From Nitrososphaerota archaeon (GTDB lineage: Archaea > Thermoproteota > Nitrososphaeria_A > Caldarchaeales > Caldarchaeaceae): a stretch of DNA of 64,000 nucleotides. A program made the position numbers and the translations under genes. Shown piece by piece: positions 1 to 64,000 of the stretch (positions are counted from its first letter, which is position 1; the number at the start of each line of letters is the position of its first letter). The stretch lies in NCBI GenBank assembly GCA_041641305.1, contig JBEPYN010000001.1, positions 384,001 through 448,000 of the forward strand. Reading direction: 5' to 3'. Under the pieces are notes generated by a model that saw only the letters and a program-made list of their open reading frames with translations, was not told the DNA's origin and made no database searches.

Positions 1-945
1 GCTGGAGCCTTTGCCAAGCCTTTTTCACGCGTGTTCGTAGGCGGTGGAACTGGTGTGGGAGCGGCCATAGCTGGGTGGTGGCATGTTGCCTCGGGGCTTT
101 TTGACAAGGTCCTTGTTGTGGCGTGGGAGAAGATGAGCCACCCCTATCCTCATGCACAGCCACTATTCCGCACAATCTTCGAGCCGATAATTGAGCAGCC
201 TCTCGGCCCCAACCTAATCTGGATATTCGCCCTGGAGATGCGCCGCTACATGGAGATACACCGCCTCGACAAAGAGCTTATCGCGAGGGTGGCGGTCAAA
301 AACAAAGCCAACGCCCTCGACCATCCATACGCACAGCTCGGGGCAAAAATAACGGTGGACGATGTCCTCAAGTCACCTGTGCTCGTCTGGCCGGTGAATA
401 GGCTTGACATCAGCCCCACATCAGACGGCGCCGTCGCACTCTTGTTCGCATCCGAACACGAGGCCAAGAAGATAACCGACACACCTGTGTGGCTGGACGG
501 CGTGGGAGCATGCCTCGACAGCCAATACTGGACAAACAGGGACCTGGGATACCCCTACTACGTCTACCTCGCCGCCCAGCAGGCTTACAAAATGGCGGGC
601 ATAACCAACCCGCTCAAAGAAATCGATGTCTTCGAACCCTACGACCCGTTCACCTACAAGGAGCTCCACCACCTCGACGCATTACTCGGCAAACCGGGTC
701 TCGCACCACAGCTACTCAAGGAGGGGCAGCTGGAGAGAGACGGCGACCATCCAACATCGCCTTCAGGTGGATTGCTTGGCGTAGGTAACCCTATAGCAGC
801 CGCAGGGCTGATGAAGGTCGCGGAACTCTATTGGCAGCTGAGCGGAAGAGCCGGGAAACGTCAGGTGCCAAACGCGTATGTCGGGGTTGCGCAGGCTTGG
901 GGTGATTTGATGCAGGTTGGGCAGGTGGTGGTATGCAGAGTATAA
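1..945 (+). CDS. Thiolase-family protein (SCP-x/acetyl-CoA C-acyltransferase type), 5' end probably outside the window
   Basis: ORF 31..945 is open to the window edge; DISPTSDGAVA, EPYDPF and SGGLLGVGNPIAAAG thiolase-like motifs; followed by DUF35 genes. Confidence 0.85.
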   Translation, partial: AGAFAKPFSRVFVGGGTGVGAAIAGWWHVASGLFDKVLVVAWEKMSHPYPHAQPLFRTIFEPIIEQPLGPNLIWIFALEMRRYMEIHRLDKELIARVAVKNKANALDHPYAQLGAKITVDDVLKSPVLVWPVNRLDISPTSDGAVALLFASEHEAKKITDTPVWLDGVGACLDSQYWTNRDLGYPYYVYLAAQQAYKMAGITNPLKEIDVFEPYDPFTYKELHHLDALLGKPGLAPQLLKEGQLERDGDHPTSPSGGLLGVGNPIAAAGLMKVAELYWQLSGRAGKRQVPNAYVGVAQAWGDLMQVGQVVVCRV

Positions 946-1577
946 CAAGCAGAATAGTATACTCACAGGATTACCTGAAACAGCTGCCGCTAACCATCAA
1001 CACATACTTTGCTCAAAACGGCCTCGACAAAGAATATGGAAAGGATTGGGAGGATGCATTAAGCAGAAAGTATTCTGAGATGTGGAGTGTTGAACACCTC
1101 ATCCTCAGCCACTGGAGAATAGTGTGCAGGTATGCGCATACACCGGGTGAGGCTCTTGAAAAGTTTCTCCAAGGCCTGCGAGAGGGGAAGTTACTCGGGA
1201 CAAGGTGCAGCGGATGCGGAAGAGTGTTGATACCGCCGCGTCTCTTCTGCGAATGGTGTGTGAAAGAGGTTTCTGACTGGGTTGAACACAGCGGAGAAGC
1301 TGTTGTCTCAACATATTCGCTTGCCTACATCGGCACCGACCCTTGGGTGAGGCTATCCGAGCCCAACATCGTCGCCGTCCTCTGGCTCAAAGACACCATA
1401 CGACAAACATCCTCGTCAAAAACAGTTCTCCATGCTGCAGGGCTGATGCACCTAATACGTGACTGCGGCCCCGACGATGTCAGGATAGGTATGAGGGTGA
1501 AACCCGTCTGGAAACCAGCCGAGCAGCGGAGCGGAAGCATCCTCGACATAAGCCATTTCAAACCACTGGGTGACTAA
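933..1577 (+). CDS. DUF35 Zn-ribbon/OB-fold protein (thiolase partner); true start may be near 1079
   Basis: CSGCGRVLIPPRLFCEWC Zn ribbon; C-terminal IGMRVKPVW...GSILDI. Confidence 0.85.
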   Translation: MQSITSRIVYSQDYLKQLPLTINTYFAQNGLDKEYGKDWEDALSRKYSEMWSVEHLILSHWRIVCRYAHTPGEALEKFLQGLREGKLLGTRCSGCGRVLIPPRLFCEWCVKEVSDWVEHSGEAVVSTYSLAYIGTDPWVRLSEPNIVAVLWLKDTIRQTSSSKTVLHAAGLMHLIRDCGPDDVRIGMRVKPVWKPAEQRSGSILDISHFKPLGD

Positions 1578-1986
1578 CTTGGACATCGAAAGCTACTACG
1601 AATACCCGGCAGGCGTCGCACTTTCAAAATTCCTTGAAGGCCTCAGCAACGCCAAAATCATCGCAAGCAAATGCGGAAAATGCTCCTCAAAATATGTGCC
1701 GCCGCGGGCATACTGCCTCGACTGCTTCACACCCATCAAAGAATACATAGAGAACAACCCCGTAGCCGAAGTTCAAACCTACACACGTACACGTCTGCTT
1801 GCAGTCGGTGAAGCCGGTGAGGAGGTTGTGTGGGTTTTTGTGAGGTTTGTGGATACCTTGGGCGGGTTGCTTCACATGCTTGACCCGTCAACGAATCCTC
1901 GGAAGGGGTTGAGAGTCAGGCCCGTCTTCCGGGAAAAACGTGTCGGCAGCATCCACGACATCAAATGGTTCACCGCAGCCGACTAA
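1570..1986 (+). CDS. DUF35 Zn-ribbon/OB-fold protein
   Basis: CGKCSSKYVPPRAYCLDC; GLRVRPVF...GSIHDI. Confidence 0.85.
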   Translation: MTNLDIESYYEYPAGVALSKFLEGLSNAKIIASKCGKCSSKYVPPRAYCLDCFTPIKEYIENNPVAEVQTYTRTRLLAVGEAGEEVVWVFVRFVDTLGGLLHMLDPSTNPRKGLRVRPVFREKRVGSIHDIKWFTAAD

Positions 1987-3013
1987 ACTCTTCTCTCTCC
2001 TCCGCGAGATGCCAAGGCTCGGAGGCGTAGACATCTTCGAGTATCGACTCCGGGGGAAGCGGTGGAATGTTCTCGCATTCTTCTATTGTTTTGCGTATGG
2101 TTTCCTCGGTTGTTTGCCATAGTTTCTCATCCTCGTCCATGCTCCAGAGGCCGCGTTTTATCAGGTGGTTTCGCAGCCTTGATATTGGGTCTTTTCTCCG
2201 CCACATTTCAACCTCCTCATCAGTCCTGTATCGCGATGGGTCGTCGGCTGTGGTGTGGGGCCCAATCCTGTAGGTCACAGCCTCGATCAACGTCGGGCCC
2301 TCACCGCTCCTCGCCTTCTCAACAGCACTCCTCGCCGCGAGATAACAAGCTATCACGTCGTTTCCATCCACGCTAACCCCTTCAAACCCATATGCAAGAG
2401 CTTTTACCGAGAGACGCTCAACAGCTGTCTGCCTACTTACTGGAACAGATATGGCATACTGGTTGTTGACACAGACAAAAACGATGGGTGCCTTGAAGAC
2501 GCCTGCGAAGTTGAAGGCCTCGTGAAAATCTCCTTTCGATGTTGCGCCGTCGCCGAAATAGTTGATGACAACTTCTTTCAGCTTCTTGTATTTGAGGGAG
2601 AGGGCGAAGCCGACGGCTGCCGGAATATGCACAGCGACAGGAATGGGTGCTGGAACTATGCGGCATCCGATGTCTCCGTACACGGCGAAGTCTCTGCCCT
2701 TTAGAGGATCTGCCGAGTTTGCGAGATTTCTGTTCACGATCTCTGCTATGGGAACCCGCCGTGCCACAAACACCGGCAGCTCACGGTAAAGCGGGAATAT
2801 CCAATCATTTTCACCAAGAGCGTAGGCCGTCCCTACTCCGGCGGCCTCCTGTCCCTCAGAGGGTGCATGGATACCTATTTTCCCCATGCGTTGAAGACGC
2901 ATAAGCCACCTATCCAATACACGTGCGACAACCATGTCACGATACATCGACGATAGCAGCCCGGGTTCAAGCTCCTCCTCGGCGAAACCCTCGGGCGAAA
3001 GAACCTGAAACAT
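1970..3013 (-). CDS. pdhA: 2-oxoacid (pyruvate/branched-chain) dehydrogenase E1 alpha subunit
   Basis: GQEA, TPP motif GDGATSKGDFHE...NNQYAIS, YRIGPHTTADDPSRYR. Confidence 0.9.
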   Translation of the reverse strand: MFQVLSPEGFAEEELEPGLLSSMYRDMVVARVLDRWLMRLQRMGKIGIHAPSEGQEAAGVGTAYALGENDWIFPLYRELPVFVARRVPIAEIVNRNLANSADPLKGRDFAVYGDIGCRIVPAPIPVAVHIPAAVGFALSLKYKKLKEVVINYFGDGATSKGDFHEAFNFAGVFKAPIVFVCVNNQYAISVPVSRQTAVERLSVKALAYGFEGVSVDGNDVIACYLAARSAVEKARSGEGPTLIEAVTYRIGPHTTADDPSRYRTDEEVEMWRRKDPISRLRNHLIKRGLWSMDEDEKLWQTTEETIRKTIEECENIPPLPPESILEDVYASEPWHLAEEREEFSRLR

Positions 3014-3062
3014 ACCTTCTATTCAATATATTCCTCTGTGGAATAATTAAATCTTGCCAGAA

Positions 3063-3347
3063 TTAAAGCAAGTAACGGATTCTGAACCCTTTCTCAACAC
3101 TTTCGGGGTTGATTTCCACAATATCCACTCGTGTTACATGGGCAAGAGGAGGCCCTCTCTTACACCATTCGAGAATTTTCTTTACCGCCTGCTCTTCTCC
3201 TGCTACGACGGCCTCCACTGAGCCGTCATCCATGTTTCGCACATAGCCGTCTACGCCAAGGCTGTCCGCAACCTCTTTCATCGACGCCCGGTAAAAAACT
3301 CCCTGAACCCTACCATACACACGCAGCCTGTAACCCACGCGGGCCAT
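3063..3347 (-). CDS. acyP: Acylphosphatase
   Basis: GRVQGVFYR and GYVRNMDDGSVE motifs. Confidence 0.92.
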   Translation of the reverse strand: MARVGYRLRVYGRVQGVFYRASMKEVADSLGVDGYVRNMDDGSVEAVVAGEEQAVKKILEWCKRGPPLAHVTRVDIVEINPESVEKGFRIRYLL

Positions 3348-3377
3348 GTAAGAGCTAAAGCATGCACCGCAAAAAAG

Positions 3378-4526
3378 TTGACGGCAGAAATGGACTATGA
3401 CGTCGCGGTTGTAGGCGGAAGCTCAACGGGCTTGATCGCAGCGCGTGAGACGGCTAAACGCGGTCTCCACACAGTTGTCTTTGAGGAGGATAGGGTCATA
3501 GGCCGACCCGAGAAATGCGCAGGCCTCTACAGCATAGATGGGATCAGGTCCCTTAACATTCCCGTTCATGGGCCCTATTTACAGAACATCGTTAGAGGCG
3601 CCGTCTTCGTATCGCCTTCGGGCAAACGCTTCGAAGTTGAAGCATCAAGAGACATCGCCGTTGTTTACAACCGTGAAAGGCTCGACCTCTATCTTGCACA
3701 GAAGGCGGCAGAGGCTGGGGCGGAAATCCATGTAGACACACGGGTGACAGAAGTCAAAACCAGCGGTCAAAACTTCCATGTCAAAACATCCAACCAAACA
3801 ATATCAGCAAAACACGTCATCTCGGCCGAGGGGCGGACAGCCACAGTAGCACGCCAGATATTCCCCCGTTACCGCACAGGAAAATGGCTCCCCATAATAC
3901 AATACATGATAGCAGACCACGGCCACAGCCCCGACATGGTCCATCTCTACTTCAAAAAATATGTGCCAGAGTTCTTCGGATACCTCGTTCCCGTCGACGG
4001 TGAGTTTGGTAAACTGGGTGTCGCGGCGTCAAAAGCACCTCATCTACTTGCCGAGAAATTGTTACGGGAAAATTTTCCACATGCGACAGTTGTCGGCACA
4101 ATGTCGTCTGCCATTTATGTGGGCGGCCCAGTGGAGCCGATGAGGATTGGCAACTTTCTCCTAGCGGGCGAGGTTGCTGGCCAGGTCAAGGCAACCACGG
4201 GAGGCGGCGTCGTGACAAGCGGCAAAGCAGCGGAGGCTGCGGCACAACACATCGCAGGACAAGGAACATACGAGCAGCTCTACCGCGAAACTCTCCGCGA
4301 GCTCCAAGGCACCTACACCCTGCGCCGCATCGTCGAACATCTCTCCCCCAAATACATCGACCTAATTCTTTCATCCCTCGCCGACTCAGACTACGGCCAA
4401 GTTTTGGCAAAAGTGGGCGACATGGACAAACACCTCTCTACACTTGTGAGGGCCCTCGCATCGAAGGCCTCTATCAAGCTAATGCTGAACACCGTGGCGA
4501 AGATACTTATGGGTGCATACGTTTAA
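3378..4526 (+). CDS. Geranylgeranyl reductase-family FAD oxidoreductase
   Basis: N-terminal DVAVVGG Rossmann motif, IGRPEKCAG, GEVAGQVKATTGGGV. Confidence 0.85.
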   Translation: MTAEMDYDVAVVGGSSTGLIAARETAKRGLHTVVFEEDRVIGRPEKCAGLYSIDGIRSLNIPVHGPYLQNIVRGAVFVSPSGKRFEVEASRDIAVVYNRERLDLYLAQKAAEAGAEIHVDTRVTEVKTSGQNFHVKTSNQTISAKHVISAEGRTATVARQIFPRYRTGKWLPIIQYMIADHGHSPDMVHLYFKKYVPEFFGYLVPVDGEFGKLGVAASKAPHLLAEKLLRENFPHATVVGTMSSAIYVGGPVEPMRIGNFLLAGEVAGQVKATTGGGVVTSGKAAEAAAQHIAGQGTYEQLYRETLRELQGTYTLRRIVEHLSPKYIDLILSSLADSDYGQVLAKVGDMDKHLSTLVRALASKASIKLMLNTVAKILMGAYV

Positions 4527-4551
4527 ATTGACGGCCTGTGGCGTGGATGTG

Positions 4552-4731
4552 ATGAGCGGGCTGCTGACGCTTCCACAGTGCTCATGGTGCCACAGACCCA
4601 TACTGCCATCCGAGTCAGCCGTCTCATTCCCATGCCCCAACTGCGGCAAATCAACCATCTGGCGGTGCAAAATCTGCAGGGAACTCGCCAAACCCTACGT
4701 CTGCCCCACATGCGCATTCCAAGGCCCGTGA
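4552..4731 (+). CDS. DUF1610 Zn-ribbon small protein (HVO_2753-like)
   Basis: CSWC...FPCPNCG..IWRCKICR...YVCPTCAFQGP pattern; ATG at 4552. Confidence 0.85.
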   Translation: MSGLLTLPQCSWCHRPILPSESAVSFPCPNCGKSTIWRCKICRELAKPYVCPTCAFQGP

Positions 4732-4736
4732 ACAAA

Positions 4737-4744
4737 TTTATAAA
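4737..4744 (+). promoter_or_regulatory. Probable TATA box of the stand-alone 23S rRNA transcript
   Basis: TTTATAAA preceded by A-rich BRE-like bases, about 150 nt upstream of the 23S 5' end. Confidence 0.55.
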
Positions 4745-6125
4745 CAGCCAAAAACAATAGATTATTTGCGCTTAGAAGATGAAGACATCCATCCGCGGAT
4801 GGATGTCCGAATGCGGTGTTTGAGAAGCTTACGCTTCAATGACCGCGTCCATAGGGTTTGGATGCGTCGCCAACTGGACGGCAGACGCCTTAGGCCAAAA
4901 TACGCCAGCCGGTGGATAACTCGGCTTGGGGGCCGAAGAAGGGCGCGGCAAGCTGCGAAAAGCCCCGGGTAGCCGCAAGCAGGCGTTGATCCGGGGATGC
5001 CCGAATGGGATTTCCCGGCATCCCGCGCTTCGGCGTGGGATGTCGCTCCACTGCCTCGAGCTGTGGAGCGGGAACCGGCCGAACGGAAGCATCCAAGTAG
5101 GCCGAGGAAAGGAAATCAAAACGAGACTCCCCTAGTAACGGCGAGTGAACGGGGACCAGGCCAAACCGAACCCGCATGGGAAACCATGTGGGGATGTGGG
5201 GTGTGGACCAGCCGCCCTCCTGTGCCCAGCGACCCGAAGCGACTTGGAAAGGTCCGCCATAGAGGGTGACAGCCCCGTAGGGGAAGCTGGGAGTGGAGAT
5301 GGGCTGGTTCCCGAGTACCGCACCTCGGATATGGTGCGGGAAGACAGGAGCCACTGGCTTCTAAGCCTAAGTACCTCCCAAGACCGATAGCGCAACAGTA
5401 CCGTGAGGGAAAGTTGAAAACTACCCCGAGAGGGGGGTGAAAAGCGGTTGAAACCGGCTGGTAATAGACGAGGGCGGCGCGCAAGGTACTCCGTCCGAAC
5501 ACGCCGCGTAGGTGTGGAGGGCGGATTATCCGGCGTCGTCCGCTCCGTCTTGAAACACGGGCCGGGGAGTTCACCGTCGTGGCGAGCTTAACCGCGGAAA
5601 GCGGGTAGGCATGGGGAAACCGAGAAGCCCGCAACCGACTCTTGTCGGCGAGGGGCCGGGTCCGAACAGGGCCTGTAGTCACGGCGGTGAGGCTAGAAAC
5701 CGGGCGATCTAGCCCTGGGTAGGGTGAAGCCGGGCGAAAGCTCGGTCGAGGCCCGAACGCGTCCTGACGTGCAATTCGGTGCGTTGACCTGGGGCTAGGG
5801 GCTAAAAACCAATCTAGCCCGGTGATAGCTAGTTCCCCCCGAAGTGTCTCGCAGGACAGCCTCGGCGGAGGTGGTCCGCGGGGTAGAGCACCGATGGGGT
5901 GGTAAGGGCTCGAAAGGGCCCGCCATCCTTTCGAACTCCGAATCCGCGGACGCCGTAGATGCCGGGAGTGGGGTGTGCGGGGTAAGCTCGCACGCCGAGA
6001 GGGGAACAACCCAGACCGCGGGTTAAGGCCCCAAAGTGCCCGCTAAGTGACAAACCAAAGGGCGTCTCCCTCCTAAGACAGCGGGGAGGTAGGAATAGAA
6101 GCTGCCATCCTCCAAGGAGTGCGTA

Positions 6126-6817
6126 AGTTGCGGAATCTCCGGCGAAAACTAAATTACCCGACTGCTTCTGCATCACGGTGGTGTTGGTTAACGAGGCCTA
6201 TATCGCAGGTGCTCTACGCGATGGCTACGTCGGAAGATACATCGACGTATATGGGAAGGTCCACAGCGTCGTAACACTTTACAACAATGACATCGATTGG
6301 CTAAAACGTGTGGCGGACTTGTTAAATTCCACATATGGAGTCAATGCGAGAATTTTTGTTAACCCCAATCGAACACCGTATCTTCGTGTATATTCAAAAA
6401 GACTTGTACAATATTTTGCTGAAAAATTCTGCCATCCCATAGGAAAGCAGACAAAATGGTGCACGCCTTTATTCATCAAGAACAGCGATGACCCCGAGCT
6501 TTGGAGGACCTACATCGCAGGATACTTTGATGCAGAAGGCGGAATTGATACGATTAAAAAACAGATCAAGTTTCACACATCTTTTGAGGGCTCAACATGC
6601 CCACCCCTTGTAGATATTAAACTAGCGCTCGCACGGTTCTTCGAAATCAGAACCGGAAACGTATGCATGTACCAAAACAATAGGGGAAAAATTCCCAGAT
6701 TTGTTCTACGCATACTCAAGTCGGATAATAGAAAGTTTTTCGGAACATTTCCACTACTTAACACTACAAAAATCCAAAGACTGTTGAAAATTATGCCGGA
6801 GCGTTCGCAACCGCAAG
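6126..6817 (+). mobile_element. Archaeal BHB-type rRNA intron (692 nt) in the GTPase-associated centre of 23S
   Basis: Removal restores GAGTGCGTA|ACAGCTCAC; junction TGCG-TAA / CGCA-AGA with intron stem GTTGCG/CGCAAC; the exon-side helix is weak (relaxed BHB). Confidence 0.9.
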
Positions 6818-6855
6818 ACAGCTCACCCGCCGAGGAGGGGGGCCCCGAAAATTGA
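6178..6855 (+). CDS. Intron-encoded LAGLIDADG homing endonuclease (no stop codon inside the linear intron)
   Basis: YIAGALRDGYV and YIAGYFDAEGGI motifs; low-GC insert in rRNA. Confidence 0.9.
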   Translation: MVLVNEAYIAGALRDGYVGRYIDVYGKVHSVVTLYNNDIDWLKRVADLLNSTYGVNARIFVNPNRTPYLRVYSKRLVQYFAEKFCHPIGKQTKWCTPLFIKNSDDPELWRTYIAGYFDAEGGIDTIKKQIKFHTSFEGSTCPPLVDIKLALARFFEIRTGNVCMYQNNRGKIPRFVLRILKSDNRKFFGTFPLLNTTKIQRLLKIMPERSQPQDSSPAEEGGPEN

Positions 6856-7339
6856 CGGGTCTAAGCGGGCCGCCGAAACCCGGGTTCACCCAGTTGTTGC
6901 TGGGTGGAGGTAGGGGGGCGTGGCGGTTGGGTGGAAGCAGGGCCGTGAGGTCCTGTGGACCGGCCGCCAATGTAGATCCCGGTGGTAGTAACAGCGGAGC
7001 GGGGTGAGAATCCCCGCCGCCGAAGGGGCAAGGGTCTCCCGGCAACGCGTCGTCGGCCGGGAGTAAGCCGGTCCTAAGCCCGACCTTAACCGGGTAGGGC
7101 GAAAGGGAAACCGGTTAATATTCCGGTGCCTCCGGAGTACGTGCGGCGACGCAAGGCCGGTGTCCGACGCTTCGGGGTAGGCTGAGCGGGGCCGTAGCCC
7201 CGTCTAAACGCATAAGCCTGGGGAGTGGCGTAAAGCCGAGAACCAGGTGAAAACGTGAACGGCCGCCCGTATGGGCGGTTCAGCTGATCCCTGGAGCCCA
7301 TGAAAAGGACACCGGCAAGGATCTCCGGAGACCGTGCCA

Positions 7340-7386
<47 letters not shown>

Positions 7387-7408
7387 TCACTCCAGGGCGA
7401 GGGAACTC

Positions 7409-7441
<33 letters not shown>

Positions 7442-7635
7442 TGCCTGAGGCCTTGGCCGCGAGGCTGGGGCCTTAGGTCGCAGTGACTAGGGGGTCCTGA
7501 CAGTTTAATAAAAACCTAGGTAGCCGCGAGACCGAAAGGTTTTGAACGGCTATTGAATCCTGGCCAGTGCGGGTACTCGAAAACCGGGTTCAACCGGCAT
7601 AAGGGCCCGTAAACGCCGGGAGTAACTCTGACTCT

Positions 7636-8772
7636 CGAGCTAAAAGGGAGTCGTTAAACCCGGCTATATGCGGGGAATTCCAGAACCCTTAACTACCTTA
7701 AAAGGTAACAATGTTGAGGGTTATGAGGAAGACCCGCAGGAAACCCCTGCCAACGTGGTCGCCATGCTCACCGAATTCTCCGACATAATTGATCCAAAAG
7801 ATCTTCCGAACAAGCTAAGCCAACTCAAGTGGCATATAACGGGGTTCGTCGACGGCGACGGGAGCTTTCCAATCATTCTCTCTCCAGAGGAGACAAAGAA
7901 ATTCGGCTGGTTGATACAGCCACGCTTCGAGTTGGAGCTGAGAAGCGGCGAAGACTCCGAGACGATGCTCAGAGTGGTTTGCAGAGCAGTGGGGATTAAG
8001 CCGAAAATATTGACGAGCGAAAACTACGTCAAACTAATCGTCACAAACAGGAGACTCCTCCTGGAAAAAGTGGTGCCATTCTTCGAGAAATACAGGCCCG
8101 TAATCAAATGGCGCGACTTCAAGACGATGAGCGAGGTTGCGAAAGACCTACACCAGAAAAAGCATCTAACATATGAGGGCTTCAAGGAGATCATCCGAAA
8201 AATTTACTCGCTACCAATGAATGGCGAGTCGCGGAGAAAGTGGAGGTTCAGCGACATCATACAGGATGAGGAGCCTCCTCAACACGTGGAGAAAAAAGAA
8301 GAACATAGATTTCCCAGGGGACTTGTTCCACTGAAACACTACGTCGCCGGCTTCATAGACGCCGAAGGCTCGTTGGGATTCGTCATAAACAAGGAGACCA
8401 AGTCGATAACACCGTATCTAACAATAACCAGCTCCGAGACAGTTGTGCTACAGAAAATAAGATGGCTTCTGGGATGCGGAGAAATCAGCACAGGAAGGCT
8501 CCAAATCTACGGCGTCGACAACTTCGTCAACAGTGTTGCACCGTTTCTCGACAGACAAAAGCTCATAGCGAAAAGGACAACATACAAGATGTTTAAGCAG
8601 ATTCTTGAGACGGTGGTCAGAGGCGACCACAAAAGAAACTGGGAAGAAACCGTAGCGTTCGTCAAAATGTTGAATAAAAAGGCAGGGGGATCCTCAGAGA
8701 CCATACGCCGGGCGTCCTCATCGAAGACTGGGGGCGAAGATATGGTCCAGCACCCGTAAACCCTGGGTGTTG
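7636..8772 (+). mobile_element. Group I self-splicing intron (1137 nt) at the LSU position equivalent to E. coli 1923
   Basis: P1 GACTCT/GGAGTC with U.G at the 5' splice site; P3 CCCGGC/GCCGGG; P4 TGCGGG/CCCGCA; P7 GACCAT/ATGGTC; terminal G at 8772; exons rejoin as GACTCT|CTTAAGGTAGCC. Confidence 0.92.
7764..8759 (+). CDS. Double-motif LAGLIDADG homing endonuclease in the group I intron (frame open from 7668)
   Basis: HITGFVDGDGSF and YVAGFIDAEGSL motifs; inserted between CCCCTGCC/GGCAGGGG (P6 extension). Confidence 0.92.
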   Translation: MLTEFSDIIDPKDLPNKLSQLKWHITGFVDGDGSFPIILSPEETKKFGWLIQPRFELELRSGEDSETMLRVVCRAVGIKPKILTSENYVKLIVTNRRLLLEKVVPFFEKYRPVIKWRDFKTMSEVAKDLHQKKHLTYEGFKEIIRKIYSLPMNGESRRKWRFSDIIQDEEPPQHVEKKEEHRFPRGLVPLKHYVAGFIDAEGSLGFVINKETKSITPYLTITSSETVVLQKIRWLLGCGEISTGRLQIYGVDNFVNSVAPFLDRQKLIAKRTTYKMFKQILETVVRGDHKRNWEETVAFVKMLNKKAGGSSETIRRASSSKTGGEDMVQHP

Positions 8773-9412
8773 CTTAAGGTAGCCAAATGCCTTGTCGGGT
8801 AAGTTCCGACGTGCATGAATGGATCAACGAGGGCCCCGCTGTCCCCGCCTGGAGCCCCGTGAACCCACGTAACGTGGGCGAACAGTCCACGAACTCCCAA
8901 CGGGGAAAGAAGACCCTGTGGAGCTTTACTGCAGCCTGTCGCTGGGATGTGGACGAGTGTGCAGAGCGTAGCCGGGAGCCGTCGATCCCCGTCTCTCCGG
9001 GGGCGGGGGGAGGCGCCCATGTAACACCGGCCACGCTTGTCTGCATCTCTCACCGGCGCGGAAGCGCTGGAACAACGGCAGGTGGGCAGTTTGGCTGGGG
9101 CGGCACCCCCTTGAAAAGATATCGAGGGGGCCCAAAGGTCGGCTTAGGCGGGACAGAAACCCGCCGTGAAGTGCAAGGGCAAAAGCCGGCTTGACAGGGC
9201 CCTTGAAAGCCAGGGGCCCTGAGGGGAAACCCAGGCCTAGCGATCCATCGGCTCCTACCAGTGGGGGCCGGTGGTGACAGAAAAGTTACCCCAGGGATAA
9301 CAGGCTCGTCGCGGGCGAGAGTCCCCATCGACCCCGCGGCTTGGTACCTCGATGTCGGCTCTTCCCAACCTGGCCGTGCAGAAGCGGCCAAGGGTGCGGC
9401 TGTTCGCCGATC

Positions 9413-9452
<40 letters not shown>

Positions 9453-9859
9453 ATCGGATTTTACCTGTTGGGAGTGCTGGCTGCCTGAGGGGAAGGTGTT
9501 CCCAGTACGAGAGGAACGGAGCGCCGGGGCCAACGGTGTACCGGTTGTCCTACAGGGCAGTGCCGGGCAGCTGCGCCCCCGCGGATAAGGGCTGAAAGCA
9601 TCTAAGCCCGAAGCCGCTCCCGAAAACAGGCAGCCACTCGCCGGGTAAGGGCTCGGCAACGGGCCTATACCGGCGACGAGGGCTCCCGTAGAAGACGGGT
9701 TTGATGGGGCGGGGGTGTACGGATGGAGGCTTCGGCCGGACATCCTCAGCCCGCCGCTCCCAACCGCCCGAGTGGCCTAAGGAAGCCGTCCAGGCGAAAA
9801 CGCATCCCACCCTACTTGGACGCGTAACACTTTATACCGCCTTATCTCATGGTTCCGAC

Positions 9860-11203
9860 ATGTTTATCGTCAGAGGACGGTTTGTAGTTACTGTAGATGA
9901 TTTTAACCGTGTTTTAAGGGACGGGGCAGTGGTTGTGGAAGACAATAGGATAGTCGATGTCGGGTATTTTGGAGACCTTAAGAAGAAACACCGCTGCGAC
10001 ACTGTTATCGGAGATGAGTGGAAAATAGTTTTGCCGGGTCTCGTGAACTGCCATTACCACTCTCGTGAGCAGCTTTCTCAAACCATGTTTCCAGACGGGC
10101 ACGGCGAAACAACATGGTTCAACAACTATTGTCTACCCTATCACGCCGCCTTGACCCCCGAGGAGGAGAAGACTGCTTTCAAGCTTGCTCTCTACGCGAT
10201 GGCTTTGAACGGTGTGACAACATTCGCCGACGGAGGATTGCTCTACCCCTCGTCATCCCTCGAAACGTTGAACGAGGTCCCTCTCCGCTGTCTCACATCA
10301 ACATGGTGCTGGGACAGGGCTGACATCATTCCCAAGACAACCGACGAGGCTTTCAAGGAGCTAACACATTTGCATCATGAGCTCAACGGAGGATATGGAG
10401 GCCGCCTCTCCATATGCGCCACACCTATCAGCGTAACCACATGCAGCGAAAACCTGCTTCGACAGGTGGTGGAGTGGGCTCGGGAAAATGGTGTGAAAAC
10501 ATTCATACATGTTTCGTCGTTCAGGGAAGAGGTTGAGAAAACTTTGTCAAGCTGGGGCGTTACCCCTGTGCAGTATCTATCTGAACATGGTCTTCTCAAC
10601 CGGGATGTTAACATTCTTCACGGCATTCATCTGAGCATGGATGATGTTGAGCGGCTTGTTGCCTCGGGGGCTGGTGTTGTTTCCTGCCCCTATTCTTCGC
10701 TCAAGAAGGGGAAGGGCCTCAGTGTTAGTGGCGTGTTTCCCGAGCTGCTTGAGAGAGGCGTGCGTGTTGGGCTGGGTGGTGACGGGGCGCCCTCCGCTCA
10801 ACACGTAGACATGTTGAGGACCTTGTCTCTTTTCACAGGGCTTTGCAGAGACATGAGAATGAATGCCTCGCTGCCACTTGCAAAAGACGCTGTCAGAGCT
10901 GTTACGTCGACAGCCGCAGACCTTCTCGGACTCGGAAACCAAATTGGCTCGCTGGAAAAAGGAAAGAAAGCAGACATCATTCTCCTCGACATGCGTGGCC
11001 CCGACTTCACCCCCCTACGCGACGTGTTCCAGGCCCTGGTCTTCTCCGCTACCGGTGCCGCCGTTGACACGGTTATTGTGGACGGGAGAGTTGTCGTCGA
11101 AGGGAGAAAAGTCAAGGGAGTGGATGCCGAGAAGCTGGTTAAAGAGTCTGAGATAGCTGCTGAAAATGTTGCGGAGAGGCTTGGTCTTCAGAGGCCTATG
11201 TAG
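9860..11203 (+). CDS. Amidohydrolase (MTA/SAH deaminase-like)
   Basis: LPGLVNCHYH metal motif, IGSLEKGKKADII, VDTVIVDGRVV; start set at ATG 9860 because the longer ORF overlaps the rRNA. Confidence 0.88.
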   Translation: MFIVRGRFVVTVDDFNRVLRDGAVVVEDNRIVDVGYFGDLKKKHRCDTVIGDEWKIVLPGLVNCHYHSREQLSQTMFPDGHGETTWFNNYCLPYHAALTPEEEKTAFKLALYAMALNGVTTFADGGLLYPSSSLETLNEVPLRCLTSTWCWDRADIIPKTTDEAFKELTHLHHELNGGYGGRLSICATPISVTTCSENLLRQVVEWARENGVKTFIHVSSFREEVEKTLSSWGVTPVQYLSEHGLLNRDVNILHGIHLSMDDVERLVASGAGVVSCPYSSLKKGKGLSVSGVFPELLERGVRVGLGGDGAPSAQHVDMLRTLSLFTGLCRDMRMNASLPLAKDAVRAVTSTAADLLGLGNQIGSLEKGKKADIILLDMRGPDFTPLRDVFQALVFSATGAAVDTVIVDGRVVVEGRKVKGVDAEKLVKESEIAAENVAERLGLQRPM

Positions 11204-11904
11204 CTCTCTCTTATCTTCGGCGAGTTGAGTAGCCCGGTGCCGGATCCTTCAAGGGCTATTCTTCCTCCCTCCATGACGTAGGCTCTGTCGGCTGTTTGTA
11301 GAGCGAGAGCGGCGTCCTGCTCCACCACTAGGATGGCGATACCCTGCCTCTCCCTGATCTCTCTAACCTTCTCAAAAACGGCTATACGTGCTATGGGAGC
11401 CAGCCCCACACTAGGCTCGTCGAGAAGAAGAATCCGGGGCCTCGCCATCAAGGCCCGGGCAAGCGCAACCATCTGCTGCTCACCACCGCTGAGAGTGCCC
11501 GCAAGCTGTTTCCGCCTCTTCTCGACGATGGGGAAAAGCTCAGACACCATTTCATAATCCTTCATGATTTCTTCTCTATCTTTTCGTCTGTAGGCGCCCG
11601 CCATCACATTCTCATACACAGTCATGTCGGGGAAAAGCCGTCTTCTCTCCAGTGATAAAACAAGGCCTTTGACGACGCGGTCATAAGGCGGAAGCCGTGT
11701 TACGTCCTCGCCGTTGAGCAGTGTCTTGCCTGATTTGACGGTTGCAAGCCCGGCCAGCGCAAGCATGAGCGTCGTCTTTCCGGCGCCGTTAGGCCCAATA
11801 ACGGCCACTATCTCCTTCTCATGAACCTCGATGTTGATGTTCTCGATGATTGTCACAGGGCCGTAGCCCGCGGTCAGATCCACAGCCTCAAGCATTTTCC
11901 CCAA
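11188..11904 (-). CDS. livF: Branched-chain amino acid-type ABC transporter ATPase
   Basis: GPNGAGKT, LSGGEQQM, LLLDEPSVGLAP. Confidence 0.9.
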   Translation of the reverse strand: MGKMLEAVDLTAGYGPVTIIENINIEVHEKEIVAVIGPNGAGKTTLMLALAGLATVKSGKTLLNGEDVTRLPPYDRVVKGLVLSLERRRLFPDMTVYENVMAGAYRRKDREEIMKDYEMVSELFPIVEKRRKQLAGTLSGGEQQMVALARALMARPRILLLDEPSVGLAPIARIAVFEKVREIRERQGIAILVVEQDAALALQTADRAYVMEGGRIALEGSGTGLLNSPKIRESYIGL

Positions 11905-12621
11905 TCAAATCACCGTGCCGGTTCCCAGATACGCTTTTATGACTGCCTCGCTCTTAGCAACATCGGCAGGCGCACCCTCGAAAATCAGCTTACCCTGGTC
12001 CATCACCAGAGCCCGTTGAATAAGCTTCATCAACTCACGCAGCCTATGCTCAATAATCACAAGCGTACCTCCCTCTTCATAATACTCTCTTAGCACAGAG
12101 GTGACTTCCCCTATTTCTGCGACAGTCAAGCCGCCGAAGGGTTCGTCAAGCATGAGGATGCGGGGCTTAGCTATAAGGCCTCTCGCTACTTCGAGCTTCT
12201 TCATTTCTCCATGTGTGAGATAAGCTGCGGGGATGTTTCTTTTTTGAATCAGACCGAGTTTTTTGAGAAGCTGAATGGCCTCCTCCTGGTTGAAGTGGAT
12301 TTTTCTAACGGTGAGAGGCGCGTGGAGGTTTTGTTCAACTGTGAGAGATTTGAAGGGCCTGACTATCTGGAAGGTTCTGACGAGCCCTTTGAGGGCGCGG
12401 TGATATGGTTTTGTGTTGGTGATGTCTTCGCCGTTTAGGTAGATTTTTCCCGAGTCAGGTTTCTCCGTCCCCGAGATGAGTGAGAAAAGCGTTGTTTTGC
12501 CGGCGCCGTTGGGCCCAATGATTCCAAGTATCTCGTTTTTTTGGAGAGTGAAGGAGACGTTGTCGACGGCGACTATTCCGCCGAAGCGTTTAATCAGTTG
12601 CTCAGCCCGCAGTATCTCCAT
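11905..12621 (-). CDS. livG: Branched-chain amino acid-type ABC transporter ATPase
   Basis: FGGIVAVDNV, GPNGAGKT, RTFQ, VIKAYLG. Confidence 0.9.
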   Translation of the reverse strand: MEILRAEQLIKRFGGIVAVDNVSFTLQKNEILGIIGPNGAGKTTLFSLISGTEKPDSGKIYLNGEDITNTKPYHRALKGLVRTFQIVRPFKSLTVEQNLHAPLTVRKIHFNQEEAIQLLKKLGLIQKRNIPAAYLTHGEMKKLEVARGLIAKPRILMLDEPFGGLTVAEIGEVTSVLREYYEEGGTLVIIEHRLRELMKLIQRALVMDQGKLIFEGAPADVAKSEAVIKAYLGTGTVI

Positions 12622-13540
12622 AAACCTTCCTCCTCAGAAAACCGACTATTCCGCTGGGGAAAATCATGAAGATAAGTAAGGCTAGAGCCGAGTATATCAG
12701 GAGACGTGCTCTAACCAATACTTCTATCTTCAGCGTCTCTATCAGTATCTCGATTATGTAGGCCCCGACGACTGGGCCGAGTATGGTTGCTCTTCCCCCG
12801 AGCAGCGTCATTAACAGGGGTAGGCTGGCTTTCTCGAGCTCATAGGTGGCTGGGCTAATGACTCCGTTGAGATAGGCGTAGAAAGCGCCGGCGACACCTG
12901 CTATGAAGATGCTGATGGCTAGGCCGAGAAGCTTGTAGCGTGGAACATCTATTCCCGCGGCTTTCGCAGCTATTTCATCATCCTTTATGCATGTGAAGAT
13001 TATTCCGAGACGGCTTCTCATGACGAGGTAGCTGACCATCACGCTTCCAGCCATGGCGGCCAAGCTCGCGAGGTAGAATGCTTCAGCGCTCTGGAAGAGA
13101 GACGGTATTCCGAAGATGCCGTCATGTCCACCTAGCTGGGGGATGGCGTTGGTCACCTGATAAGCTATAATGGGAATTATTAGTGTGACGAGCGCGAAGA
13201 AGTGGCCTCGTAGCTTGAGGCTCGGCAAACCAATCAAGCTTCCTAGACCCGTGATGACCAAGGCCCCGAGAAAAACAGCGGCCACAGGAGGCACACCGTA
13301 GGAGATGCTCAAAATGGCTGCGGCGTATCCTCCTCCAGCGAAGAAAAACGAGTGGCCGAGGCTGAGCAGCCCCATGTAGCCTGAGAGGAGGTTCCAGCTG
13401 ACCGCGAGCATGGCGAATATGTTGGTTAGCGTGAGGATGAATATGATGAATCGCAAGTTCAGCGCTATTGGCAATACCGCCATCGCCGCTAAGACCGCGA
13501 GCAAGGTTACCACAAAAATTTTGTCGAGCCTTTTCATCAT
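12602..13540 (-). CDS. livM: Branched-chain amino acid-type ABC transporter permease
   Basis: SWNLLSGYMGLLSLGH, LRGHFFALVTL; start reset to ATG 13540, overlapping the livH stop. Confidence 0.88.
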   Translation of the reverse strand: MMKRLDKIFVVTLLAVLAAMAVLPIALNLRFIIFILTLTNIFAMLAVSWNLLSGYMGLLSLGHSFFFAGGGYAAAILSISYGVPPVAAVFLGALVITGLGSLIGLPSLKLRGHFFALVTLIIPIIAYQVTNAIPQLGGHDGIFGIPSLFQSAEAFYLASLAAMAGSVMVSYLVMRSRLGIIFTCIKDDEIAAKAAGIDVPRYKLLGLAISIFIAGVAGAFYAYLNGVISPATYELEKASLPLLMTLLGGRATILGPVVGAYIIEILIETLKIEVLVRARLLIYSALALLIFMIFPSGIVGFLRRKVYGDTAG

Positions 13541-14403
13541 TCTACACTTCTGCCAAATATTCCTTTTGGCCTCAGCCACAGAGTCAACAGCACGGTGATG
13601 AGCGACGCCGCTCCCGAGTAAAGCGGGCTTACGAGGTTCTGGACAGCTATCTCCACATAACCTATGACGAAGGCTGCGAGAAGAGTTCCACGGTAGTCGC
13701 CAAGGCCTCCGAGCACGACGATGGCGAAGGCTAGGGTGAGCATGGGCCATCCGAGAACTGGTGTGATGGTGCTCTGTGGTGTGACCAACAGGCTTGCGAG
13801 TCCTGCTAAAGCCGTTGAGAGGCCGAGGACAAGGGCCATGGTTCTTTCGGGTCTTATTCCCACGCAGACAGCAGCGTCAAGATCCTGAGCAACGCTCCGT
13901 ATCGCCAGCCCAACCTTGGTTCTGTAGATAAGTAGCCAGAGGAGAATGAGCAGCGTCGATGCGGCAATAGCCGCGGCCAGCTGCTGGTTGAATACAGAGA
14001 CTCCGAAAACCAACGTCGACCCGGGCAGAACCACGGGCGTCGACCACGGAAAGTTGGTGAAGAGAAGAACTATCAGGTTTTGGATGACCAAGGCGATGAG
14101 GAAAGTGGTCATAATCATTTCTATGTGGTCCTTTATTCTGCGCAGCACAGCCCAATAATAGACGAACCCCGCTGCGAAAAGAGCCGCGATCGTTGCGAAA
14201 AAAGTCACCAAAGAAGGAATATTGTATACCGTTACGAGGGCGAAGGACATGTACGCGGCTGCCGTGTACCACATGCCGTAGGCGGCGTCAATCATCCGGG
14301 CCACACCAAAAATAAGGGAGAAGCCCTCCGCGAAGAGGGCGTAGACGAGGCTGGTTATGAATCCGTAGACCAGTACTGTCGCCGCGGCCTCTGAGGTTAT
14401 CAT
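13537..14403 (-). CDS. livH: Branched-chain amino acid-type ABC transporter permease
   Basis: GFSLIFGV, GLAIRSVAQD, FAIVVLGGLG, RPKGIFG. Confidence 0.9.
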   Translation of the reverse strand: MITSEAAATVLVYGFITSLVYALFAEGFSLIFGVARMIDAAYGMWYTAAAYMSFALVTVYNIPSLVTFFATIAALFAAGFVYYWAVLRRIKDHIEMIMTTFLIALVIQNLIVLLFTNFPWSTPVVLPGSTLVFGVSVFNQQLAAAIAASTLLILLWLLIYRTKVGLAIRSVAQDLDAAVCVGIRPERTMALVLGLSTALAGLASLLVTPQSTITPVLGWPMLTLAFAIVVLGGLGDYRGTLLAAFVIGYVEIAVQNLVSPLYSGAASLITVLLTLWLRPKGIFGRSVE

Positions 14404-14404
14404 G

Positions 14405-15733
14405 TTACGGCAGCACTAGGTTGCGGACTGTCTGTGGTTGGTCTGGGCTCCACACAGGCACGAGCTCGCCGTTCTGCCACTGTCCAAAATACCAGTAGAG
14501 GTTCGGTAACGCGAGGTTGAGGCCGTGTAGTTTCCTGTTAAACTGTATCCGCCCGATCACTCCCTCGTAGTCTGTCTGCTCCAAGGCGGCTACCAGTCTA
14601 TCGGCTTTCCATGTGTTTGCTCTCTCGAGGGCCTCTTTAAGGACATATATGGCGTCGTAGGTGTCGAAGGCGGCTGTGTTCGGTGTCTCCTTAAACCGTC
14701 CCGTAAACTTCTCTATGAAGGGTATGGTCTTCGGCGTGACGGGGACTTTGACCGTGGCTGGCCACCAGATAGTTCCCTGTGCAGCACCCTCAGTCTGCGT
14801 CCAGAACCATGAGAAGCCGCCCAGCAGCCCGGGTCCGAAGATTATCGGTTTCTTACAGGGGGACCAGTCATAAGCAGCCCACTGCTTGGTGAAAGCCACT
14901 CCGGGCGGGCCTGAGAACAGGAGGATAATCAAGCCGGCGCACTTCTCTTTGATTCTTGCAAGGTAGCTGGAGAAGTCTGATTGAGTGGTTGGGTAGAGCT
15001 CTGCGAAGACTAGGTCGAAGCCTTGGGCCTGCAGTCTCTTGAAGAACGTGGAGTTGCCCGCAGGCCTGCCGGCCAAGCCAACAGTCCAGAGAGCGTTCTC
15101 GGCAACAAGAGCAATCCTAGTCACGTTGGGATAATTGGGGTTGTTTTGTGCAGCGTTTCGAAGCGCGCTGGGGATGGCTGCTATGTAGGGCCCTGCGCTG
15201 GAGTTGCGTCCTCCAGCGAAGAAGTGGAAATAGTACTTGTAATTCTCATAGTCGTTTTGGACAAGGTCCTCGACGATGCGCTGGTTGGACTCGATGTCTA
15301 GGTAGACAATCTTGTACTGGGATAGTAGCTGAGTTTGTGCGACGACGATGTCTGTTCTCACACCTCCCACGATGACGTGGGCTCCGTGAACCTCGACCAG
15401 CCTCTTAAACGCTGTAACGCCTTGGTCTACTGGGATGAGCGGGTCCATCTCGTTAGTGTCCTCGGCTACCAAAACGAGCTCATATCTTGTTCCGTTGAGT
15501 ACTACTCCGCCTGCGGCGTTTATCTCCTCGACAGCCATCTCGGCGGCGTATTTGGCGTGGATGCCTACAGGGTTGGTGAGAGGAAGCGAGAGCCCTATGA
15601 TGATCTGTCTCTTCTGCTGCTCAGGTGTAAAGACACCGGTTAGAAAAATTCCCGCGACAGCGGCGACCGCTATCACGACAACGACCAGTGCTACAACAGC
15701 CGTTCTACTTACAGCCTTTATACTCTTGTTCAC
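14405..15733 (-). CDS. ABC transporter substrate-binding protein (LivK/LivJ family), N-terminally membrane-anchored
   Basis: MAVEEINAAGGV, YDAIYVLKEALERA; N-terminal hydrophobic helix; heads the liv operon. Confidence 0.88.
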   Translation of the reverse strand: MNKSIKAVSRTAVVALVVVVIAVAAVAGIFLTGVFTPEQQKRQIIIGLSLPLTNPVGIHAKYAAEMAVEEINAAGGVVLNGTRYELVLVAEDTNEMDPLIPVDQGVTAFKRLVEVHGAHVIVGGVRTDIVVAQTQLLSQYKIVYLDIESNQRIVEDLVQNDYENYKYYFHFFAGGRNSSAGPYIAAIPSALRNAAQNNPNYPNVTRIALVAENALWTVGLAGRPAGNSTFFKRLQAQGFDLVFAELYPTTQSDFSSYLARIKEKCAGLIILLFSGPPGVAFTKQWAAYDWSPCKKPIIFGPGLLGGFSWFWTQTEGAAQGTIWWPATVKVPVTPKTIPFIEKFTGRFKETPNTAAFDTYDAIYVLKEALERANTWKADRLVAALEQTDYEGVIGRIQFNRKLHGLNLALPNLYWYFGQWQNGELVPVWSPDQPQTVRNLVLP

Positions 15734-15804
15734 GCAGTTAATCGCTTATGTGAATTATTTATAGGTTATCCAGAAAGGGGTGTGTTTAAAACGACCGCGG
15801 GCTG

Positions 15805-16488
15805 ATGTTTTTTATGATTGTGGTTGACAGCAACGAGGCTTCTGAAAACAGTAGGTTGGTGGAGTCGCTGGCGAAAGTTGTCGAGACTGCTGTGAAGCCT
15901 CTGCAGGCAGGCGATTACTTGATTGTCGGTAGGGAGAAGCATGCTTTGGTGGAGAGGAAAACTGTGATGGATTTTCTAAACAGCCTGAAGGGGAGGCTGT
16001 GGGAACAACTCTCAACCATGAAAATGTTTGAGGGAGAGAAGGTTCTCATCCTTGAGGGATACCTCGGGCTGTATAGAAAACGGGGATGGAAAGAGGTCTC
16101 CATCCTCGCTTTGATGGACAAAATTGTGCATGACTGGGGGATACCCATCATCCCCACACCAGACATCCGTGGAACACTCACATACCTCGTGTGGAAAAAC
16201 AAGTCCCTCGGCGAGGTTGAGGAGTTCCGCGAATATCCGCTGCGAGTTAAGAGAAAAGGGCTGACGGCGGAGGAGCAGGCTTTATTCGTTCTCGAAGGCC
16301 TCTGCGGACACGAGACAGCCAAAGCGCTTCTCAGCCATTACAGGACACTCAGAAACGTCTTCACTGCGCTGACACCTGAAAATATGCATGAGCTGGGAAA
16401 AATCAAGGTCGGTGGTAGGAGAATACCGGAGAAAACTGTGAAAAAAATGGTTGAGGTGGCTAACACTGTGTATGGTGGGGAGGGTTAG
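15805..16488 (+). CDS. xpf: ERCC4/XPF structure-specific nuclease (short crenarchaeal type)
   Basis: [21 protein letters not shown] nuclease motif, C-terminal HhH-like region. Confidence 0.85.
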
Positions 16489-17885
16489 GCGCCGAGGAAC
16501 TGTTTCTCAACCTCGGGCAGCCAATCCAGCTCCTTCCTTAGACGCTCTATGGATTTCTTGATCTCCTCCTCAGGATACTGCCATGGCGGCAGCTTGCCCT
16601 CGAAGAACTCTTCGTATGCGTGGAGGTCGAAGGCACCGTGTCCACAGAGGTTGAACAGTATCACCTTCTCCTCACCCGTTTGCTTGCATCGCAGGGCCTC
16701 GTCGATGACGAAGCGAATTGTGTGCGATGGCTCGGGCCCTGGCAGGAACCCTTCAGCCCTCGCGAAAGTCACCGCCGCCTCAAACACAGACACTTGGTCG
16801 TATGCGTATGGTTTTATCCAGCCTTCGTGGAGGAGAAGACATAGTGTCGGTGCGTCGCCGTGGTAGCGTAGCCCGCCTGCGTGGATTGGTGGAGGTACGA
16901 AGTCTGAGCCGAGGGTGTACATGGGTAGGAGCGGCGTCATCTTAGCTGTGTCCCCGAAGTCGTAGGTGTATATACCCTTGGTCATGGTTGGGCAGGCTGT
17001 CGGCTCTGTGGCGACGAACTGAACCTTCTTAGGAGCCTTCTTCGAAATCACTTCATAGTAGAACGGCCACGTCAAACCAGAGAAGCTGCTTCCACCGCCG
17101 ACGCATCCCGCAACTATGTCTGGATAATCGTCAACCTGTTTCAGCTGCTCAAGAGCCTCGAGGCCCTGGACCGTTTGATGCATAAGCACGTGGTTGAGGA
17201 CGCTGCCGAGACTGTATTTGGTGTTCTCATGGGTTACACAATCTTCGAGGGCTTCGCTTATGGCTATGCCGAGGCTGCCGGGATGGTTCGGGTCCTTTGC
17301 AAGCATGCTTCTACCAAAGTTTGTTCTGTCGCTTGGGCTTGGATAAACCTCCGCACCCCATGAATGCATCAACATCTTGCGCGCGGGTTTCTGCAGGTAG
17401 CTCGCCCTCACCATGTAGACGGTGCACTTAAGCCCAAACATCCTCGTGGCGAAGGACAAAGCGCTTCCCCACTGTCCCGCACCAGTCTCCGTCGTCAACC
17501 TCTCCACACCCTCTTTCATGTTGTAATAGGCCTGCGCCACCGCTGTGTTTGGCTTGTGCGAACCAGGAGGCGAGACACCCTCGTGCTTATAGTAGATGCG
17601 TGCAGGTGTCTTGAGCATCTTCTCGAGATTGACTGCTCTATAGAGCGGAGTCGGTCTCCAAATTCGGAGAATTTCCCGCACCTCTTCGGGAATGGGTATC
17701 CACCGCTCCGGGCTCAGCTCTTGCCGAATCAGCTCTTTGGGAAAGATTCTCTCGAGCTTGGCGGGGTCGATGGGCCCTTTTGTCGACGGGTCTATCGGCG
17801 GTGGCAGAGGCTTCGGCAAATCAGGCAAAATGTTGTACCAATATTTCGGCAGGCTGTTTTCATCTAGGACGATTTTACGGTTCAT
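16485..17885 (-). CDS. trpB2: Tryptophan synthase beta chain, type 2
   Basis: [33 protein letters not shown]. Confidence 0.95.
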
Positions 17886-17971
17886 TCACATTTCAAATAT
17901 TTGTGAAATATATAAGCTTTAGAGAATTGACATGAAATATCCTAAAGAATAGCAGCATTATCTTTTGTGAT

Positions 17972-19141
17972 GTGAACTTCGAGGAAGACGAGGAAATATT
18001 GTTCATAAGAAGATCGGTTTCCGAGTTTATGAAACGGTTTCCGCTCGAGTATTGGCGTAAGGCTGATGTAGAGAGGCGTTTTCCAGAAGAATATTGGAAA
18101 ACGGCGGCTGAGCAGGGGTTTCTCGGCATCTGCATCAGTGAGCAGTATGGTGGGCTTGGTCTCGGGCTGCAGGCGGTCTCGGAGGCGATTATCGGTGTGG
18201 CGGCTGAAGGCGGAGGATTACCGGCGGGAGACTTGTTGATGCGGACAAATGTTTTCGCCGGCATGACTATCGAGAGGCTTGGCAGGGAGGAGGTTAAACA
18301 AAATTATTTGCCTAGACTTGTCAAGGGCGAGCTCATATGCTCCTTCGGACACACGGAGCCAAACGCCGGCGTAAACACCTTCGACATACAAACATCGGCC
18401 GTTAGAGAAGGAGACGGCTACAGACTTAACGGTCAGAAAATCTGGATAACCCTCGCACACCTCGCCGACATCATAATTACAGTTGCACGCACCACACCCA
18501 AAGATAAAGCAAGAAAAAAGTCTGAAGGCCTAACCCTCTTCCTCGTAGACGCAAAACAGCCCGGCGTCAAGACATCAAAGATACCTGGAATGGCTTTGAG
18601 GCCGCTTACGAGCAACGTGGTCTACTTTGAGGATGCTTGGGTTCCGGCGACTCATGTCCTCGGCGAGGTGGACAAGGGGTGGGAGGCGCTTACATCTCTC
18701 CTAAACGCCGAACGGGTTTGCACAGCCTCCATATCAATAGGTGTAGCCGAGCACCTGCTCAACAGGTCCGTGGACTACGCCTCCAACAGACGTGTTTTCG
18801 GAAGACCCATCGGAAGCAACCAAGCCATACAGTTTCCCTTGGCCGAGGTGAAGGCTGAGCTCGAGGTTGCACGGCTGATGACGCGAAAAGCCGCTTGGCT
18901 CTTTGACAACGGCAAAGAATGCGCTTTTGAAGCAAATGTTGCTGCCTTCACAGCCGCGAGGGTCGCGTTCAAGGCCGCTGACAGAGCTGTACAAACATTC
19001 GGAGGAAACGGTTTCGCCGAAGACAACGATATCGAGAGGTTCTTCCGCGACGCCAGGCTGTTCAAAACAGCGCCAGTTCCTGAGGAGATGGTTCTCAACT
19101 ACATCGGCACACGGGTCCTCAACATGCCGAGGAGTTTCTAA
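17972..19141 (+). CDS. Acyl-CoA dehydrogenase
   Basis: TEPNAG, LNGQKIWIT, RRVFGRPIGSNQAIQF, QTFGGNG. Confidence 0.93.
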   Translation: MNFEEDEEILFIRRSVSEFMKRFPLEYWRKADVERRFPEEYWKTAAEQGFLGICISEQYGGLGLGLQAVSEAIIGVAAEGGGLPAGDLLMRTNVFAGMTIERLGREEVKQNYLPRLVKGELICSFGHTEPNAGVNTFDIQTSAVREGDGYRLNGQKIWITLAHLADIIITVARTTPKDKARKKSEGLTLFLVDAKQPGVKTSKIPGMALRPLTSNVVYFEDAWVPATHVLGEVDKGWEALTSLLNAERVCTASISIGVAEHLLNRSVDYASNRRVFGRPIGSNQAIQFPLAEVKAELEVARLMTRKAAWLFDNGKECAFEANVAAFTAARVAFKAADRAVQTFGGNGFAEDNDIERFFRDARLFKTAPVPEEMVLNYIGTRVLNMPRSF

Positions 19142-19169
19142 CTTTAATAATTGACACACTTCTATCTAT

Positions 19170-21551
19170 TTGATGAATTTCCAAGTGGTAGGCTCTCCAG
19201 TTAAAACCAAGGAGGGGCTGAGACATGTTAGGGGCCGCGGAAGGTTTGTCGACGATGTTGTTCTCCCACGCATGGCCTATGTTTCTTTTCTCCGTTCTCC
19301 TTATCCGCATGCATTGATTAAATCGATAGATGTTTCGCGTGCGGCTAGGGCTGATGGTGTTCTGGGAGTTTTTACAGGAGCGGACATAGCGGCTGTCACC
19401 AAACCATTTCCCCAGTTGACTGTTCCACCTGCGTCGAAGGTTGTTGACTACTCGATGGCTGTGAAGAAGGTGAGGTTTGTCGGCGAACCTGTTGCAGCGG
19501 TTGTTGCAGAAAGCGTGTACCAAGCCCGTGACGCTGTTGAGCTTATTGATGTAGAGTACGAGCCTCTTGAACCTATTGTAAACCCAATGAAGGTTTTGAG
19601 TGGAGAAGGGCCGCTTATCCACGAGGAAGCCGGCACGAACATCGCAGCCACCGTTGACTACAACTACGGCGACTACGATAGCGCAGCAGCTCAAGCCGAC
19701 CGCATTATCCGCACAAGCCTCGTCTTCCACCGCTTCAGCTCAACACCTCTTGAGCCGAACGGGGTCCTCGCATCCTACGACGAAAAAGACGGATACACAA
19801 TCTACTGCAACAACCAGATGCCCATGTTCCTTTCCCCATCCATCCTCAGGGCCCTCGACACAGACATCACACACGTGAGAATAATCACGCAAGACATCGG
19901 AGGAGGGTTCGGCGTCAAGATCATCAACTATACATACATGGTTCTGGTAGCCGCCTTGTCAAGGCTTGTGGGAAGACCTGTCAAATGGATAGAGACGAGG
20001 TCGGAGCACATGATGGCGAGCTCCCACGGAGCCGATAGATATTTCAACGTTGAGGCGGCTGTGAAGAACGACGGCACCCTTCTCGGGCTAAACGTTGTCA
20101 CAGTCGATGACATAGGTGCCTATGCGCGTCACGAGCCGGCTGGGCTGACTGTCTGGGCTCAGGTCGCCTCGGGCTGCTGCAAATTCAAGCATCTCCGACA
20201 ACGGATGTACGCCGTTTTCACAAACAAGTGCCCTGCCGGGCCCAACAGAGGCTTTTCCAGAGCACCTCACCAGTTCATGATTGAGCGGGTTCTGGACAAA
20301 ATAGCACATGAACTGGGCAAAGACCCTGTAGAGGTGAGGAGAATCAACTACGTGACAAAAGATATGCAGCCCTACCGAACCCTCAACGGATGCGTCTACG
20401 ACGGCGGAGACTATGTTGGAGCTCTTGAGAAGGCGGCTGAGATGGTTGATTACTGGGGCTGGAGAAGAAGGCAGGAGCAGCTAAGGGCTGAGGGCAGATA
20501 CATAGGTGTGGGGGTAGGTGTCACGATTGACTCGGGCGCGGCCAACTTTGGGCAGGTAAGGATGCTCAACCCATCTCTCCCAAACGTCGGCACAAGCGAG
20601 GCCGCCACAGTACAGATGACACCCGACGGAAAAATCCTCGTCAAACTCGGCACCATTCCACAGGGCCAGTCCCATGAAACCATCGCATCCCAGATAGTCG
20701 CAGACGTGCTTGGCATAGACTACGAGGACATCACTGTCGCAACCGGGTTTGACTCAGGCTCCCATCCCTACACCCTCCACTCGGGAACCTATGCGAGCAG
20801 GTTCGCCGGCACAGGAATGGTTGCCACATACTTGGCCGCTCAGAGGCTCAAGGACATGGTTGCAGCCGTTGCGGCTAAGATTCTCGAGGCAAGGAAAGAG
20901 GACATAGTTGTGCAGGGCGGGGTTGCATATGTCAGGGACGCGCCGGAGAGAAAAGTCTCCTTCAAACGGATTGCGCGAACGGCTTACGCCAACCCGTTTG
21001 AGCTCCCCGAAGGCATGGAGCCCGGGTTGACAGCCCATGCCGTATTCAGCCCACCATTCCAGCCCCCTGACGAAAACAAGGTTGGCAACCTCACCCTAAC
21101 ATACTCCTACCAAGCACACGCAGTAGTCGTCGAAGTAGACCCAGAAACAGGCAAAGTGAAAATCCTCGACTACGCCATAGTCGACGACTGCGGACGTGTC
21201 ATCAACCCCGCTATAGTAGATGGACAGGTTCACGGGGCCGCTTACCATGGCATCGGCGCAGTTCTCTACGAGAACTTTGAATACAACGAGGACGGTGTTC
21301 TTCTCACATCCAATTTCTCAGATTATCTCGCGCCAACAGCTGTGGAGATACCTATGTTCAAGATGGAGAGGTTTATGATACCTTCGCCGTTCACACCTCT
21401 CGGAGCCAAGGGTGTTGGCGAGGGATGCGGCGCACCGATTCCCGCGATAGTGGCCGCCGTCGAAGACGCTGTCCAAACAGAGATAACGTCTTCACACATC
21501 AAGCCTGAGCAGCTGCAGAAAATTCTCCAGAAAACTTCTCGCAACCAATAA
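19170..21551 (+). CDS. Xanthine dehydrogenase-family molybdopterin-binding large subunit (CoxL/CutL-like)
   Basis: GGGFG, QGQSHET, DDCGRVINP, GAKGVGE; active-site loop PNRGFSR. Confidence 0.9.
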   Translation: MMNFQVVGSPVKTKEGLRHVRGRGRFVDDVVLPRMAYVSFLRSPYPHALIKSIDVSRAARADGVLGVFTGADIAAVTKPFPQLTVPPASKVVDYSMAVKKVRFVGEPVAAVVAESVYQARDAVELIDVEYEPLEPIVNPMKVLSGEGPLIHEEAGTNIAATVDYNYGDYDSAAAQADRIIRTSLVFHRFSSTPLEPNGVLASYDEKDGYTIYCNNQMPMFLSPSILRALDTDITHVRIITQDIGGGFGVKIINYTYMVLVAALSRLVGRPVKWIETRSEHMMASSHGADRYFNVEAAVKNDGTLLGLNVVTVDDIGAYARHEPAGLTVWAQVASGCCKFKHLRQRMYAVFTNKCPAGPNRGFSRAPHQFMIERVLDKIAHELGKDPVEVRRINYVTKDMQPYRTLNGCVYDGGDYVGALEKAAEMVDYWGWRRRQEQLRAEGRYIGVGVGVTIDSGAANFGQVRMLNPSLPNVGTSEAATVQMTPDGKILVKLGTIPQGQSHETIASQIVADVLGIDYEDITVATGFDSGSHPYTLHSGTYASRFAGTGMVATYLAAQRLKDMVAAVAAKILEARKEDIVVQGGVAYVRDAPERKVSFKRIARTAYANPFELPEGMEPGLTAHAVFSPPFQPPDENKVGNLTLTYSYQAHAVVVEVDPETGKVKILDYAIVDDCGRVINPAIVDGQVHGAAYHGIGAVLYENFEYNEDGVLLTSNFSDYLAPTAVEIPMFKMERFMIPSPFTPLGAKGVGEGCGAPIPAIVAAVEDAVQTEITSSHIKPEQLQKILQKTSRNQ

Positions 21552-21575
21552 ATTAACCCAAATAGGTGGAGACGC

Positions 21576-22757
21576 ATGACCAAAATATTTGTTACAGCAT
21601 ATGCGGAGACACCTGTAAGCAGAGCACGCGTCGACAAAGGTGAGAAGAAGCTAACAATTGAACAATATTATGCATGGGCCCTGAACATGGTTCTCGAGCA
21701 GACGGGCCTATCTCTAAGTGATTTTAGGGGGATAGGTGTGGGTGTGACCGGGTCTGCTTATCCGCGTGCGGAGATTTGGTCGGCTGAGGTTGTTCAAAAC
21801 CTTGGACTGGAGCCGCGGTTGCTGCTACGAGGAGACCATGGCGGAGCTAATGGGGCTGCTCTGCTTGTGGCGGGAGCCTTGGCAATACAGGCCGGCTACG
21901 TCGACCACTTCCTCATCCTCGGTGCCGACACACCCATGAACATCACGGGAGAAGCTGCTCTAACCTGGCGGTATGAGCTCGACTACCTGATGCCCGTGGG
22001 GATGATGGGGCCCAACAGCATGGCCGCTATGATGATGCAGCGCCAAATACATCAATACGGCTACAAGCCCGAACACTACGGCAAAATATCGGTCTCCCAG
22101 CGGGAGAACGCGTCCAAAAACCCCAACGCATACTTCCGCACACCCTTAAAGATGGAGGAATATCTCAACTCGCCGCTTATCTCAGACCCGCTGCGGATGC
22201 TCGACATCTGTCCATTCGTAAACGGAGGCTTCGCCCTACTACTTTCAAGAGACACCGTCGCGAAAAAGGTCACAGACAAGCTTGTTAAGGTAGCGGGCTT
22301 CGGCTCATGGCACAACCTCGACGCATCCAACAGCCTAAAGGACATCACGACAACAGGTGTCAAAAACGCTGTCAAACAAGCTTTGGAGATGAGCGGGATC
22401 AAGCTAAAAGATATCGGGCTTTTCAACGCCTACGATGACTACACCCCCGTCGTGATAATGCAGCTGGAGGACGCCGGGTTCTGCGAAAAAGGTAAGGCTG
22501 GAAAATTCCTCGAGGAGACAGACATAACCTATAGGGGAGAACTGCCTCTGAACACGGGAGGCGGCCTCCTCTCATACGGACAAGCTGGAATGGCGGGCGG
22601 CATGCATCATCTCGTCGAAGCTGTGCGGCAGCAGAGGGGCGAGGCAGGTGAGAGACAGGTCAAAGACCTCCGATACTCACTCGTAACATCGGTGGGAGCG
22701 CTGGAACACGGCGGAACATTCATCAACAACTATGCCATAATATTCGGAGGTGAGTAG
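21576..22757 (+). CDS. Thiolase-family protein (SCP2 type, apparently without the N-terminal catalytic Cys)
   Basis: NPNAYFR, ISDPLRMLDIC, YDDYT, LNTGGGLLSYG. Confidence 0.85.
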   Translation: MTKIFVTAYAETPVSRARVDKGEKKLTIEQYYAWALNMVLEQTGLSLSDFRGIGVGVTGSAYPRAEIWSAEVVQNLGLEPRLLLRGDHGGANGAALLVAGALAIQAGYVDHFLILGADTPMNITGEAALTWRYELDYLMPVGMMGPNSMAAMMMQRQIHQYGYKPEHYGKISVSQRENASKNPNAYFRTPLKMEEYLNSPLISDPLRMLDICPFVNGGFALLLSRDTVAKKVTDKLVKVAGFGSWHNLDASNSLKDITTTGVKNAVKQALEMSGIKLKDIGLFNAYDDYTPVVIMQLEDAGFCEKGKAGKFLEETDITYRGELPLNTGGGLLSYGQAGMAGGMHHLVEAVRQQRGEAGERQVKDLRYSLVTSVGALEHGGTFINNYAIIFGGE

Positions 22758-22759
22758 CG

Positions 22760-23173
22760 GTGAGCGAATACAAACGCCCGCTTCCGCAAATAACCGAATA
22801 CACACAGGCTTTTTGGCAGGCTGCGAAAAACGGGCAACTGATGATTCAAGAATGTAGAAGATGCGGCCATAAACAGTGGTATCCGAGGCCATCCTGCACC
22901 TCATGCGGATCTCTCGACCTCGGGTGGAGACAGTCTTCCGGAAAAGGATCCATACACTCCTTCACCGTCATTCGCAGGGTTGTGGCTAATTCGCCTGATT
23001 TCCAGCGTGATATTCCTTTCGTCATTGCTGAGGTTGACCTAGACGAGGGTGTGAGGATGTATGCGCGTGTTGAGGCATCTCCCGAGCAGGTAAGAGTTGG
23101 TCAACGGGTTAAGGTAAGTTTCAGAGAAGCAACTCCAGAGATAACACTCTACACTTTTTCCCCATCCGCATGA
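22760..23173 (+). CDS. DUF35 Zn-ribbon/OB-fold protein
   Basis: FWQAAKNGQLMIQECRRCG...YPRPSCTSC; VDLDEGVRM. Confidence 0.9.
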   Translation: MSEYKRPLPQITEYTQAFWQAAKNGQLMIQECRRCGHKQWYPRPSCTSCGSLDLGWRQSSGKGSIHSFTVIRRVVANSPDFQRDIPFVIAEVDLDEGVRMYARVEASPEQVRVGQRVKVSFREATPEITLYTFSPSA

Positions 23174-23595
23174 CTAGGTTCAGGATAGGGTTTCAGGACA
23201 CCGACTCCACGGGCCGCGTCTACTTCCCAACATACGTCAAATGGTTTGACATAGCTTTCATAGAGCACCTACGCAGCCAGGGGGTGGTTTTCGACAAACA
23301 GGGCCGTTTGAGGATGGGAGACACTTTGTTGAACTCAACCCTCGTCATAGGAGAGTACCACTGTAGAATAGAGAAGCCGTCTGGCTATGATGACGAGGTC
23401 GAGGCGGAGATTGTATCGGCTGAGGCGGGGAACAAATCCCTCAAAGTCGTCTTCAAACTGATGAACATGCAAGGCGAGGTTCTGGCCCATGGGCACATAA
23501 CCTACATCATGGTCGACATAAAGACAGGAAAGGCTGTCCCGTTACACGAAATAATTCTTAGGAATATTTTAGACATTTCGAGTGCAAAAACGTAA
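23170..23595 (+). CDS. Acyl-CoA thioesterase (4HBT/hot-dog fold)
   Basis: DTDSTGRVYFPTYVKWFD motif. Confidence 0.85.
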   Translation: MTRFRIGFQDTDSTGRVYFPTYVKWFDIAFIEHLRSQGVVFDKQGRLRMGDTLLNSTLVIGEYHCRIEKPSGYDDEVEAEIVSAEAGNKSLKVVFKLMNMQGEVLAHGHITYIMVDIKTGKAVPLHEIILRNILDISSAKT

Positions 23596-23628
23596 AAACA
23601 TCGTCAACCGTTTGACACCTCGTCCCCT

Positions 23629-24297
23629 ATGACGCCTCTCGAGGCCCTCGCAGTTGCCCTGACAGGGGCGACAGCAGCCCTAATCGCATACAGCCTCCAG
23701 AGAGCACGCAGCGGCAAAAGCAGGGCCTCGGAGTGGCCCTTCTCGGTTCTAGGAGTAGACCCGGACGACTCCCTTGACGAGATAAAGAAAACATACCGAA
23801 GTCTTGTGAAAAAATTTCACCCCGACAACCTTCCCCGAGAAGCTTCTCCACAGGTGAGAAAACTGTATGAGGAGCGGCTCATCAAGCTGAACACAGCCTA
23901 CAAAACTATTTTGTCGCTTCGTGCAGTTGAGCCCAGAAAGCTGACACTTAGGGAAGAGGAGCTGGCGCCGGTTGAGGAGATGCTCAAGTCAGCGAGAATA
24001 GCCGTGGATAAGGAGGTGAGAAAAGCTCTGGAAAACGCCTACACAGCCGCGGAAACACTCGTCAAATCCCTACACAGGGCCGCCGGCCTTGTAGGACGGA
24101 CAGCCCACTACTATGACCTTTTGACAGACCTCATGATCAACGACGTCATCAGCGTAGAAGAGTTCGAGATACTCGCAGCCGCACGCCGCTACACCAGCAC
24201 AGGAAACGGTCGAGAAAATACACCCAAAGAAGTTCACGACCTTGTTGAGAAACTTTGGGAAGTCTACCTAAAAATAAGGCGGCGATACATCCGCTGA
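23629..24297 (+). CDS. Membrane-anchored J-domain protein
   Basis: N-terminal TM helix, then VLGV...EIKKTYRSLVKKFHPD...LNTAY. Confidence 0.85.
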   Translation: MTPLEALAVALTGATAALIAYSLQRARSGKSRASEWPFSVLGVDPDDSLDEIKKTYRSLVKKFHPDNLPREASPQVRKLYEERLIKLNTAYKTILSLRAVEPRKLTLREEELAPVEEMLKSARIAVDKEVRKALENAYTAAETLVKSLHRAAGLVGRTAHYYDLLTDLMINDVISVEEFEILAAARRYTSTGNGRENTPKEVHDLVEKLWEVYLKIRRRYIR

Positions 24298-24301
24298 CGG
24301 T

Positions 24302-25024
24302 ATGGAGAGGGCTGCCGACGTGTGTGTGGTCATCCCCACTTACAACGAGGCGATGAACATAGGGAGAGTGCTCCACCAGCTTATGGAGCTGCCTATCCCC
24401 AACCTTTGGGCGGTTGTTGTCGATGACGGAAGCCCCGACGGCACAGCTGATGTCGTGAAAAAAATTGGCGAAACAAACCACCGCGTAATTTTGCATAACA
24501 GAGGCGCGAAGAAAGGCCTCGGCTCCGCATACTACGAAGGCTTCAAAATAGCTCTCACCCTAAGTCCACGTGTCATACTTTCTATGGATGCCGACGGCTC
24601 CCACCCGGTTGAGCTGGTTCCCGAGCTTGTCAAAGCCGTTGAAAGCGGCGCCGATGCCGCTGTTGCTTCGCGCTACATCAAGGGAGGCAAATGGTCATCG
24701 AACCTTATCCGCATGCTTGTCAGCAGAGGAGCAAACCTCCTCGCACGCATATCCACGGGAGCGGGGGTAAGGGACATGACCTCGGGCTACAGAGCCTACA
24801 GCCAAAGAGCCGTCAAACACCTTGTCGAAAAACCATTTGAAAGGGGCTACGTCTTCCAAGTGGAGCTGCTGTATCGCCTGCTGCGCGAAGGCTACAAGGT
24901 CGTCGAGATACCCTTAGTCTTCATGCCGAGAATGGCGGGCGAATCGAAGCTCTCGAAAAAAGAAATCTTCAACTTCCTCCGCTGGTGTTTGAAGACGATG
25001 CTTAAAAGAATGATGAGACGGTGA
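24302..25024 (+). CDS. GT2 polyprenol-phosphate mannosyltransferase (DPM1-like)
   Basis: IPTYNE, VDDGSPDGT, MDADGSH, DMTSGYRAY. Confidence 0.9.
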   Translation: MERAADVCVVIPTYNEAMNIGRVLHQLMELPIPNLWAVVVDDGSPDGTADVVKKIGETNHRVILHNRGAKKGLGSAYYEGFKIALTLSPRVILSMDADGSHPVELVPELVKAVESGADAAVASRYIKGGKWSSNLIRMLVSRGANLLARISTGAGVRDMTSGYRAYSQRAVKHLVEKPFERGYVFQVELLYRLLREGYKVVEIPLVFMPRMAGESKLSKKEIFNFLRWCLKTMLKRMMRR

Positions 25025-25030
25025 ACAGGG

Positions 25031-25990
25031 TTGGCGAAACTATCGGAGCTCGGGGAGAGATATTTGATACGATACTTGGTTGAGCATCTTGACTGGCCCG
25101 AGAACGGTCTTCTGCCGCCCGGTGACGATGCCGCAGCCTTCTGGTTTACAGGCCAGCTTGTCGCATCTGTGGACACCCTCGTCTGGGAAACGGATGTTCC
25201 ACCGGGGATGACGGCCCGTCAAGCGGGCTGGAAAGCGGTAACAGCCGCTGTTAGCGACTTGGCTGCAAAGGGAGCGCGGCCAAGATACATCCTTCTCTCT
25301 CTTTCGATCAACCCCTCTACAGAGTTCAACGATTTTGTCGAACTCATAACCGGCGCCCAAGAGGCTGCGAAAAAATATGGAGCATCAATTGCCGGCGGAG
25401 ACATAAACGAAACCAGTTCACCATCCATATCCGTAACCGCGCTCGGCTCCTCCGAAAAACTTCTCAGCCGCGTCGGAACATGTCCGGGAGACATGCTCGC
25501 CTGCACAGGCTTGTTCGGCAAAACATTCGCCGGCCTACATGCGGCTATGAATTCTCGGCCAGTTGAACAAGTTTTGTCTGAGGCGGTTTACTTCCCAGTG
25601 GCCCGTGTTGACGAGGGTGTGGCCCTCGCCGGCTGCGGAGGCGTCTCGGCCTGTATAGATTCGAGCGATGGATTGGCGGAGTCGCTGTACCAGCTTAGCG
25701 AGCTTAACAGGGTGGGCTTCATGGTTGAATCGCTGCCCATCGACTCCACAGCACAGAAATACTGTGTCGACAACATGCTTGACGTCGTGGAGGCTGTTTT
25801 CTACGGCGGTGAAGAGTATGAGCTGGTTCTCACCGTCAAGCCGGGATGCCGGAATTTTGTGGAGAATGCTTTGGAGCGTTTGGGGGGAAGGGTTGTCTGG
25901 ATAGGGTCTGTCATCGAGGAGCAGGGTGTGTTTTATCGGGGTAAGCCTGTGGAGAGAAGAGGCTGGCAGCACTTCAGCCCAATCCGTTGA
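25031..25990 (+). CDS. thiL: Thiamine-monophosphate kinase
   Basis: GDDAA, SDLAAKGA, GGD, IDSSDGL, GGEEYEL. Confidence 0.92.
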   Translation: MAKLSELGERYLIRYLVEHLDWPENGLLPPGDDAAAFWFTGQLVASVDTLVWETDVPPGMTARQAGWKAVTAAVSDLAAKGARPRYILLSLSINPSTEFNDFVELITGAQEAAKKYGASIAGGDINETSSPSISVTALGSSEKLLSRVGTCPGDMLACTGLFGKTFAGLHAAMNSRPVEQVLSEAVYFPVARVDEGVALAGCGGVSACIDSSDGLAESLYQLSELNRVGFMVESLPIDSTAQKYCVDNMLDVVEAVFYGGEEYELVLTVKPGCRNFVENALERLGGRVVWIGSVIEEQGVFYRGKPVERRGWQHFSPIR

Positions 25991-26504
25991 CCAGTCTAGC
26001 GAGGGAGAGGGCTGCGATGCTTTTCGCGTCCCTTATCCTCCCCCTCCGAACCATCTCAAAAGCTTCTTCCACACCGCAGGTGATGACTCTGATCTTCTCG
26101 TCTGGCATATTGCGGCTCGCCGTTTTACGCAGGTTTTTCGCGAGAAAGACATGCATCAACTCGGTTGAATAGCCTGGGGCAAGATAGAATTCCCCGATTT
26201 TCTCAATAGAGCCTGCTATGTAACCGGTCTCCTCCTCCAGCTCACGTACCGCACATTCTTCAGGCGATTCATTTTCCAAAGTGCCGGCGGGAACCTCGAC
26301 AAGCACCTCATCCACAGCAGCCCTATACTGCTCAACCAAAACAAGCTCTGAATCGCTAATCAAAGGAACAATCGCGACTGCGCCCGGATGGACAACAATC
26401 TCCTTAACAAACCGAGCCCCATCAACCTCGTGAACAACATGCACCACGTCAAAGAGTTTTCCCCGGTAAACCGTCGAACCCTTCATAGAGACCCGTTGAG
26501 GCAT
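25974..26504 (-). CDS. NUDIX hydrolase (ADP-ribose pyrophosphatase-like)
   Basis: EVPAGTLENESPEECAVRELEEETG Nudix box; IRDAKSI. Confidence 0.92.
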   Translation of the reverse strand: MPQRVSMKGSTVYRGKLFDVVHVVHEVDGARFVKEIVVHPGAVAIVPLISDSELVLVEQYRAAVDEVLVEVPAGTLENESPEECAVRELEEETGYIAGSIEKIGEFYLAPGYSTELMHVFLAKNLRKTASRNMPDEKIRVITCGVEEAFEMVRRGRIRDAKSIAALSLARLVNGLG

Positions 26505-26525
26505 GATGTTTATTTAGGCTTAAAT

Positions 26526-26557
26526 TTAGGCATAACCTAATATTAGGACGTGCCTAA
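26526..26557. promoter_or_regulatory. Two tandem TTAGG-N5-CCTAA palindromes (DtxR/MntR-type operators)
   Basis: TTAGGCATAACCTAA at 26526-26540 and TTAGGACGTGCCTAA at 26543-26557, directly at the start of the DtxR-family gene. Confidence 0.8.
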
Positions 26558-26987
26558 AATAAGTCTCCAACAGGTAGAAACATCCTATCTCCTACAGCTG
26601 TACAGAGCTCATGAAAACCAGCACACACCAACTACAGGAGAGCTCGCCAAGACATTCGCTGTCAAACCAGCCTCTGCCATAGATGTTCTCAATAGGCTTT
26701 CCGAGAAAAAATTGGTCGCCAGAACAGGGTGGGGAAAATTTAGGCTCACACCACGGGGACACGCGCTCGCGTTGCGGGTCATACACAACCACCGCATCCT
26801 CGAAACATTCTTTCACAGAGAACTAGGGTTGGAAGCCGGTGAAGCCTGCATAGAAGCTGGGCGAATAGACTATCTCATCGGCGACGAAGTGGTCAAAAGA
26901 CTTTGCCAACGCCTCAACAATCCCGCAACATGCATACACGGTAAAGAGGTGAAGCATCTCAGATGCGTGCAAAAACAGCAATCATAA
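26550..26987 (+). CDS. DtxR/MntR/TroR-family metal-dependent repressor
   Basis: YLLQLY, HTH, LTPRG, HRILETF, PATCIHG. Confidence 0.92.
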   Translation: MPKISLQQVETSYLLQLYRAHENQHTPTTGELAKTFAVKPASAIDVLNRLSEKKLVARTGWGKFRLTPRGHALALRVIHNHRILETFFHRELGLEAGEACIEAGRIDYLIGDEVVKRLCQRLNNPATCIHGKEVKHLRCVQKQQS

Positions 26988-27898
26988 CCCTCTCCATAGT
27001 CGCTGCAGCAGTTCTCGCCACATTATTCATAGCATCGCAAAATATCTTGACTCAGGGGCAGCAAGACAGTGAGACAGTGGCGGTGACTTGGGGTCTTTTG
27101 GGCGAAGTGGTGCATAGGCTGACGGATGGCACTGTTACGGTTTACCAGATTCTCCCACCCGGCGCAGAGATCCATGACTGGGAACCGGCTCCCGACGTGC
27201 TGGAGAAGGTGAGGAACTCGAGGATACTCTTCTGGACAGTGGAGGGGTTTGACGACTGGGGGGAGAAGCTTGCGGCATCAGCTAACGTAAAGGCCTTTAA
27301 GGTGTCAACAGGGGTCGAGTTAATGCCTTATGAAAACGGACACGGCGACGCCATGAACCATGAACATATAATCGGAGCCTATGACCCGCATTTCTGGCTC
27401 GACCCAGAAAGATTCGCCGCAGTCGTCCGAAACATGGCACAAATCCTCTCCGACGAGTTTCCGGAAAAAAAGGAGGCTATACAGAAAAACAGCGAGGCAT
27501 ACATCCGGGAAATACTGCAGCTCAGGCAACAGTTTGAGGAGGCGCTGTCGAGACATCGTGGAAAAACCTTCATCACGCAGCACAACGCTTTCAGATACCT
27601 CGCCACAGCCTTCGGCCTCGAAACGGTGGCTGTGCTAAGCGGTGAAGAGGAGGAGCCGTCGGCGGCGCATCTCGCAGAAATTTATGAACTAATTGAGAGA
27701 AATGGTGTCAAGACCATCTTCGCGGAGGATGGTAGCATCAGCCCCGTGTTAGAAAACATAGCCCGCGACCTCGGAATGGAAATCAAAACACTATACACGA
27801 TGGAGACTCTACATTACGACGACTATCTAAGGGGACAAGGATATATCATGAAGATGCGTCATAATTTGTCGGCGCTGGTCGATACGTTTGAACACTGA
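26963..27898 (+). CDS. Zn/Mn ABC transporter substrate-binding protein (ZnuA/TroA family)
   Basis: GAEIHDWEP, YDPHFWLDP, HNAFRYL. Confidence 0.92.
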   Translation: MRAKTAIITLSIVAAAVLATLFIASQNILTQGQQDSETVAVTWGLLGEVVHRLTDGTVTVYQILPPGAEIHDWEPAPDVLEKVRNSRILFWTVEGFDDWGEKLAASANVKAFKVSTGVELMPYENGHGDAMNHEHIIGAYDPHFWLDPERFAAVVRNMAQILSDEFPEKKEAIQKNSEAYIREILQLRQQFEEALSRHRGKTFITQHNAFRYLATAFGLETVAVLSGEEEEPSAAHLAEIYELIERNGVKTIFAEDGSISPVLENIARDLGMEIKTLYTMETLHYDDYLRGQGYIMKMRHNLSALVDTFEH

Positions 27899-28637
27899 AC
27901 CTGCGGTAGAGCTAGAGGATGTCACGGTCTCATATACCCGAGACCAACCTATACTTTCCAAGGTCAGCTTGAGGGTCAACATGGGTGAGAGGCTCTTCAT
28001 TATCGGGCCAAACGGCGGAGGTAAGACAACGTTGCTAAAGACCATGGTCGGTGTACTGAGGCCCGACAGCGGTGTGGTCAGGCTTTTTGGCGTCGCTGTT
28101 CAACGGTTCAGAGAATGGTGGAGGGTTGGGTATGTGCCTCAGAACGCTGCCACACTCTTCGAGAGAACTCCGCTCAGCGTCGGGGAGCTTCTCCGCTCGG
28201 GTATGCATACAGGTAAAGCGCTTGACCCCGTCGAGACCCTTTCACTGGTTGGGGTGGATGAACCGGACAAAATCATACACAGACGTGTCAGCGACCTCTC
28301 CGGCGGAAACTTGCAGAAAACCATGCTAGCCCTCGCCCTGATAAACAAGCCGCAGCTCCTCATCCTCGACGAACCCACCGTATACGTTGATCAGACAGGC
28401 GTCGCGGCTTTGATGAATGTTATCAACAGGGTTAATAGGGACTGGGGTGTGACGGTGATAATAGCGACACATGATGTGGCGGCCATCTCAACCCTTGCAT
28501 CAAGAGTTGTATGCATTAACCGGACGGCTCTCTACGACGGCGACATAACTCATCTTCTCAGCTCAGAGGAGCTCTGCAGAATATACGGCTTCCACGTCTA
28601 CACGATTCAGCATGGTCATAGATGGTCTGAGACATGA
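27888..28637 (+). CDS. Zn/Mn ABC transporter ATPase (ZnuC-like)
   Basis: GPNGGGKT, GYVPQ, LSGG, LDEPT. Confidence 0.92.
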   Translation: MNTEPAVELEDVTVSYTRDQPILSKVSLRVNMGERLFIIGPNGGGKTTLLKTMVGVLRPDSGVVRLFGVAVQRFREWWRVGYVPQNAATLFERTPLSVGELLRSGMHTGKALDPVETLSLVGVDEPDKIIHRRVSDLSGGNLQKTMLALALINKPQLLILDEPTVYVDQTGVAALMNVINRVNRDWGVTVIIATHDVAAISTLASRVVCINRTALYDGDITHLLSSEELCRIYGFHVYTIQHGHRWSET

Positions 28638-29437
28638 TTGATGTCTTGTCGCAACCGTTTATGCAGAGGGCTTTAGGTGCAGCGGTTGTGACAGGGCTGC
28701 TGCTACCCCTAATAGGAAACTATCTCGTTCCCAAGAGGCTCTCTCTCCTAGGCGACGCCTCCTCCCACGCAGCATTCGCAGTAATCGCTTTATCGAGCCT
28801 TCTCGGCTTCAGAGAAACTCTTCTCACATACCTTGCTCCCGTTGCAGCTATCTACGCAATTCTCCAGCTTATGAGACGGTTTCACGTATCAGGCGACCAA
28901 GCCCTCGCTGCATTACTCGCAGTAGGCGGGGCAACAGCCTCCCTCGCCATCTCCCTAGGCGCAAGGGTGAACCTCAACGCCGTCCTCTTCGGAAGCCTCC
29001 TGCTAGTCCAAGTCGAAGACATCATTTTGGGAGTATCTGTCGCCGCGGCTGTAACCCTCTTCGTCGCCGGAAACTTCGGGAAAACACTGGTCTATACGGT
29101 GAGCGAGGAGCTCGCGAAAGTTAGAGGTGTGCAGGTCGGGGCATACACATTTGTCTTCGCCGTAGCCGCGGGACTCTCAATCGTTACCGGCATAAAGATA
29201 GCCGGCGTCCTTCTCGTCACGGCGCTTCTCGCAATACCGACTATGGCGGCTTCGCTCATCTCAAACTCTTTCAAAATATCAATCCTGCTATCTATCCTGT
29301 TCGGCACAACGGCTACGACCTTGGGTGTCTTCATCTCATACTACCTCGCCCTCGCTCCGGGCGCATCCTCTGTCATGGTTTTGATGATTTTCCTGATTCT
29401 ATGTCTGGTTTTGAGAAGTCTTAGGATAAGGATATAG
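28634..29437 (+). CDS. Zn/Mn ABC transporter permease (ZnuB-like)
   Basis: FMQRAL, GDASSHAA, LFGSLL, GVLLVTALLAIP. Confidence 0.9.
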   Translation: MIDVLSQPFMQRALGAAVVTGLLLPLIGNYLVPKRLSLLGDASSHAAFAVIALSSLLGFRETLLTYLAPVAAIYAILQLMRRFHVSGDQALAALLAVGGATASLAISLGARVNLNAVLFGSLLLVQVEDIILGVSVAAAVTLFVAGNFGKTLVYTVSEELAKVRGVQVGAYTFVFAVAAGLSIVTGIKIAGVLLVTALLAIPTMAASLISNSFKISILLSILFGTTATTLGVFISYYLALAPGASSVMVLMIFLILCLVLRSLRIRI

Positions 29438-29461
29438 AGTGGGAGCGGGTTTTTTCTCGGT

Positions 29462-29914
29462 GTGGCAGAGGTTTTGCTCGCGGTTCCTCCGCGGGTCAAG
29501 GTTTTGGAGGCTCTGGGCGCTGTGGCAGGCGGCAGGATCAAGGTCTTGGATGATAGAAATTGTTTGGTTGACGCCTCCGAGGGCACGCGAACCTACAAGG
29601 TCTACGTCGACATAGAGAAAAAAATCGCCAACAGCGACGACAACGGAACCTTCTACCGAAACTACATAGGATACCCTATAATCGCCTTCCTGATGGTGAA
29701 GGGGCTGCTTAGCTATGACCCAGCCATAGCCACGCCTCTTGCGGAGATAAAATGGCGGACCCTCAACGAACGCTACAAAAGCTACTGGAAAGTTGAGACA
29801 CTCATTAAGAAGATGCTGGCGGAGAAAGGTGTCAAGCCGGAGGATGTAGACAGATTCGTCTCAAAGGTTCTCGACGAGCTTGCCGCCCTTGGTCTCCGCA
29901 AACAGGCTACTTGA
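29462..29914 (+). CDS. Conserved hypothetical protein
   Basis: 150-aa ORF with typical codon usage; PPRVKVLEALGA and SDDNG...GYPIIAFLM look conserved. Confidence 0.7.
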   Translation: MAEVLLAVPPRVKVLEALGAVAGGRIKVLDDRNCLVDASEGTRTYKVYVDIEKKIANSDDNGTFYRNYIGYPIIAFLMVKGLLSYDPAIATPLAEIKWRTLNERYKSYWKVETLIKKMLAEKGVKPEDVDRFVSKVLDELAALGLRKQAT

Positions 29915-30347
29915 CGACGAGGACTGAGCAGTGGGCGTGGGACACGACCCCGCTCGCCACGCTTCCCAGCACCACTTTCTTGAAGCCGCTTAAACCCCTC
30001 GTCCCAGTAACGACAAGGTCTACACCATGTGTTTCGGCGAAGCCGGTGATGGCCTCGACAACCGAGGGCCTCATCTCCAACACCTCTCCAACAGCCTTCA
30101 CACCCATCCTCGCAGCCGTCTCAACAGCCTCCTCAACATAGCGTCTCCCCTCCCTCACAGCATCTTCATAAAACTGCTTCAAAGCCGCTGGAGGAACACC
30201 CGACGCGGCGAACAGATAAGGCGGCTGCTGCACAACGTGAAGGAAAATAAGCTCGGCTCCCATCTGTTTACATAAACCAACCGCCACATCTACAGCCTTT
30301 CTGCTAAACTCGGAGCCATCCACAGCGACCAAAACTTTCCTAAACAT
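29907..30347 (-). CDS. Universal stress protein (UspA family)
   Basis: KVLVAVDGS, GTRGLSG...LGSVASGV...CSVLVVK; GGAGG before ATG 30347. Confidence 0.92.
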   Translation of the reverse strand: MFRKVLVAVDGSEFSRKAVDVAVGLCKQMGAELIFLHVVQQPPYLFAASGVPPAALKQFYEDAVREGRRYVEEAVETAARMGVKAVGEVLEMRPSVVEAITGFAETHGVDLVVTGTRGLSGFKKVVLGSVASGVVSHAHCSVLVVK

Positions 30348-30525
30348 ACCTCCTCTAAACATATCCGGGTAAAAACTGTTTACACCCTCCACGGAAAATA
30401 ATCTACCCCGTCTCCGAAAAGATCGTTGAAAGCATTTGCCCAAACTATTAAGGTATTTAGATAATATTTTTCCAAAATGAGGGCAGATAAGAGTATATTT
30501 ACCGCGGCCATGATCTTCGGCGAGG

Positions 30526-32049
30526 GTGTTGTTGGAGGACTTTGGACTGTTGAGTTTTTTCACGGGAAGCTGGCTGGGGGTACTGGTTCTGGCGGGGGTG
30601 GTGATAGCCGCTTCTTTGGCGGCGGTGCGTCTATTCAGGAAGCGGAAGAGTGATGATGTTGTGGTGGAGGAGGTTTTAGAGGTTGAGGAAACCTCTTCTC
30701 CCGAAGTCATCGACCGGTATAGAGTAGACGAGATTATTGAGGTCAGTATAATTAGGCAGGAGAACCGGTATAGGTATGTCGTTGAAGAGCCCAGCCTATC
30801 GGATGAAGAGGAGGAGATTATTAGACGGGTTGAGCAACAGTATTTGAAGAAAGGTGTGGACCCCTTCAAGCTTCTTGAAGAATATGATATAGATGAGGAC
30901 CGTGTAAAGGTGTTGAGATATTTTCTGTGGAAGAATTTGCGGGGTGGTTGGAAGCTTGAGCCTCTTCTGAGGGATGAGGGTCTCGAGGACATAACCATTA
31001 CGAAGCCGGGTCCGGTATACGTCATTCACAGGCGTCACCCAGACCTCGGCTGGATAGAGACCAGCATCGTGCTCACGGCTGAGGAGCTTGATAAACAGGC
31101 GAGGCTGCTTGCCGAGCGGAACGGGGCGGAGCTGAGCATCGCCAAACCCGCAGCCGAGATCATGACAGTCGAAGGCGACCGAATAGCGCTAACCTACGCA
31201 GGCGAACTCACTCCAGGCACAAGCACGATCACTGTACGCAAGTTTCCACGCAGCCCCTACACCATCATCGACCTGATAAAAAAGGGAACCTTGACGGTCA
31301 TAACTGCCGCCTACCTCTGGACAGCTCTCGAGAACAAGAAATTCGTCATGGTTGCTGGGCCGACGGGAAGCGGTAAAACAACGCTTCTCTCGGCACTTCT
31401 CCAGCTGCTTCCATCCAACGCTAAGCTTTTGACGCTCGAGGACTATCATCCCGAGATAAACCTCTCATGGCATAGAAACTGGCACCGATTCGTCACGAGG
31501 CGAACCCTTGGCGAAACAGCCTACTCCCTGGCAGATATCCTGAGGCTCAGCCTCCGACACAGGCCTGACTACACCATTGTGGGGGAGGTTAGGGGTGTTG
31601 AGGCAAGGGTTATGTTTTCGGCAGCCGCAACAGGCCACGGTATGGCGTCGACCATTCACGCCGAAAGCCTCGAGGATGTTTACCAGAGGCTGACCGGTGC
31701 CAGCATGGGTGTTCTAAAGGAGGAGCTCTCGTTCCTCAACGTGGTGGCGATTGTGCGGAACACCTCGAAGGGCAGGAGGGTTATCGGTGTCTGGGAGATT
31801 GAGAGGACTGGGAGCGAGCATTTGATAAGCTGGTTCGACGAAGATACTGGAAAATTCTTTCCCGAGACAGCTAAGCAGCTGATCGTGAATTCACCTATGT
31901 TGGTGCACAACCCATCACTCAGAAGAGACTACGAAAACAAGCTGAGCATTCTCGAGACCGTACTTTCCTCGGGGGAGGAGCTGAGGGCGGAGCAATTATC
32001 TGAGCGGGTGGAGAAGCTTCGGAGAGAGCTGCGGCTTGTCGCTGATTGA
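30526..32049 (+). CDS. Type II/IV secretion (pilus assembly) ATPase, TadA/ArlI-like
   Basis: GPTGSGKTT, LTLED, LRHRPDYTIVGEVRG, TGHG..STIHA. Confidence 0.92.
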   Translation: MLLEDFGLLSFFTGSWLGVLVLAGVVIAASLAAVRLFRKRKSDDVVVEEVLEVEETSSPEVIDRYRVDEIIEVSIIRQENRYRYVVEEPSLSDEEEEIIRRVEQQYLKKGVDPFKLLEEYDIDEDRVKVLRYFLWKNLRGGWKLEPLLRDEGLEDITITKPGPVYVIHRRHPDLGWIETSIVLTAEELDKQARLLAERNGAELSIAKPAAEIMTVEGDRIALTYAGELTPGTSTITVRKFPRSPYTIIDLIKKGTLTVITAAYLWTALENKKFVMVAGPTGSGKTTLLSALLQLLPSNAKLLTLEDYHPEINLSWHRNWHRFVTRRTLGETAYSLADILRLSLRHRPDYTIVGEVRGVEARVMFSAAATGHGMASTIHAESLEDVYQRLTGASMGVLKEELSFLNVVAIVRNTSKGRRVIGVWEIERTGSEHLISWFDEDTGKFFPETAKQLIVNSPMLVHNPSLRRDYENKLSILETVLSSGEELRAEQLSERVEKLRRELRLVAD

Positions 32050-32953
32050 CTTCTCCGCCGAAGAATACGAGGTGCTTTCTTGGCTTAGCCATCTTATGCA
32101 GGGCTCGGAAAAGGGTGTGAAGATATTTGAGGTAGACGCCAAGACAGGCGAGGTCAAACTGGTTGCAGACCCTCCGATGAAGCTTGACCGATCCTCACTA
32201 TTCAAGATTCTCGACAGGCTGGAGTCACGTGGGCTTGTTAAGAGTGTTTTCGAGAAGAAGATTGCGACATGCGTGAGATGCGGGAAGGGGCTTTTCCAGC
32301 CTCATCTAAACTGTCCCGCATGCAGCTCAGAGGACATCGAAAAAGTTATTGTTCATGTTCATAACTGTGGGGCATCTATACCTGAGACACTGCTCTCCTC
32401 TGTGAAAACTTGCCCAAAATGCGGCGACGTTCTTGAGAGAAAGGATTTTGTAAACAGTCATGGAAGGTTTGTATGCAACAGCTGTGGAGAGGTTTTTGAA
32501 CATCCTGAGGTTGTGTCCGAATGTGTTTCATGCGGCTTCAGTGCCAAGGCGTCTGACATGGTTTATCTGACGCTCCGCCGCTACACGCCTACGGAGAGCG
32601 GCTCACTGCTGCTTGAGGTCCGCAGCCCACTCAGAGTATTGCTTAGAAAGCTTCTCGAGGAGGGGTTCAAAGTATCTGAAAACGTGTCCCTGCGCGGAGT
32701 CAGCGGAGCCACGCATCAAATCAGCTTGCTGGCTGTAAGGGTGGAGGAGACACGCGTCTACGAGGTTGGATACTTTGTCGACGCCGAGACGCTTCTCAGG
32801 TTTGCTGTTAAAAGGCTCGACGTGGAGAAAACCAGCATCCCCGGGGCCTTGGGTAGAATACGCTGGATAATGGCGGGTGTCGAGTTCGCCGAAGCTGCTC
32901 TGAAGACAGCGGAGACATTCGGTGTCGAAGTGGAGGTCGTCAAAGTTGCTTGA
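32036..32953 (+). CDS. Multi-Cys Zn-ribbon protein (TackOD1-like) with C-terminal restriction-endonuclease-like fold
   Basis: wHTH-like start, five CxxC pairs plus HNC, then RGVSGATHQI. Confidence 0.65.
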   Translation: MSLIDFSAEEYEVLSWLSHLMQGSEKGVKIFEVDAKTGEVKLVADPPMKLDRSSLFKILDRLESRGLVKSVFEKKIATCVRCGKGLFQPHLNCPACSSEDIEKVIVHVHNCGASIPETLLSSVKTCPKCGDVLERKDFVNSHGRFVCNSCGEVFEHPEVVSECVSCGFSAKASDMVYLTLRRYTPTESGSLLLEVRSPLRVLLRKLLEEGFKVSENVSLRGVSGATHQISLLAVRVEETRVYEVGYFVDAETLLRFAVKRLDVEKTSIPGALGRIRWIMAGVEFAEAALKTAETFGVEVEVVKVA

Positions 32954-34331
32954 TACCTCGGTGACACGTTCTATTCTTGATTTTGTTCTGGTTTATTGGC
33001 CCTATCTCAGTATGGCTGGGTTAGCTGCCACAGTGATTGGACTATACGGGCGTCTACAGGAATCGGAGAAGAGCAGCAGCGCAGAGAAGGAGCAGACGTT
33101 TTTCCTCGTCATCCTCTACGTCTTCCTCAAGAGCGGAAAAACAATGCTACAGTCCCTTAGAGAAGCAGCCTCGCGGAGAAGATATATCAAACACCTTTCC
33201 GAGGTCTCGTCTTTTCTGGTGCGGGAGTCTGAGAGGAGGACTCTTGCCGATGGTTTGAAACAGTATGTTCATCCGAGCCGTGAGTTCACGCTGTTGCTGG
33301 GTTCGCTTGGCGAGGATTTGGAGAGTGGCTTCGGTGTCGTCGAGAAGGTTGAGAAACTGATTGAGCAGGCCATTTCACGTGAGTCAGACAGGTGGAAAAG
33401 ATACGTGGACAGTGTGGAGACGCTCGGGGAGGTTGTCGTATCTGTGATATTGTTGATTCCGTTGATTTATGTGGTGGGCGGGCTGCTGGGCGGGTTTCCG
33501 CTTATCTATTCTGTTGTCATCGCTATTGCGGCCGCCGCTGTTCTCTACGTTGTGTCCAGCGCCTCGGAGCCGTTGCATCTCGTAGATCTTCCACGCAGCA
33601 TCACATTCATCTCGACGGCGGTCATCTTCGTCTTTGGAGGGGTTTTGGCTACGAGTCTGCTGGGTTTCATGCCTGTGCTGCTTGGTGTGGTTGCGGGGGT
33701 GGCGACGCTTGTGTGGGGCTTGTTTGTCCACTTCATGTATGTCCGGAGGGCTGTTGCCGAGGGTGAGGCATCTTTTCTCCTGTTGGATGGTGTGGCGGCT
33801 CGGCTGAGAGCAGGGTATCCTCTTGGACGAAGTCTCGAGGCTGTCGCTGACCCGAGGTACAAGCGGTACGCGATGGCTATTGCACATGGGCTTGAGATAA
33901 ACCCGTATAACAGGTTCATGGCTTTGGCGATGGAGACCGTGAAGATTGCGCGGCTGGGTGGACTGGGGGCTGAGGCCCTCAGCCTCTTGGCGAGGCTCGC
34001 CCTCTCCATCTACCTAAGCTTCACAGGGGCCCGTGCACGTATGAAGCTCTACACAGCGCTTGCGATAGCAAGCGGCGCAGCAATCATCGCCGTCTCAGCC
34101 ATAACGCTCGCACCTTTCACGGGTCTTCCACAAGATGTGGCGACGGAGGTTCAGCGCCTCATAGCTGTTCCAAGCATAGAGCCTGTTCTTCCTCTTGCGA
34201 TGCTTGTCTCATATGTGTTGGGCGTGGTTGTGGGACGTATTGAGGACCAGACGATAGCTGCTTGCTGGAGAGCTGGAGCAGGTGTGCTCGCCACGTTGCT
34301 TGTGTATTCCATAGCTTCTGCTATTGTATAG
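32922..34331 (+). CDS. Pilus assembly membrane platform (TadC/ArlJ-like)
   Basis: Polytopic membrane ORF with two T2SSF-like cytoplasmic segments, downstream of the ATPase. Confidence 0.7.
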   Translation: MSKWRSSKLLDTSVTRSILDFVLVYWPYLSMAGLAATVIGLYGRLQESEKSSSAEKEQTFFLVILYVFLKSGKTMLQSLREAASRRRYIKHLSEVSSFLVRESERRTLADGLKQYVHPSREFTLLLGSLGEDLESGFGVVEKVEKLIEQAISRESDRWKRYVDSVETLGEVVVSVILLIPLIYVVGGLLGGFPLIYSVVIAIAAAAVLYVVSSASEPLHLVDLPRSITFISTAVIFVFGGVLATSLLGFMPVLLGVVAGVATLVWGLFVHFMYVRRAVAEGEASFLLLDGVAARLRAGYPLGRSLEAVADPRYKRYAMAIAHGLEINPYNRFMALAMETVKIARLGGLGAEALSLLARLALSIYLSFTGARARMKLYTALAIASGAAIIAVSAITLAPFTGLPQDVATEVQRLIAVPSIEPVLPLAMLVSYVLGVVVGRIEDQTIAACWRAGAGVLATLLVYSIASAIV

Positions 34332-34567
34332 CACAGGTATGATGTTATGTGGGTGAATCGCGGGGTAGGTTGGTGAGGCCGTGGTTTATGGTTGTGTATT
34401 GTTGTGGGGTATAGGGTGCTTGTGGGGACGCTGTAGCCGGGCGACGATGCTCCGGCCATGTTTATCTCGAGGAAACAGGTCAGGACTTTGCCGCTGTTCT
34501 AGAAGGACAGAAGGCGGCCGGCTTGCTGCGGAAACCAGCCGACATCATCCAAAAAAGGGGTGGGTGG

Positions 34568-35020
34568 TTAGGCAATTACGCCTGTCACAGCTGTCGACAG
34601 AACTTGGCTTGAACCATCAACGAATGAAACAGTGATTGACACCGGATAGGATTGGCCAAGAACGGTGCATCCCGCCGTATCTGTAGATGTGCCCGCCAGG
34701 GTTGCTCCAGGATCTCTACTTCCGGTCCATGTCCATGTTGTAAAGGCGCAACCTGCCGGCAGACCAGATATAGTCACAATTGGGTTTGTGGCGGAGATAG
34801 GGACGTCTCCTGTGTTTTTTAAGACTATGGTGAGTGTTGCTGCACCAGCCGGTGTTGCTACTAGTCTTATCTGGTCTATTATTGCTGTTGGTCTTCTGCC
34901 TGCTATGCCTGCAAGGTTGAAGAAGACACCTGAGACGACGACGGCGGCTGCAACGGTTATCGCTATCAACAGGATAACGGCTACAAGAGGGCTCAAACCT
35001 CTAGCTCCTGAACGAGTCAT
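34568..35020 (-). CDS. Archaeal type IV pilin (class III signal peptide), probable major pilin
   Basis: ARG|LSPLVAVILLIAITVAAA. Confidence 0.9.
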   Translation of the reverse strand: MTRSGARGLSPLVAVILLIAITVAAAVVVSGVFFNLAGIAGRRPTAIIDQIRLVATPAGAATLTIVLKNTGDVPISATNPIVTISGLPAGCAFTTWTWTGSRDPGATLAGTSTDTAGCTVLGQSYPVSITVSFVDGSSQVLSTAVTGVIA

Positions 35021-35099
35021 GTGGCCACGGGCCTTTTCCGATCATAAAAACTTTGATGAAGTTCTTTTGGCCAATAGCCCCCAATTCATACGCGGAGAT

Positions 35100-35510
35100 T
35101 TATGGCACAAACACATGGAAGGAAAAAATTTTGCCTGATGATGTTCTCACCAGAAGCGTGTATTCGCCCGTTGGCCATCCAGATGCTAGGAGAGGGTAGG
35201 AGGCATAGTCTCGGGGGTTTATCTCCAAGCATGGGTTGATGACCACTCCGCTGCCGAGCTGCACAACATGGACCTCCGCGACGCAGACAGGGAGTACGCC
35301 GTTGTTGTAGAATATGATGACACCGCTCCCATGAGCCTCGGCAACCACCAAGCTTTCCCCCGCACGACGAACATCCAAAGCCGCAAACTGGTTCAACACA
35401 CCAAACTGAAAACCAGCAGCCTGCGTAAAAACAACCACAGCCGCCAAAGTAACCCCAAGCACCAGAAGCACACCCACAATATAGCTAAGACCACGCGAAC
35501 CCAAACGCAA
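35100..35510 (-). CDS. Pilin-like protein (class III signal peptide); start uncertain
   Basis: SRG|LSYIVGVLLVLGVTLAA; TTG 35510 with upstream GGAG chosen over 35627. Confidence 0.7.
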   Translation of the reverse strand: MRLGSRGLSYIVGVLLVLGVTLAAVVVFTQAAGFQFGVLNQFAALDVRRAGESLVVAEAHGSGVIIFYNNGVLPVCVAEVHVVQLGSGVVINPCLEINPRDYASYPLLASGWPTGEYTLLVRTSSGKIFSFHVFVP

Positions 35511-35734
35511 ACAACTCCGAAACAAACACGACCAAAAGTATCTCGGCCAGGCAAATTTACCGCAATCATTCACCGTGGCCAAATCCCTAAGATTGGGGAG
35601 AAAATTGTTTCTTACAGTCACGGACACAAAAAATATCCCGGGCCGAATTTATCTATTTTTGTTAGAAGTTTGGAGTACTGAGCCATGATGATTTCCCTAA
35701 ATTATGGAATGTGTTTCCGATTACTCAGCGCTTC

Positions 35735-37174
35735 TCAGCATACGGCAGGCGGTAACCTAGACACTGTGAAGCTACTGGTGGAGGTTAAGGAGCCGCTCTC
35801 ACCTATTACTGTCACTGTCCCATCACTCCATATAACGAAGCTAAATGTGGCGGTATGTGTTCCGCCTGCGGTCACTGTTACGGGATTGGGTGTAAAGGTC
35901 TCGGTTCTGATGACGTTGTTGTTTGGTGATTCTGTGAACGTCAAAGTGACGGTGCCACTCCATCCGCCCAAGCTCGAAATCTCGACGGGAACCGACACCG
36001 CGTCTCCTCGACATCCAACAACAGCGGGCATCAAGACGTTTACAACGAAACTCCCCCCACCAGAGGGTACCAAAATACAGAAATCCGGTAACACAGTCAT
36101 CACAAAGGAGCTGGTCTTAACGGGGCCGAGGCCGTCATCTCCCGCAACCACGACAGTCCTAGTGCCTGAACCGGTGGGCCTGGCGTTTACGTGGACGTAG
36201 AAGTCGGCCGTGGTCACGGCATCCCTGACCGGCACCGGGTCGGGGGATGCGGCGTAGTTAATCCTCGTGTCGGGTGGAAAGATCGTGGAGACCCGGAAAC
36301 CAACATCCGACCGGTAGTTGGTTGGTGTTACTACTAAGCCGATGGTTGTGGCGCAGCCCTGCTCAAGGCTAATCGATGACGGAGTGAAGCCGAATGTGAA
36401 ATCACCCACAGCAACCCTGAGGAGAAACTCTCTCGCAAACCCGCCCGTGTCAACACGTATCCTCATAAAATATGTCCCTATGGGAGTGCCTGCCGGAACG
36501 CTGGCCAAAATATTCACCACCACAGCACCACCGGGTGGCACGGTAACGGGGCTAGAGGGGTTGAAGGACACAGACCAGCTGGAGCATGAAGCCGGCGCTG
36601 GTGTGACCGAGACACAGCTGACGGTCACCGGACCACCTGTGAAGTCTGGCCCCGTAGCCAAAACAAGCTGGGTCAAAGGCCCATTAACACCGCTGCTAAA
36701 CCCTGGCCTCACCAACCTCATCTCATCCCTCAGACTAAACAAAGACCAGGGCTCCGACGGAGCATCACCAACAGTAAAAACGCTCCCCCTCTCCGAGACA
36801 ACCTTGTATTGACGGCTAGGATTGCGTGGAGACTCCGCAGCCAAAACATCCCTGAATGTTTTCGGCTGGACAGACCAATCCACCGAATTAAGCGGCCCTA
36901 TAACGTTCACACCGCCGCTGTCAGATGATATCCAGTACCTGATTACAACGGCTAAGCTGCTGTGGTTGTTGAAAAGCCTAACATGCGTGCTGTTCACCCA
37001 GTAAATCATGAAGAAAGCCTCCATAGCCCTCTCCGCCTCCCTCCTAACAGCCTCGCTCGAAGAAGCCTGAAGAGCGTAAAGCATACCGAGAGCAGCGGAA
37101 ACAAGGCCCAGAAACACAACAGTAACCACCAACGCCGCGATGACCGTGCTTATGGCCCGCCGGTCCCCATACAT
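35735..37174 (-). CDS. Large pilin-like/adhesin protein with Ser/Thr/Val-rich beta-sandwich domains
   Basis: RRA|ISTVIAALVV signal; repeated FNPSSPVTV, FTPSSISL and FTPNPVTV segments. Confidence 0.75.
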   Translation of the reverse strand: MYGDRRAISTVIAALVVTVVFLGLVSAALGMLYALQASSSEAVRREAERAMEAFFMIYWVNSTHVRLFNNHSSLAVVIRYWISSDSGGVNVIGPLNSVDWSVQPKTFRDVLAAESPRNPSRQYKVVSERGSVFTVGDAPSEPWSLFSLRDEMRLVRPGFSSGVNGPLTQLVLATGPDFTGGPVTVSCVSVTPAPASCSSWSVSFNPSSPVTVPPGGAVVVNILASVPAGTPIGTYFMRIRVDTGGFAREFLLRVAVGDFTFGFTPSSISLEQGCATTIGLVVTPTNYRSDVGFRVSTIFPPDTRINYAASPDPVPVRDAVTTADFYVHVNARPTGSGTRTVVVAGDDGLGPVKTSSFVMTVLPDFCILVPSGGGSFVVNVLMPAVVGCRGDAVSVPVEISSLGGWSGTVTLTFTESPNNNVIRTETFTPNPVTVTAGGTHTATFSFVIWSDGTVTVIGESGSLTSTSSFTVSRLPPAVC

Positions 37175-37219
37175 GACGCCAACAACTCCACGTCAGTAAT
37201 AAGAATTAAACAAATTCCT

Positions 37220-38113
37220 TTAGCCTGTGAGACCAAGCCGCGCCTTAATCTCCGCAATATCCCTCTCGATGCGGGCAATCCTCTCCTCAAAGAGAGATGA
37301 GATATCCCGTCTCAACCCCCTAACCTCCTCCACCAAAACATCATGCCTCCCCAAAATCTCATCCTGCTTTTGAAGCATCAAGTCCTGTTTCTGAAGCATC
37401 TGGTCCTGCTTCCCAAGCATCTGGTCTTGCTTCTCCAGCATCTGGTCCTGCTTTTGTATCATTATGTCCTGTTTTTGAAGCATCAGGTCCGTTTTCTGTA
37501 ACATCAAGTCCTGCTTCTGCAACATCTCGTCCTGTTTTCGCAACATCAAGTCCTGCTTCTCCAGCATCTTATCCTGCTTCTGCAACATTTCATCCTGCTT
37601 CTGTATCATTATGTCCTGCTTTTGAAGCATCAAGTCCTGTTTATGGAGCATAAGATCCTGCTTCTCCAGCATCTGGTCCTGCTTATGCAACATCAAGTCC
37701 TGCTTCTCAATCAACGTGTCCAGCTTCGCAAGAGCCTTATCCTGTTTATCGAACATTATCTCGAAGTAAGAAGCTCCTGTTGCAAAGCCTTCCACCATCT
37801 CCTCCGCCAAATCCTTCACAATTATCTTGAATGTTTTGAATTCGCCAGTCGGCTTGGTGTATGTTACTGTTGTTTCGTCGACATGTATGGGCGGTGGAGC
37901 GGATTTGATCGTCTCTATCAGCCTCTCGACCTTATCTTTGGTGGATTCGGCGACTATTTTCACGGCTCCGTTTTCAAGATTCTCGACAAGCCCTTTTACA
38001 CCGAGCCGCCTCGCAGCCCTCCTAACAAAATACCTAAACCCAACCCCCTGAACATCACCGTCAACCACTATCTCCGCCCTCACCAAGCCATCCAGCGACA
38101 CAGCGGTCAACAA
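37220..38113 (-). CDS. Acylphosphatase domain fused to a long heptad-repeat coiled coil
   Basis: GDVQGVGFR and GLVENLENG motifs followed by KQDxMLx repeats. Confidence 0.85.
   Translation of the reverse strand: MLTAVSLDGLVRAEIVVDGDVQGVGFRYFVRRAARRLGVKGLVENLENGAVKIVAESTKDKVERLIETIKSAPPPIHVDETTVTYTKPTGEFKTFKIIVKDLAEEMVEGFATGASYFEIMFDKQDKALAKLDTLIEKQDLMLHKQDQMLEKQDLMLHKQDLMLQKQDIMIQKQDEMLQKQDKMLEKQDLMLRKQDEMLQKQDLMLQKTDLMLQKQDIMIQKQDQMLEKQDQMLGKQDQMLQKQDLMLQKQDEILGRHDVLVEEVRGLRRDISSLFEERIARIERDIAEIKARLGLTG
37349..37705 (-). repeat. 17 tandem 21-bp coding repeats (KQDxMLx)
   Basis: Counted directly from KQDLMLH to KQDEILG. Confidence 0.92.
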
Positions 38114-38228
38114 TTCATCTCACATAAAACGGCATATAAGTGTTGTCGACAAAATCGTCTTACATTTCGCGACGCGTTGCGTTTTCACCTTCTATGGTTT
38201 ACAGCTTAAATAAAAAAGGGATTGTTTT

Positions 38229-38693
38229 TCAGAGCTTGATATCTGTTTTGAATGTTCGTGTCCATGTGCCCCCTTGCCCTGGTTCACCTCTTTCCTGCCA
38301 TACTTTGACAGGTGTTTTTAGTCTGTGGCTGAGGAAACCGTTTAGAAAGCCTTCGTGAAAGCTGCATTCAAAGAATTTGCCGAGCTCGGGTATTTGCCCG
38401 CAAATTATGCAGTCAGATATTCTGATGGTTAATGTTTCCTCGGTTATTACCTCTAGTCTTCCAACGGAGTGTTTTCTCCAAACTTCGGAGAGATGGTTGA
38501 GAGATGCGAGAAGCTCTTTTTCCGGAATTGATTCCGAAGCCTTTCTACCAAACTCTTCGCCTATTTTACGCATTAAATCCTTGGAGCTCACACCAAACTC
38601 GCGCTGGAGCGGGCTTACCGCCGGCGAAAAGAAAGCAGCCGTGCTCGCAAAATCTCGCCAAAAACCTTTATCCTCAACTAACTCACTCATCAC
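38229..38693 (-). CDS. V4R-domain protein
   Basis: IGEEFG, VGRLEV, DCIIC, CSFHEGFLNGFL. Confidence 0.75.
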   Translation of the reverse strand: MMSELVEDKGFWRDFASTAAFFSPAVSPLQREFGVSSKDLMRKIGEEFGRKASESIPEKELLASLNHLSEVWRKHSVGRLEVITEETLTIRISDCIICGQIPELGKFFECSFHEGFLNGFLSHRLKTPVKVWQERGEPGQGGTWTRTFKTDIKL

Positions 38694-38736
38694 TGATATA
38701 ACGTCTTAGCGCAAAATAAGCTTAATTCATGTGTAG

Positions 38737-38810
38737 TGGGCCGGGGCGGACTTGAACCGCCGACCTCCACCGCGTCAGGGTGGCGTCATACCAGGCTAGA
38801 CCACCGGCCC
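38737..38810 (-). tRNA. tRNA-Val(GAC), no intron, CCA not encoded
   Basis: GGGCCGG acceptor stem, anticodon arm CCACC-CTGACGC-GGTGG, T-arm GGCGG-TTCAAGT-CCGCC. Confidence 0.95.
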
Positions 38811-38842
38811 GGGGTTTTTCGGCGAATTTTTTGGTATTAGAC

Positions 38843-40402
38843 CTATTTAGACGTTGTGTAGATGATTTGCCGATGTAGGCGGGTTTGTAGACTGTGGGCC
38901 AGTTTGCGGCTGTATCCGGGGTAGGTTTCTCGTTTTGTCTCGATGATGATTATTTTTTTGAAGCCGTGTTTGGAGAGGGTTTCGGCTGCTTCGCGGAAGA
39001 TTCTGTCTTCAAGTTGCTTGACAAGTGTTTCGGGATATGTTGTTTGGGAGATGGGGAAAACGTGGTAGAGCGAGAGCGGCACCAATCCATATGGTGTGTC
39101 GTGGACAAATACTTCGAAACAGCCGTCACCCACCACCTGTGCAACCTGGTCAAACAGCTTTTCAGGCTTTTTGTTGGTGACTGCTCTGTGGCTGACTAGG
39201 ACAGCGGCCTCTACGCATGAAGGGCTCCAGCGCTTCACCCACTCAACCATCCTCCTGTATTCGGGTCTCTGCAAACTTGTGGCGTCGAAAAGAAACAGCC
39301 CTCGCCGTTTTGAGATCGGTGTATGCTGGGCCATGGTTTTTAGCGTTTCCTCGTCAGTGATGATTTGTTGAAATGCTTCATAGACGGCTGGATGTGAGCG
39401 TGCCTTTCTCTCCAGCATCTCATACAACCTGCCCTCCCAAATAGCCTGCTTAATTGCCTCGACCTCCTGAAAACAGACGGACAGATTGTGGAGTGCAAGG
39501 TTTCTAAACCGTTCTCCGCTTTCGAGCTCTCGCAGCTCTTTCGCCGAAAACCGTGTGCAGACCTCGCAGCTGCAGGGCAAGTAGCTGAGCTGCTCCAAGC
39601 GTACAGTTCCCTCGGGCAAAATGTAGCGGCCCTCTTTGGCGAAAAGAGCGTAAGAAGCCGAGTCAAACATGTCCACACCAAGAGCAACTGCCAGCCCAAA
39701 CATCATGGGGTGTCCTGCGCCGAAGAGGTGGAGGGGTTTGACGGTGCCGAGCACCTGACGCGTCGTGGTTATCATCGAGACAAGCTCGCGGTATCTGTAG
39801 GCGGTCATCAACGGGGTTGGGCTGCCGAGACAGTAGAGGCTAAAGCCGAGTCGCTTATACTCTTCGACACATTTTTGGACAAGGTCCCAGTACAGTCCAC
39901 CCTGTATAGGCCCCACCCAGACACAGCGTCCATCATGCCCCACAAGCTCAACAGTCCGCCTCACATTAGCGAGAGTCTCCTCAACAGTTTTCTCGGCCTC
40001 TCGACGGCCCACCAAACCCGTCGGCCTATCAAGGGGCACAGCTATGTCCGAGCCAATAGCTTCTTGGAAAAACGCGATATCATCGGGCGAGGCCTCGACA
40101 TCGCCGTAGACAAGCACCTGGTAGCCGCCGGAGTCGGTCATGACCACGCCGTCGAAGCCGATAATCCTGTGAACACCCTCCTCAACAGCTCTTGACCGAA
40201 ACCTTTTAAACAAAATGTAAGCGTTCGTGATGACTATTCCACACCTGAATTTTCTCCTCATTTCTTCAGGTGGAACAACTTGGCTCACGGGGTTTATCAC
40301 GGGAACGAAGGCAGGTGTCTCAACCTTTTTTCCTCCTACGTGAAGCGTTCCAACACGCGCCAAAAGGTCTTTGTGCTTCACCTCCAGCTCGGCCTTCATC
40401 AC
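38843..40402 (-). CDS. tgtA: Archaeosine tRNA-guanine(15) transglycosylase
   Basis: ETPAFVPVINP, MTDSGGYQ, HLFGAGHP, DMFDSASY, PCSCEVC. Confidence 0.93.
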   Translation of the reverse strand: MMKAELEVKHKDLLARVGTLHVGGKKVETPAFVPVINPVSQVVPPEEMRRKFRCGIVITNAYILFKRFRSRAVEEGVHRIIGFDGVVMTDSGGYQVLVYGDVEASPDDIAFFQEAIGSDIAVPLDRPTGLVGRREAEKTVEETLANVRRTVELVGHDGRCVWVGPIQGGLYWDLVQKCVEEYKRLGFSLYCLGSPTPLMTAYRYRELVSMITTTRQVLGTVKPLHLFGAGHPMMFGLAVALGVDMFDSASYALFAKEGRYILPEGTVRLEQLSYLPCSCEVCTRFSAKELRELESGERFRNLALHNLSVCFQEVEAIKQAIWEGRLYEMLERKARSHPAVYEAFQQIITDEETLKTMAQHTPISKRRGLFLFDATSLQRPEYRRMVEWVKRWSPSCVEAAVLVSHRAVTNKKPEKLFDQVAQVVGDGCFEVFVHDTPYGLVPLSLYHVFPISQTTYPETLVKQLEDRIFREAAETLSKHGFKKIIIIETKRETYPGYSRKLAHSLQTRLHRQIIYTTSK

Positions 40403-40476
40403 GGTGTGTGGAGGTTCTCCATTTATATAGTCGAGGCGTAAACAATTATTAACACGGTGTTGGAAGTAGGGTCAGT

Positions 40477-41178
40477 ATGCTGGAGACAGAGGTAAGCTTT
40501 GTGGACGGGGGCAGGGACGTAAGGGTTTCTGACGGTATTTTGGTGGAGGGGTTGCCGGGCATAGGTCTTGTGGCGAAGGTCGCGGTTGCCTATCTTCTCA
40601 AAAACCTCAAGGCGAGGAAAGTTGTCAGGTTCTACTCACCGTTTTTCCCCGCCATTGGATACATCTCAGAGGGCAAAATCATCTTCAGTTTCGCAGACAT
40701 CTATGTCGCTGAGCATGACCCTCCGCTTCTCATTCTATACGGCAACGCACAGCCCTCGACCAGCTACGGACAATACGACCTCTGCACCAAGATAATCCAG
40801 GTAGCGAAAGACATCGGCTGCTCAACAGTTTTCACCATCGGGGGATACGGTAAGGAAACGGTTTCAGAGAAAAGAACGGTCTACTGCTCCTCGACTGACG
40901 AGGAGCTGCTGGAGCGGTGGATGAAAGTGGTGGATGGGGTGAGATATAGTGGACAGATTGTCGGCGCCGCGGGGCTTCTCACGGTTCTCGCTTCAGAGGC
41001 TGGGTTGAAGAACTTCTCCATGCTGGTCGAAACCGCTGAAATGGCTCCAGACTTCTTCGCCGCTAAAAGAGCCGTAGAAGCTGTGGCGAAGCTTCTCAAC
41101 CTCTCGATAAAGATTCCTTCGGCGGAAGAGCTTTCAAAAGCTTATCTACTTAGTTTGATGGAATACGAGGCCGTTTAG
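40477..41178 (+). CDS. PAC2-family proteasome assembly chaperone-like protein
   Basis: EGLPGIGLVAK, TIGGY, IVGAAGLL, PDFFAA. Confidence 0.85.
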   Translation: MLETEVSFVDGGRDVRVSDGILVEGLPGIGLVAKVAVAYLLKNLKARKVVRFYSPFFPAIGYISEGKIIFSFADIYVAEHDPPLLILYGNAQPSTSYGQYDLCTKIIQVAKDIGCSTVFTIGGYGKETVSEKRTVYCSSTDEELLERWMKVVDGVRYSGQIVGAAGLLTVLASEAGLKNFSMLVETAEMAPDFFAAKRAVEAVAKLLNLSIKIPSAEELSKAYLLSLMEYEAV

Positions 41179-41216
41179 GTTAAATTTATCTCTTAGAATA
41201 ACGGATTTTGGACAGG

Positions 41217-41558
41217 ATGTCGGCTGAAGACGAGGAGCTGGAAAGAATACGTCAGCAAAAGATGGCCGAGCTTCAGGCGAGGGCTGCCGAGGAACAGGCC
41301 CGTAGGCAGAGGGAGCTTGAGCGAGCCGCCGTAATGAGAGCCATACTCACACCTGAGGCGAGGCAGAGGCTCAACAACCTCAAGCTCATCAAACCCGACA
41401 TAGCCGAGAGGGTTGAAACCTACCTTATTCAGGTCTCCCAGACAGGCAACATCAGGCTCCCCGTGGACGACGAAACTCTCAAACTAATCCTTGACAAAAT
41501 CATGCCAAAGAAGAAAGAGACACGAATAGAATTCAGGTCGCGCAACACAGGGTGGTAA
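41217..41558 (+). CDS. PDCD5-like DNA-binding protein
   Basis: DEELERIRQQKMAEL, ILTPEARQRLNNLKLIKP. Confidence 0.9.
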   Translation: MSAEDEELERIRQQKMAELQARAAEEQARRQRELERAAVMRAILTPEARQRLNNLKLIKPDIAERVETYLIQVSQTGNIRLPVDDETLKLILDKIMPKKKETRIEFRSRNTGW

Positions 41559-41561
41559 AAA

Positions 41562-41972
41562 ATGGTTGAAATCGATGAAAAGACTCATCTCGAGAAATTC
41601 AGGCAATTCATCATACTGAATACTTGTGCATCCTACATGCCCGCAGCCTATCTGCATGACACATCGGTTTTTCCCGAAAGAGATCCTGAGCACGGCACCA
41701 TCTATGTCGAAGCGGTGTCAAAGGTTCCGCTGCGTGAGATGCGTGACGTCAAGTTTGTGAAGGTCGCCGATGTTCTCGGAGTGATTTACCGGTCCAAGAG
41801 CGGTAACACCGACTTGAAGTGGAGGCAGATAAAGGGCCCTTTCGGACGACTCACAGGCACTGCTTCCCCCAATTCGGTGGTTAACCTTCTGGAAGCAGGC
41901 ATACTGAGAAGGGATACTATTCTCAGGAAAATTGATGAGACAGCCGCCAAGTCTGGTGAAGACACTGGTTAG
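41562..41972 (+). CDS. Hypothetical protein
   Basis: 136-aa ORF in operon position with GGTGG RBS. Confidence 0.65.
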   Translation: MVEIDEKTHLEKFRQFIILNTCASYMPAAYLHDTSVFPERDPEHGTIYVEAVSKVPLREMRDVKFVKVADVLGVIYRSKSGNTDLKWRQIKGPFGRLTGTASPNSVVNLLEAGILRRDTILRKIDETAAKSGEDTG

Positions 41973-42004
41973 GCTTAAGAATAGGTCATCTCATTTGAGA
42001 AGCC

Positions 42005-43189
42005 ATGAAGGTGGCGTTAGCTTACAGCGGTGGACTTGACACAACTGTGATGATTAAGTGGATAAGCCAGAGATACAACGCCGAGGTGGTGACAGTTACA
42101 GTCGACGTTGGACAGGATGAGGATTTTTCCGAAATAGAGGAGAAGGCTTACAAAAGCGGCGCCGTCAAGCACTACAGCATAGATGCGAAGAAAAAATTTG
42201 CCGACGAGTTTCTTTCACGGGCGATTAAGGCGAACGCGATGTATGAAAGGAGCTATCCTCTTTCATCTGCTTTGAGCAGGCCTTTGATAGCCGAAGAGAC
42301 TGCGAAGGTTGCTTTGAAGGAGGGATGTGACGCGGTTGCCCATGGATGCACGGGGAAAGGGAACGACCAGCTGCGGTTTGACGCGACCTTCGCAGCCGTT
42401 GCACCGGACCTCAAGATAATCGCTCCTGTAAGAGAGTGGAATATGAGCAGAGATGAGGAGATCGAGTATGCACTGGAGCACAACCTTCCCGTCAACCCTG
42501 TCAAAAGCCGCTTCAGCATAGATGAGAACCTCTGGGGCCGCTCTATAGAGGCCGCTGAACTCGAAGACCCATGGACGGAGCCGCCAACCGAGGCTTTCAA
42601 ACTCGTTAAACCCCTCGACCAAACACCTGACAAGCCCGAGGAATTCACCATAGGCTTCAGAAACGGTGTCCCCGAATACATCAACGGCGACAGAAAAGAT
42701 CTCGTGACACTTGTTAGAATGCTGAATGTGTTGGGAGGGATGCATGGCTACGGGTTGGTCGACCATGTAGAGGACCGCGTCGTTGGCCTAAAGTCCCGAG
42801 AGGTTTACGAGGTCCCCGCGGCCCTCATCCTAATCAACGCGCACATGGATCTTGAGAAGATGTTTCTTGGGAGACGGTTCCAAGCATTCAAGCAGCAGGT
42901 GGATAACCTTTGGGCGGATCTTGTCTACTCGGGTCTATGGATGGACCCGCTGCGAAAGGCTCTTGACGCGTTTATCGACGAGTCGCAGAAGGGGTTGGAT
43001 GGGGAGGTGCGTCTAAGGCTTTACAAAGGCTCGCTGCGGGTAGTTGGTCGGCGTGGAGAGAAGCCGCTCTACTCGCCAAAATACATCACCTATGCTCGTG
43101 AGAGTGTTTTTGACCAGAGGGCTGGTGAAGGCTTTTCAAAGCTGTGGAGCCTCGAGACACGGCTTAGCAGTCTGAGGGAGAAGGAGTAG
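42005..43189 (+). CDS. argG: Argininosuccinate synthase
   Basis: LAYSGGLDT, HGCTGKGNDQ, SIDENLWGRS. Confidence 0.96.
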   Translation: MKVALAYSGGLDTTVMIKWISQRYNAEVVTVTVDVGQDEDFSEIEEKAYKSGAVKHYSIDAKKKFADEFLSRAIKANAMYERSYPLSSALSRPLIAEETAKVALKEGCDAVAHGCTGKGNDQLRFDATFAAVAPDLKIIAPVREWNMSRDEEIEYALEHNLPVNPVKSRFSIDENLWGRSIEAAELEDPWTEPPTEAFKLVKPLDQTPDKPEEFTIGFRNGVPEYINGDRKDLVTLVRMLNVLGGMHGYGLVDHVEDRVVGLKSREVYEVPAALILINAHMDLEKMFLGRRFQAFKQQVDNLWADLVYSGLWMDPLRKALDAFIDESQKGLDGEVRLRLYKGSLRVVGRRGEKPLYSPKYITYARESVFDQRAGEGFSKLWSLETRLSSLREKE

Positions 43190-43192
43190 CTG

Positions 43193-44626
43193 ATGGATGC
43201 GCCACATAGAGCGGCGTTATCGCGAGGGATGGATGAGGACGCGGCACGCTACACATCATCCGCGGCATTCGACACAGAAATTTACGAGACCACGGTTTAC
43301 GTCAACGCGGCCCACATCAAAATGCTCGAGAAACAAGGCCTCCTAAACAGGGAGTCGGCGGAAAAGGCTCTCACAACCCTGAGACATCTTCTCCAAACTC
43401 GGCAAACACCACCACCCACAGTAGAGGATATCCACATCTATCTCGAGCAACTTCTTTCCGAAAAAGCACCCGAGGCCGCTGAGATGCTCGCTCTCGGCAA
43501 AAGCAGGAATGACGCGGTCGTCGCGGCCGTGAAAATCGAGGTGAGACGTAGAGCATACAAAATCGCTGATATGGCGCTCGATGCTGTTGAATCGCTTGTG
43601 AGGAAAAGCGGCGAGCATGCGGCCACGGTTTTCCCTGTTTACACCCATCTCCAGAGAGCCGCTCCCGCTACGTTCGGGTTTGTTTTACAGTCCTATGCAA
43701 TCCGCCTACTGAGGTGCTGCAACTCACTTCTCACCATGCTTGAGGCATGTGAGGAGTCTCCCCTCGGCTCCGCGGCTGTTGCGGGAACATCCGTGCCCGT
43801 GGACCGCGAATACATAGCTCAGCTCCTCGGGTTTAGGAGAACGAGCTTGAACGCCCTTGAGGCCACGGCTTCCCGCGAATTTCTTACCCTAGTTCTGTCT
43901 CCTCTACATGTCACAGCCTTGGTTCTATCCTCATTCGCTGAGGAGATTGTTCTCTACGCGTCGGAGGAGTTCGGCCTCATCCAGATACCTGAGGAGCTCG
44001 CCGCCACCAGCAGCATCATGCCGCAGAAGAGAAACCCCGTCGTAGCCGAGATAATGAGGACAAAGGCCTCGGAGGTGCTGGGGCTTCTCGCCACGGTTTC
44101 GGGGATTTTGTCGCGGCAGCCGAGCGGCTACAACCTTGACCTACAGCAGGTGACTCCGAAGGTTTGGCAGGCTCTAAGAGAGGTTTCTGAAAGCCTCCAT
44201 ATGATGAGAAAACTCGTGGAGAAAATTGAGGTTAACAGGGAGAAGGCCTGGGAGGCCTGCGCCCCTCCCACGGCCGCAGTCGAGCTCGCAAACCACCTAA
44301 CCCTGAAACATGGAATAGGCTTCAGGAAAGCACATCAGATAGCGGCGAAAATCAGCCGAAGCATCGCCGAACAAAACCTCACACAGGAGAGGCTCGACAC
44401 AATCTTCCAAGAGCATGGGCTAAAACCACTATACGCAATCGGGGAAGTTCTTTCTCTGATGAACCCAGACGCCGCCGTTAAACGCTACACGGCACCTGGC
44501 TCGGCAAACCCAACCATGGTCTCCGAGAACGTTGAAAAGCTCCTCAAAACGGTTGAGGAGATTAGAAACCGTGTAGAAGTGGAGCGGCGTGTTCTCGAAG
44601 ATTGTTTAAAGAGATTGCTGAGCTGA
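43193..44626 (+). CDS. argH: Argininosuccinate lyase
   Basis: SRND, YTHLQRA, SSIMPQKRNP, YNLDLQ. Confidence 0.95.
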   Translation: MDAPHRAALSRGMDEDAARYTSSAAFDTEIYETTVYVNAAHIKMLEKQGLLNRESAEKALTTLRHLLQTRQTPPPTVEDIHIYLEQLLSEKAPEAAEMLALGKSRNDAVVAAVKIEVRRRAYKIADMALDAVESLVRKSGEHAATVFPVYTHLQRAAPATFGFVLQSYAIRLLRCCNSLLTMLEACEESPLGSAAVAGTSVPVDREYIAQLLGFRRTSLNALEATASREFLTLVLSPLHVTALVLSSFAEEIVLYASEEFGLIQIPEELAATSSIMPQKRNPVVAEIMRTKASEVLGLLATVSGILSRQPSGYNLDLQQVTPKVWQALREVSESLHMMRKLVEKIEVNREKAWEACAPPTAAVELANHLTLKHGIGFRKAHQIAAKISRSIAEQNLTQERLDTIFQEHGLKPLYAIGEVLSLMNPDAAVKRYTAPGSANPTMVSENVEKLLKTVEEIRNRVEVERRVLEDCLKRLLS

Positions 44627-45688
44627 GTCCATCTCTCTGACGAACTCCACATATATCTGGGCCGCTGTCATGATGTCTTTTATTTCGACTGCTTCGGCGG
44701 ATGTGTGGGCTAGGGTTGAGTCGCCGGGTCCGCATGCAACGATGTTGGGTGTCACGGCTACGAGTGTGTTCATGTCGCTTGTCCCAGTTTTCTTCACGAT
44801 GCGCGGCTTCAGCCCCAGCCTGAGCATAGCCCTCTGAAGCGCTCTCGCAGCAAGGTTGTTCACGTTGGTGACCACGGGCTCTGTCACGTCGATGACCTCT
44901 ATCTGGCAGTCAGCTATCTTCACGAACTCCTCCAGCTTTGACAGTATCTCCTTCGAGCTGTATGGATGGGGGAACCTGATGTTGATGCTTCCCTCGGCTC
45001 TGTCAGGTATTCTGCTCACCCAGTCACCAGCGTGAAGCGTTGTGAGGGCGGAGGTCACCTCCTCATACCTCTTCCCGCCATAGTGTTCTTCTACAAGTTT
45101 CCATAAATGGAGAATTTTCTCGAGAGCCGATTCGGCGATGTAGGGAGCTGAGGCATGGCCTCCACGCGCTTGGGCCCTTATCTTTACGCTCAAGCTTCCT
45201 CTGTATGAGAGGGCGATTCCAGTTGTCCCGGTTGGCTCGCCTATGATTATAGCGTCTGCTTCGAGACCTTCTTCGACAAGCTTCTTAGCACCGTAGCCAT
45301 TGCCCTCCTCATCCACCAGCCCGGCAACTATGAGGCGGATGTTTTTCAGTTTTGATGCGGCTGCGCTTCCTGCGAGAAGCATGGCTGAGAGAGGGCCTTT
45401 GGCGTCAACCGCGCCTCTGCCATAAACCTTGCCCTCGGAAACACGGACACGAAGCTCCCCGGGAACGGTGTCAACGTGGCTCACCAGCATAACCGTCCTC
45501 CCGCCACTTCCCGCGGCCGCGAAATAGTTGCCCACCTCATCCCGCCAAAAATCTCTGTAACCAAGGTCGCTGCAGACCCTGAACCATGTTCGCTCAAGCC
45601 TACGCTCCTCCCCCGGCGGTGTGTAAACTTCGAGAAGCTGGACAAGCGTCGAGACCGCTGTCTCCCTGTGGATTTCCACCGCGTTCAA
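44606..45688 (-). CDS. lysK: [LysW]-lysine/ornithine hydrolase (M20 family)
   Basis: SHVDTVPG, GRGAVDAKG, DEE, GTSDMN, GPGDSTLAHT. Confidence 0.9.
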   Translation of the reverse strand: MNAVEIHRETAVSTLVQLLEVYTPPGEERRLERTWFRVCSDLGYRDFWRDEVGNYFAAAGSGGRTVMLVSHVDTVPGELRVRVSEGKVYGRGAVDAKGPLSAMLLAGSAAASKLKNIRLIVAGLVDEEGNGYGAKKLVEEGLEADAIIIGEPTGTTGIALSYRGSLSVKIRAQARGGHASAPYIAESALEKILHLWKLVEEHYGGKRYEEVTSALTTLHAGDWVSRIPDRAEGSINIRFPHPYSSKEILSKLEEFVKIADCQIEVIDVTEPVVTNVNNLAARALQRAMLRLGLKPRIVKKTGTSDMNTLVAVTPNIVACGPGDSTLAHTSAEAVEIKDIMTAAQIYVEFVREMDSAQQSL

Positions 45689-45771
45689 TCCTTTTTCCAG
45701 AAAACTTGGTGAAACAGTTTTGTATTAAGTGTTTACGCAACCCTTTTAACACCAGATACGATTGGATAAGC

Positions 45772-47109
45772 ATGGCGGATCGTGTCAAAACCGTGATCAT
45801 GGGAGCCGCGGGACGTGACAGGGCCCTTCTCTGAAGGCCCCACGATTTCCATAACTTCAACGTCTTCTTCCGAGGTAACGAGCGATATGAGGTTGTGGCG
45901 TTTACGGCAGCTCAGATACCTGGCATAGCTGGACGCGTTTATCCCCCTACACTCTCTGGCCCACTCTACCCCGACGGCATACCCATATATGATGAAGAGA
46001 GGCTTCCAGAAATAGTTGAGAGACATGGCGTCAGACTTGTTGTGTTCTCCTACAGCGACCTTACCCATGTAGAGTTGATGAACAAGGCTTCCAAGGTCCT
46101 TGCGCTGGGTTGCGACTTCATGCTTCTAGGCCCGCGCTCAACAATGCTCAGGTCAAGGAAGAAGGTTGTAGCTGTTACGGCTGTGAAGACCGGTGCTGGG
46201 AAAAGCACAGTATCGCGGCTGCTCGTCAAGCTTCTCAGGGAAAAGGGTGTTAAACCCGTTGTCGTCCGCCACCCCATGCCATATGGCGTTTTAGAGAAGC
46301 AGGTCGTGCAACGTTTCTCCAGCCTAGACGACCTTGAAATTCACAGATGCAGCATCGAGGAGCGGGAGGAGATTGAGCCGCATCTCCGAGAAGGCAACAT
46401 AGTCTACACAGGCGTCGACTATGAGATGGTTCTCAGGGAGGCTGAAAAAGAGGGTGATGTGATTGTCTGGGATGGTGGAAACAACGACCTGCCCTTCTAC
46501 TGGCCAGACCTCCACATAACCGTTGTAGACGCGACACGGCCTGAACTGATAACCAACAGCTACCCAGGAGAGGCCAACATCTACATGGCCGACGTAGTAG
46601 TCTTGCACAAGGTTGACAAAGTTTCGAAGGAGCAGCTCGACAAAGCAGTTGAGATCGTGAGAAGCTTGAACCCTAGGGCGGAGGTCGTATCCACGGCTTC
46701 CAAGATACGTATAGAGGATGATGCATCGCTTAGAGGACGAAGGGTCGTCGTGGTAGAGGATTCGCCGTCGGTCACACACGGTGGGATGAGTGTGGGAGCC
46801 GGCTACATAGCAGCCGTAAACGCGGGCGCATCAATCGTCGACCCACGGCCCTACGCCGTCGGAACCATAGCCAAACTATACCGAGAATATACTCATCTAG
46901 GGCCGGTTGTTCCCGCTCTGGGCTACACCGAGGAGCAGTTAAGAGACCTTGGCGAAACTCTCAGGAGAGTCGAGGCAGAGATGATAGTTTCCGCGAGCCC
47001 CGCCGATTTCACCAAGTTAATAGATTGTGGGAAGCCTCTTGTTAGGGTGTGGTATGATGCTGAGCAGGTTTCGGGCACGCCGTTGTCAACTTTTCTCAGA
47101 AGGCTGTAG
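45772..47109 (+). CDS. COG2403 P-loop protein (cDPG synthase-like; putative arginine synthetase ArcE); spliced join 45772..45819 + 45847..47109, 436 aa
   Basis: MGAAGRD|FHNFN restored by removing 27 nt; AFTAAQIP, TGAGKS, RHPMPYG, WDGGNND. Confidence 0.8.
45820..45846 (+). other. 27-nt BHB pre-mRNA intron containing an in-frame TGA
   Basis: GGA-CGTG-AC^A-GGGCC...GGCCC-CACG-AT^T-TCC, a canonical helix/bulge/4-bp helix/bulge/helix. Confidence 0.85.
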
Positions 47110-48267
47110 ACGCTGAAACTCTTCAGCGGTTTTCCTCAAGGTCTCAGCCGCGAAAAGTATGTCTTCTCGGGTTATTAGGTAGGGTGGGAGAAAACGGAGG
47201 ACTGTGAGACCCGCCTTGAACCCTATCAATCCATTTTTCTGAAGCATCTTGATAAACTGGGTGGTTGTCGTCCGCATTTCAAGCCCTATCATCAGCCCCG
47301 TCTGCCTAAGATCCCTGAAAACCCGGCCATAGTCTTGTAGAAGAGGCTTGAACTCTTCTGACAGCATCGCTCCCTTGACCTCGGCTTGCTCAGGGATGTT
47401 TTCCTCGAGGAGAACATGTGTCGCCGCGGTTATGGCCGCGAGCGCGAGAGGGTTGCCGCCGTAGGTTGAGCCATGGTCCGTGTCCTTCACCCTCGAGGCC
47501 GCCTCCTCAGTAACAGCTATCAGGCTCGCGGGGAAGCCCCCGGCAACCGCTTTCGCAGCCGTCAACATATCCGGCTTAATCCCACCCCTCTCATGGGCCC
47601 ATACAACCCCAGTTCTTCCAAACCCAGACTGAACCTCGTCAACAATAACATACACACCCAGCTCCCTCGCCTTCTTCTCAACAGCCCTCATAAACTCTGG
47701 CTTCGCCGGGATGATGCCACCTTCGCCTTGCACAGGCTCAAAAATCACCGCCGCAAACTCCTCGCTCAGCTTCTCCTCAACAGCTCCCGCGTCGTTGAAT
47801 GGTGCGAAAACCACTTCAAACGGAAACGGGTCAAAACCTTCTCGGTACTTCGGGTTCCAAGTCGCCGAGAGAGCGGCCATGGTTCTGCCGTGGAAACCGT
47901 TGTTGAAGGCAAGCACTTTTCTTCTGCCCGTCAGCTTGCGGCTCAGCTTGAGAGCCATCTCCACCGCTTCGGAGCCGCTGTTTAGAAAAAACACACGTGT
48001 CAGGTGGGGTGGAAGGATTTTTCCAAGCGCGTCAAGACATTCATCTAGCACGTCGGTGTCGAAGGCTGGGGTTATCGTCATGTAGCGGCTGAGCTGCTCC
48101 TCCAAAGCCTTCACCACACGTGGATGACGGTGTCCGAGAAAAGCCGCACCATATCCCATGTAAAAATCGAGATATCTTCTGCCTCCGCTGTCCCACACAT
48201 ACTGCCCCTCAGCACGTGCCACACGCAGTCCACGGGGGGCGGCGAACCTAAGCAGAGAAACAGTCAC
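47086..48267 (-). CDS. lysJ: [LysW]-aminoadipate/glutamate semialdehyde transaminase
   Basis: NSGSEAVE, FHGRT, EPVQGEGG, DEVQSGFGRTG, HGSTYGGNPL. Confidence 0.92.
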   Translation of the reverse strand: MTVSLLRFAAPRGLRVARAEGQYVWDSGGRRYLDFYMGYGAAFLGHRHPRVVKALEEQLSRYMTITPAFDTDVLDECLDALGKILPPHLTRVFFLNSGSEAVEMALKLSRKLTGRRKVLAFNNGFHGRTMAALSATWNPKYREGFDPFPFEVVFAPFNDAGAVEEKLSEEFAAVIFEPVQGEGGIIPAKPEFMRAVEKKARELGVYVIVDEVQSGFGRTGVVWAHERGGIKPDMLTAAKAVAGGFPASLIAVTEEAASRVKDTDHGSTYGGNPLALAAITAATHVLLEENIPEQAEVKGAMLSEEFKPLLQDYGRVFRDLRQTGLMIGLEMRTTTTQFIKMLQKNGLIGFKAGLTVLRFLPPYLITREDILFAAETLRKTAEEFQRLQPSEKS

Positions 48268-49109
48268 CGCTTCAACACCTCAACACTCTTCTCGACTATC
48301 TTTGTCGGCAAATCATAGCCTGTGACAAGTACAGTGTTCCTGAACTCGACCACGCCGTTCACCTCGTTGACAAGCATACCTTTCTCCCGTGACTCGAGAA
48401 CATCTACTCCGAGGACTCCTCCGCCGACTGCGTCACCTGCCTTGATGACGAGGTCTGCGAGCTCGTCGGTCACGGGACATGGCTGAGCTTTTCCGCCGAG
48501 GGCTGTGTTTGTTTTCCAGTTTTTGCTCACCCTGTAAATTGCGACGGGGACTTCACCCCATACGTAGAAGGCTCGGATATCTCTCTCGGGCTTGTCGACA
48601 TGCTCCTGTATGTAGTGTATCTTCATCTGCGGATTTGGCATGTTCTCCCTCAGCTCGAGTATGTCGAGAAGCGACTGCTCATCGAAGGCTCTCGCGATGT
48701 TTCTTCCCCAGCTTCCCGAAATAGGTTTAACAACTACTGGAAACCCTATCTTCCTCGCGGCCTTCAACGCTGTTTCCCTGTTTAAGGCAATCGCTGTCAC
48801 GGGGGTGGGGACGTTTTTTCGGGCCAGCAGACATGATGTAAGAAGTTTGTCGGCTGAGTTGCGGAGCACTTGGGTGTTGTTCACGACTATGTAGCCGCTT
48901 CTCTCAAATATGGCGGTGGTGGCGGCGGCCCTGTTGTAGCTGACACAGCGTTGGATGATGAAGTCGGCGTCGAGGCCATTTCCCTCGTTTATCCAGAATT
49001 CTCTCGCGACAACATGTATGGGAAGAGGTTTGTGCCCGAGATTGTTTATAGACTGGAGTAGAGCCTTCTCCTCAAACCGCACAACGTCGTAGGAGAGGCC
49101 GATGTTCAT
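48264..49109 (-). CDS. lysX: LysW ligase (RimK-like ATP-grasp), LysX/ArgX
   Basis: RFEEK, RCVS, KPISGSWGR, WKTNTALGG, NEVN..VEFRN. Confidence 0.92.
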   Translation of the reverse strand: MNIGLSYDVVRFEEKALLQSINNLGHKPLPIHVVAREFWINEGNGLDADFIIQRCVSYNRAAATTAIFERSGYIVVNNTQVLRNSADKLLTSCLLARKNVPTPVTAIALNRETALKAARKIGFPVVVKPISGSWGRNIARAFDEQSLLDILELRENMPNPQMKIHYIQEHVDKPERDIRAFYVWGEVPVAIYRVSKNWKTNTALGGKAQPCPVTDELADLVIKAGDAVGGGVLGVDVLESREKGMLVNEVNGVVEFRNTVLVTGYDLPTKIVEKSVEVLKR

Positions 49110-49112
49110 CCG

Positions 49113-49295
49113 CTACTGGCCCCAGTCTTCCGCAACCTCTTCAGCAACTTTGAGTGAAGCTGTGTTCTTTTCATCCATGAAGTATTCCAGCTGGGCGCCG
49201 CAGTCCCCGCACTCAAACAACTCGCCGGGCAACGCGTCGTTCGGCACCTCCACGGACGCTCCGCAGACCGGACAGTTCAAAGAGGGCATACTCAT
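49113..49295 (-). CDS. lysW: Amino-group carrier protein LysW/ArgW (ends EDWGQ)
   Basis: CPVCG...CGDCGAQLE Zn finger; C-terminal EDWGQ. Confidence 0.92.
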   Translation of the reverse strand: MSMPSLNCPVCGASVEVPNDALPGELFECGDCGAQLEYFMDEKNTASLKVAEEVAEDWGQ

Positions 49296-49409
49296 TACCT
49301 CGCGGGACGTAATCGTAACGCCCTTATTTAAATCGTTATAGTTGTGGTGGAAATTTGTCGTGGGTCGGATGGTTTTTTCCGATTATCGTAATTGTCTAAA
49401 CATCCTTCG

Positions 49410-50216
49410 TCAACCGACGATAACCGTCCCGCCGCCTAAATCAGCCGCTTCAACAGGGTCGGCGACAAGCCCAGTGCATATGTGCGCCCTCTTTACACCT
49501 GATTGCACAGCCCTGGCGGCCATCATCACTTTGCGGTTCATGCCCGGCCCTATTTTGTCCAGTATCTCAAGCGCCTGTGCAGCGGTTAGACTCTTAACCA
49601 GCTCACCGTCAAGCAGCAACCCATCAACATCAGTGAGGAGATACAGCTTGTCTGCGTGTATGCTGCTTGCTATGGCGGCTGCGGCCGAGTCGCCGTCTAC
49701 GTTGAGTAATTCGCCTTCCTCCCCTATTGCGAGTGGTGAGACAACGAGCACAACCCCGAGCTCGAGTAGACGTTTTATGAATTGTGCGTCGACCTCTGTG
49801 ATTGTTCCCGTGTATCCGCCGTCGACCACACGTTTGCGTCCTCTTTCGTCGACTATCACGATTTTCTTCTTTCTCTGGGCTTTGATGATCGAAGCATCTA
49901 CTCCCGAGAGGTTTACAGCTTTAACGCCCAGCTTGTTGAGGTAGGCGGCAATCTCCTTGCCGAGTTTTCCGGCCATAACCATGGTGTAAACCTCTATCTC
50001 AGCGGAGTCGGTGAGCCTGCTTCTCACACCCGAGGGTGAGACAACTATCTTCGGCTCAACACCCAGCCGACGCTCAAACTCCGAAACAATATCTCCCCCA
50101 CCGTGGACGAAAACCACTCCATCCGAGGAATGCCGCGCGACTGACTGGAGTATGTTTTGTCTGTTCGACGCGAGAGCTCTACCACCTGCCTTGACAACTA
50201 TCACGGAATAGCTCAT
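49410..50216 (-). CDS. lysZ: [LysW]-aminoadipate/glutamate kinase
   Basis: VVKAGG, VHGGG, LNVDGD, GPGMNRK. Confidence 0.92.
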   Translation of the reverse strand: MSYSVIVVKAGGRALASNRQNILQSVARHSSDGVVFVHGGGDIVSEFERRLGVEPKIVVSPSGVRSRLTDSAEIEVYTMVMAGKLGKEIAAYLNKLGVKAVNLSGVDASIIKAQRKKKIVIVDERGRKRVVDGGYTGTITEVDAQFIKRLLELGVVLVVSPLAIGEEGELLNVDGDSAAAAIASSIHADKLYLLTDVDGLLLDGELVKSLTAAQALEILDKIGPGMNRKVMMAARAVQSGVKRAHICTGLVADPVEAADLGGGTVIVG

Positions 50217-50234
50217 CCCGATGTGGATTTAAGG

Positions 50235-51302
50235 TTAGGCTGGGCGCAGAGGAGGATAGTTGAGACCGTCTCTTTCATCGAAGCCGTGCATGATGTTGAA
50301 ACACTGAACCGCCTGCCCAGCCGCACCCTTCATCAGGTTATCAATCGCCGCGAAAAGAGCCGCGCGTCCTATCCTTTTCTCCACGGCGAAACCCACGTCA
50401 GCAAAATTGCTGCCCACAACATATTTTGGGTCAGGATACCTGAAAGGCGCCCCATGAACTATCCTTATGAAGGGCTCCTTGGCGTAGCGGCTTGCATACA
50501 CTTTCCAGACATTGTTTTCATCAGTTTCCTCGTTTAGAAACCATACATGAGCTGTTGCAAGTGCTCCGCGTACTGCTCCGACGGCGTGCGGAACCAGTGC
50601 TACCTTTACCGGCTTTTTCGCAAGCAGAGAGAGCTCCTGCTCAACCTCGGCAACATGCCTATGCCCCTCCGCCTCATACGGCCTCATCACGTTAGCTCTC
50701 TCCGGATGATGGGTGCCCAGCGAAGGCTTTATCCCAGCCTCACTGCTCCCAACCTTGACGTCAACAACAATCCTCTCCAAATCAATCAACCCCTGCTCTA
50801 CGGCGGGAACAAGAGCTATCAACGCTGCAGTAGAGTTGCAGCCGGGACAAGCGACGAGCGACGCTGTTTTGATAAATTCTCTGTATATTTCGGGCAAACC
50901 ATAAACCGCTTTGTCCAAGAGCTCGGGCCTCGGATGCTTCGTCTCATACCACTTCTCGTAGTCAGCGGGCTTTCTTAAGCGGAAGTCGGCGCTGAGGTCG
51001 AGGACTCGGAGGCCTCTGTCAAGGAACTGCGGTGTCAATGTGGAGGATACGCCGTGTGGTGTGTTGACGAAGACTGTGTCACATTTCTCGACAAGTGCTT
51101 CGACATTTACTTCGGAGAACTTGAGACCTTTGTAGAAGCCGCGGAGATGAGGATGGATTGCTGTAAAGGGCTTGCCAGCATATTCCCGTGATGTTACATA
51201 GGTTACTTCAACGTTTGGATGGACCGCGAGAATTCTTAGAAGCTCTCCTCCTGTGTATCCGGAGCCGCCGACTAAACCTACACGGACAACCATTCCAGCC
51301 AC
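50235..51302 (-). CDS. lysY: [LysW]-phosphate reductase (ArgC-like)
   Basis: GGSGYTGGEL, DLSADFRL, PGCNST, DNLMKGAAGQA. Confidence 0.93.
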   Translation of the reverse strand: MAGMVVRVGLVGGSGYTGGELLRILAVHPNVEVTYVTSREYAGKPFTAIHPHLRGFYKGLKFSEVNVEALVEKCDTVFVNTPHGVSSTLTPQFLDRGLRVLDLSADFRLRKPADYEKWYETKHPRPELLDKAVYGLPEIYREFIKTASLVACPGCNSTAALIALVPAVEQGLIDLERIVVDVKVGSSEAGIKPSLGTHHPERANVMRPYEAEGHRHVAEVEQELSLLAKKPVKVALVPHAVGAVRGALATAHVWFLNEETDENNVWKVYASRYAKEPFIRIVHGAPFRYPDPKYVVGSNFADVGFAVEKRIGRAALFAAIDNLMKGAAGQAVQCFNIMHGFDERDGLNYPPLRPA

Positions 51303-51358
51303 ATATCCTGCCCCCTTTTTTATAAAGCATATTATTTACTCCGTTACTTCTACTGCCG

Positions 51359-51790
51359 ATGTCGGCGGACATCGATGAGATTGATAGAAAGATAATTGAG
51401 ATGCTAAAGGAGGATGCTAGGAGAAATTTCACTGAGGTGGGGAAGGTGCTTGGTTTGTCTGAGGGGGCTGTGCGCCGGAGGGTGAAAAACCTCATGGACA
51501 AAGGTGTCATCAAAGGGTTTACCGTGGTTCTCTCCAAAGACTATGGAGTTAAGGCCGTTACCTTTCTCAGCGTCCATCCCTCTGTGCCCACCCCCGAGGT
51601 CGCCGACAAGCTCATCAAGTTGGAGGGTGTTGAAGAGGTTTACGAGATCACGGGAACAAGGGACGTCATGGCTATAATCACGGTACCCTCGATGGCGTCA
51701 CTTAACAAGGTCATCGAAGCTATTAGAAACATATCCGGTGTCAGCGAAACCAACACAAGCATTATTCTTAGGCAAGTTAGGAAAAGTTAG
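51359..51790 (+). CDS. Lrp/AsnC-family regulator (LysM-like), divergent from the lys genes
   Basis: IDEIDRKII...LSEGAVRRRV HTH; VYEITG. Confidence 0.88.
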   Translation: MSADIDEIDRKIIEMLKEDARRNFTEVGKVLGLSEGAVRRRVKNLMDKGVIKGFTVVLSKDYGVKAVTFLSVHPSVPTPEVADKLIKLEGVEEVYEITGTRDVMAIITVPSMASLNKVIEAIRNISGVSETNTSIILRQVRKS

Positions 51791-52260
51791 TCGATGACCT
51801 TGGCCCGTGTTAAGAGAAGAAGCAGCTCATCATATGTGCTGTCAACATCGTTTACGGCGGACTCGGGGACGTCGAGGTTTACGGGTACGCGGTGCTTCCA
51901 GTAGTAGCCGTTCTCGACGTTTAGCCGTGTGAAGACGCCGGTAACAGCGGGCGGAAGCTTGTAGTTGTGTTTGTTAAGGATGTATTCGACGAAGCATATT
52001 CGGTAGGCTTTTTCATGGATGTCGCCGTAAAAAGTGTTGAAATAAACATGGAGAGGCGAGTTTCTGGTGTATGTTTCCCATGTTGTGAAGGCTGTGTAAA
52101 CAGGTATCCAGCCGTCGTCTCGGAGGACCTTGTCCTCGAGAGAGATGGGCCGTTTCCAGCTGCTTACGAAAAATCCTCTGGCCTCAAGCATGGGGATAAC
52201 ATATCTATGTATTATCCCCTGCCTCATCAGCTCAATCTTCTCCCTCAGCGTCAGCGCCAT
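51787..52260 (-). CDS. Hypothetical protein
   Basis: 157-aa ORF filling the gap; no motif recognised. Confidence 0.6.
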   Translation of the reverse strand: MALTLREKIELMRQGIIHRYVIPMLEARGFFVSSWKRPISLEDKVLRDDGWIPVYTAFTTWETYTRNSPLHVYFNTFYGDIHEKAYRICFVEYILNKHNYKLPPAVTGVFTRLNVENGYYWKHRVPVNLDVPESAVNDVDSTYDELLLLLTRAKVID

Positions 52261-52328
52261 ATATGTGCACCTTCGAAGCCGTCGGCCGCAAAACCGCCTA
52301 AAACAACATGTTCGGGTTGTTTAAAACT

Positions 52329-53132
52329 TCATTTTTCACAGGTCTTCAGATAGTTTAGAAGCCCTGACCCGTCGACCTTTTCCGCCGCGGATGTATCCGC
52401 TTTCATGAAGGTAATAGAGATAGCCTTTTCCACAAAAACGGCGTAGGCGTCTGTGCCTGGCTCAAGGTCTTTACGCAGCTCCCCCTTCAGCCAATAATAT
52501 GGCTTGCCTCGGGGGTCTATTCGCTCCTCGACAAGCTCTTTGTAACGGTTTCTCGCCGCCCTCGTTATGACGTAGGGGGTGGAGTCTGAAACCATGTATG
52601 GGAAGTTGACGTTCAGATAGTCTGCGCCCTTTGGAAGCCCGTGTTGAAGAAGATAGCTTATGATGGGCTTTGCTTTGGCCGCTGCTTTGGCCATCATGGT
52701 TTTCATCCACTCGGCCGACGGAACACTGTCCTCCGGCAGCGAGAGTGAGAAGGCGGCAGCCGGATAACCCATCAGGCAAGCCCTTATGGCCGCGCCGATG
52801 GTTCCGCTGCCATAAACAGCCTGAAGCGAGACGTTGTTACCCTCGTTTATCCCCGAGACCACGAGATCCGGGCCCTCGCCGCCGTAGACATGCCTAACCG
52901 CCATTATCACGCAGTCTGAGGGGCTGCCTGAGCAGGAGTATGCTACATGTCCTCCGAACTTAATTTTCCTTAGCCGTAGCGGCTTGTGGAGGGTTATGCT
53001 CATGCCGACGGCGCTTTTCATCGACTCGGGCGCAACAACCGTGACCTCGCCCAAATCACTTAAAACATCATAGATGGCCCAGAGACCGGGCTTCAGAACA
53101 CCGTCGTCGTTGGTGAGAAGTATTTTCTTCAA
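52329..53132 (-). CDS. surE: 5'/3'-nucleotidase SurE
   Basis: ILLTNDDG, GSPSDCV, SGINEG, DPRGKPYYW. Confidence 0.95.
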   Translation of the reverse strand: MKKILLTNDDGVLKPGLWAIYDVLSDLGEVTVVAPESMKSAVGMSITLHKPLRLRKIKFGGHVAYSCSGSPSDCVIMAVRHVYGGEGPDLVVSGINEGNNVSLQAVYGSGTIGAAIRACLMGYPAAAFSLSLPEDSVPSAEWMKTMMAKAAAKAKPIISYLLQHGLPKGADYLNVNFPYMVSDSTPYVITRAARNRYKELVEERIDPRGKPYYWLKGELRKDLEPGTDAYAVFVEKAISITFMKADTSAAEKVDGSGLLNYLKTCEK

Positions 53133-53134
53133 GC

Positions 53135-53734
53135 CTATTCCTTCTGCATCAGCATCTTCGCAATCTCTGTCCGGAGAACAGGCTTAAGCCTCTCGAGCCT
53201 CGCTTCGACGGAGTTATCGTATCTCATGGAGCCGTCGACTGAGGTTGCTCTTAGCCCCGCCTTAATCGGCGCCGGCTTACCAGACACAACAACTTTTACT
53301 CCGTATTTCTTCTCAGCCACCACCTCTCTCAGGAGTGGGAGAGCCACCTCGTTTGTCTCAACCACTATGTCACGGCCCATAACCTGCACGGTTTCATCCA
53401 ATAACCTAGTAAGCACCTTTTTGAACTCAGGCGTCCCCGATTCCTTGGCTATCTTCTCGAGAACAGACTCGAATATTTTGTTGACTTCTTCCTCGACGGC
53501 CGCTATCGCCATGTTCTTGGACTGGATTTCCGCTGTGCTTAGTATCCTTTGGACGGATGCTTGGCGCGATGCTTTGCCCGCCTCCTCAATCTGGGCCAGC
53601 TCTTGCATAACTTCTCTTTCCACGCGGTTGACCACCTCGAGGGCCTCCGCCTCCGCTTGATCGAGAACCTTCAACCCGTTCATCAAAGCGTCCTGAAGAA
53701 CCTCGTTAATCACTTTGGACAGCGGCACCGACAA
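53135..53734 (-). CDS. A/V-type ATP synthase subunit E
   Basis: Helical charged N-terminus; SVDGSMRYDNSVEARL; adjacent to subunit F. Confidence 0.8.
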   Translation of the reverse strand: MSVPLSKVINEVLQDALMNGLKVLDQAEAEALEVVNRVEREVMQELAQIEEAGKASRQASVQRILSTAEIQSKNMAIAAVEEEVNKIFESVLEKIAKESGTPEFKKVLTRLLDETVQVMGRDIVVETNEVALPLLREVVAEKKYGVKVVVSGKPAPIKAGLRATSVDGSMRYDNSVEARLERLKPVLRTEIAKMLMQKE

Positions 53735-53775
53735 GACTGCTCAACCCGAGAACATACACCCTCCTAAAAAAGATG

Positions 53776-54072
53776 TCAAACACCGAGGACGCTGCGGAGA
53801 AGCTTGCGGTAATCGATTTTCCGCGGGGCCCCTACAGGTGGTGACAGCTCATACACCAGCGGCGTGGGCTTGCGGGCCCTTAGCTCGTTCAACTCATCCC
53901 TGAACTTTTCTGAAAGGTCTTCCGAGACGATTATCAAGCCGACATCAGCCCTGCCCATAAGCTCCTTGATGGTTTTGAAAGCCTCCTCCGGTGAGTTGAC
54001 CGCGACACCCTCCGCACCGGCTAAGATGAAGCCGTTCACAAAAGTCGCTCCACCGACAGCGTATACCTTCAA
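53776..54072 (-). CDS. A/V-type ATP synthase subunit F
   Basis: GFILAG, DVGLIIVSE, LRSVLGV. Confidence 0.88.
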   Translation of the reverse strand: MKVYAVGGATFVNGFILAGAEGVAVNSPEEAFKTIKELMGRADVGLIIVSEDLSEKFRDELNELRARKPTPLVYELSPPVGAPRKIDYRKLLRSVLGV

Positions 54073-54106
54073 TCCGTCAAGCCTTCTTTCACTCCTTGAT
54101 TTAACG

Positions 54107-55264
54107 TTAAACCACGAGCTCTACGGTGTCGCCGTCCATCAGGACGTGGCTGGGCCCAACCTGCTGACCCTGTATCTTAACCGACCTACCCCAGACCCGT
54201 GCATACCGCAGCTCCTCCGCTATCTCACGGTGAATGATCTGAGCGAGCTCCCTAACGGTTGTCCCCTTCTTCACCACAACGGGTTTCCTGTTAACGACGC
54301 CGTCTTTCTGGGTGTAGATCCTGATGAGCTCGAGATGCTGAAATATCTGTTCGGCGAGGTCTCTGTAGCTGGCGGGACTGCTTTCCGCGATATAAATAAG
54401 TGGGAGACTTAGTTCCTCGGTTGAGCGGCTCAGCTTCTCAGCTTCAGCAGCTGGTATATGTTGGCTGCGTCCCACGGCGACCAGGGCTTTTTTGTAGATT
54501 GTTGGACGGAAAACCTGTTCCAAAACCCCGTCCACATCAGTTTCGCCGTATATCTTAACAACAGCGTTACGTATCCCTATCTGCTGGAGCTGTGACTTAA
54601 GCTCTGCTAAAGAGCCGTGGAAGCGGCCGAACAAGACAATCCTTATGCCGCCGCTGTCCGTCTTCTCGACCTCTACATCGAAGCTCTTTTCACCCAGCAT
54701 TATGCCAGCGTCGTCAAGCATCTCGACAAGTTTATGGAGTTGCTGCACGGGGTTGCTCATGCCGTCTAACGTGAGCACGATGAGGTCGGCGCCACGGGCC
54801 GCGGCTATGCTTCTGACAGCGAAAGGTGTTGGCTCTAGTTTTGACGTAAGGACGGCGGGAAGCTCAACAAGCTGGATGTAAACATCTTCGTAGAGCATCA
54901 TGGCTGGGACTGGGCGGGTTGTCGTCAACTCATACATACCCACCTCGGGCTTGGCGTTTGTCAGGGCCCTTATGATGGTTGATTTTCCCGAGTTAGCTAC
55001 ACCGAGGAGTGCAACCGTGGCGGCGCCCTCTTTTCTGAATGCGAAAAGATCGGTGCGGGAAACCTTGGCTGACTTTTTCCTCTCAGCCTCTTTCCGAAGC
55101 TTGGCGAGGGTTGTCTTCAGCTGCGCCCGCATCTTTTCCGTGCCTTTATGGTCAGGTATAAGCGGCAGAGCCTCCTCGAGGGCCCTTATCTTCTCCTCGA
55201 TTGTACGGGCCTCCTGATACTTGGCCAGCTTCGCCTGAGCCTCGGCGGGAAGGTTTGTCGGCAT
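54107..55264 (-). CDS. DRG/OBG-family GTPase with TGS domain
   Basis: MPTNLP, HKGTEK, GVANSGKS, ARVWGRSVK..GQQVG. Confidence 0.9.
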   Translation of the reverse strand: MPTNLPAEAQAKLAKYQEARTIEEKIRALEEALPLIPDHKGTEKMRAQLKTTLAKLRKEAERKKSAKVSRTDLFAFRKEGAATVALLGVANSGKSTIIRALTNAKPEVGMYELTTTRPVPAMMLYEDVYIQLVELPAVLTSKLEPTPFAVRSIAAARGADLIVLTLDGMSNPVQQLHKLVEMLDDAGIMLGEKSFDVEVEKTDSGGIRIVLFGRFHGSLAELKSQLQQIGIRNAVVKIYGETDVDGVLEQVFRPTIYKKALVAVGRSQHIPAAEAEKLSRSTEELSLPLIYIAESSPASYRDLAEQIFQHLELIRIYTQKDGVVNRKPVVVKKGTTVRELAQIIHREIAEELRYARVWGRSVKIQGQQVGPSHVLMDGDTVELVV

Positions 55265-55301
55265 CCCTTGTGTCAGGCAGCCCTCCGAAGGAATAAAGGT
55301 T

Positions 55302-55841
55302 TCATAGATAGTTGAGCAGAAAGTAGACAAGTACGCCGAGGACAAGGCTTAGGCTCCACAGCCTCACCCCCCATCTACCGACGGCTCTGTGCCTCGTCTT
55401 TTTCCCAACTTCTGCGACTGGTGTAAAAAGCCCGGTTAAGATGTTGTAGAGCACAAGAGGTACGGAGACAATTGAGAGACCGAGATGAATGATGAGAGAG
55501 GGTAGGTAGACAAAATCACGTATTGGCTGTGGGCCTGTGAACTGTTTTACTCCCCCGAGGAAGAGGCGTCCGAGATACATCGTCAAAAAAGCCGTAATTA
55601 GGATGAATGAGGCCAGCATCAGAAGTCTGTGAAGACGGATGTCGCGTCTCCTGATGGCTCTGTAACCCGTGAGAAGAGTGACGACGGCGACTGAGTTGAC
55701 GGCCGCGATAGCATGGGGCAGGATTTCCACGAGCGGTGAAGACGTCGCTGGAAGTTCCCGCGGAGCAAGGAGCAGGTAGCCGAGAACACCGTATGCGGCT
55801 AAAGTTATGACAAGAGTCACGAGCGAAAACCTGCTGAACAC
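55302..55841 (-). CDS. DUF420 membrane protein
   Basis: LPHAIAAVN, HRLLM, LIIHLGLS, HRAVGRW. Confidence 0.85.
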   Translation of the reverse strand: MFSRFSLVTLVITLAAYGVLGYLLLAPRELPATSSPLVEILPHAIAAVNSVAVVTLLTGYRAIRRRDIRLHRLLMLASFILITAFLTMYLGRLFLGGVKQFTGPQPIRDFVYLPSLIIHLGLSIVSVPLVLYNILTGLFTPVAEVGKKTRHRAVGRWGVRLWSLSLVLGVLVYFLLNYL

Positions 55842-56013
55842 ACCTGCTTATACAAGGGTCACAATTTAAAGCTCCGTACTCCGAGCTGACCATCCTCCTC
55901 ATCAAACACTCACACCAGACAAACTATCACCCCAAACATAAACAAAAACACCATAAAAGAAGGGAGAAAAGAGGGGATGGTTGGCTGGCAGGCAACCACC
56001 AACAACACCTAGG

Positions 56014-56104
56014 AAACCCTAAAAGAAGCCGGCACTTTAATTGTGACGGCAAGCCTCTTAAAGAGACTCTTTATTTAATTTGGCATACCGGCTTTTTTGG
56101 GTTT
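56014..56104 (-). ncRNA. Putative dual-guide hairpin RNA (two UGCC-N9-AAAG segments) downstream of the IS110/TasR-like gene
   Basis: Minus strand GCCGGUA-UGCC-AAAUUAAAU-AAAG-AGUCUCU-UUA-AGAGGCU-UGCC-GUCACAAUU-AAAG-UGCCGGC; both stem mismatches become G.U only on the minus strand. Confidence 0.6.
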
Positions 56105-57069
56105 TATCCCTGTTGTTGGGCCGGTATGCCTGCCAGCTTCTGGGTTTCCTGTCTGATGGTCGTCCAGATTGTTTTTAGTAGTTCTTGTTGTTGTTTTCCT
56201 TGTTGTTCTGTTCCATGTATTGCTCTTGCTAGTCTGGTTAAGGCGTGTCGTGTCTCATGGTTGTATTGTTTGTATCGTTTATTATCGAAGAGGCGTAGGT
56301 AACGTTTGAGCTTCATGAAGCCTCTTGAGAAGTCGACATAGGTCAACAATTCAGCCAAAGCCTCCCTAGCCATCACATGGTTGTCTCTTATTCCGAGTAT
56401 GTCTGCGATTGTTTTGTAGTATGGGTACCTCCTCTCAGCCTCCTCAGCAATAATCTCTGCCAGCTTCCTCATTCTCTCCTCGTTAAACCTTATCTCCTCC
56501 CTCAGTATCCTTCTCTCCATCTCTGATACTGCCTTAGACATGTTGAGCAGTCTCTGATGAGTTTTTAGGAGACTCCGGAAGGCAGCTATCATCCTCCTCA
56601 TTATGAGGAAGTCTTCATCCACCCTACGGAACCACTTATCACCAATAGCCATCAGAACCCTGATGTCAGATTTCGCGGACTTGGATTTTATGTTCAGCCT
56701 CTGCCTCACCGCCTCAATCATGCTTAGTCTCCGCAGATAGTAGACCTCTGCGCCTCTCCTCAGAAGCTCCATGAAACCATCTGTGTGGATTATTGGGATG
56801 GTGTCGACGAATACCTTGTCTCCCGGACCCACAGGAATCTCCGAAGGAGAATCAACATGCCTAAAGTTTTCGCCATCAGTTGTGTATGTTATCCTGTATC
56901 CGCTGTCGTCTTTCTTACGGTGGATGTCGGCGTAGAACCTTTTTACACCTTCTGCGCCCACGCCCTTGTCGCCCACCGCCGGGCCAGCGGCGGACGCCCC
57001 CGAATCATCAATCAGCCTCTCGGGAGCGGAGTCCGACTGGGAAGACGCGGAGGACATAATCCTCCCCAT
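56104..57069 (-). CDS. Divergent IS110/TasR-like protein (RuvC-like domain, coiled coil, Nop/HhH-like C-terminus); start uncertain
   Basis: FYADIH / VFVDT / KSAKSDIRVL resemble IS110 DEDD motifs; ILGI...ALAELL...F...LKRYLRL...YNHETRHAL resembles the IS110 C-terminal domain without the SG loop. Confidence 0.55.
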   Translation of the reverse strand: MGRIMSSASSQSDSAPERLIDDSGASAAGPAVGDKGVGAEGVKRFYADIHRKKDDSGYRITYTTDGENFRHVDSPSEIPVGPGDKVFVDTIPIIHTDGFMELLRRGAEVYYLRRLSMIEAVRQRLNIKSKSAKSDIRVLMAIGDKWFRRVDEDFLIMRRMIAAFRSLLKTHQRLLNMSKAVSEMERRILREEIRFNEERMRKLAEIIAEEAERRYPYYKTIADILGIRDNHVMAREALAELLTYVDFSRGFMKLKRYLRLFDNKRYKQYNHETRHALTRLARAIHGTEQQGKQQQELLKTIWTTIRQETQKLAGIPAQQQG

Positions 57070-57812
57070 ATGGTTGTTGGGGAGGCGGGCTCATGAAGCC
57101 CGGGAGCTCCGTGTCTACCCAGCCGCCCCGCTGTGACTAGGTCCCCAAAGGAGGCATTATTCCTCCGAGAATCATCGTGAACACCTATGTCTCCGCCAAA
57201 GGGCTTTGGAGCCGCTCCCACCAAGCGCCCCCATGGCGCCGTGATGAGAGAACCCGTGGAGGAGACACCATGCCTCCCCCACGGAAAACAGGCTCCAAAA
57301 ACCCTTGGCGAAGCATCTGAACAATCGTCTGACTATCTTCTGTCCTGTCCATGGTGTCTAGGGGGTGGTGTAGTCATGCGTAGCACGGCCTACACACCCC
57401 GCGATGCCGACCATGCGTAGCACGAGAAGGCATGCTTTGTCAAGACACCTGGACAGGCCTCAGCCGCATCGGCTCCGCCCCCGGCTCCGTCATGCGTAGC
57501 ACGGCCGGAGCCTTTCCCATCCCATGCATCCCGGAGAAGCCTGTCATGCGTAGCACGGCCAGACAACTCCACAGAGACACCCGTCATGCATGGCACGGCC
57601 GGGTGTCTGGGGCGGCGGACGCATGGGCTGGAGCGGAGCCGGAAGCCAGCCAACCACCCCCGCCACCCCACAAAGAATAATCAATGGGGTGGCCGCCTTG
57701 TTTCAGGCGGGTTAAGGGTGGCTGGTTCTTTTGTTTTCCCTCCTCTGCTTCTGTTTCATTGAACCCTTTTTTGGGTTCTCTGCTGTCGACTCCGCGAAGA
57801 TGTCTTCGCGAA
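57061..57812 (-). ncRNA. Putative large structured non-coding RNA/leader with five motif-capped hairpins
   Basis: Dense nested inverted repeats; GTCATGCGTAGCACGGCC-type motif five times on different stems. Confidence 0.5.
57373..57600. repeat. Five copies of an 18-bp motif GTCATGCGTAGCACGGCC (3 exact, 2 variant)
   Basis: Copies at 57373, 57412 (13-nt core), 57489, 57543 and 57583 (variant loop). Confidence 0.9.
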
Positions 57813-57862
57813 GTCCCATACCCTATCGAATGTGGTAGTGCTGGAGGCTTTTCTCCTTTTTT

Positions 57863-58447
57863 GTGGAATCTTTGTTTCCACCCTCTCTGGGAGTATATGT
57901 TTTTGTGATGGTTTCTCCGTTTTTTCATGGGTTTATGGGTTCTGGTGGGCGTGTTGGGGCAGCGTGTCTCCTACTCCTCATATACCTCTCCCTTAAGGGC
58001 TGGTCTCTGAGACGGCTGATATCTCGCCTGACACGGAATCCGAAGCGCCGCTATGCTAGGGTCCAGTTTAGGGAGCTTGCCGGTGAAATTGGGGTATCAC
58101 ATACACGTGTCAGGGGATGTGTGGATGAGCTTGTCGACGCAGAGTTTCTGGAGATCCGCCGTGAGGGTGAGGAGATATACATCATGGTTACTCGTAAGGG
58201 TGAGAGGCTTTCCTCAACGGCGACGAACTCAAACCTCATACTCCTGATATCCATAGCCCTCTACCTCTCAACGCTGTATAGCGTAGCCATCACGGCGAAC
58301 CTTGTCCTAGGAAAACCCATCGAACCCTATACAGGGCTCCCGTTAATAGTGGCGCTACTCACCACCTTCGTAATAGCCCTACCCAGACTCTACACAACCC
58401 TCCTACTAAGAAACCTAAGAAAAGCGTTAACAGGGCAGGAAAGATAG
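57863..58447 (+). CDS. Winged-helix protein with transmembrane helices; start uncertain
   Basis: FRELAGEIGVSHTRVRGCVDELVDAEFL...VTRKG wHTH followed by two hydrophobic segments. Confidence 0.55.
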   Translation: MESLFPPSLGVYVFVMVSPFFHGFMGSGGRVGAACLLLLIYLSLKGWSLRRLISRLTRNPKRRYARVQFRELAGEIGVSHTRVRGCVDELVDAEFLEIRREGEEIYIMVTRKGERLSSTATNSNLILLISIALYLSTLYSVAITANLVLGKPIEPYTGLPLIVALLTTFVIALPRLYTTLLLRNLRKALTGQER

Positions 58448-58721
58448 AGAGTATCCAACCACACCACATGATGAGGACAACGGGGCAGGGGATGCAAACA
58501 GCGACAGAAAAACCATCGCTCTTAATCCGATTTTTGTGGGTTTGTTTATTGCCTGGTGTTTATATGCTACATAGGTTTGGCTGTATCACTCACCTTAGAT
58601 GGGGAGGGCCTGGTTGGGCTTTTTAAGGAGGTTAGGTGGTCTATCTTGTCCTTTGTGGGAGGGTTTGGAGGCATGGTGGGTACGTGGATCGCAGGGGACA
58701 GGTATGGGAGTAGTTGGAGGT

Positions 58722-59528
58722 CTATGGGTGGGAGAAGGCTACGCGGTATATCAGTTTTCCGAATGGTGTGAGTTCGTATTTTTGTCCTGTGTCTTTGATT
58801 AGTAGGAGGTCTTCGGCCATGGCTTCTGCTACGTCTTTTCCGTATCTTTTCTCGAATTCGTTTTTCTCTATTGCGTTGGGTTGGATTAGGTCTTGGAGGG
58901 CTGAGCGGTATTTTTGGTCGAGGATTTCGGATTTCCAGTCTATGGGTAAGGGGGGTAGGGTGATTGTTGTTTTGAAGGTTTCGTGTCGGTAGTATACTGG
59001 TTTTCGCATTATGAAGGAGACGAGGCTGAGGGCTGTGCCTTCGGGTTTGAACCCTCCAGTGGCGTTTAGAAGCACTCTTTCTCCTTCGTGTTTTTTGATC
59101 AGGTCATAGGTTTTGAGGAGTAGGTTTTGAAGGCCTTTCTCATTGAATTCCTGCTCTGTTTGGAACCCTTCTATCCTGTGTTTTTTGGTGTTTATGCCTT
59201 TTTCCCAGAAGTATCGCTGGAGTGCGTTTGCGCATACCTCTCCAACCTCTGTGTCTGTGTGGAGTAGGTGAACTGTGTCAACTTTCCCTTTTTGTATGTA
59301 TTCTGAGATGGAGCTGAGTTCTGCGCTCGCTTCATGCCCCTTGTTTCTTATGTAGGTTAAGAGTTCTTCCACCACTTTTTCCTTGTTTATCTCATGTTTT
59401 TTTAGGGCGTTTTCCACGTCAAGCTGTCCTTGGAGGCTTGGCGGCAGGGTGGGGAGCTGTTTTTCCCGTAGTGCGTTGTTGAGGAGGCTGGCTCCCACGG
59501 TAACGATGTGAACGTATCTTTTGGGCAT
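58722..59528 (-). CDS. CRISPR-associated CARF protein, APE2256 family (putative Crn1-type ring nuclease)
   Basis: TVGASLLNN, LLHTDTEVG, LNATGGFKPE, VYYRHETF; C-terminal wHTH (LTPFG); next to the array. Confidence 0.85.
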   Translation of the reverse strand: MPKRYVHIVTVGASLLNNALREKQLPTLPPSLQGQLDVENALKKHEINKEKVVEELLTYIRNKGHEASAELSSISEYIQKGKVDTVHLLHTDTEVGEVCANALQRYFWEKGINTKKHRIEGFQTEQEFNEKGLQNLLLKTYDLIKKHEGERVLLNATGGFKPEGTALSLVSFIMRKPVYYRHETFKTTITLPPLPIDWKSEILDQKYRSALQDLIQPNAIEKNEFEKRYGKDVAEAMAEDLLLIKDTGQKYELTPFGKLIYRVAFSHP

Positions 59529-59690
59529 TTCGGACGCCGTAAGAGTATGTGCTGTTTAGATAAAAAAGTTTCTGTTCGCAGGGCTCGGGTTGCCGCCAAT
59601 GTATGGTGCTGTGTTTAGAACTTGTTGTTTTGTTAAGGTTCTCCATCTTCTCTTTTTCATCGAGGGGCCAGTAGTGAGAGCATGCCTCTC

Positions 59691-60784
59691 ATCTCCATCC
59701 TCCTTTCATTGACAGTTGAGCAAGGTCGTTTCCCTGCATAAGTCTTTGAATACTCAGCTTTCCATCCTCTTTTCATTGACAGTTTATTAGTGCATGTGTT
59801 GGGGGGTGTTTTGTGCATGCAGTCTTTCCATCCTCTTTTCATTGACAGCTAAGCGTCGGCGGCATCATCAAAAAATTCTTCATAAACTTTCCATCCTCTT
59901 TTCATTGACAGTGGTCGAGGCGGACAAGCGGTTTTCCAATTTATTCTATATGCTTTCCATCCTCTTTTCATTGACAGTGCATCTCGACCCCGTTGACTTT
60001 AGCGGCATTCCTCGGGACATCTTTCCATCCTCTTTTCATTGACAGACACCACTTAAACAACCACACATATTTATCCAAAGTAAAAATCTTTCCATCCTCT
60101 TTTCATTGACAGCGACATATTTGCCAAGCTGCTGGAGCCAGATACACGCCTTTCCATCCTCTTTTCATTGACAGTTCGGTCCGCTGGCTCTCAGCTTCCA
60201 GTTGGGGCAGGTGATCTTTCCATCCTCTTTTCATTGACAGTGAAAATGTACATGGAGTATGAGGCGGAGCATGAAACAGACGCTTTCCATCCTCTTTTCA
60301 TTGACAGAGACTTGATGATAGTCTCCGACGTTGGGTTCTCTTTTTCCAGCTTTCCATCCTCTTTTCATTGACAGTCACGTGTCTATAGAGTTTGACGGCA
60401 GGCGCTATTGTGTTACGCTTACTCGCTTTCCATCCTCTTTTCATTGACAGAAGAAGTTCATAAGTTGCCTCCTGGGACAAGAGTTCATAGACTTTCCATC
60501 CTCTTTTCATTGACAGACGAAGGATGTGGCCGCGTTTCTTGGAAAAAGCCAGCAGTCTTTCCATCCTCTTTTCATTGACAGAAATATATGAAACACGCAA
60601 AGGATACCACATAATTGCTTACTTTCCATCCTCTTTTCATTGACAGTGGGACATAGAGAACTACCCCGCTCTCGACGTTATGCTGAACGCTTTCCATCCT
60701 CTTTTCATTGACAGGACGTCGAGGTTCGGAGAGTTCCGTGTGGTGCAGATTAAGAAGGACTTTCCATCCTCTTTTCATTGACAG
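59691..60784 (-). CRISPR. CRISPR array: 16 exact 25-bp repeats CTGTCAATGAAAAGAGGATGGAAAG plus 1 degenerate repeat; 16 spacers of 37-51 bp; further remnant near 59640-59664
   Basis: Counted directly; degenerate copies at the low-coordinate end and the GAAAG 3' end give minus orientation. Confidence 0.97.
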
Positions 60785-60959
60785 GTGTGCCTGATTCCCG
60801 GAAATTTAGGCGAATCGGGCGGTTTTGTCGAGTGGGTCTTTCAGGCGACGAATTTTTGGAGCCTCTATATTAATGTTAGCCGGAAATCCTCGAAGGTTCA
60901 GCGATAGCCGTCGGTAATGGGCCCATCAAAAATGAGAGAATAAAGGAAAACTTTTGACA
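60785..60959 (-). promoter_or_regulatory. CRISPR leader
   Basis: Non-coding, adjoins the intact end of the array; AT-rich ATTAATATAG (minus) near 60864-60873. Confidence 0.7.
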
Positions 60960-62084
60960 TCACCTCCTGAAACTCAGCTTAACCCACCCGAGGGGGCTTG
61001 GCTCGCCGTCCGCCCCTTCCTGCACTAGACGCATAGACGACGGAAAACTCCGAGGGGCCGCCTGACTAAACCTCCTCGAACCTAACGCCCTAAACACCTG
61101 ACCCTCCAGATTTTCAAAGGCCATCGTAACCGTAGTCTTCCAATAACCCTGCCCATAGCCCAAGCTGGTCACAGCCTCCAGCTCACCAACCTTAGAAACC
61201 TCATCCAACAGAGAATCCAACCGTCTCCGAACACTCCCCGAAACATTCCCACCACCCAGCCTAACCAAATCCCTTTGCAGAACAGCCCGAGACCTCTCGT
61301 TAGCCATCTTCACCAAATCACTGACCAACGTCCCAACCATATCCTTCCTCGCAACCTTCTCCGAAACCTTTTGAACCATGAATACATGCAGGCCTCCGCG
61401 AAAAACCGTTCCCGAGGGAACCACCTCAACAAAGCCTAACCGCCTCTGACCAGAACCCCCAAACCTCATGCTAAGAAGCCGCGCCACACAAGTCTCCACC
61501 TCAGCCTCTGGAAACAAGTCAGATGGTCTCAGAAGCCGCAACAAATCACTCTCGAAAGAATGAGTATCCCGCCTAAGAACACTCTCCACCACAGCACCTT
61601 TCCCCTTTCTTTCCTGCTTAATTTCCTCCAACAACTTTCCGGCCAAACCTGAGTTACTCTTCAAAATCCCATATATCAGAGAAGTCCTGAGCGAGCCCTT
61701 CAGACTGCTCCCCGGCAGATACACCGACCCCTCAAGCGTTCTAATGAAAGGCATCAACTCAGAGCTGAAACTGTCATCACGCAAATGGTCCCGGAACCTT
61801 ATCCTGTATCTCGCCACCTTTTCAGCGAAGCGCTGCACGTCAACACCGTTATTCCTAAGGAACAGGGTGAGAGAAAAGTGTCCTGACTCCAGCTCCCTTA
61901 GATACATGTTCACAAGCCGATTTTTTTCCAGTTCTTGGAAAAGTTTGTCATGGTCCACCACGTAAAGCCAGCCGCCATGGTGTATGTAATCGACGCCGGT
62001 CAACCTCTCGTTCATTCCCACGTGAATAGGAGTTAGGGCCTGGACACGAATCTCGTAAACCTCAACCTGTGACAGCCGAGGCAT
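60960..62084 (-). CDS. csm5: Type III-A RAMP Csm5
   Basis: LTPIHVG, YLPGSSLKGSLRT, LGYGQG, PLGWVKL. Confidence 0.9.
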   Translation of the reverse strand: MPRLSQVEVYEIRVQALTPIHVGMNERLTGVDYIHHGGWLYVVDHDKLFQELEKNRLVNMYLRELESGHFSLTLFLRNNGVDVQRFAEKVARYRIRFRDHLRDDSFSSELMPFIRTLEGSVYLPGSSLKGSLRTSLIYGILKSNSGLAGKLLEEIKQERKGKGAVVESVLRRDTHSFESDLLRLLRPSDLFPEAEVETCVARLLSMRFGGSGQRRLGFVEVVPSGTVFRGGLHVFMVQKVSEKVARKDMVGTLVSDLVKMANERSRAVLQRDLVRLGGGNVSGSVRRRLDSLLDEVSKVGELEAVTSLGYGQGYWKTTVTMAFENLEGQVFRALGSRRFSQAAPRSFPSSMRLVQEGADGEPSPLGWVKLSFRR

Positions 62085-63060
62085 CCATCATCACCGGAAA
62101 AGCATACCCATAACGGTATACGCCGCCGTATACATGCAACATACGCCCAAAGACTCGCTTACCACCGAACGCGGGAAAAACAGAACCCTCCTCGAAAACA
62201 TAACATCTAAACCTCCCAACCCCAGAGTACATCGCAGTCCTCTCAACAACAACATAGCCAAGACCATCTCCAAAACTTTGTATCACTTGGGCTTCATCCC
62301 TAGTCGGAGAATATGGAGAAAGTGTGTAAAAGAGGCCGCCGCTGTCGCGCAAAAATTCGTCGTCCCGAATTATGAGCGGCTCTCCCTCAGATACGCCTAA
62401 ACCAATCGACCTCTCACCACCTACCCCGAGTTCCGCAACAGCCCTGAAGGACGCTAAGAAACGACTATCCTCATCAAACATTCTCAACCAAAAAGCTAGG
62501 CCACAGCCCTCTCCAAGCTCCACCGCAGCGGACCTGAAGAGCTGGGTTCTCATGCTTAGTCTATCCAACACCACCCTCCTACTCTTCACAAGCCTGTGGC
62601 CAGGAATCATCCCCTCCTCGGAACTCAGCGCCAAAACACCCTCTACAATCCTCAACTCCTCCAAGGTCCCTGCGATAAGCCTGGAGACAGCCTCTACAGT
62701 CCCGAAAACCACTCTCTGCGCCAGCTTAGCGGCCTTCCCCTCATCACTTTCCAACCTTTTCGCTACATCAAATAGCCGAGCTCTCAGCCTGGGCATCCGC
62801 GGCACAGGTATCAAAACACTTACCATACCTTTCACCCTCTTCGCAGGGAACATGGATGAGACGAGGAAAGACGGAGCACCGTTAACGAAACGCGACAGAA
62901 GAGACTTCAGCTCATCCCCACCGTAAAGCAGGGAGTAGGCCCAGCAAAAAGCTCCGAACAACGTATCCGCCCCCACGATAACCCGGTAGTCCTCCATAGA
63001 AGGGCCGGAACCGGCTCTATAACTTCTTACGGGGAGGAAAACTAGGAGAGCGTCTGACAC
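62062..63060 (-). CDS. csm4: Type III-A RAMP Csm4
   Basis: ADTLFGA, VSSMFP, GVGGERSIGLG, EEGSVF, YRYGYAF. Confidence 0.9.
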   Translation of the reverse strand: MSDALLVFLPVRSYRAGSGPSMEDYRVIVGADTLFGAFCWAYSLLYGGDELKSLLSRFVNGAPSFLVSSMFPAKRVKGMVSVLIPVPRMPRLRARLFDVAKRLESDEGKAAKLAQRVVFGTVEAVSRLIAGTLEELRIVEGVLALSSEEGMIPGHRLVKSRRVVLDRLSMRTQLFRSAAVELGEGCGLAFWLRMFDEDSRFLASFRAVAELGVGGERSIGLGVSEGEPLIIRDDEFLRDSGGLFYTLSPYSPTRDEAQVIQSFGDGLGYVVVERTAMYSGVGRFRCYVFEEGSVFPAFGGKRVFGRMLHVYGGVYRYGYAFPVMMDASAVTG

Positions 63061-63066
63061 AAACTC

Positions 63067-63903
63067 TCACTTGCTATTAATTTTTAAGAATTGCATTATC
63101 TGGGACTTGACATCTTCAATATTCGTAAGAACATCGTCAACCGTTTCATAATATCCTTCAGCGGGTATTTTCATGACCCCGTCTTTCGGGTTGCTGAAGT
63201 GGTTTGGTGAAATAACCTTAAACACGATATTCTTGAACTTAATCCTGCCATAACCTCTTGAGCCATAGCCCCCCAAGTAATCCTCTTCGACGAGCTTCAT
63301 CGCCTCAAAGACTATCTTAAAACGTTCCACATCCCTTTTCCCATTGTTTCCTTCTCCGTCGAAGACGAGGTACGACATGTTAACCTCGAACTCAGAATCT
63401 TTGGGAATCCTCTCCACCCACCTCGGGTTCGCCTTGCTAGTCAGTCTATCCAGCGCGTTCTCCCCCTTTACCTCGATCGAGCCAAATACCCTCCACCTAT
63501 TTCTCGTCTGATCTGTTGCATATGAGTCGCTGACTCTCAAACGAGTAAGCGATAAGATGTTTTGAACCTCGCCCGACTCCTGACTCTGTTGCTTTTCAAC
63601 CAACTCGGGCTGCCTCCCAAAAACTATGCAAACATCGCAATCGATATTGTCGCATAGGTGAATGCTCATTTTGAGCTTGGTGCTGAGGGGTAGATCCCTG
63701 TAAAGCTCATACTTTGACCTCATCGCGCCCTTCAGTGAGGAACCGGGGATATACGGCTCCTGAGTGAACGGGTCCTTTATCACAACGTTCTCCACACCAC
63801 CTATTTCGGTGCCTCCGGGAGTTCCACCGATCCTAAGCCCAGTTAGACAGGACAACAAAGCATTTACCTTAATGAAACCAGCAATCCTAACCATACCTTT
63901 CAC
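63067..63903 (-). CDS. csm3: Type III-A RAMP Csm3 (start may be 63894)
   Basis: TGLRIGG, PYIPGSSLKGAMRS, YLGGYGSRGYG. Confidence 0.93.
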   Translation of the reverse strand: MKGMVRIAGFIKVNALLSCLTGLRIGGTPGGTEIGGVENVVIKDPFTQEPYIPGSSLKGAMRSKYELYRDLPLSTKLKMSIHLCDNIDCDVCIVFGRQPELVEKQQSQESGEVQNILSLTRLRVSDSYATDQTRNRWRVFGSIEVKGENALDRLTSKANPRWVERIPKDSEFEVNMSYLVFDGEGNNGKRDVERFKIVFEAMKLVEEDYLGGYGSRGYGRIKFKNIVFKVISPNHFSNPKDGVMKIPAEGYYETVDDVLTNIEDVKSQIMQFLKINSK

Positions 63904-64000
63904 GCTCCATCTCTTTTATGAAGTTGTAGTAGGCGATTATGGATTCAGAGACGTTGAAGACCAGCTCTATATACTTGTGCGGCTCTGGCGAATCCATCAA
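63887..64000 (-). CDS. csm2: Csm2 small subunit, C-terminal 37 aa (truncated by the window edge)
   Basis: Manual translation ...VFNVSESIIAYYNFIKEMERERYG* resembles the Csm2 E-x-I-x-A-Y motif; lies upstream of csm3. Confidence 0.7.
   Translation of the reverse strand: MMDSPEPHKYIELVFNVSESIIAYYNFIKEMERERYG

Follow-up and report, generated by a model that had tools for sequence, protein, structure and literature searches.

Evidence for a presumably mobile IB4-like group I intron alongside a BHB intron in the only 23S rRNA gene of an archaeon of the genus Caldiarchaeum

A covariance-model survey of archaeal group I introns showed that RF00028 (Intron_gpI) missed all 39 introns, which were picked up by just two models, those of the subtypes IA3 and IB4 (Nawrocki, Jones & Eddy 2018, PMC6125680). 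One of the introns, IB4.9, is 1133 nt long and was placed at BA000048.1:1314432-1313300, at LSU/1923 of an 'Aigarchaeota' genome (Table 1 and supplement, PMC6125680). Its host is Candidatus Caldiarchaeum subterraneum, it carries LAGLIDADG_1, its P7 strands are GAGACCA/UGGUCC, and the IB4 subtype model matched it at an E-value of 2e-7 (PMC6125680). The co-occurrence of group I and BHB introns in one host gene was stated in the abstract and the Figure 1 legend of the same paper (PMC6125680). Archaeal BHB rRNA introns can carry LAGLIDADG genes as well, as exemplified by the I-Vdi141I intron (Nomura et al. 2008, PMC2602781), and a splicing endonuclease of the heterotetrameric type was reported in the C. 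subterraneum genome paper (PMC3082918). Our literature search found no report of experimental or in vitro self-splicing by any archaeal group I intron.

Here we analysed a 64-kb stretch of DNA (the window) that contains a 23S rRNA gene with two insertions. The second insertion, at 7636-8772, is very likely a mobile IB4-type group I intron located after position 1923 (helix 69) in the single 23S gene of a Caldiarchaeum-genus archaeon. The homologous intron of genome G009 mapped to C1:1314432-1313300, the published coordinates of IB4.9, indicating that G009 is that record and that the window comes from a congener. Both the kind of intron and the Caldiarchaeum example were already published in 2018, and only the copy of this species is new; as far as we have seen, the copy at 7636-8772 is itself undescribed.

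Two insertions in one 23S rRNA gene

The 23S gene, its exons and its upstream intron were assigned as follows.

4887-9783, plus strand: 23S (LSU) rRNA gene (Rfam RF02540, 2551 bits)
4887-6125, 6818-7635 and 8773-9783, plus strand: 23S exons, 63% G+C
6126-6817, plus strand: intron 1, relaxed BHB intron, 692 nt (co-fold and BHB scan)
6178-6855, plus strand: LAGLIDADG_3 ORF of intron 1, 225 aa (PF14528, 1.5e-10)
7636-8772, plus strand: predicted group I intron, IB4-like, 1137 nt (fold, 14 homologues, homology to published IB4.9)

The gene was about 1.9 kb longer than the RF02540 model because of the two insertions (~6126-6817 and 7636-8772), of which the first carries a LAGLIDADG_3 ORF and the second a LAGLIDADG_1 ORF. 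The host genome (G000) is 99% complete and has one 23S gene only, so both introns must be handled on the same transcript. No 16S rRNA gene was found within the 64-kb window, and since this window holds the 23S gene, the two rRNA genes appear to be unlinked. The sole other Rfam match in the window was a tRNA at 38737-38810 on the minus strand.

The first insertion was examined by co-folding and a scan for the BHB motif. A central helix of 4 bp was formed by 6120-6123 with 6812-6815 (UGCG/CGCA, 4 of 4 pairs), together with an 8-bp stem of 6127-6134 with 6804-6811. The 5' bulge is the canonical one of 3 nt (U6124, A6125 and A6126, with the junction between the last two), and the 3' bulge consists of A6816, G6817 and A6818, with the junction between G6817 and A6818; the latter is classed as relaxed because the outer exon helix is only 1 bp long. 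The intron sits in the hairpin loop of the GTPase centre, at a site that we take to correspond to about E. coli A1095/A1096. Its ORF has no stop codon inside the intron and ends in the downstream exon, 38 nt past the 3' splice site (after 6817). In G009, a 692-nt intron was found at the same site with the same BHB motif and an ORF that is 71% identical. The splicing machinery is encoded in the host genome, namely two splicing-endonuclease paralogues and RtcB. The RtcB match lies outside the window (G000:C1:535991-538729) and was split into two parts that lie about 1.4 kb apart, one covering positions 1-50 of the profile and the other 46-426, within a single open frame of 975 aa; this looks like an RtcB split by an intein of roughly 460 aa.

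For the second insertion, the 5' exon ends with ...GUAACUCUGACUCU (...GACUCU in the RNA) at 7635, and the 3' exon begins with CUUAAGGUAGCC at 8773. Joining of the exons gives GTAACTCTGACTCT followed directly by CTTAAGGTAGCC, that is, the uninterrupted site GTAACTCTGACTCTCTTAAGGTAGCC, and this joined sequence was identical letter for letter to the uninterrupted 23S gene in 15 of 75 related genomes. The insertion thus directly follows the counterpart of E. coli U1923 in helix 69, and the last base of the intron is G. Because a C follows both junctions, the register is ambiguous by one base; we chose the one with U before the intron and G at its end, which is the register used in the literature for the homologue. 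The original prediction had proposed an insertion after the 1923-equivalent U with a terminal G, which agrees with the exact coordinates and the uninterrupted relatives, and it had also placed a BHB intron alongside, which was borne out by the score of 6126-6817 as a (relaxed) BHB intron and by the conservation of the motif in G009.

Ribozyme fold and its support across homologous introns

An MFE fold was run on the intron with the ORF body removed, and the following elements were assigned, all on the plus strand.

7630-7636 with 7646-7652: P1, exon GACUCU and C7636 paired to the internal guide GGGAGUC
7659-7664 (CCCGGC) with 8707-8712: P3, which makes the P3/P7 pseudoknot
7670-7674 with 7733-7737: P4 (MFE folds)
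7678-7681 with 7727-7730: P5 (MFE folds)
7684-7693 with 7713-7722: P5a (MFE folds)
7694-7698 with 7703-7707: P5b (MFE folds)
7738-7741 with 8691-8694: P6 (fold, duplex folds)
7744-7751 with 8681-8688: P6a, which closes the loop holding the endonuclease gene
8697 and 8699-8705 with 8741-8748: P7, with A8698 bulged
8713-8720 with 8729-8736: P8 (fold)
8751-8755 with 8765-8769: P9 (fold)
8681-8772: 3' half of the ribozyme core, comprising P6a'/P6', P7, P3', P8, P9 and the terminal G8772

The MFE fold recovered P1, P4, P5/P5a/P5b, P6/P6a, P7, P8 and P9, while P3 was absent from the drawing because it is a pseudoknot partner that MFE folding cannot draw. The features of a group I intron found here were P1 with its U.G pair, the P3/P7 pseudoknot with P3-P8, P4-P6, a bulged P7 and the terminal G. 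At the 5' splice site the wobble is U7635.G7647, and a possible P10 of at most 3 bp, seen by eye only, could pair C8773-U8775 with A7644-G7646. The conserved elements were recognisable as AUGCGGGGAA and CCCGCAGG in P4, CAGAGACCAUACG in P7/P3' and AAGAUAUGGUCC in P7'. No P2 was found in the fold of 7636-8772, and P5 is extended, two traits that are consistent with IB4; the intron is described here as IB4-like, a predicted subtype that is carried over from the literature on IB4.9. The core was complete, with no structural defect seen. The G+C content was 74% in the core helices, 63% in the 23S exons and 47% in the ORF body. The folding energy of the 5' core gave z = -4.4, while the 3' core alone gave z = -0.7, a value that is not significant, owing to the absence of the strands with which it pairs in P3 and P6.

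To support the fold by comparison, homologues were gathered by two routes, the endonuclease protein and a sequence pattern covering the S element, P9 and the 3' exon. The set comprised 14 distinct introns at exactly the same site in 14 genomes of the phylum, aligned with MAFFT (alignment A1). Pairing on this alignment reached 85.3% of cells compared with 77.0% in column shuffles (0 of 500 as high), a count that is not a probability because the sequences are related. When the pairing partners were slid, the value fell to 38-47%, and changes on both sides were seen in 25 pairs compared with 14.7 expected. P1 was 100% paired in the 14 introns, with one compensatory switch from U:A to C:G that alters exon and guide together. 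P3 was also 100% paired, and 3 of its 6 pairs were changed on both sides (CG/UA, GC/AU). Double changes were further found in P4 (100% paired, 2 changes), P5 (87%, 3 changes), the base of P8 (94%, 2 changes) and P9 (100%, 3 changes). P7 was 99% paired and invariant, and is thus neutral on covariation; 24 of the 25 bases of its elements CAGAGACCAUACG and AAGAUAUGGUCC were identical in all 14 introns. Two further features were invariant, the U.G pair of the 5' splice site and the terminal G, the latter within a UUG that precedes the 3' exon in 14 of 14.

P6 was checked separately by duplex folding, because MAFFT misaligned P6' between the two-domain and one-domain forms of the intron. The duplex folds showed that every one of the 14 introns keeps P6/P6a, with numerous compensatory changes, and that this helix always closes the ORF-bearing loop. 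Pairing in the distal parts of P5a, P5b and P8 was low (56-69%) owing to length differences and bad alignment there. The fold is argued for more strongly by the slid-partner control and by the changes on both sides of the long-range helices P3 and P6a.

Searches of the whole intron and the window against Rfam, at gathering thresholds and at E<=10, gave no group I match, and RF00028 on 7500-8900 gave nothing at E<=10. When the 3' half was searched alone, RF00028 was the top of 4227 families with 11.8 bits (E 0.48; threshold 50 bits), and this sub-threshold alignment puts the R/S elements (P7, P7'), P3', P8 and P9 at the positions given above. No relevant Rfam match came from the 5' half alone. 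The miss of RF00028 on 7636-8772 was expected, because the same model missed all archaeal cases in the survey (PMC6125680).

These results bear directly on the original prediction. Its claim of a group I intron in an archaeal 23S gene is upheld by the fold, by covariation in 14 introns and by homology to IB4.9, and the helices that it had listed (P1 with U.G, P3, P4, P6, P7, P8 and P9) were all found, with P5, P5a and P5b in addition. In the covariance-model check that it had put forward, RF00028 aligned to the 3' half below threshold and gave no match to the whole intron at E<=10, and the structural evidence comes instead from covariation among the homologues.

An alternative is that 7636-8772 is a classical BHB intron cut by the tRNA-splicing endonuclease, the group I-like helices being fortuitous. 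Indeed, the majority of LAGLIDADG-bearing introns in archaeal rRNA genes belong to the BHB type, the genome has the two endonuclease paralogues and RtcB, and RF00028 stayed below its threshold. However, the scan that for intron 1 found all 4 central pairs and 8 bp of intron helix gave only 2 of 4 central pairs, 0 bp of intron helix and 0-2 bp of outer helix here, in both registers, and a BHB intron at 7636-8772 was rejected by this explicit motif scan together with the co-fold. Moreover, long-range P3 and P6a covary across the 14 introns although BHB introns need neither, and it was a group I subtype model that detected the homologue IB4.9. We therefore regard the BHB reading of this insertion as extremely improbable, and treat it below as a group I intron.

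The distribution of the group I intron was sporadic, with occupied and empty sites alternating within genera; in genus g10, for example, G046 was occupied and G032 and G048 were empty. Such alternation is a pattern typical of homing elements, and it is meant descriptively, as many of the genomes lack parts and relatives do not count as independent cases.

The endonuclease gene in the P6a loop

The loop closed by P6a carries one gene.

7764-8759, plus strand: predicted homing endonuclease gene, 331 aa, two LAGLIDADG_1 domains (PF00961, 6e-22, two stretches)

The two LAGLIDADG motifs read ...FVDGDGSF... and ...FIDAEGSL... (GFVDGDG and GFIDAEG), and both catalytic acidic residues are present (GDG, AEG). 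Comparison with PDB proteins gave matches to the I-OnuI/I-LtrI family (4e-25; monomeric, full-length), I-Vdi141I (3e54; 5e-7) and I-CeuI (3e-6). As judged from its sequence, the 331-aa protein is predicted to be a monomeric two-domain LAGLIDADG homing endonuclease. Its start at 7764 aligned with ATG or TTG in 14 of 14 introns, just past the 5' strand of P6a. A longer ORF starting at 7668 (363 aa) was rejected, as the open frame upstream was not conserved while the start at 7764 was conserved in all 14.

At its other end, the gene overlaps the ribozyme. The last ~26 codons cross P6a', P6', P7, P3', P8 and P7', and the stop codon lies in the P9 loop. In all 14 introns the frame enters the ribozyme core, where P7/P3' encodes the peptide ...SETIRR(AP), and the frame of the two-domain forms extends further, across P8 and P7', and terminates in L9. 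This overlap constrains RNA and protein alike, and translation into the 3' core could hinder folding of the RNA.

The two-domain enzyme (330-331 aa) was found only in the window, G009 and G013, while the other 11 of the 14 introns encode one-domain proteins of 177-185 aa. Both domains of the window's enzyme matched the one-domain proteins over their length, with about 36% and 28% identity. A recent internal duplication of the two domains was considered and rejected, since their direct comparison gave motif-level similarity only. As both domains match one-domain relatives lengthwise and share little similarity with each other, the duplication would be old. Such a comparison suggests that an old tandem duplication within the P6a loop gave the two-domain form. 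Whether, at one rDNA site and within a single lineage of orthologous introns, the enzyme passed in this way from a one-domain (homodimeric) form to a two-domain monomer, by tandem duplication in the P6a loop, is in our judgement an evenly balanced question. If true, the Caldiarchaeum-type intron would be a natural thermophilic record of the homodimer-to-monomer transition, in which RNA core and protein tail are co-constrained by one sequence.

The protein might have a second role. LAGLIDADG proteins of this family include maturases, such as I-AniI, and the intron could have a group I fold and still need a protein helper for splicing in vivo, either its own LAGLIDADG maturase or a host factor. 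Consistent with this, the ORF was intact and conserved in 14 of 14 homologues, none was found without it, P2 is absent and P10 is weak by eye. The core is nevertheless complete and G+C-rich (74% in the helices), with no defect in its structure, and we consider dependence on a helper rather unlikely. With such a helper, the intron would not be a true self-splicing one.

Other insertions were seen near this site in related genomes. G083 (L011:1421-1983) and G054 (L012:1333-1895) have a 563-nt insertion between A1927 and A1928, 4 nt past the insertion point of the group I intron. It shows a canonical hBHBh' motif, with a central helix of 4 bp, an intron helix of 5-6 bp and an exon helix of 3 bp. 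The LAGLIDADG ORF inside it matched the endonuclease of the window's group I intron weakly (E 1.6e-11 and 1e-6). Ribozyme and protein-spliced introns with related enzymes thus target the same rDNA stretch in sister lineages. The proximity of this BHB intron and the relatedness of its enzyme might be relevant to the proposed descent of BHB introns from group I introns. In the 23S gene of G013, about 660 extra bases were found shortly downstream of its L1923 group I intron (L003:~2520-3260; G013:C1:~30130-30870), with a LAGLIDADG_3-like ORF at G013:C1:30248-30796 that is 28% identical to the ORF of the window's intron 1. The extra bases probably represent another intron, located just after the group I one.

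Proposed splicing and comparison with described introns

We infer that the intron is catalytic, independent of protein, thermostable and currently mobile. By analogy, its splicing would follow a two-step transesterification initiated by guanosine. In this model the intron RNA would take up the fold of the P3-P9 catalytic core, and the end of the 5' exon, GACUCU, would pair with the guide GGGAGUC to form P1 and set the U.G wobble at the splice site. An external guanosine held in P7 would attack after U7635, the terminal G8772 would next fill the same P7 pocket, and the freed 5' exon would attack after G8772, so that ...GACUCU becomes joined to CUUAAGG.... The BHB intron at 6126-6817 would presumably be cut by the two-paralogue splicing endonuclease, with its exons joined by RtcB. 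The 331-aa endonuclease would presumably cut intron-less 23S genes at the site and so bring about homing.

As the genome has a single 23S gene, the group I intron must be removed. Fragmented rRNAs occur in some prokaryotes, and the intervening sequence might likewise be excised without ligation of the exons, or be retained, to leave a fragmented or expanded 23S rRNA. The insertion, however, lies in helix 69, an intersubunit bridge, of the only 23S gene, and all elements for the ligating step (terminal G, P9 and internal guide) are present. We give such an outcome hardly any weight compared with removal of the group I intron by splicing.

The original prediction had also held that one pre-rRNA needs two splicing modes. 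This is correct biology, but the co-occurrence was already published (PMC6125680), and the mixed-splicing concept will for this reason hold little surprise for specialists. With its single 23S gene, the organism offers a clear-cut instance of a transcript that depends on the success of both ribozyme and protein-enzyme splicing. The locus adds one more well-supported archaeal group I intron, from a near-complete genome of a thermophilic hot-spring lineage, and the full helix assignments and comparative support given here go beyond what the 2018 survey offered for this intron. The intron is a candidate for showing self-splicing of an archaeal group I intron at high temperature, and a compact, G+C-rich core (~220 nt) from which the ORF can be deleted would, coming from a thermophile, suit as a thermostable ribozyme.

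IB4.9 is the closest described intron. It shares with the intron at 7636-8772 the genus of the host, the insertion site LSU/1923, the boundaries, the P7 strands GAGACCA/UGGUCC and a two-domain LAGLIDADG_1 ORF in P6a whose protein is 80% identical, and in the 23S gene of its host, too, a BHB intron of 692 nt with a LAGLIDADG_3 ORF precedes it by about 820 nt. Nucleotide identity between the two was 82% overall, 95% in the 5' core, 87% in the 3' core and 80% in the ORF. The introns differ in species and genome, in length (1133 nt in IB4.9 vs 1137 nt in the window), in the ORF body, which has diverged by 20%, and in the sequences of P8 and L9.

IB4.11 and IB4.13, published examples of one-domain L1923 IB4 introns of ~753-756 nt from Nitrososphaeria-type archaea, agree with the present intron in site, core and P7. 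The one-domain introns also agree with it in the location of the ORF in the P6a loop, its start position and the C-terminal ...SETIRR... encoded by P7/P3'; the difference is their single LAGLIDADG domain, in a protein of 177-185 aa that presumably acts as a homodimer, whereas the window's protein has two. The BHB introns of the I-Vdi141I type have in common with it the 23S rDNA target region and a related enzyme (PDB 3e54, E 5e-7), but they are excised by a protein endonuclease at the BHB and have no ribozyme core, the opposite of the window's second intron. Finally, the organellar and bacterial LAGLIDADG group I introns at LSU 1923-1931, among them the Chlamydomonas eugametos chloroplast intron encoding I-CeuI, which we take to be located at 1923, share this rDNA hot spot and the enzyme family (I-CeuI match, E 3e-6), and differ in the domain of life of their hosts.

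Follow-up and report, generated by a model that had tools for sequence, protein, structure and literature searches.

A predicted tRNA-type intron within the coding sequence of an arcE-like gene in Caldarchaeum and a sister genus

We consider it highly likely that the arcE-like pre-mRNA described here carries a BHB intron that is removed by EndA and RtcB, was gained once, and has been kept for splicing competence. The decisive support for this predicted intron is comparative, and comes from the position, structure and sequence variation of the insert in 14 genomes. The term “window” refers throughout to the whole stretch of 64,000 nucleotides that was analyzed (contig JBEPYN010000001.1, below also C1, positions 384,001 to 448,000), and coordinates are those of the window unless a contig is named.

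The interrupted gene and its BHB motif

The arcE-like gene lies on the plus strand and is read in two pieces. Exon 1 (45772–45819) begins with an ATG at 45772 and contributes 16 codons by sequence and translation (MADRVKTVIMGAAGRD), while exon 2 (45847–47109) consists of 420 codons plus a stop and encodes a member of the arcE-like/COG2403 P-loop family. Both open pieces are in the same frame, and the unspliced frame translates as MADRVKTVIMGAAGRDRALL followed by a stop, which is the TGA at 45832–45834 that terminates the reading after 20 codons. This TGA is located within the 27 nt predicted to be excised (45820–45846), as defined by the rule that cuts fall after the second base of each bulge. 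Excision gives IMGAAGRD/FHNFNVFF, where the slash marks the junction, so that the interruption falls between codons 16 and 17. The predicted nucleotide junction of the spliced mRNA is CGTGAC/TTCCAT, within GGACGTGAC/TTCCATAAC, and the spliced ORF has 436 residues, of which the N-terminal peptide MGAAGRDFHNFN is encoded only when exon 1 is included.

The complete hBHBh' motif spans 45811–45850, as judged from folding, the RNAalifold consensus and covariation, and is of the strict type that the archaeal splicing endonuclease takes as its substrate. It is composed of an outer helix (GGA at 45811–45813 with TCC at 45848–45850), a central helix of 4 bp (CGTG at 45814–45817 with CACG at 45841–45844), two 3-nt bulges on opposite strands (ACA at 45818–45820 and ATT at 45845–45847), and an inner stem (GGGCC at 45821–45825 with GGCCC at 45836–45840) that is closed by a 10-nt loop (45826–45835). 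The first-pass annotation had placed these helices, bulges and stem, together with the ATG and the TGA, within 45772–45850, and all of them are present in the sequence just as it described. Its further claim, that the cut removes 45820–45846 and with it the TGA at 45832, is confirmed, and the same rule brings back the reading frame in all 14 genomes that carry the insert. The minimum free energy fold of the single sequence almost gives the BHB, with an unexceptional energy (z = -1.0), and an Rfam search of 45500–46100 returned no known RNA family.

A TATA-like box (TTTTAA, 45744–45749, plus strand) is found about 22–25 nt upstream of the ATG, and each of the three orthologues examined, this genome among them, has a comparable T/A-rich box 22–23 nt before its start codon. 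The transcript is probably leaderless or near-leaderless. On the other side of a common 83-nt intergenic region is lysK (44606–45688, minus strand), which is divergent from the arcE-like gene. Minus-strand ORFs at 45600–45860 and 45733–46068, and a further one in the window at 45586–45771, are mechanical ORFs lying, on both strands, over the intron and the intergenic region; they lack homology support and are probably not genes.

Comparison of exon 2 with Pfam and NCBIfam gave weak cobW and ZigA P-loop matches and nothing better, and the family assignment was therefore drawn from homologues and the literature. The full-length identity to archaeal and bacterial homologues, Thermococcus included, is 51–57%, and identity to loci titled Thermococcus sp. 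is 51–53% over residues 1–418 (TK2200 itself is not in the comparison). Solved chains of cyclic 2,3-diphosphoglycerate synthetase (cDPGS) match partially, over roughly 110 residues (E = 3e-14 to 7e-5), and database labels for the arcE-like/COG2403 family read either “GTPase” or “cyclic 2,3-diphosphoglycerate synthase”. The arginine synthetase ArcE of Thermococcus kodakarensis is TK2200, a COG2403 member whose homologues are widespread, are labeled “GTPase”, and have a distant, low similarity to cDPGS (PMC11032458). This description matches the labels and the weak cDPGS similarity found here, and on that basis, together with the ∼52% identity to Thermococcus homologues, we assign the gene as arcE-like, i.e., as a putative member of the arginine synthetase family. 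In agreement with the same report (PMC11032458), the protein would be distinct from true cDPGS. The gene sits between lysK and lysJ and adjoins argH, a setting that is compatible with arginine metabolism but is no proof of an ATP-forming arginine/citrulline conversion.

Conservation, covariation and history of the insert

The order was sampled through 75 species genomes, 40 of which have the arcE-like gene. An insert between the Asp and Phe codons of GRD/FHNF occurs in all 12 Caldarchaeum genomes (genus g1, the present genome counted) and in both genomes of the sister genus g3, and is absent from the 26 other gene-bearing genomes of the order (genera g2, g6, g8, g9, g10, g11 and g14), which read IMGAAGRDFHNFN. 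In other phyla, archaeal and bacterial, 75 of 75 complete loci have an uninterrupted GxxGRDFHNF. The first-pass annotation had called MGAAGRD/FHNFNVFFR the conserved N-terminus of the family, and this holds for the 75 complete homologues as well as the 26 intronless relatives. Its proposal to check orthologues for the insert is answered by the 14 of 14 genomes of g1 and g3, which also contain compensatory changes, and its central claim, a BHB intron within a protein-encoding gene other than cbf5, is supported by the conservation and covariation across these 14 genomes.

The inserts are 23 (five genomes), 24 (two), 25, 26, 27 (two) and 30 nt (three) in length. Half of them (7 of 14) are not divisible by three, which makes translation through the insert, or read-through of the TGA, impossible; a translated insert with TGA read-through was accordingly rejected as a candidate reading. 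All 14 have a canonical hBHBh', and cutting in silico after the second base of each bulge yields AAGRD/FHNFN. Translated in the frame that the 5' splice site dictates, exon 1 gives M..R[VI][KR][TV][LV][IV][ML]GAAGRD in every one of the 14, including those with intron lengths off the multiple of three. Exon 2 is an intact ORF of 419–425 codons in the 13 complete intron-bearing genes, with protein identities of 54–89%, which rules out gene decay. The closest relative (89% identity) matches BAJ51159.1 of Ca. Caldiarchaeum subterraneum. An 88% identical arcE-like protein is encoded by CAZDUB010000020.1, from a MAG labeled “uncultured Elusimicrobia”; its flanks are Caldarchaeum-like, and it is probably a mis-binned Caldarchaeum contig.

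Covariation was tested on the alignment of the 14 intron-bearing genes. Standard pairs fill 95% of the cells, versus 32–57% when the partners are slid by 1–3 columns, and the central-helix cells are 100% paired. Five pairs have changes on both sides, and the covariation score was matched by none of 500 shuffles. The outer helix is 3–4 bp long, with an invariant GGA and UCC, and the inner stem is 5–8 bp long, with both-side changes in four of its six aligned pairs. Compensatory swaps are seen in the central helix (CGUG with CACG to CGCG with CGCG) and in the inner stem (GGGCC with GGCCC to GAGCU with AGCUC, or to GGGUUU with AAACCC). RNAalifold, unprompted, gives the same hBHBh' as its consensus. 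The exon strand of the central helix includes the Arg codon; eleven genomes use CGU, which pairs with A, and the other three use CGC, which pairs with G, so that a synonymous change in the exon is compensated by the partner base in the intron. For this Arg, CGY is used by all 14 intron-bearing genes, versus AGR in most intronless ones, and Gly and Phe are encoded by GGA and UUC, respectively, in 14 of 14. The choice of Arg, Gly and Phe codons is thus tied to the BHB, i.e., the coding sequence is co-constrained by RNA structure.

The motif by itself carries little weight. A strict, all-Watson-Crick BHB scan was run on both strands of the 1.66-Mb genome and on Markov-random genomes of the same composition, and gave 6 matches in the real genome versus 5–15 in the random ones; the motif is thus no rarer than chance and is not enriched, with a chance of ∼3e-6 at any given position. 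Admitting G-U pairs and longer spacings gave thousands of matches genome-wide. When the scan was restricted to BHB motifs that join two ORFs, 1841 candidates were obtained with G-U pairs allowed, a set that is uninformative without homology, and 14 with all-Watson-Crick pairing, among which the arcE-like intron is the clearest. The bare motif was rejected as evidence in its own right, since its genome-wide count is at the level of random sequence. The arcE-like BHB stands out from chance in two respects: it is in exact register with the conserved junction of the protein, and 13 further genomes retain it.

A maximum-likelihood tree built from exon-2 proteins groups the 13 complete intron-bearing genes in a single clade (UFboot 85; SH-aLRT 92; 87% of bootstrap trees). 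The simplest reading is a single gain of the intron in the common ancestor of Caldarchaeum and g3. Alternatively, the gain may have occurred in the ancestor of the family, followed by loss in g2, and the intronless arcE-like genes of g2 also have the CGC Arg codon. Retention under selection for splicing competence would best explain the persistence of the intron.

Public protein records bear out the expectation of the first-pass annotation that automated annotation would truncate the gene. Every Caldarchaeum record in the protein searches either starts at an internal Met or Val (360–409 aa), starts in the intron (e.g., MKKLREFHNFN..., 430 aa), or is partial, and the Ca. C. subterraneum reference lists it as a hypothetical protein of 403 aa (BAJ51159.1; genome of PMC3082918). 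Such truncated or hypothetical records lead metabolic reconstructions to under-call an arginine synthetase-type enzyme, and archaeal gene finders should include a BHB-aware step.

Splicing machinery and alternative readings

Profile searches of the genome identified two EndA paralogues (PF01974, above cut-off) of 182 and 185 aa, which correspond to the two-subunit type, as well as the ligase RtcB (PF01139). For the close relative Ca. C. subterraneum, the genome paper lists 13 tRNAs with introns, whose BHB motifs occupy both canonical and non-canonical positions, and describes an endonuclease of the heterotetrameric type (PMC3082918). The RtcB open frame (975 codons; contig C1, 535991–538729) is unusual in that Pfam positions 1–50 and 46–426 are matched ∼1.4 kb apart, in frame, and this interruption is most likely an intein inside the RNA ligase.

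In the mechanism that we propose, the pre-mRNA would fold locally, with the exon 1 bases GGA CGU G, from the Gly-Arg-Asp codons, pairing to the intron's 3' end and to the opening bases of exon 2 and forming the 4-bp central helix with a 3-nt bulge on either side. This BHB would form about 40 nt from the 5' end of a leaderless transcript. The two-subunit EndA would cut each bulge behind its second base (C45819 and T45846), RtcB would seal GAC/UUC, and the 27-nt intron would be freed, probably as a circle. Only the spliced mRNA would then encode the full 436-residue protein with its invariant GAAGRDFHNFN N-terminal motif. We infer the cleavage, ligation and circularization steps from what is established biochemically for EndA and RtcB. 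Since the genome encodes both enzymes, there is a strong inference that arcE-like expression depends on them. Splicing is most likely constitutive, and the suggestion of the first-pass annotation that it could be a regulatory step is speculation. A more ambitious reading, which we regard as unlikely, sees splicing as more than the routine disposal of a selfish insert and makes it a gate: the amount of active enzyme would be set by EndA/RtcB activity, or by whether splicing or the first ribosome is faster, and arginine and energy metabolism would thereby be coupled to the condition of the RNA-processing machinery. Taken with the further candidate introns of the genome, cbf5 among them, tRNA-type mRNA splicing would then be routine in Caldarchaeales.

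A spliced or continuous form was sought in public sequences. Among the 120 best protein matches and the listed members of ten clusters, there is no Caldarchaeum-like protein of ∼436 aa with a continuous N-terminus. Likewise, a degenerate pattern for the spliced junction found no Caldarchaeum-like spliced or intronless form in metagenome contigs among the 80 listed of 105 matches; apart from a few very short fragments, these 80 proved to be intronless homologues that belong to other taxa and have at most 63% identity.

Three readings without splicing were weighed against these data. In one, exon 2 by itself supplies the enzyme by way of an internal start such as the GTG at 45895, and exon 1 with its hairpin is a leader peptide or an attenuator-like 5' element. 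The public gene calls, all of which begin internally or within the insert, are as this reading would have them, and the hairpin lies no more than about 75 nt from the probable 5' end. However, a start at 45895 drops GAAGRDFHNFNVFF...YEVVAF, which is kept in 75/75 complete homologues and 26/26 intronless relatives, and the FHNFNVFFR codons upstream of the annotated start are conserved in frame. Moreover, exon 1 encodes the missing motif in the BHB-cut frame in 14/14 genomes, and a generic hairpin has no need of a compensated 4-bp helix flanked by two 3-nt bulges. We therefore think it quite improbable that exon 2 alone supplies the enzyme.

Still less probable is translational bypassing as in phage T4 gene 60, in which the peptidyl-tRNA(Asp) would leave the GAC codon at 45817–45819 and land on the GAT at 45844–45846. 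The last three bases of the intron are indeed GAT, a synonymous Asp codon, here and in two other genomes, and the gap contains a hairpin and a stop codon; but 11 of the 14 orthologues have GAA or GAG (Glu) at this point and so offer no landing site for tRNA-Asp, the stop lies apart from the take-off codon, and it is the BHB geometry rather than the take-off/landing pair that is conserved. A decaying pseudogene or an assembly artefact might be suspected from a stop in frame or a frameshift close to the 5' end and from the truncated or “hypothetical” state of some records, but is hardly credible, given that 14 assemblies, independent of one another, and dozens of additional MAG records contain the insert. 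Exon 2 has no second disruption over the range of identities given above, the gene is the sole copy in the genome (4 contigs, 99% complete, 1.66 Mb), and the structure-preserving substitutions indicate selection. An intron excised by EndA and RtcB is thus the reading that we prefer.

Known archaeal mRNA introns and further candidates

BHB introns in pre-mRNA are known from cbf5 of Crenarchaeota (Watanabe 2002; Yoshinari 2006; Yokobori 2009, PMC2738675) and from HVO_1309 of Haloferax volcanii, where the intron is in the 5' UTR (Schwarz 2020, PMC7714728), and a review states that there are “at least two archaeal genes... more remain to be discovered” (PMC10485636). In the freely searchable literature, cbf5 has the only BHB intron inside an archaeal coding sequence and HVO_1309 is the only other mRNA case (PMC2738675, PMC7714728, PMC10485636); neither the present gene nor Aigarchaeota is mentioned there.

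The arcE-like and cbf5 introns are alike in being short, of the tRNA type, and located within coding sequence at a conserved motif. They also share a hetero-oligomeric EndA (the predicted endonuclease in the arcE-like case), a lineage-specific presence or absence, and genes that are mis-annotated as split or frameshifted. They differ in that the cbf5 host is an RNA-modification enzyme (a pseudouridine synthase) of Crenarchaeota, whereas the host here is a metabolic enzyme of Aigarchaeota/Caldarchaeales. Many cbf5 motifs are relaxed (PMC2738675), in contrast to the strict hBHBh' here, which follows an exon 1 of 16 codons, and splicing of cbf5 has been shown experimentally, whereas that of the arcE-like intron is predicted from sequence comparison. 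The HVO_1309 transcript is likewise an mRNA substrate of the tRNA splicing endonuclease (a role that is predicted for the arcE-like one), with the intron near the 5' end of the transcript. However, that intron is in an untranslated leader and leaves the frame uninterrupted, while the arcE-like intron breaks the frame; its enzyme is a homodimer, and its excision has circRNA-seq and in vitro support (PMC7714728). The tRNA and rRNA BHB introns of Ca. C. subterraneum (Nunoura 2011, PMC3082918) are in the same genus and have the same motif, presumably the same enzymes, and comparable sizes, but their hosts are stable RNAs, and the genome paper is silent on introns in protein genes (PMC3082918).

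The arcE-like case adds a metabolic gene and a new archaeal lineage to the tRNA-type introns in coding sequence, and its comparative support is unusually clean, with six intron lengths and compensatory changes in 14 genomes. Very probably, the insert is real and the mRNA is spliced, which would make this a new host gene and lineage for a known type of intron. In eukaryotes, HAC1 and XBP1 mRNAs are spliced through cleavage by IRE1 and ligation by Trl1 or RtcB. This splicing resembles the arcE-like case in being non-spliceosomal and carried out by protein enzymes, with a short intron, a change of frame and sealing by a tRNA ligase; it differs in its endonuclease (IRE1) and recognition motif, and in being a regulated stress switch.

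Further candidate introns were observed in the same genome. In cbf5 (contig C1, about 76583–77616), two frames are split at the catalytic GHGGTL/DP motif by a 14-nt insert whose context is a relaxed BHB (outer CGGGA with TCCCG, central CCCT with GGGG, 3' bulge AAA). Deleting AGCAATGTGGGGAA gives GHGGTLDPAVSGVLP, which restores the catalytic GTLD/P site; a cbf5 intron in an aigarchaeote is absent from the 2009 survey (PMC2738675). On contig C2, a 61-nt BHB insert (457459–457519) separates 81 from 522 open codons, and its removal restores the Walker A motif of an XPD-like helicase (LLEGPTGLGK/TAPVW). Given the 14-nt cbf5 and 61-nt helicase introns, the organism appears to process mRNAs by BHB splicing, and with these further candidates, tRNA-type mRNA introns in archaea are probably much more widespread than the literature shows. 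ARAGORN found no tRNA introns in the window, where the only tRNA is tRNA-Val (38736–38810); in the genome as a whole it reported several tRNA genes with introns of 10–34 nt, as well as three dubious calls with “introns” of 2–2.8 kb. Finally, a strict, all-Watson-Crick BHB insert of 66 nt is located in another gene on contig C2 (454032–454097), ∼3.4 kb upstream of the helicase insert.

Follow-up and report, generated by a model that had tools for sequence, protein, structure and literature searches.

A Caldarchaeum-type genomic island begins at a site matched by both guide segments of its own candidate hairpin RNA

The question that this locus raises is why two short segments in the apex of a single predicted hairpin should match the very point at which a genomic island begins. 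The window, by which we mean the whole 64-kb stretch of DNA that was analysed, belongs to G000, a 1.66-Mb genome of a Caldarchaeum-type archaeon that holds four copies of the hairpin together with its open reading frame (ORF). The initial annotation had claimed that a 9-mer of the second of two guides occurs exactly at 55858-55866, that 12 of the 15 bases of a composite site are present there with the guides on opposite strands, and that the site is either an RNA-specified insertion junction or a target of RNA-guided repression. Reading the sequence bears out the first two statements: the plus strand at 55858-55869 is GTCACAATTTAA, in which GTCACAATT matches, as an exact reverse complement, the AATTGTGAC that lies in the hairpin apex at 56039-56047, and ATTTAATTT, of which the window contains exactly one copy (56073-56081), has as its first six bases those at 55864-55869. 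We consider it highly probable that this site is the left junction (attL, 55858-55869) of an RNA-programmed mobile element, consisting of a host-derived left half, GTCACA, and a 6-bp AT-rich centre, ATTTAA.

A match of this kind might be a coincidence. The site is AT-rich, such words are common in archaeal intergenic DNA, and the 9-mer GTCACAATT is found three times in the 64-kb window against 0.53 copies expected from shuffles; the third copy, at 34773, runs on into GGGTTT and is a chance, unrelated occurrence. Against coincidence stands the composite 15-mer, which has no other copy in G000 at one mismatch or fewer, for which 0.002 exact copies are expected per genome, and which is present, exactly as predicted, at the orthologous empty site of a related genome.

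That genome, G009 (1,680,938 bp), is the closest complete relative and belongs to the same genus. Its 85% homology to the window stops at 55869, just where an island boundary had been claimed, and it continues straight into argS, which in G000 extends from C1:454537 onward (86.5% identity). Both flanks are contiguous in G009, and the insertion measures 14,667 bp (G000:C1:439870-454536), running from window position 55870 to 6.5 kb past the window end; the left 8.1 kb of the inserted element fills 55870-64000. The empty site in G009 reads CAAGGGTCACAATTTAATTTTGGCTTCATG and lies between neighbouring DUF420 and argS genes; three more species of the genus share this arrangement, and in these genomes the intact site has the form (G/C)TCA(C/T)AATTTAATTTTGGC. 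The empty-site sequence that had been predicted, GTCACAATTTAATTT, is exact in both G009 and G001, where it is followed by TGGC (in fuller form, GTCACAATTTAATTTTGGC), and it is nearly so in G010 (GTCATAATTTAATTTTGGC) and G011 (CTCACAATTTAATTTTGGC), each of which differs by one base; the site in G002 reads ATCACAATTTAATTCTCCC. In all, adjacency of DUF420 and argS was seen in nine species of the genus besides G009, and the locus examined in a tenth had the DUF420 side only. The occurrence of the site in sister species argues that the target is older than the island. Furthermore, hot-spring metagenome contigs of 17, 11.7 and 60 kb link the island with both flanks, and therefore the island is not an assembly artefact.

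The comparison with G009 also locates the other end of the element. The initial annotation had found no convincing second junction; there is indeed none inside the window, but one exists beyond it, at G000:C1:454536/454537. With the cut placed after the repeat in each case, attL reads GGGTCACAATTTAA / AGCTCC and attR reads TTGTGATATTTAA / TTTTGGCTTC, and the sequence directly to the right of the attR cut begins TTTTGGC. The ATTTAA centre is found at both the right and left junctions. The reconstructed target is GTCACA-ATTTAA-TTTTGG, and the sequence that the window element would have to recognise is GTCACAATTTAATTTTGG. Its two halves are met by the two guides on opposite strands: on the left, AATTGTGAC complements the half-site's top strand, and on the right, ATTTAATTT has the same sequence as the top strand of its half-site, ATTTAATTT(T)GG. 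An inverted repeat, I7 (55973-55989 / 57645-57661), had been a candidate for the element termini; it was dropped, as the true junctions lie elsewhere.

The insertion point lies between two start codons. The host flank on the left is a DUF420 membrane-protein gene (55302-55841, minus strand; PF04238, E 1.9e-36) with a GTG start codon at 55841, 28 nt left of the junction, and argS has its own GTG start 20 nt to the right. The box TTTAAA at 55865-55870 is 24-29 nt upstream of the DUF420 start, in agreement with the claim that it lies about 25 bp away. From standard archaeal promoter geometry, the AT-rich centre is most likely the shared TATA region of divergent, leaderless DUF420 and argS genes; with the centre repeated at either end of the island, ATTTAA is retained beside both genes. 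This setting lends some appeal to a regulatory function, in which DUF420 would be regulated by a ribonucleoprotein bound to the half-site that its promoter retains: the match and the TATA-like box overlap, and TIGR-type proteins that lack nuclease activity have been proposed as regulators (PMC12045711). We nevertheless rate this explanation as very improbable. Only 12 of 15 positions are left at the promoter, the whole right half-site is 14.7 kb away, and the same geometry is found at 11 other elements that lie beside unrelated genes and sequences (tRNA, DNA primase, intergenic DNA); since the geometry recurs there, insertion history explains the junction match, and a regulatory reading is not needed.

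We now turn to the source of the guides. The long conserved hairpin, a candidate guide RNA gene at 55973-56140, overlaps the last codons of the ORF and folds far better than shuffles on both strands (z -5.0 and -6.5). On the plus strand, its apex contains a 5' guide module, TTTAAT-TGTGA-C (56036-56048), and a 3' guide module, TATTT-AATTT-GG (56070-56084). In an alignment of 22 copies, the stems and scaffold are nearly invariant and the apex is hypervariable; it can be parsed into a CGTTTAAG-like box, five variable nucleotides and GACAT, then a small stem, then a CGTTAAAT-like box, five variable nucleotides and GACAT-ACC. RNAalifold gave a poor structure from the gapped alignment and was replaced by a projected structure with pair counts: with the structure projected from one copy, 89% of cells are paired, as compared to 32-50% with slid partners, and the apical stem has compensatory changes at six of its seven pairs, which argues that the hairpin structure is under selection. 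There is one hairpin unit for each protein gene in all 22 aligned loci, and the window's repeat listing contains no tandem array adjoining the gene. Hairpin matches reach as many as 14 in relatives.

Evidence as to which strand is the RNA is mixed. Folding energies of the apical stem are better for the plus strand in 11 copies and for the minus strand in 4, with 7 tied, and the G-U counts (124 versus 50, or 64 versus 30 without the outer helix) carry a bias, as the structure was taken from the plus strand. On the other hand, the window copy's own apical stem, judged by its G-U pairs, and a conserved run of six T after the hairpin favour the gene strand, to which we lean slightly. A scan of 50000-64000 with Rfam at E≤1 gave no match. 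Two other identities considered for the hairpin, an H/ACA-type pseudouridylation pocket and a TnpB omega-RNA, were dropped after the fold search.

Evidence that guides and insertion sites change together was derived from the other elements of this family. A total of 12 elements, drawn from at least four genomes, have two flanks that are matched on opposite strands by the element's two guides. Seven of the empty sites were readable, and six of these are a composite of both guides, either exactly or with one mismatch. When guide 8-mers were searched for in the 385-nt left flank of each element, 6 of 42 tests gave a match in the element's own flank and 6 of 840 in the flank of another element; all of the own-flank matches are in the reverse-complement sense (0/42 in the wrong, sense orientation). 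The guide/flank covariation suggested by the initial annotation is thus borne out, and it adds to the case against a coincidental match. Among the empty sites in G000, the guides predict CAAGAGCGTT-ATAT-ACAGG and the 15-mer CTTCTATAAGAGTTT exactly; they predict a left arm of AGCTT for GGCTT-ATTTAG-GTTAG, and right arms of GTATG for AGATT-ATTTAA-GGATG, of CCCTG for GCATT-ATTTAA-CCATG and of CAAGC for AACCC-ATAAAT-CACAC. The breakpoints at which the G009 elements depart from homology to G000 coincide with the guide matches, and the right flanks or junctions of these elements bear the other guide at 8/8 or 9/9 positions. The G009 elements at those sites are just 1.3-1.9 kb long, from which it follows that the basic unit is the size of an insertion sequence. 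The initial proposal of an RNA-specified insertion junction is accordingly supported by three sets of observations, namely the empty sites, the covariation, and the breakpoints at guide matches.

The same relationship holds for two elements whose proteins are close to that of the window element. One of these, encoding P0003 (92% identical to the window protein), adjoins a DNA primase gene and has a 12-nt match between its own guide and its flank; another, encoding P0004 (87% identical), adjoins an OCD/EamA gene pair and has a match of 9 nt. The 5' module segments of the window, P0003 and P0004 elements are TTGTGAC, TAGCTTC and ATCATTT, the 3' module segments are AATTTG, TACGTT and TAGATT, and the scaffold is nearly unchanged. 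Copies within one genome have diverged (58-80% amino acid identity), and thus give no indication of bursts of movement in the very recent past.

The target sites have a usual layout of 5 + 6 + 5 bp, in which a guide comprises one arm plus four centre positions; the guides usually overlap by about 2 nt (3 nt in the window copy), and one element has a 5-nt centre. The left flank may be faced by either guide module. A central sequence of 2-6 bp is present at both junctions in every element examined; repeats other than that in the window are ATTTA, ATAAAT, CATA, AAGA, TTA and TT. The junction repeats share only the middle of the centre, which we read as pointing to strand exchange at a short core, as in IS110, rather than to a fixed-length target duplication.

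Another way in which a resemblance between hairpin and site could arise is that the element is moved by a protein-only integrase with an attP that resembles attB. Yet the two guide copies are mutually inverted with a stem between them, and hence are not colinear with attB. Moreover, recombination does not occur within the guide copies, since the hairpin and the left junctions are separated by 18-352 nt. The minimal elements contained no match to a tyrosine or serine integrase family, and their main ORF has no Pfam match. Whether framed as an integrase or as an AT-rich coincidence, an explanation that dispenses with the RNA is, in our judgement, scarcely credible.

Several side observations concern individual members of the family. 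A minimal element next to a tRNA gene (L010 / L051:400-547; G009:C1:~503400-503547) has its left junction, AGATTATTTA, separated by about 18 nt from the conserved stretch before the hairpin. Two loci, L018 and L025 (G031:C13:17455-17634 and C24:11575-11762), have identical guide pairs, GCTAT / TTTCT, the first of which is shared by L035; the identity of L018 and L025 could mean that the target is duplicated, that one locus is a recent copy or that the assembly contains a duplicate. In G009 (C1:130498-152738; L053, L055), elements L024 and L030 face each other about 22 kb apart; the DNA between them has its G000 homologue on C2, and the flanks of L024 have theirs on C1, a split that could be a rearrangement or an assembly break close to the elements.

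The ORF that accompanies the hairpin encodes a recombinase-like protein, P0001 (56104-57069, minus strand; 321 aa as called), with a RuvC-like domain, a coiled coil and a Nop-like domain, and a conserved core at residues 44-321 (~280 aa). By sequence, it is an orphan. Pfam gave no match to P0001 at E≤0.01 and no informative family for 34 family members (E≤1) and 10 distant relatives, with PF01548 and PF02371 absent from all of these; a sequence profile against PDB chains returned coiled-coil noise only; and the same kind of profile against 1.84 billion representatives returned a small family, with 565 matches when clustered at 90% and 201 when clustered at 50%. None of the Pfam, PDB-sequence and profile searches connected it to a named family. 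Structure prediction was more instructive: a confident AlphaFold model built on 34 homologues (pLDDT 82.7, pTM 0.77) is matched by Foldseek only to IS110 bridge recombinases, namely ISCro4 (9t56) and IS621 (8wt6 and 8wt9; E about 1e-6), and to TasR (9mty; E 7e-6). A sample of 300 genomes from across the phylum contained the protein in 17, each from the window's own order, and the scored genomes have up to at least seven protein matches each.

Asp48, Asp89 and Asp135 are each at least 95% conserved in 121 sequences, with spacings that we take to resemble those of the IS110 acidic residues; the fourth acidic position of the DEDD tetrad is Ala. The counterpart of the serine loop is at residues 262-274 (window ~56250-56290, minus strand), where a K-x-Y-S-G motif, matched to the IS110 serine position by motif rather than by residue-level structural alignment, has Ser in 44%, Asn in 31% and Asp in 15% of the 121 sequences; the window protein has Asn. 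The Tyr that precedes this position is present in 86% of the same sequences, and is a candidate for an alternative nucleophile.

The size of the window element is accounted for by its cargo. Over the island's final ~250 nt, identity to the right end of a minimal element (D) is 83%, and identity to C1:531216-531625, taken here to be the right end of a ~16-kb copy (B), is 77%; the right junctions of copies B and C are resolved in part. The right end codes for a small zinc-ribbon protein that is also encoded by the minimal 1.3-1.9-kb elements (L059:14899-15213, equivalent to G000:C1:454199-454513; also C1:531337-531579 and C2:517922-518149). This protein of ~100 aa, with C-x2-C ... C-P-x-H and a basic tail, RTKPRKKK, reads towards the right junction and may act as an accessory factor by binding to the end of the element. 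Because the right ends are homologous to those of minimal elements, the cargo lies between the recombinase-like gene and the right-end gene.

Upstream of the recombinase-like ORF is a conserved, GC-rich and highly structured non-coding region of ~540 nt (57168-57709, minus strand; repeat family D5) with repeated GTCATGCGTAGCACGGCC modules and five hairpin modules that have a common apex, CATGCGTAGCACG, and each a different closing stem. It is 90% identical to copy B and 80% identical to a piece near copy C, and regions of this type were seen in cargo-carrying copies: A, B, near C, and L028 and L032 of G009.

Beyond this region lies what appears to be a whole CRISPR-Cas locus carried inside the guide-RNA mobile element (window 58722-64000 and beyond; L059:3422-13745). 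Inside the window, it comprises a gene for a Csx1-like protein (58722-59528, minus strand; Cas_APE2256, E 9.9e-33), a first CRISPR array of 17 repeats (59694-60798), and three genes (60960-63903, minus strand), two of which have RAMP-family (Csm-type) matches and flank a 332-aa ORF without family assignment. Past the window end come Csm2, Cas10 with an HD domain, a second array (14 repeats) and Cas6, followed by the zinc-ribbon gene; an HTH-like protein is further cargo. The module is of type III-A (Csm); neither cas1 nor cas2 was seen among the cargo ORFs examined. A 59-aa fragment of a DDE_Tnp_1 transposase (E 2.7e-8; L059:14216-14395), close to the island's right end but within it, resembles what remains of another insertion sequence. 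The element in G009 at the site orthologous to copy B (L056:3200-9323) encodes an Eco57I/MmeI-type methylase (1019 aa), then a PLD-SNF2 helicase (1026 aa), an IS240-type DDE gene and a ParA-like ATPase; its gene content suggests a defence-type cargo, like that of the window island.

We propose the following process. The element would encode a ~280-aa RuvC-like/coiled-coil/Nop-like protein and one long hairpin RNA, which presumably binds that protein. At the hairpin apex, two pseudo-symmetric modules, each with a conserved box, ~5-6 variable nucleotides and a GACAT-like box, would flank the small covarying stem, and each would yield a guide of ~8-9 nt. The chromosomal site, 14-16 bp long, would have one guide paired to each half, on opposite strands; both guides would read outward from its AT-rich centre and overlap there by 2-3 nt. 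Joining of the element into the centre would then leave one half-site on each side and the 2-6-bp central sequence at both junctions. The window element would have reached 14.7 kb by virtue of the type III-A module that sits between its recombinase and zinc-ribbon genes.

By analogy with IS110 enzymes, conservative strand exchange at the centre is the chemistry that we moderately favour, with nuclease-driven homing as a minority option. Some features do not fit the favoured process comfortably: the residue aligned with the IS110 catalytic serine varies and one DEDD position is Ala; a single variable loop is present, the element ends are not conserved and have no complementarity to the hairpin above that of cross-controls, and a bridge-type donor-binding loop is missing; and the central repeat ranges from 2 to 6 bp. 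When element ends were compared with their own hairpin in both orientations, scores were no higher than in cross-controls; a sense-orientation match to the 5' guide, ATTGTGA, lies within the island's right end, but this is not general among the elements.

These features, together with the mixed strand evidence and the lack of any circle or excised site among the contigs searched, give some footing to RNA-guided homing, in which a TasR-like nuclease would cleave intact targets, whether on incoming DNA or on a chromosome copy that lacks the element; the break would be repaired from the occupied allele, so that the element and any cargo are copied into it, and the carrier would be protected by its split target. 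As a full account of this family we nonetheless think it unlikely: homing by homologous repair predicts no junction repeats, and 2-6 bp are repeated in every element; homing alone fails to explain 4 to 14 or more differently guided loci per genome; and conserved subterminal sequences, along with the right-end gene, indicate defined element ends.

Metatranscriptomes offer only a hint that the locus is transcribed. In two of these, contig depth is 217-400 for hairpin stems, 181 and 13.6 for the ORF, 4 and 0 for the DUF420 flank, and mostly 0-30 (peak 81) for the rest of the island, and an RNA contig of depth 139 covers 57235-57669 in the 5' structured region; strand and ends cannot be read from contigs, and each depth is a sum over paralogues. 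Contigs of two RNA and two DNA runs contained no circle and no empty or excised site, and metagenome contigs had no match to the predicted 20-nt circular junction, TTGTGATATTTAAAGCTCCG; such rare forms are seldom kept in contigs.

Together with the intact site in sister species, the guide geometry points to an undescribed archaeal cousin of bridge-RNA and TIGR-Tas systems. Full-text searches of the literature on Caldarchaeum with IS110, or on archaeal bridge recombinases, found no description of the family. The Pfam and COG profiles from which published surveys set out do not match it (PMC12045711; 10.64898/2026.10.21.760802); for example, a 2026 survey picked bridge loci by PF01548 plus PF02371 (10.64898/2026.10.21.760802). 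A study of IS110 and Nop5 reported no archaeal IS110 clade ancestral to Nop5 (10.1101/2024.06.21.599552). If the proposed mechanism holds, this would be a compact thermophilic insertion system of ~280 aa and one RNA, in which two guide segments of ~6 nt set the target and of which natural examples tolerate at least 13 kb of cargo. It would also provide a route by which a CRISPR-Cas module, or restriction-type defence genes, pass between archaeal chromosomes into conserved promoter regions; the particular contribution of the window copy is its combination of genus-wide empty sites with CRISPR-Cas cargo. In evolutionary terms, the family would be an archaeal, sequence-orphan branch of the RuvC-Nop superfamily, and it bears on the relationship of IS110 elements, TIGR-Tas and box C/D snoRNPs.

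A bolder reading, for which we see the case as evenly balanced, is that these elements form a distinct class of RNA-programmed DNA insertion, with a serine-less RuvC-Nop enzyme, a tandem-guide hairpin and no RNA-encoded donor recognition, and that they are a living intermediate between TIGR-Tas, IS110 and box C/D systems. An enzyme of this class would possibly use the conserved neighbouring Tyr, or RuvC chemistry alone. Were this so, whole defence islands, in this case the complete type III-A CRISPR-Cas locus, would be moved into sites of 14-16 bp, and about 2 x 6 nt would need to change for a site to be rewritten.

A first close comparison is with IS110/IS1111 elements and their bridge RNA or seekRNA (IS621, ISCro4; PMC11208160). 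[quoted passage not shown] The element protein differs in having no sequence match to PF01548/PF02371, and whereas IS110 enzymes have an invariant catalytic serine and a full DEDD tetrad, in this family the serine is not conserved and the neighbouring Tyr is. An IS110 RNA has a target loop and a donor loop; the element RNA, counting the hairpin in its 22 copies rather than any further RNAs elsewhere in the element, has one programmable loop and leaves the ends unmatched. The fixed dinucleotide core of IS110 is replaced by a 4-6-nt AT-rich centre. Also unlike IS110, either guide module can lie beside the left flank, and large cargo is carried.

TIGR-Tas resembles the family in other respects: TasR, like the modelled element protein, has a Nop domain fused to RuvC, and both systems appear to use two short spacers, between conserved boxes, that match opposite strands of one DNA target. 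TIGR arrays are processed into short tigRNAs of about 36 nt, and the target is cleaved. Their stem-loop units repeat box-spacer-box twice, are organised as arrays and have no described insertion role (PMC12045711). The element has, in contrast, a single unit inside a ~170-nt stem with different box sequences; its guides match its own insertion site, and the genomes record insertion, not only cleavage. The hosts differ as well, being phages or CPR bacteria for TIGR-Tas and free-living Caldarchaeales chromosomes for the element.

Archaeal box C/D sRNPs (Nop5, fibrillarin, L7Ae) target rRNA and tRNA, whereas the element guides match DNA half-sites that flank the element itself; its hairpin lacks both the C (RUGAUGA) and D (CUGA) boxes, which form K-turns in box C/D RNAs, and has CGTTTAA and GACAT instead, and the RuvC-like acidic residues that are lost in the box C/D protein are conserved in the element protein. 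Finally, in IS200/IS605 TnpB/IscB homing and in CRISPR-associated transposons, the RNA of a mobile element likewise sets where that element is kept or inserted. The protein folds and the RNAs are unrelated to those described here, and the CRISPR-Cas genes of the window island would be passive cargo rather than the targeting machinery.

What the first reader, a model, noticed from the sequence alone, without database searches (positions are those of the whole stretch)
56014..57069. Candidate RNA-guided system: IS110/TasR-like protein with a symmetric dual 9-nt guide hairpin
Seen: immediately 3' of the stop codon, the minus strand reads outer stem - UGCC-AAAUUAAAU-AAAG - inner hairpin - UGCC-GUCACAAUU-AAAG - outer stem. 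This puts two identical 4-nt boxes around two different 9-mers in one internal loop. Both stem mismatches resolve as G.U only on the gene's strand. Known: IS110 bridge/seek RNAs and TIGR-Tas tigRNAs use paired guides of about 9 nt bound by Nop-like domains. Inference: the protein aligns by eye to IS110 (RuvC-like, coiled coil, C-terminal domain), but it lacks the catalytic SG serine loop and has altered acidic residues (VDT, KSAKSD). With one guide loop and no array, it may be an undescribed intermediate between IS110 recombinases and TasR, acting as a nuclease or a pure DNA binder.
Basis: partly seen in the sequence, partly recalled or inferred. Interest (0 to 1): 0.92.

Follow-up and report, generated by a model that had tools for sequence, protein, structure and literature searches.

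The report
RNA-guided archaeal mobile element with CRISPR cargo
A small archaeal gene related to bridge-RNA recombinases and TasR nucleases carries one hairpin RNA whose two 9-letter guides spell the chromosomal site where its 14.7-kb element, which carries a complete type III CRISPR-Cas system, is inserted; this points to an undescribed RNA-programmed way of moving DNA.

Summary
Right after the stop codon the minus strand forms stem, UGCC-9mer-AAAG, hairpin, UGCC-9mer-AAAG, stem. This sits inside a 154-nt rod that includes the last codons of the gene.

The rod is kept, with compensatory changes, in 13 related copies. The 9-mers differ between copies.

The 321-aa protein has no Pfam hit. It folds confidently like TIGR-TasR (Z 15.5) and like IS621 and ISCro4 (Z 13.9). 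It lacks the IS110 serine loop.

New here: the two 9-mers spell the element's own insertion site. A related complete genome and an independent metagenome contig both lack exactly 14,668 bp. At that place they carry the intact 15-nt site, which is guide 1 plus the reverse complement of guide 2.

The insert runs from window 55870 to beyond the window end. It holds this gene and its RNA at one end, a small zinc-ribbon-like ORF at the other, and a type III-A CRISPR-Cas locus in between.

Five more empty sites were found in the two genomes (window genome and relative), and 15 of 28 copies match their own downstream flank (null 0.9).

Best reading: an RNA-guided, serine-less mobile element. The chemistry and donor recognition are not known. 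This scan noted the family before, on other DNA of this genome and in at least 8 genomes. No paper describing it was found.

The parts
56104..57069 (-). Gene for the 321-aa IS110/TasR-like protein (P0001). The conserved core is residues 43-321. Residues 1-42 form a disordered extension shared by a subclade.
   Evidence: ORF. No Pfam or NCBIfam hit. AF2 pLDDT 83.4, pTM 0.79. Foldseek top 13 hits are IS621, ISCro4 and TasR. VIA-align gives TasR Z 15.5 and IS621 Z 13.9. A metatranscriptome contig covers the CDS at depth 181, against 2-12 for neighbouring genes.
55984..56137 (-). 154-nt rod-like structured RNA. Its 5' arm is the last 11 codons plus the stop codon; T-runs follow the 3' arm.
   Evidence: MFE -79.5 kcal/mol, z -6.89. 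Conserved in 13 copies; 12 of 44 pairs show compensatory changes.
56026..56094 (-). Guide unit: outer stem, box, guide 1, box, inner hairpin (56052-56068), box, guide 2, box, outer stem.
56073..56081 (-). Guide 1, AAAUUAAAU. It is identical to the gene-strand sequence of the left half of the insertion site.
   Evidence: Its only other exact occurrence in the 1.66-Mb genome is at the far junction, C1:454532-454540.
56039..56047 (-). Guide 2, GUCACAAUU. It is complementary to the gene strand of the right half of the insertion site.
   Evidence: Exact match at window 55858-55866.
55858..55869 (.). Right half-site (55858-55866) and the junction. The 6-nt core, ATTTAA on the + strand, lies at 55864-55869. 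Host DNA ends at 55869 and the insert starts at 55870.
   Evidence: Homology with the related genome G009 stops at 55869. Metagenome contig X11 joins across the insert, with 6 nt that fit both sides.
55870..64000 (.). The window's part of the 14,668-bp insert (G000 C1:439870-454537, which is window 55870 to 70537).
   Evidence: Absent from G009, which has the intact 15-nt site. Skipped by a DNA contig in run X11.
58722..59528 (-). Cargo: CARF-type Cas_APE2256 protein.
   Evidence: Pfam E 9.9e-33.
59686..60786 (.). Cargo: CRISPR array of 17 copies of a 25-nt repeat. A second array of 14 repeats lies beyond the window end.
60960..64000 (-). Cargo: type III-A Csm genes (RAMP proteins, Csm2). Cas10 and Cas6 follow beyond the window end.
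   Evidence: Pfam RAMPs, Csm2_III-A, Cas10 palm/HD and CRISPR_Cas6.
57373..57600 (-). Five copies of an 18-nt motif (GGCCGUGCUACGCAUGAC on the gene strand) upstream of the gene. Whether it belongs to the machinery is unknown.
   Evidence: The 556-bp region is 89.6% identical to the region upstream of paralogue L002. An RNA contig covers it at depth 139.

Best explanation
The gene and its 3' RNA are the targeting and mobility module of an RNA-guided mobile element of Caldarchaeales.

Shown: the protein has the fold of TasR and IS110 recombinases and is predicted to form a symmetric dimer through its coiled coil. The RNA is a single dual-guide stem-loop. Guide 1 equals one strand of the left half of the insertion site. 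Guide 2 is complementary to that same strand in the right half. In the uninterrupted site of relatives the two matches lie in tandem and overlap by 0-3 nt, giving a 15-18 bp site. Either orientation of the element occurs. A short AT-rich stretch of 3-8 nt stands at both junctions.

Inferred: one dimer loaded with one RNA pairs each guide with a different DNA strand of the empty site, as tigRNA and bridge-RNA loops do. The RuvC-like domain (invariant D48, D89, D135) cuts or transfers strands in the AT-rich centre, and the element is joined there. Each junction is left with a full 9-nt match to one guide. This would also let the same RNP bring the two ends together for excision.

There is no recombinase serine, so the chemistry should differ from IS110. 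How the element's own ends are recognised is unknown. In this window the unit that moved, or grew in place, is 14.7 kb and carries a complete type III-A CRISPR-Cas locus.
For: - Fold.
- Dimer: ipSAE 0.76 against a best control of 0.03. The three runs agree in 100% of contacts and partner pLDDT is at least 83. The mark was reached by 20 of 30 solved homodimers and 1 of 23 single chains. Like complexes are solved, so this pass may be from memory.
- RNA structure and covariation.
- Window copy: G009 has the intact 15-nt site where G000 has 14,668 extra bp, and both guides sit at the two junctions.
- Independent DNA metagenome: one contig skips the same 14,668 nt, with 6 nt shared by both sides.
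- L004: the intact 16-nt site is present in G009.
- Reciprocal case: G009 copies L101, L103, L104 and L106 have uninterrupted sites with homologous flanks in G000.
- Small copies with both half-sites 1.5-2.5 kb apart: L003, L015, L030, L050, L101, L102, L104, L106.
- Statistics: 15 of 28 copies carry an antisense 9-mer of their own loop within 720 nt downstream; the null from swapped loops is 0.89 +/- 0.90, maximum 5 in 2000.
- Copy number: more than 30 copies in one MAG and at least 7 matches in G009.
- Cargo: no other integrase or transposase among the 10 cargo ORFs scanned.
- Transcription: the gene stands well above its neighbours in a metatranscriptome.
Against: - No experiment. Cleavage, strand transfer and RNA processing are not shown.
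- The protein lacks the nucleophile used by its only relatives known to insert DNA.
- No donor-binding loop was found, and the element tips are not conserved between copies. Insertion cannot yet be explained mechanistically.
- Paralogues in this genome are 59-77% identical, so there is no sign of recent movement here.
- Many copies elsewhere carry in-frame stops.
- 13 of 28 copies show no downstream match. The left junction of L002 is unclear.
- The 14.7 kb may have grown by later insertions inside a small element rather than moving as one piece.
- The length of the true duplication or core cannot be fixed.
Confidence: 0.78

Rival explanations
1. RNA-guided homing nuclease only. The TasR-like RNP makes a double-strand break in the empty allele, and homologous recombination copies the element in from an occupied allele. 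There is no true transposition.
For: The closest fold is the nuclease TasR. There is no serine. The guides recognise only the uninterrupted site, and occupied sites are split and so protected. Presence/absence polymorphism exists in natural populations.
Against: Homing does not duplicate target bases, yet 3-8 nt stand at both junctions in every copy with two junctions. Dozens of copies lie at unrelated sites, each with its own matching guides; colonising those sites needs insertion without flanking homology. Both orientations occur.
Confidence: 0.12
2. Domesticated RNA-guided DNA binder or repressor, or a defence nuclease as in TIGR-Tas. The guides direct binding to neighbouring promoter DNA and the gene is not mobile.
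For: The half-sites are AT-rich and resemble TATA boxes. The window half-site lies about 27 nt upstream of the start codon of the next gene. TIGR-Tas repressors are described (bioRxiv 10.64898/2026.09.09.750476). The cargo consists of defence genes.
Against: The two guide matches flank the element itself and join into one site exactly where relatives lack the element. The family is multi-copy, with decayed copies and contig-end positions typical of insertion sequences. No guide matching foreign DNA was seen, and there is no array.
Confidence: 0.05
3. The hairpin is only a terminator or an mRNA-stabilising structure, and the 9-mer matches are chance.
For: T-runs follow the rod. It lies at the 3' end of the gene.
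Against: See the permutation tests. Guide 1 has only two exact copies in the genome: the loop and the far junction. Box pairs and stems covary. Five of the six empty sites contain both guide matches exactly and one has a single mismatch.
Confidence: 0.02

Closest known systems
IS110/IS1111 insertion sequences with bridge RNA or seekRNA (IS621, ISCro4; PDB 8WT6, 8WT9, 9T56; PMC11208160, PMC11208158)
   Same: The overall protein fold is the same: RuvC-like domain, coiled coil, helical RNA-binding domain (Z 13.7-13.9). The RNA is encoded next to the gene, 3' of it as in the IS1111 group. An internal loop has two sides that pair with opposite strands of the target around a central core. The element ends up between the two half-sites, with the core at both junctions. 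It is multi-copy.
   Different: There is no Pfam PF01548 or PF02371 signal. The P..SG serine loop is missing, and an Ala stands where IS110 has the first Asp of KxDxxD. There is one loop, not a target loop plus a donor loop. The core is AT-rich, 3-8 nt, and not fixed. Either orientation occurs. Some copies carry 14-16 kb between their two end genes.
TIGR-Tas, specifically TasR and the stem-loop TIGR units (PDB 9MTY; Faure et al. 2025, PMC12045711)
   Same: This is the best structural match (Z 15.5, rmsd 3.5, 239 residues). It is serine-less, with a RuvC domain plus a Nop-like domain. The guide unit has the same layout: stem, box, spacer A, box, loop, box, spacer B, box, stem, with spacers of about 9 nt and boxes that covary between the two halves. 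The two spacers address opposite DNA strands in tandem.
   Different: There is a single unit fused to the end of the gene instead of an array of 5-15 units. The boxes are UGYC/AAAS (or GCU/UAA and others), not CCA/UG. The guides match the element's own insertion site, not foreign DNA. The gene-plus-RNA module is itself dispersed in many copies. No link to phages or CPR bacteria was seen; in the genomes sampled it was found only in Caldarchaeales.
Archaeal box C/D sRNP (Nop5, L7Ae, fibrillarin; PDB 3PLA)
   Same: The Nop-like C-terminal domain and the coiled-coil dimer are shared (Z 7.2 over residues 152-313). The RNA is bipartite and symmetric, with two guides between box pairs.
   Different: There are no RUGAUGA/CUGA boxes and no K-turn, and no Rfam C/D match on the rod. 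There is no PF01798 hit. The guides match DNA junctions, not rRNA. The acidic residues of the RuvC-like domain are invariant.

Membership tests
IS110 family transposase | Sequence membership in DEDD_Tnp_IS110 (PF01548) and Transposase_20 (PF02371) | tested here: not met
   No Pfam hit at E up to 1. A PF02371 search of the whole genome found nothing. hhalign against three IS110 transposases gave probability 0.5.
IS110 family transposase | Catalytic serine in the P..SG loop of the C-terminal domain | tested here: not met
   The loop (S257-G258 in the IS110 alignment) has no counterpart. No Ser, Thr or Tyr is invariant in residues 215-321 of 35 homologues. The model is all-helical there.
IS110 family transposase | DEDD tetrad of the RuvC-like domain | tested here: inconclusive
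   D48, D89 and D135 are invariant, and A132 stands where the first Asp of KxDxxD is expected. The assignment is by motif and secondary-structure register only; no residue-level structural alignment was available.
IS110 family transposase | Bridge RNA with separate target-binding and donor-binding loops | tested here: not met
   There is one internal loop only. No second box-9mer-box unit and no match to the element ends was found in the 14.7-kb insert.
IS110 family transposase | Guide loop matches both halves of the insertion site on opposite strands | tested here: met
TIGR-Tas (TasR) | RuvC plus Nop-domain fold | tested here: met
   9mty_A: Z 15.5, rmsd 3.5, 239 residues aligned; Foldseek E 2e-5.
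TIGR-Tas (TasR) | Tandem array of several guide units next to the gene | tested here: not met
   There is a single unit. Only one box-9mer-box unit was found in the 14.7-kb insert. TRF found no tandem repeats in the insert, and the arrays found by direct-repeat search are ordinary CRISPR arrays.
TIGR-Tas (TasR) | Dual 8-12-nt spacers between box motifs that covary between the two halves of a unit | tested here: met
   Four subfamilies use different box pairs, and each pair is repeated on both sides of the unit.
TIGR-Tas (TasR) | Box C = CCA and box D = UG, as in TasR arrays | tested here: not met
   The boxes here are UGCC and AAAG; others are AUGUC/AAAC, GCU/UAA and UGAC/GACG.
Box C/D sRNP (Nop5) | C/D and C'/D' boxes forming K-turns; Nop domain PF01798 | tested here: not met
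   No Rfam C/D family matches the rod. No PF01798 hit. Only the C-terminal half aligns to Nop5, at Z 7.2.

The most novel reading that the evidence does not exclude
A serine-independent, RNA-programmed DNA insertion system. A roughly 280-aa RuvC-Nop protein dimer, loaded with one hairpin RNA carrying two 9-nt guides, selects a 15-18-bp site and uses RNase-H-type chemistry to insert (and perhaps excise) kilobase-scale DNA. This includes whole defence loci such as a type III CRISPR-Cas system. It would be a third functional branch beside IS110 bridge recombinases and TIGR-Tas nucleases.
Probability: 0.45. Interest if true: 0.95.

Novelty: new variant of a known kind. Interest (0 to 1): 0.88.

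Why it matters
Two RNA-guided systems built on the Nop-like domain are known. IS110 elements insert DNA with a serine recombinase and a two-loop bridge RNA. TIGR-Tas systems cut or bind DNA with arrays of dual guides.

This family combines the serine-less TasR-type protein and a single TIGR-type guide unit with the lifestyle of an insertion sequence. In this window it bounds a 14.7-kb insert holding a full CRISPR-Cas locus.

If the protein really inserts DNA, three things follow:
- It would be a very compact programmable insertion tool (about 280 aa plus about 150 nt of RNA) with new chemistry.
- It would show how defence islands move between archaeal strains.
- It would make the evolutionary path between TasA/TasR, IS110 and box C/D RNPs directly testable.

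No paper in the searched library describes it.

Tried and rejected
- Profile search of PDB sequences with A1 gave only chance hits. Rfam found nothing on the rod. PHROGs, PADLOC, NCBIfam and the ESM Atlas gave nothing useful for P0001 or the small ORF.
- hhalign against three IS110 transposases was not significant. I used its alignment only as a guide to motif order.
- Two automatic loop finders based on MFE or on stems alone picked wrong loops. A finder that also requires repeated boxes worked for 28 copies. Other copies were read by eye.
- A search for a donor guide (expected GCTTTAAAT and TGTGATATT) or a second box unit in the insert found none.
- The left junction of L002 could not be fixed. 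Only 6 of 9 nt of guide 2 stand next to the presumed left end.
- For L003, G009 is too diverged at the site to show an empty site.
- IS110 copies in the order were fragments and of no use as references.
- TRF finds no tandem array in the insert. The CRISPR arrays were found by direct-repeat search.
- RNA runs are held as contigs, so transcript ends, strand and processing of the guide RNA cannot be read. No circular-junction joint was listed.
- I considered a fixed symmetric 4-5-nt duplication. L106 and L001 do not fit it.

Full report
**1. The observation**

The parts are: outer stem 56094-56086, UGCC, AAAUUAAAU (56081-56073), AAAG, a 17-nt hairpin (56068-56052), UGCC, GUCACAAUU (56047-56039), AAAG, and outer stem 56034-56026.

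RNA folding of 106 nt gives this as both MFE and centroid (-36.9 kcal/mol, z -4.29). The other strand folds worse and differently (-30.3).

Folding 201 nt shows that the unit is the tip of a 154-nt rod, 55984-56137 (-79.5 kcal/mol, z -6.89). The 5' arm of the rod is the end of the coding sequence (LAGIPAQQQG-stop). T-runs follow the 3' arm.

**2. Conservation of the RNA**

The genome (G000: 1.66 Mb, 4 contigs, 99.3% complete) holds four full paralogues and one fragment. All four carry the same rod with different 9-mers.

A scan of species-representative genomes gave 45 more loci in three assemblies, more than 30 of them in a single Caldarchaeales MAG and many at contig ends. The architecture is kept in at least four subfamilies that use different box pairs. 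Each pair is repeated on both sides of the unit: AUGUC/AAAC, GCU/UAA, UGAUG or UGAC with AACG or GACG, and GGC/AC.

On 13 copies of the window's subfamily, RNAalifold predicts 44 pairs. Twelve of them show compensatory double changes in the basal stem, the outer stem and the inner hairpin. Several G-U pairs are possible only on the gene strand.

**3. The protein**

P0001 has no Pfam, NCBIfam, PHROGs or PADLOC family. It has 565 homologues, named only as hypothetical proteins of Ca. Caldarchaeum and hot-spring metagenomes. Most are about 280 aa. The window copy has lost the usual ATG and starts 42 codons upstream; that extension is predicted disordered.

With a 35-sequence alignment AlphaFold2 gives pLDDT 83.4 and pTM 0.79.

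- Foldseek's 13 best PDB hits are all IS110-family recombinases (IS621, ISCro4) or TIGR-TasR, aligned over the full length. Retroviral integrase cores follow far behind.
- VIA-align ranks TasR first (Z 15.5, rmsd 3.5, 239 residues). IS621 and ISCro4 come next (Z 13.7-13.9). The C-terminal domain of TasH scores Z 12-13 and Nop5 scores Z 7.2.

A reference alignment of three annotated IS110 transposases shows the family motifs GID, E, KxDxxD, IPGIG, P..SG and ISKxG. The Caldarchaeales family keeps the following:
- D48 in strand 1.
- D89 (VDT) where IS110 has the Glu.
- D135 in KSAKSD, with Ala at the first Asp position.
- LGI for IPGI, and YLGLF for WLGLVP.

It then passes straight into the last helices without the serine loop. 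No Ser, Thr or Tyr is invariant in residues 215-321.

A homodimer through the coiled coil (residues 159-206) is predicted: ipSAE 0.76, best control 0.03, the three runs agree in 100% of contacts, and partner pLDDT is at least 83. The mark was reached by 20 of 30 solved homodimers and by 1 of 23 single chains. Similar complexes are solved, so the pass may reflect likeness.

**4. What the guides match**

In the own genome, guide 1 of the window copy has only two exact occurrences: the loop, and C1:454532-454540. Guide 2 has an exact reverse-complement match at window 55858-55866, 173 nt downstream of its own position in the loop.

The closest complete relative is G009 (same genus, one contig of 1,680,938 bp). 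It is collinear with the window up to 55869 and then continues with DNA that in G000 lies 14,668 bp further on.

At the joint, read on the gene strand, G009 carries AAATTAAATTGTGAC. This is guide 1 followed by the reverse complement of guide 2, overlapping by 3 nt. In G000 the two halves stand at the two ends of the insert, and TTAAAT is present at both junctions.

An independent hot-spring DNA metagenome (X11) contains a contig that joins the same two points. It skips 14,668 nt, with 6 nt that fit either side.

**5. The same rule in other copies**

- **L004.** G009 has the intact 16-nt site, which is guide 2 plus the reverse complement of guide 1. Flank homology starts exactly there, so the element can sit in either orientation.
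- **L002.** Flank homology with G009 ends exactly at the guide-1 match, and G009 has the orthologous copy with nearly the same guides.
- **Both half-sites present.** They lie 1.5-2.5 kb apart around L003, L015, L030, L050, L101, L102, L104 and L106.
- **Reciprocal empty sites.** For four G009 copies the uninterrupted site, with homologous flanks, exists in G000. It is 15/15 identical for L103 and 15/16 for L101, L104 and L106; for L106 only the left flank is clearly homologous.
- **Statistics.** Fifteen of 28 copies have an antisense 9-mer of their own loop within 20-720 nt downstream. With loops swapped among loci the mean is 0.89 +/- 0.90, and the maximum in 2000 trials is 5.
- **Geometry.** The two matches overlap by 0-3 nt in the rebuilt site, and 3-8 AT-rich nt stand at both junctions. 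Within a lineage the last 3-4 nt of each guide are nearly constant, so about 5-6 nt per arm vary freely.

**6. The element in this window**

The insert runs from window 55870 to C1:454537. In order it contains:
- the rod RNA and the gene;
- a region with five copies of an 18-nt motif;
- a 194-aa ORF without a family;
- a CARF Cas_APE2256 gene;
- a 17-repeat CRISPR array;
- csm genes (RAMPs, Csm2, Cas10 with HD and palm domains);
- a 14-repeat array;
- cas6;
- at the far end, on the other strand, a 104-aa ORF with a CxxC...CPxH pattern and a basic tail.

That small ORF recurs at the left end of L003 (75% identity), upstream of the HR02 copies L016 and L011, in the fragment L005, and 14.5 kb upstream of L002. 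The core element is therefore small ORF, IS110/TasR-like gene and guide RNA, and cargo sits between the two genes.

The stretch between the L002 gene and its small ORF encodes GmrSD, an Eco57I/MmeI-type methyltransferase and an SNF2/PLD helicase. A further relative (P0011) has ResIII, Mrr and a DEAD helicase upstream, and its guide-2 match lies 195 nt downstream. None of the ten cargo ORFs scanned is another integrase or transposase.

**7. Expression**

A metatranscriptome (X10) holds a 963-nt contig identical to the CDS at depth 181. Flanking genes stand at 2-12. Another contig over the upstream motif region stands at depth 139. In a second RNA run the conserved basal-stem pieces stand at 217-260 against 4-14 for the CDS, but those pieces are shared by paralogues. 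These are contigs: they show presence in RNA libraries well above the neighbours, not transcript ends or processing.

**8. Distribution and literature**

In 300 genomes sampled across the phylum, the family was found in 18. All 18 are in the window's order, in three of its families, usually in several copies and often with in-frame stops. Canonical IS110 (PF02371) was not found in this genus.

- The IS110-Nop5 paper found no further family with this architecture.
- The TIGR-Tas papers describe arrays, including stem-loop arrays, mainly in phages and CPR bacteria, and no single-unit mobile form.
- A 2026 survey of non-coding RNAs selected bridge RNAs by the Pfam IS110 architecture, which this family lacks.
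- I found no paper on this family.

Earlier notes of this scan describe the same family on other pieces of this genome and in at least eight genomes, with the same reading. My tests of L002, L003 and L004 agree with them.

**9. Mechanism**

Shown: the fold, the RNA structure, the guide-site relation, precise presence/absence, both orientations, and short identical stretches at both junctions.

Inferred: a dimer with one RNA reads both strands of a 15-18-bp site, and the RuvC-like domain acts in its AT-rich centre. The junction repeats and the many unrelated sites argue for insertion rather than homing alone.

The absence of the serine, of a donor loop and of conserved tips leaves the insertion chemistry and donor recognition open. 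Because each junction keeps a full match to one guide, the same RNP could pair the two ends for excision.

**10. Verdict**

This is a new, unpublished variant of the Nop-domain RNA-guided systems. In this window it marks the end of a 14.7-kb CRISPR-carrying insert.

Noticed in passing
window 57373-57600 (minus strand), within 57168-57709: Five copies of an 18-nt motif (GGCCGUGCUACGCAUGAC) stand at irregular spacing of 37-79 nt upstream of the gene. The 556-bp region is 89.6% identical to the region upstream of paralogue L002 and is absent from L003 and L004. A metatranscriptome contig covers it at depth 139. It has no Rfam match, and its function is unknown.
   Followed up: partly
window 58722-64000 and beyond (L064 2923-13246): A complete type III-A CRISPR-Cas locus lies inside the insert: CARF Cas_APE2256, Csm RAMPs, Csm2, Cas10, Cas6, and two arrays of 17 and 14 copies of a 25-nt repeat. 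No cas1 or cas2 was seen among ORFs of 100 aa or more.
   Followed up: partly
L064 14400-14714 (G000 C1:454199-454510), outside the window: A 104-aa ORF (P0227) with a CxxC...CPxH pattern and a basic tail sits at the far end of the insert on the opposite strand. It is also at the left end of L003, upstream of L016 and L011, in the fragment L005, and 14.5 kb upstream of L002. It belongs to no family in Pfam, PHROGs or PADLOC. It is a candidate accessory or end-binding protein.
   Followed up: partly
L095 (G000 C1:515400-531800): Between the L002 gene and its presumed small ORF lie GmrSD, an Eco57I/MmeI-type methyltransferase, an SNF2/PLD helicase, a PolB-exonuclease-like protein and a thioredoxin-fold protein. 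This is a second element of the family that appears to carry defence cargo. Its left junction is not resolved.
   Followed up: partly
window 55858-55870, upstream of ORF 55302-55841 (minus): The insertion site is a TATA-box-like sequence about 27 nt upstream of the GTG start of the next gene, a membrane protein. The last base of the element plus the core rebuild TTTAAA. Cores at other copies (TATAAA, TTTAA, TTAAAT) also look like archaeal TATA boxes.
   Followed up: no
L004 2515-2993: A 480-bp segment between the rod and the right junction of L004 recurs in G009. It is 92% identical at C1:824066-824544 and 84% identical just downstream of another family copy at 129721-130135. It may be an optional 3' module of the element or a separate repeat.
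   Followed up: no
L105 (G009 C1:1081500-1088400) and G000 C2:348223: The rebuilt target of G009 copy L105 resembles the conserved FIDLWVED coding stretch of the small ORF of another element. This would be a possible insertion of one element into another.
   Followed up: no
L015-L053 (Caldarchaeales MAG, G037): More than 30 copies lie in one MAG, many at contig ends. A conserved module of about 90 nt upstream of the gene also occurs alone and at variable distance (L015 2865-2955; several copies in L022 and L031).
   Followed up: partly
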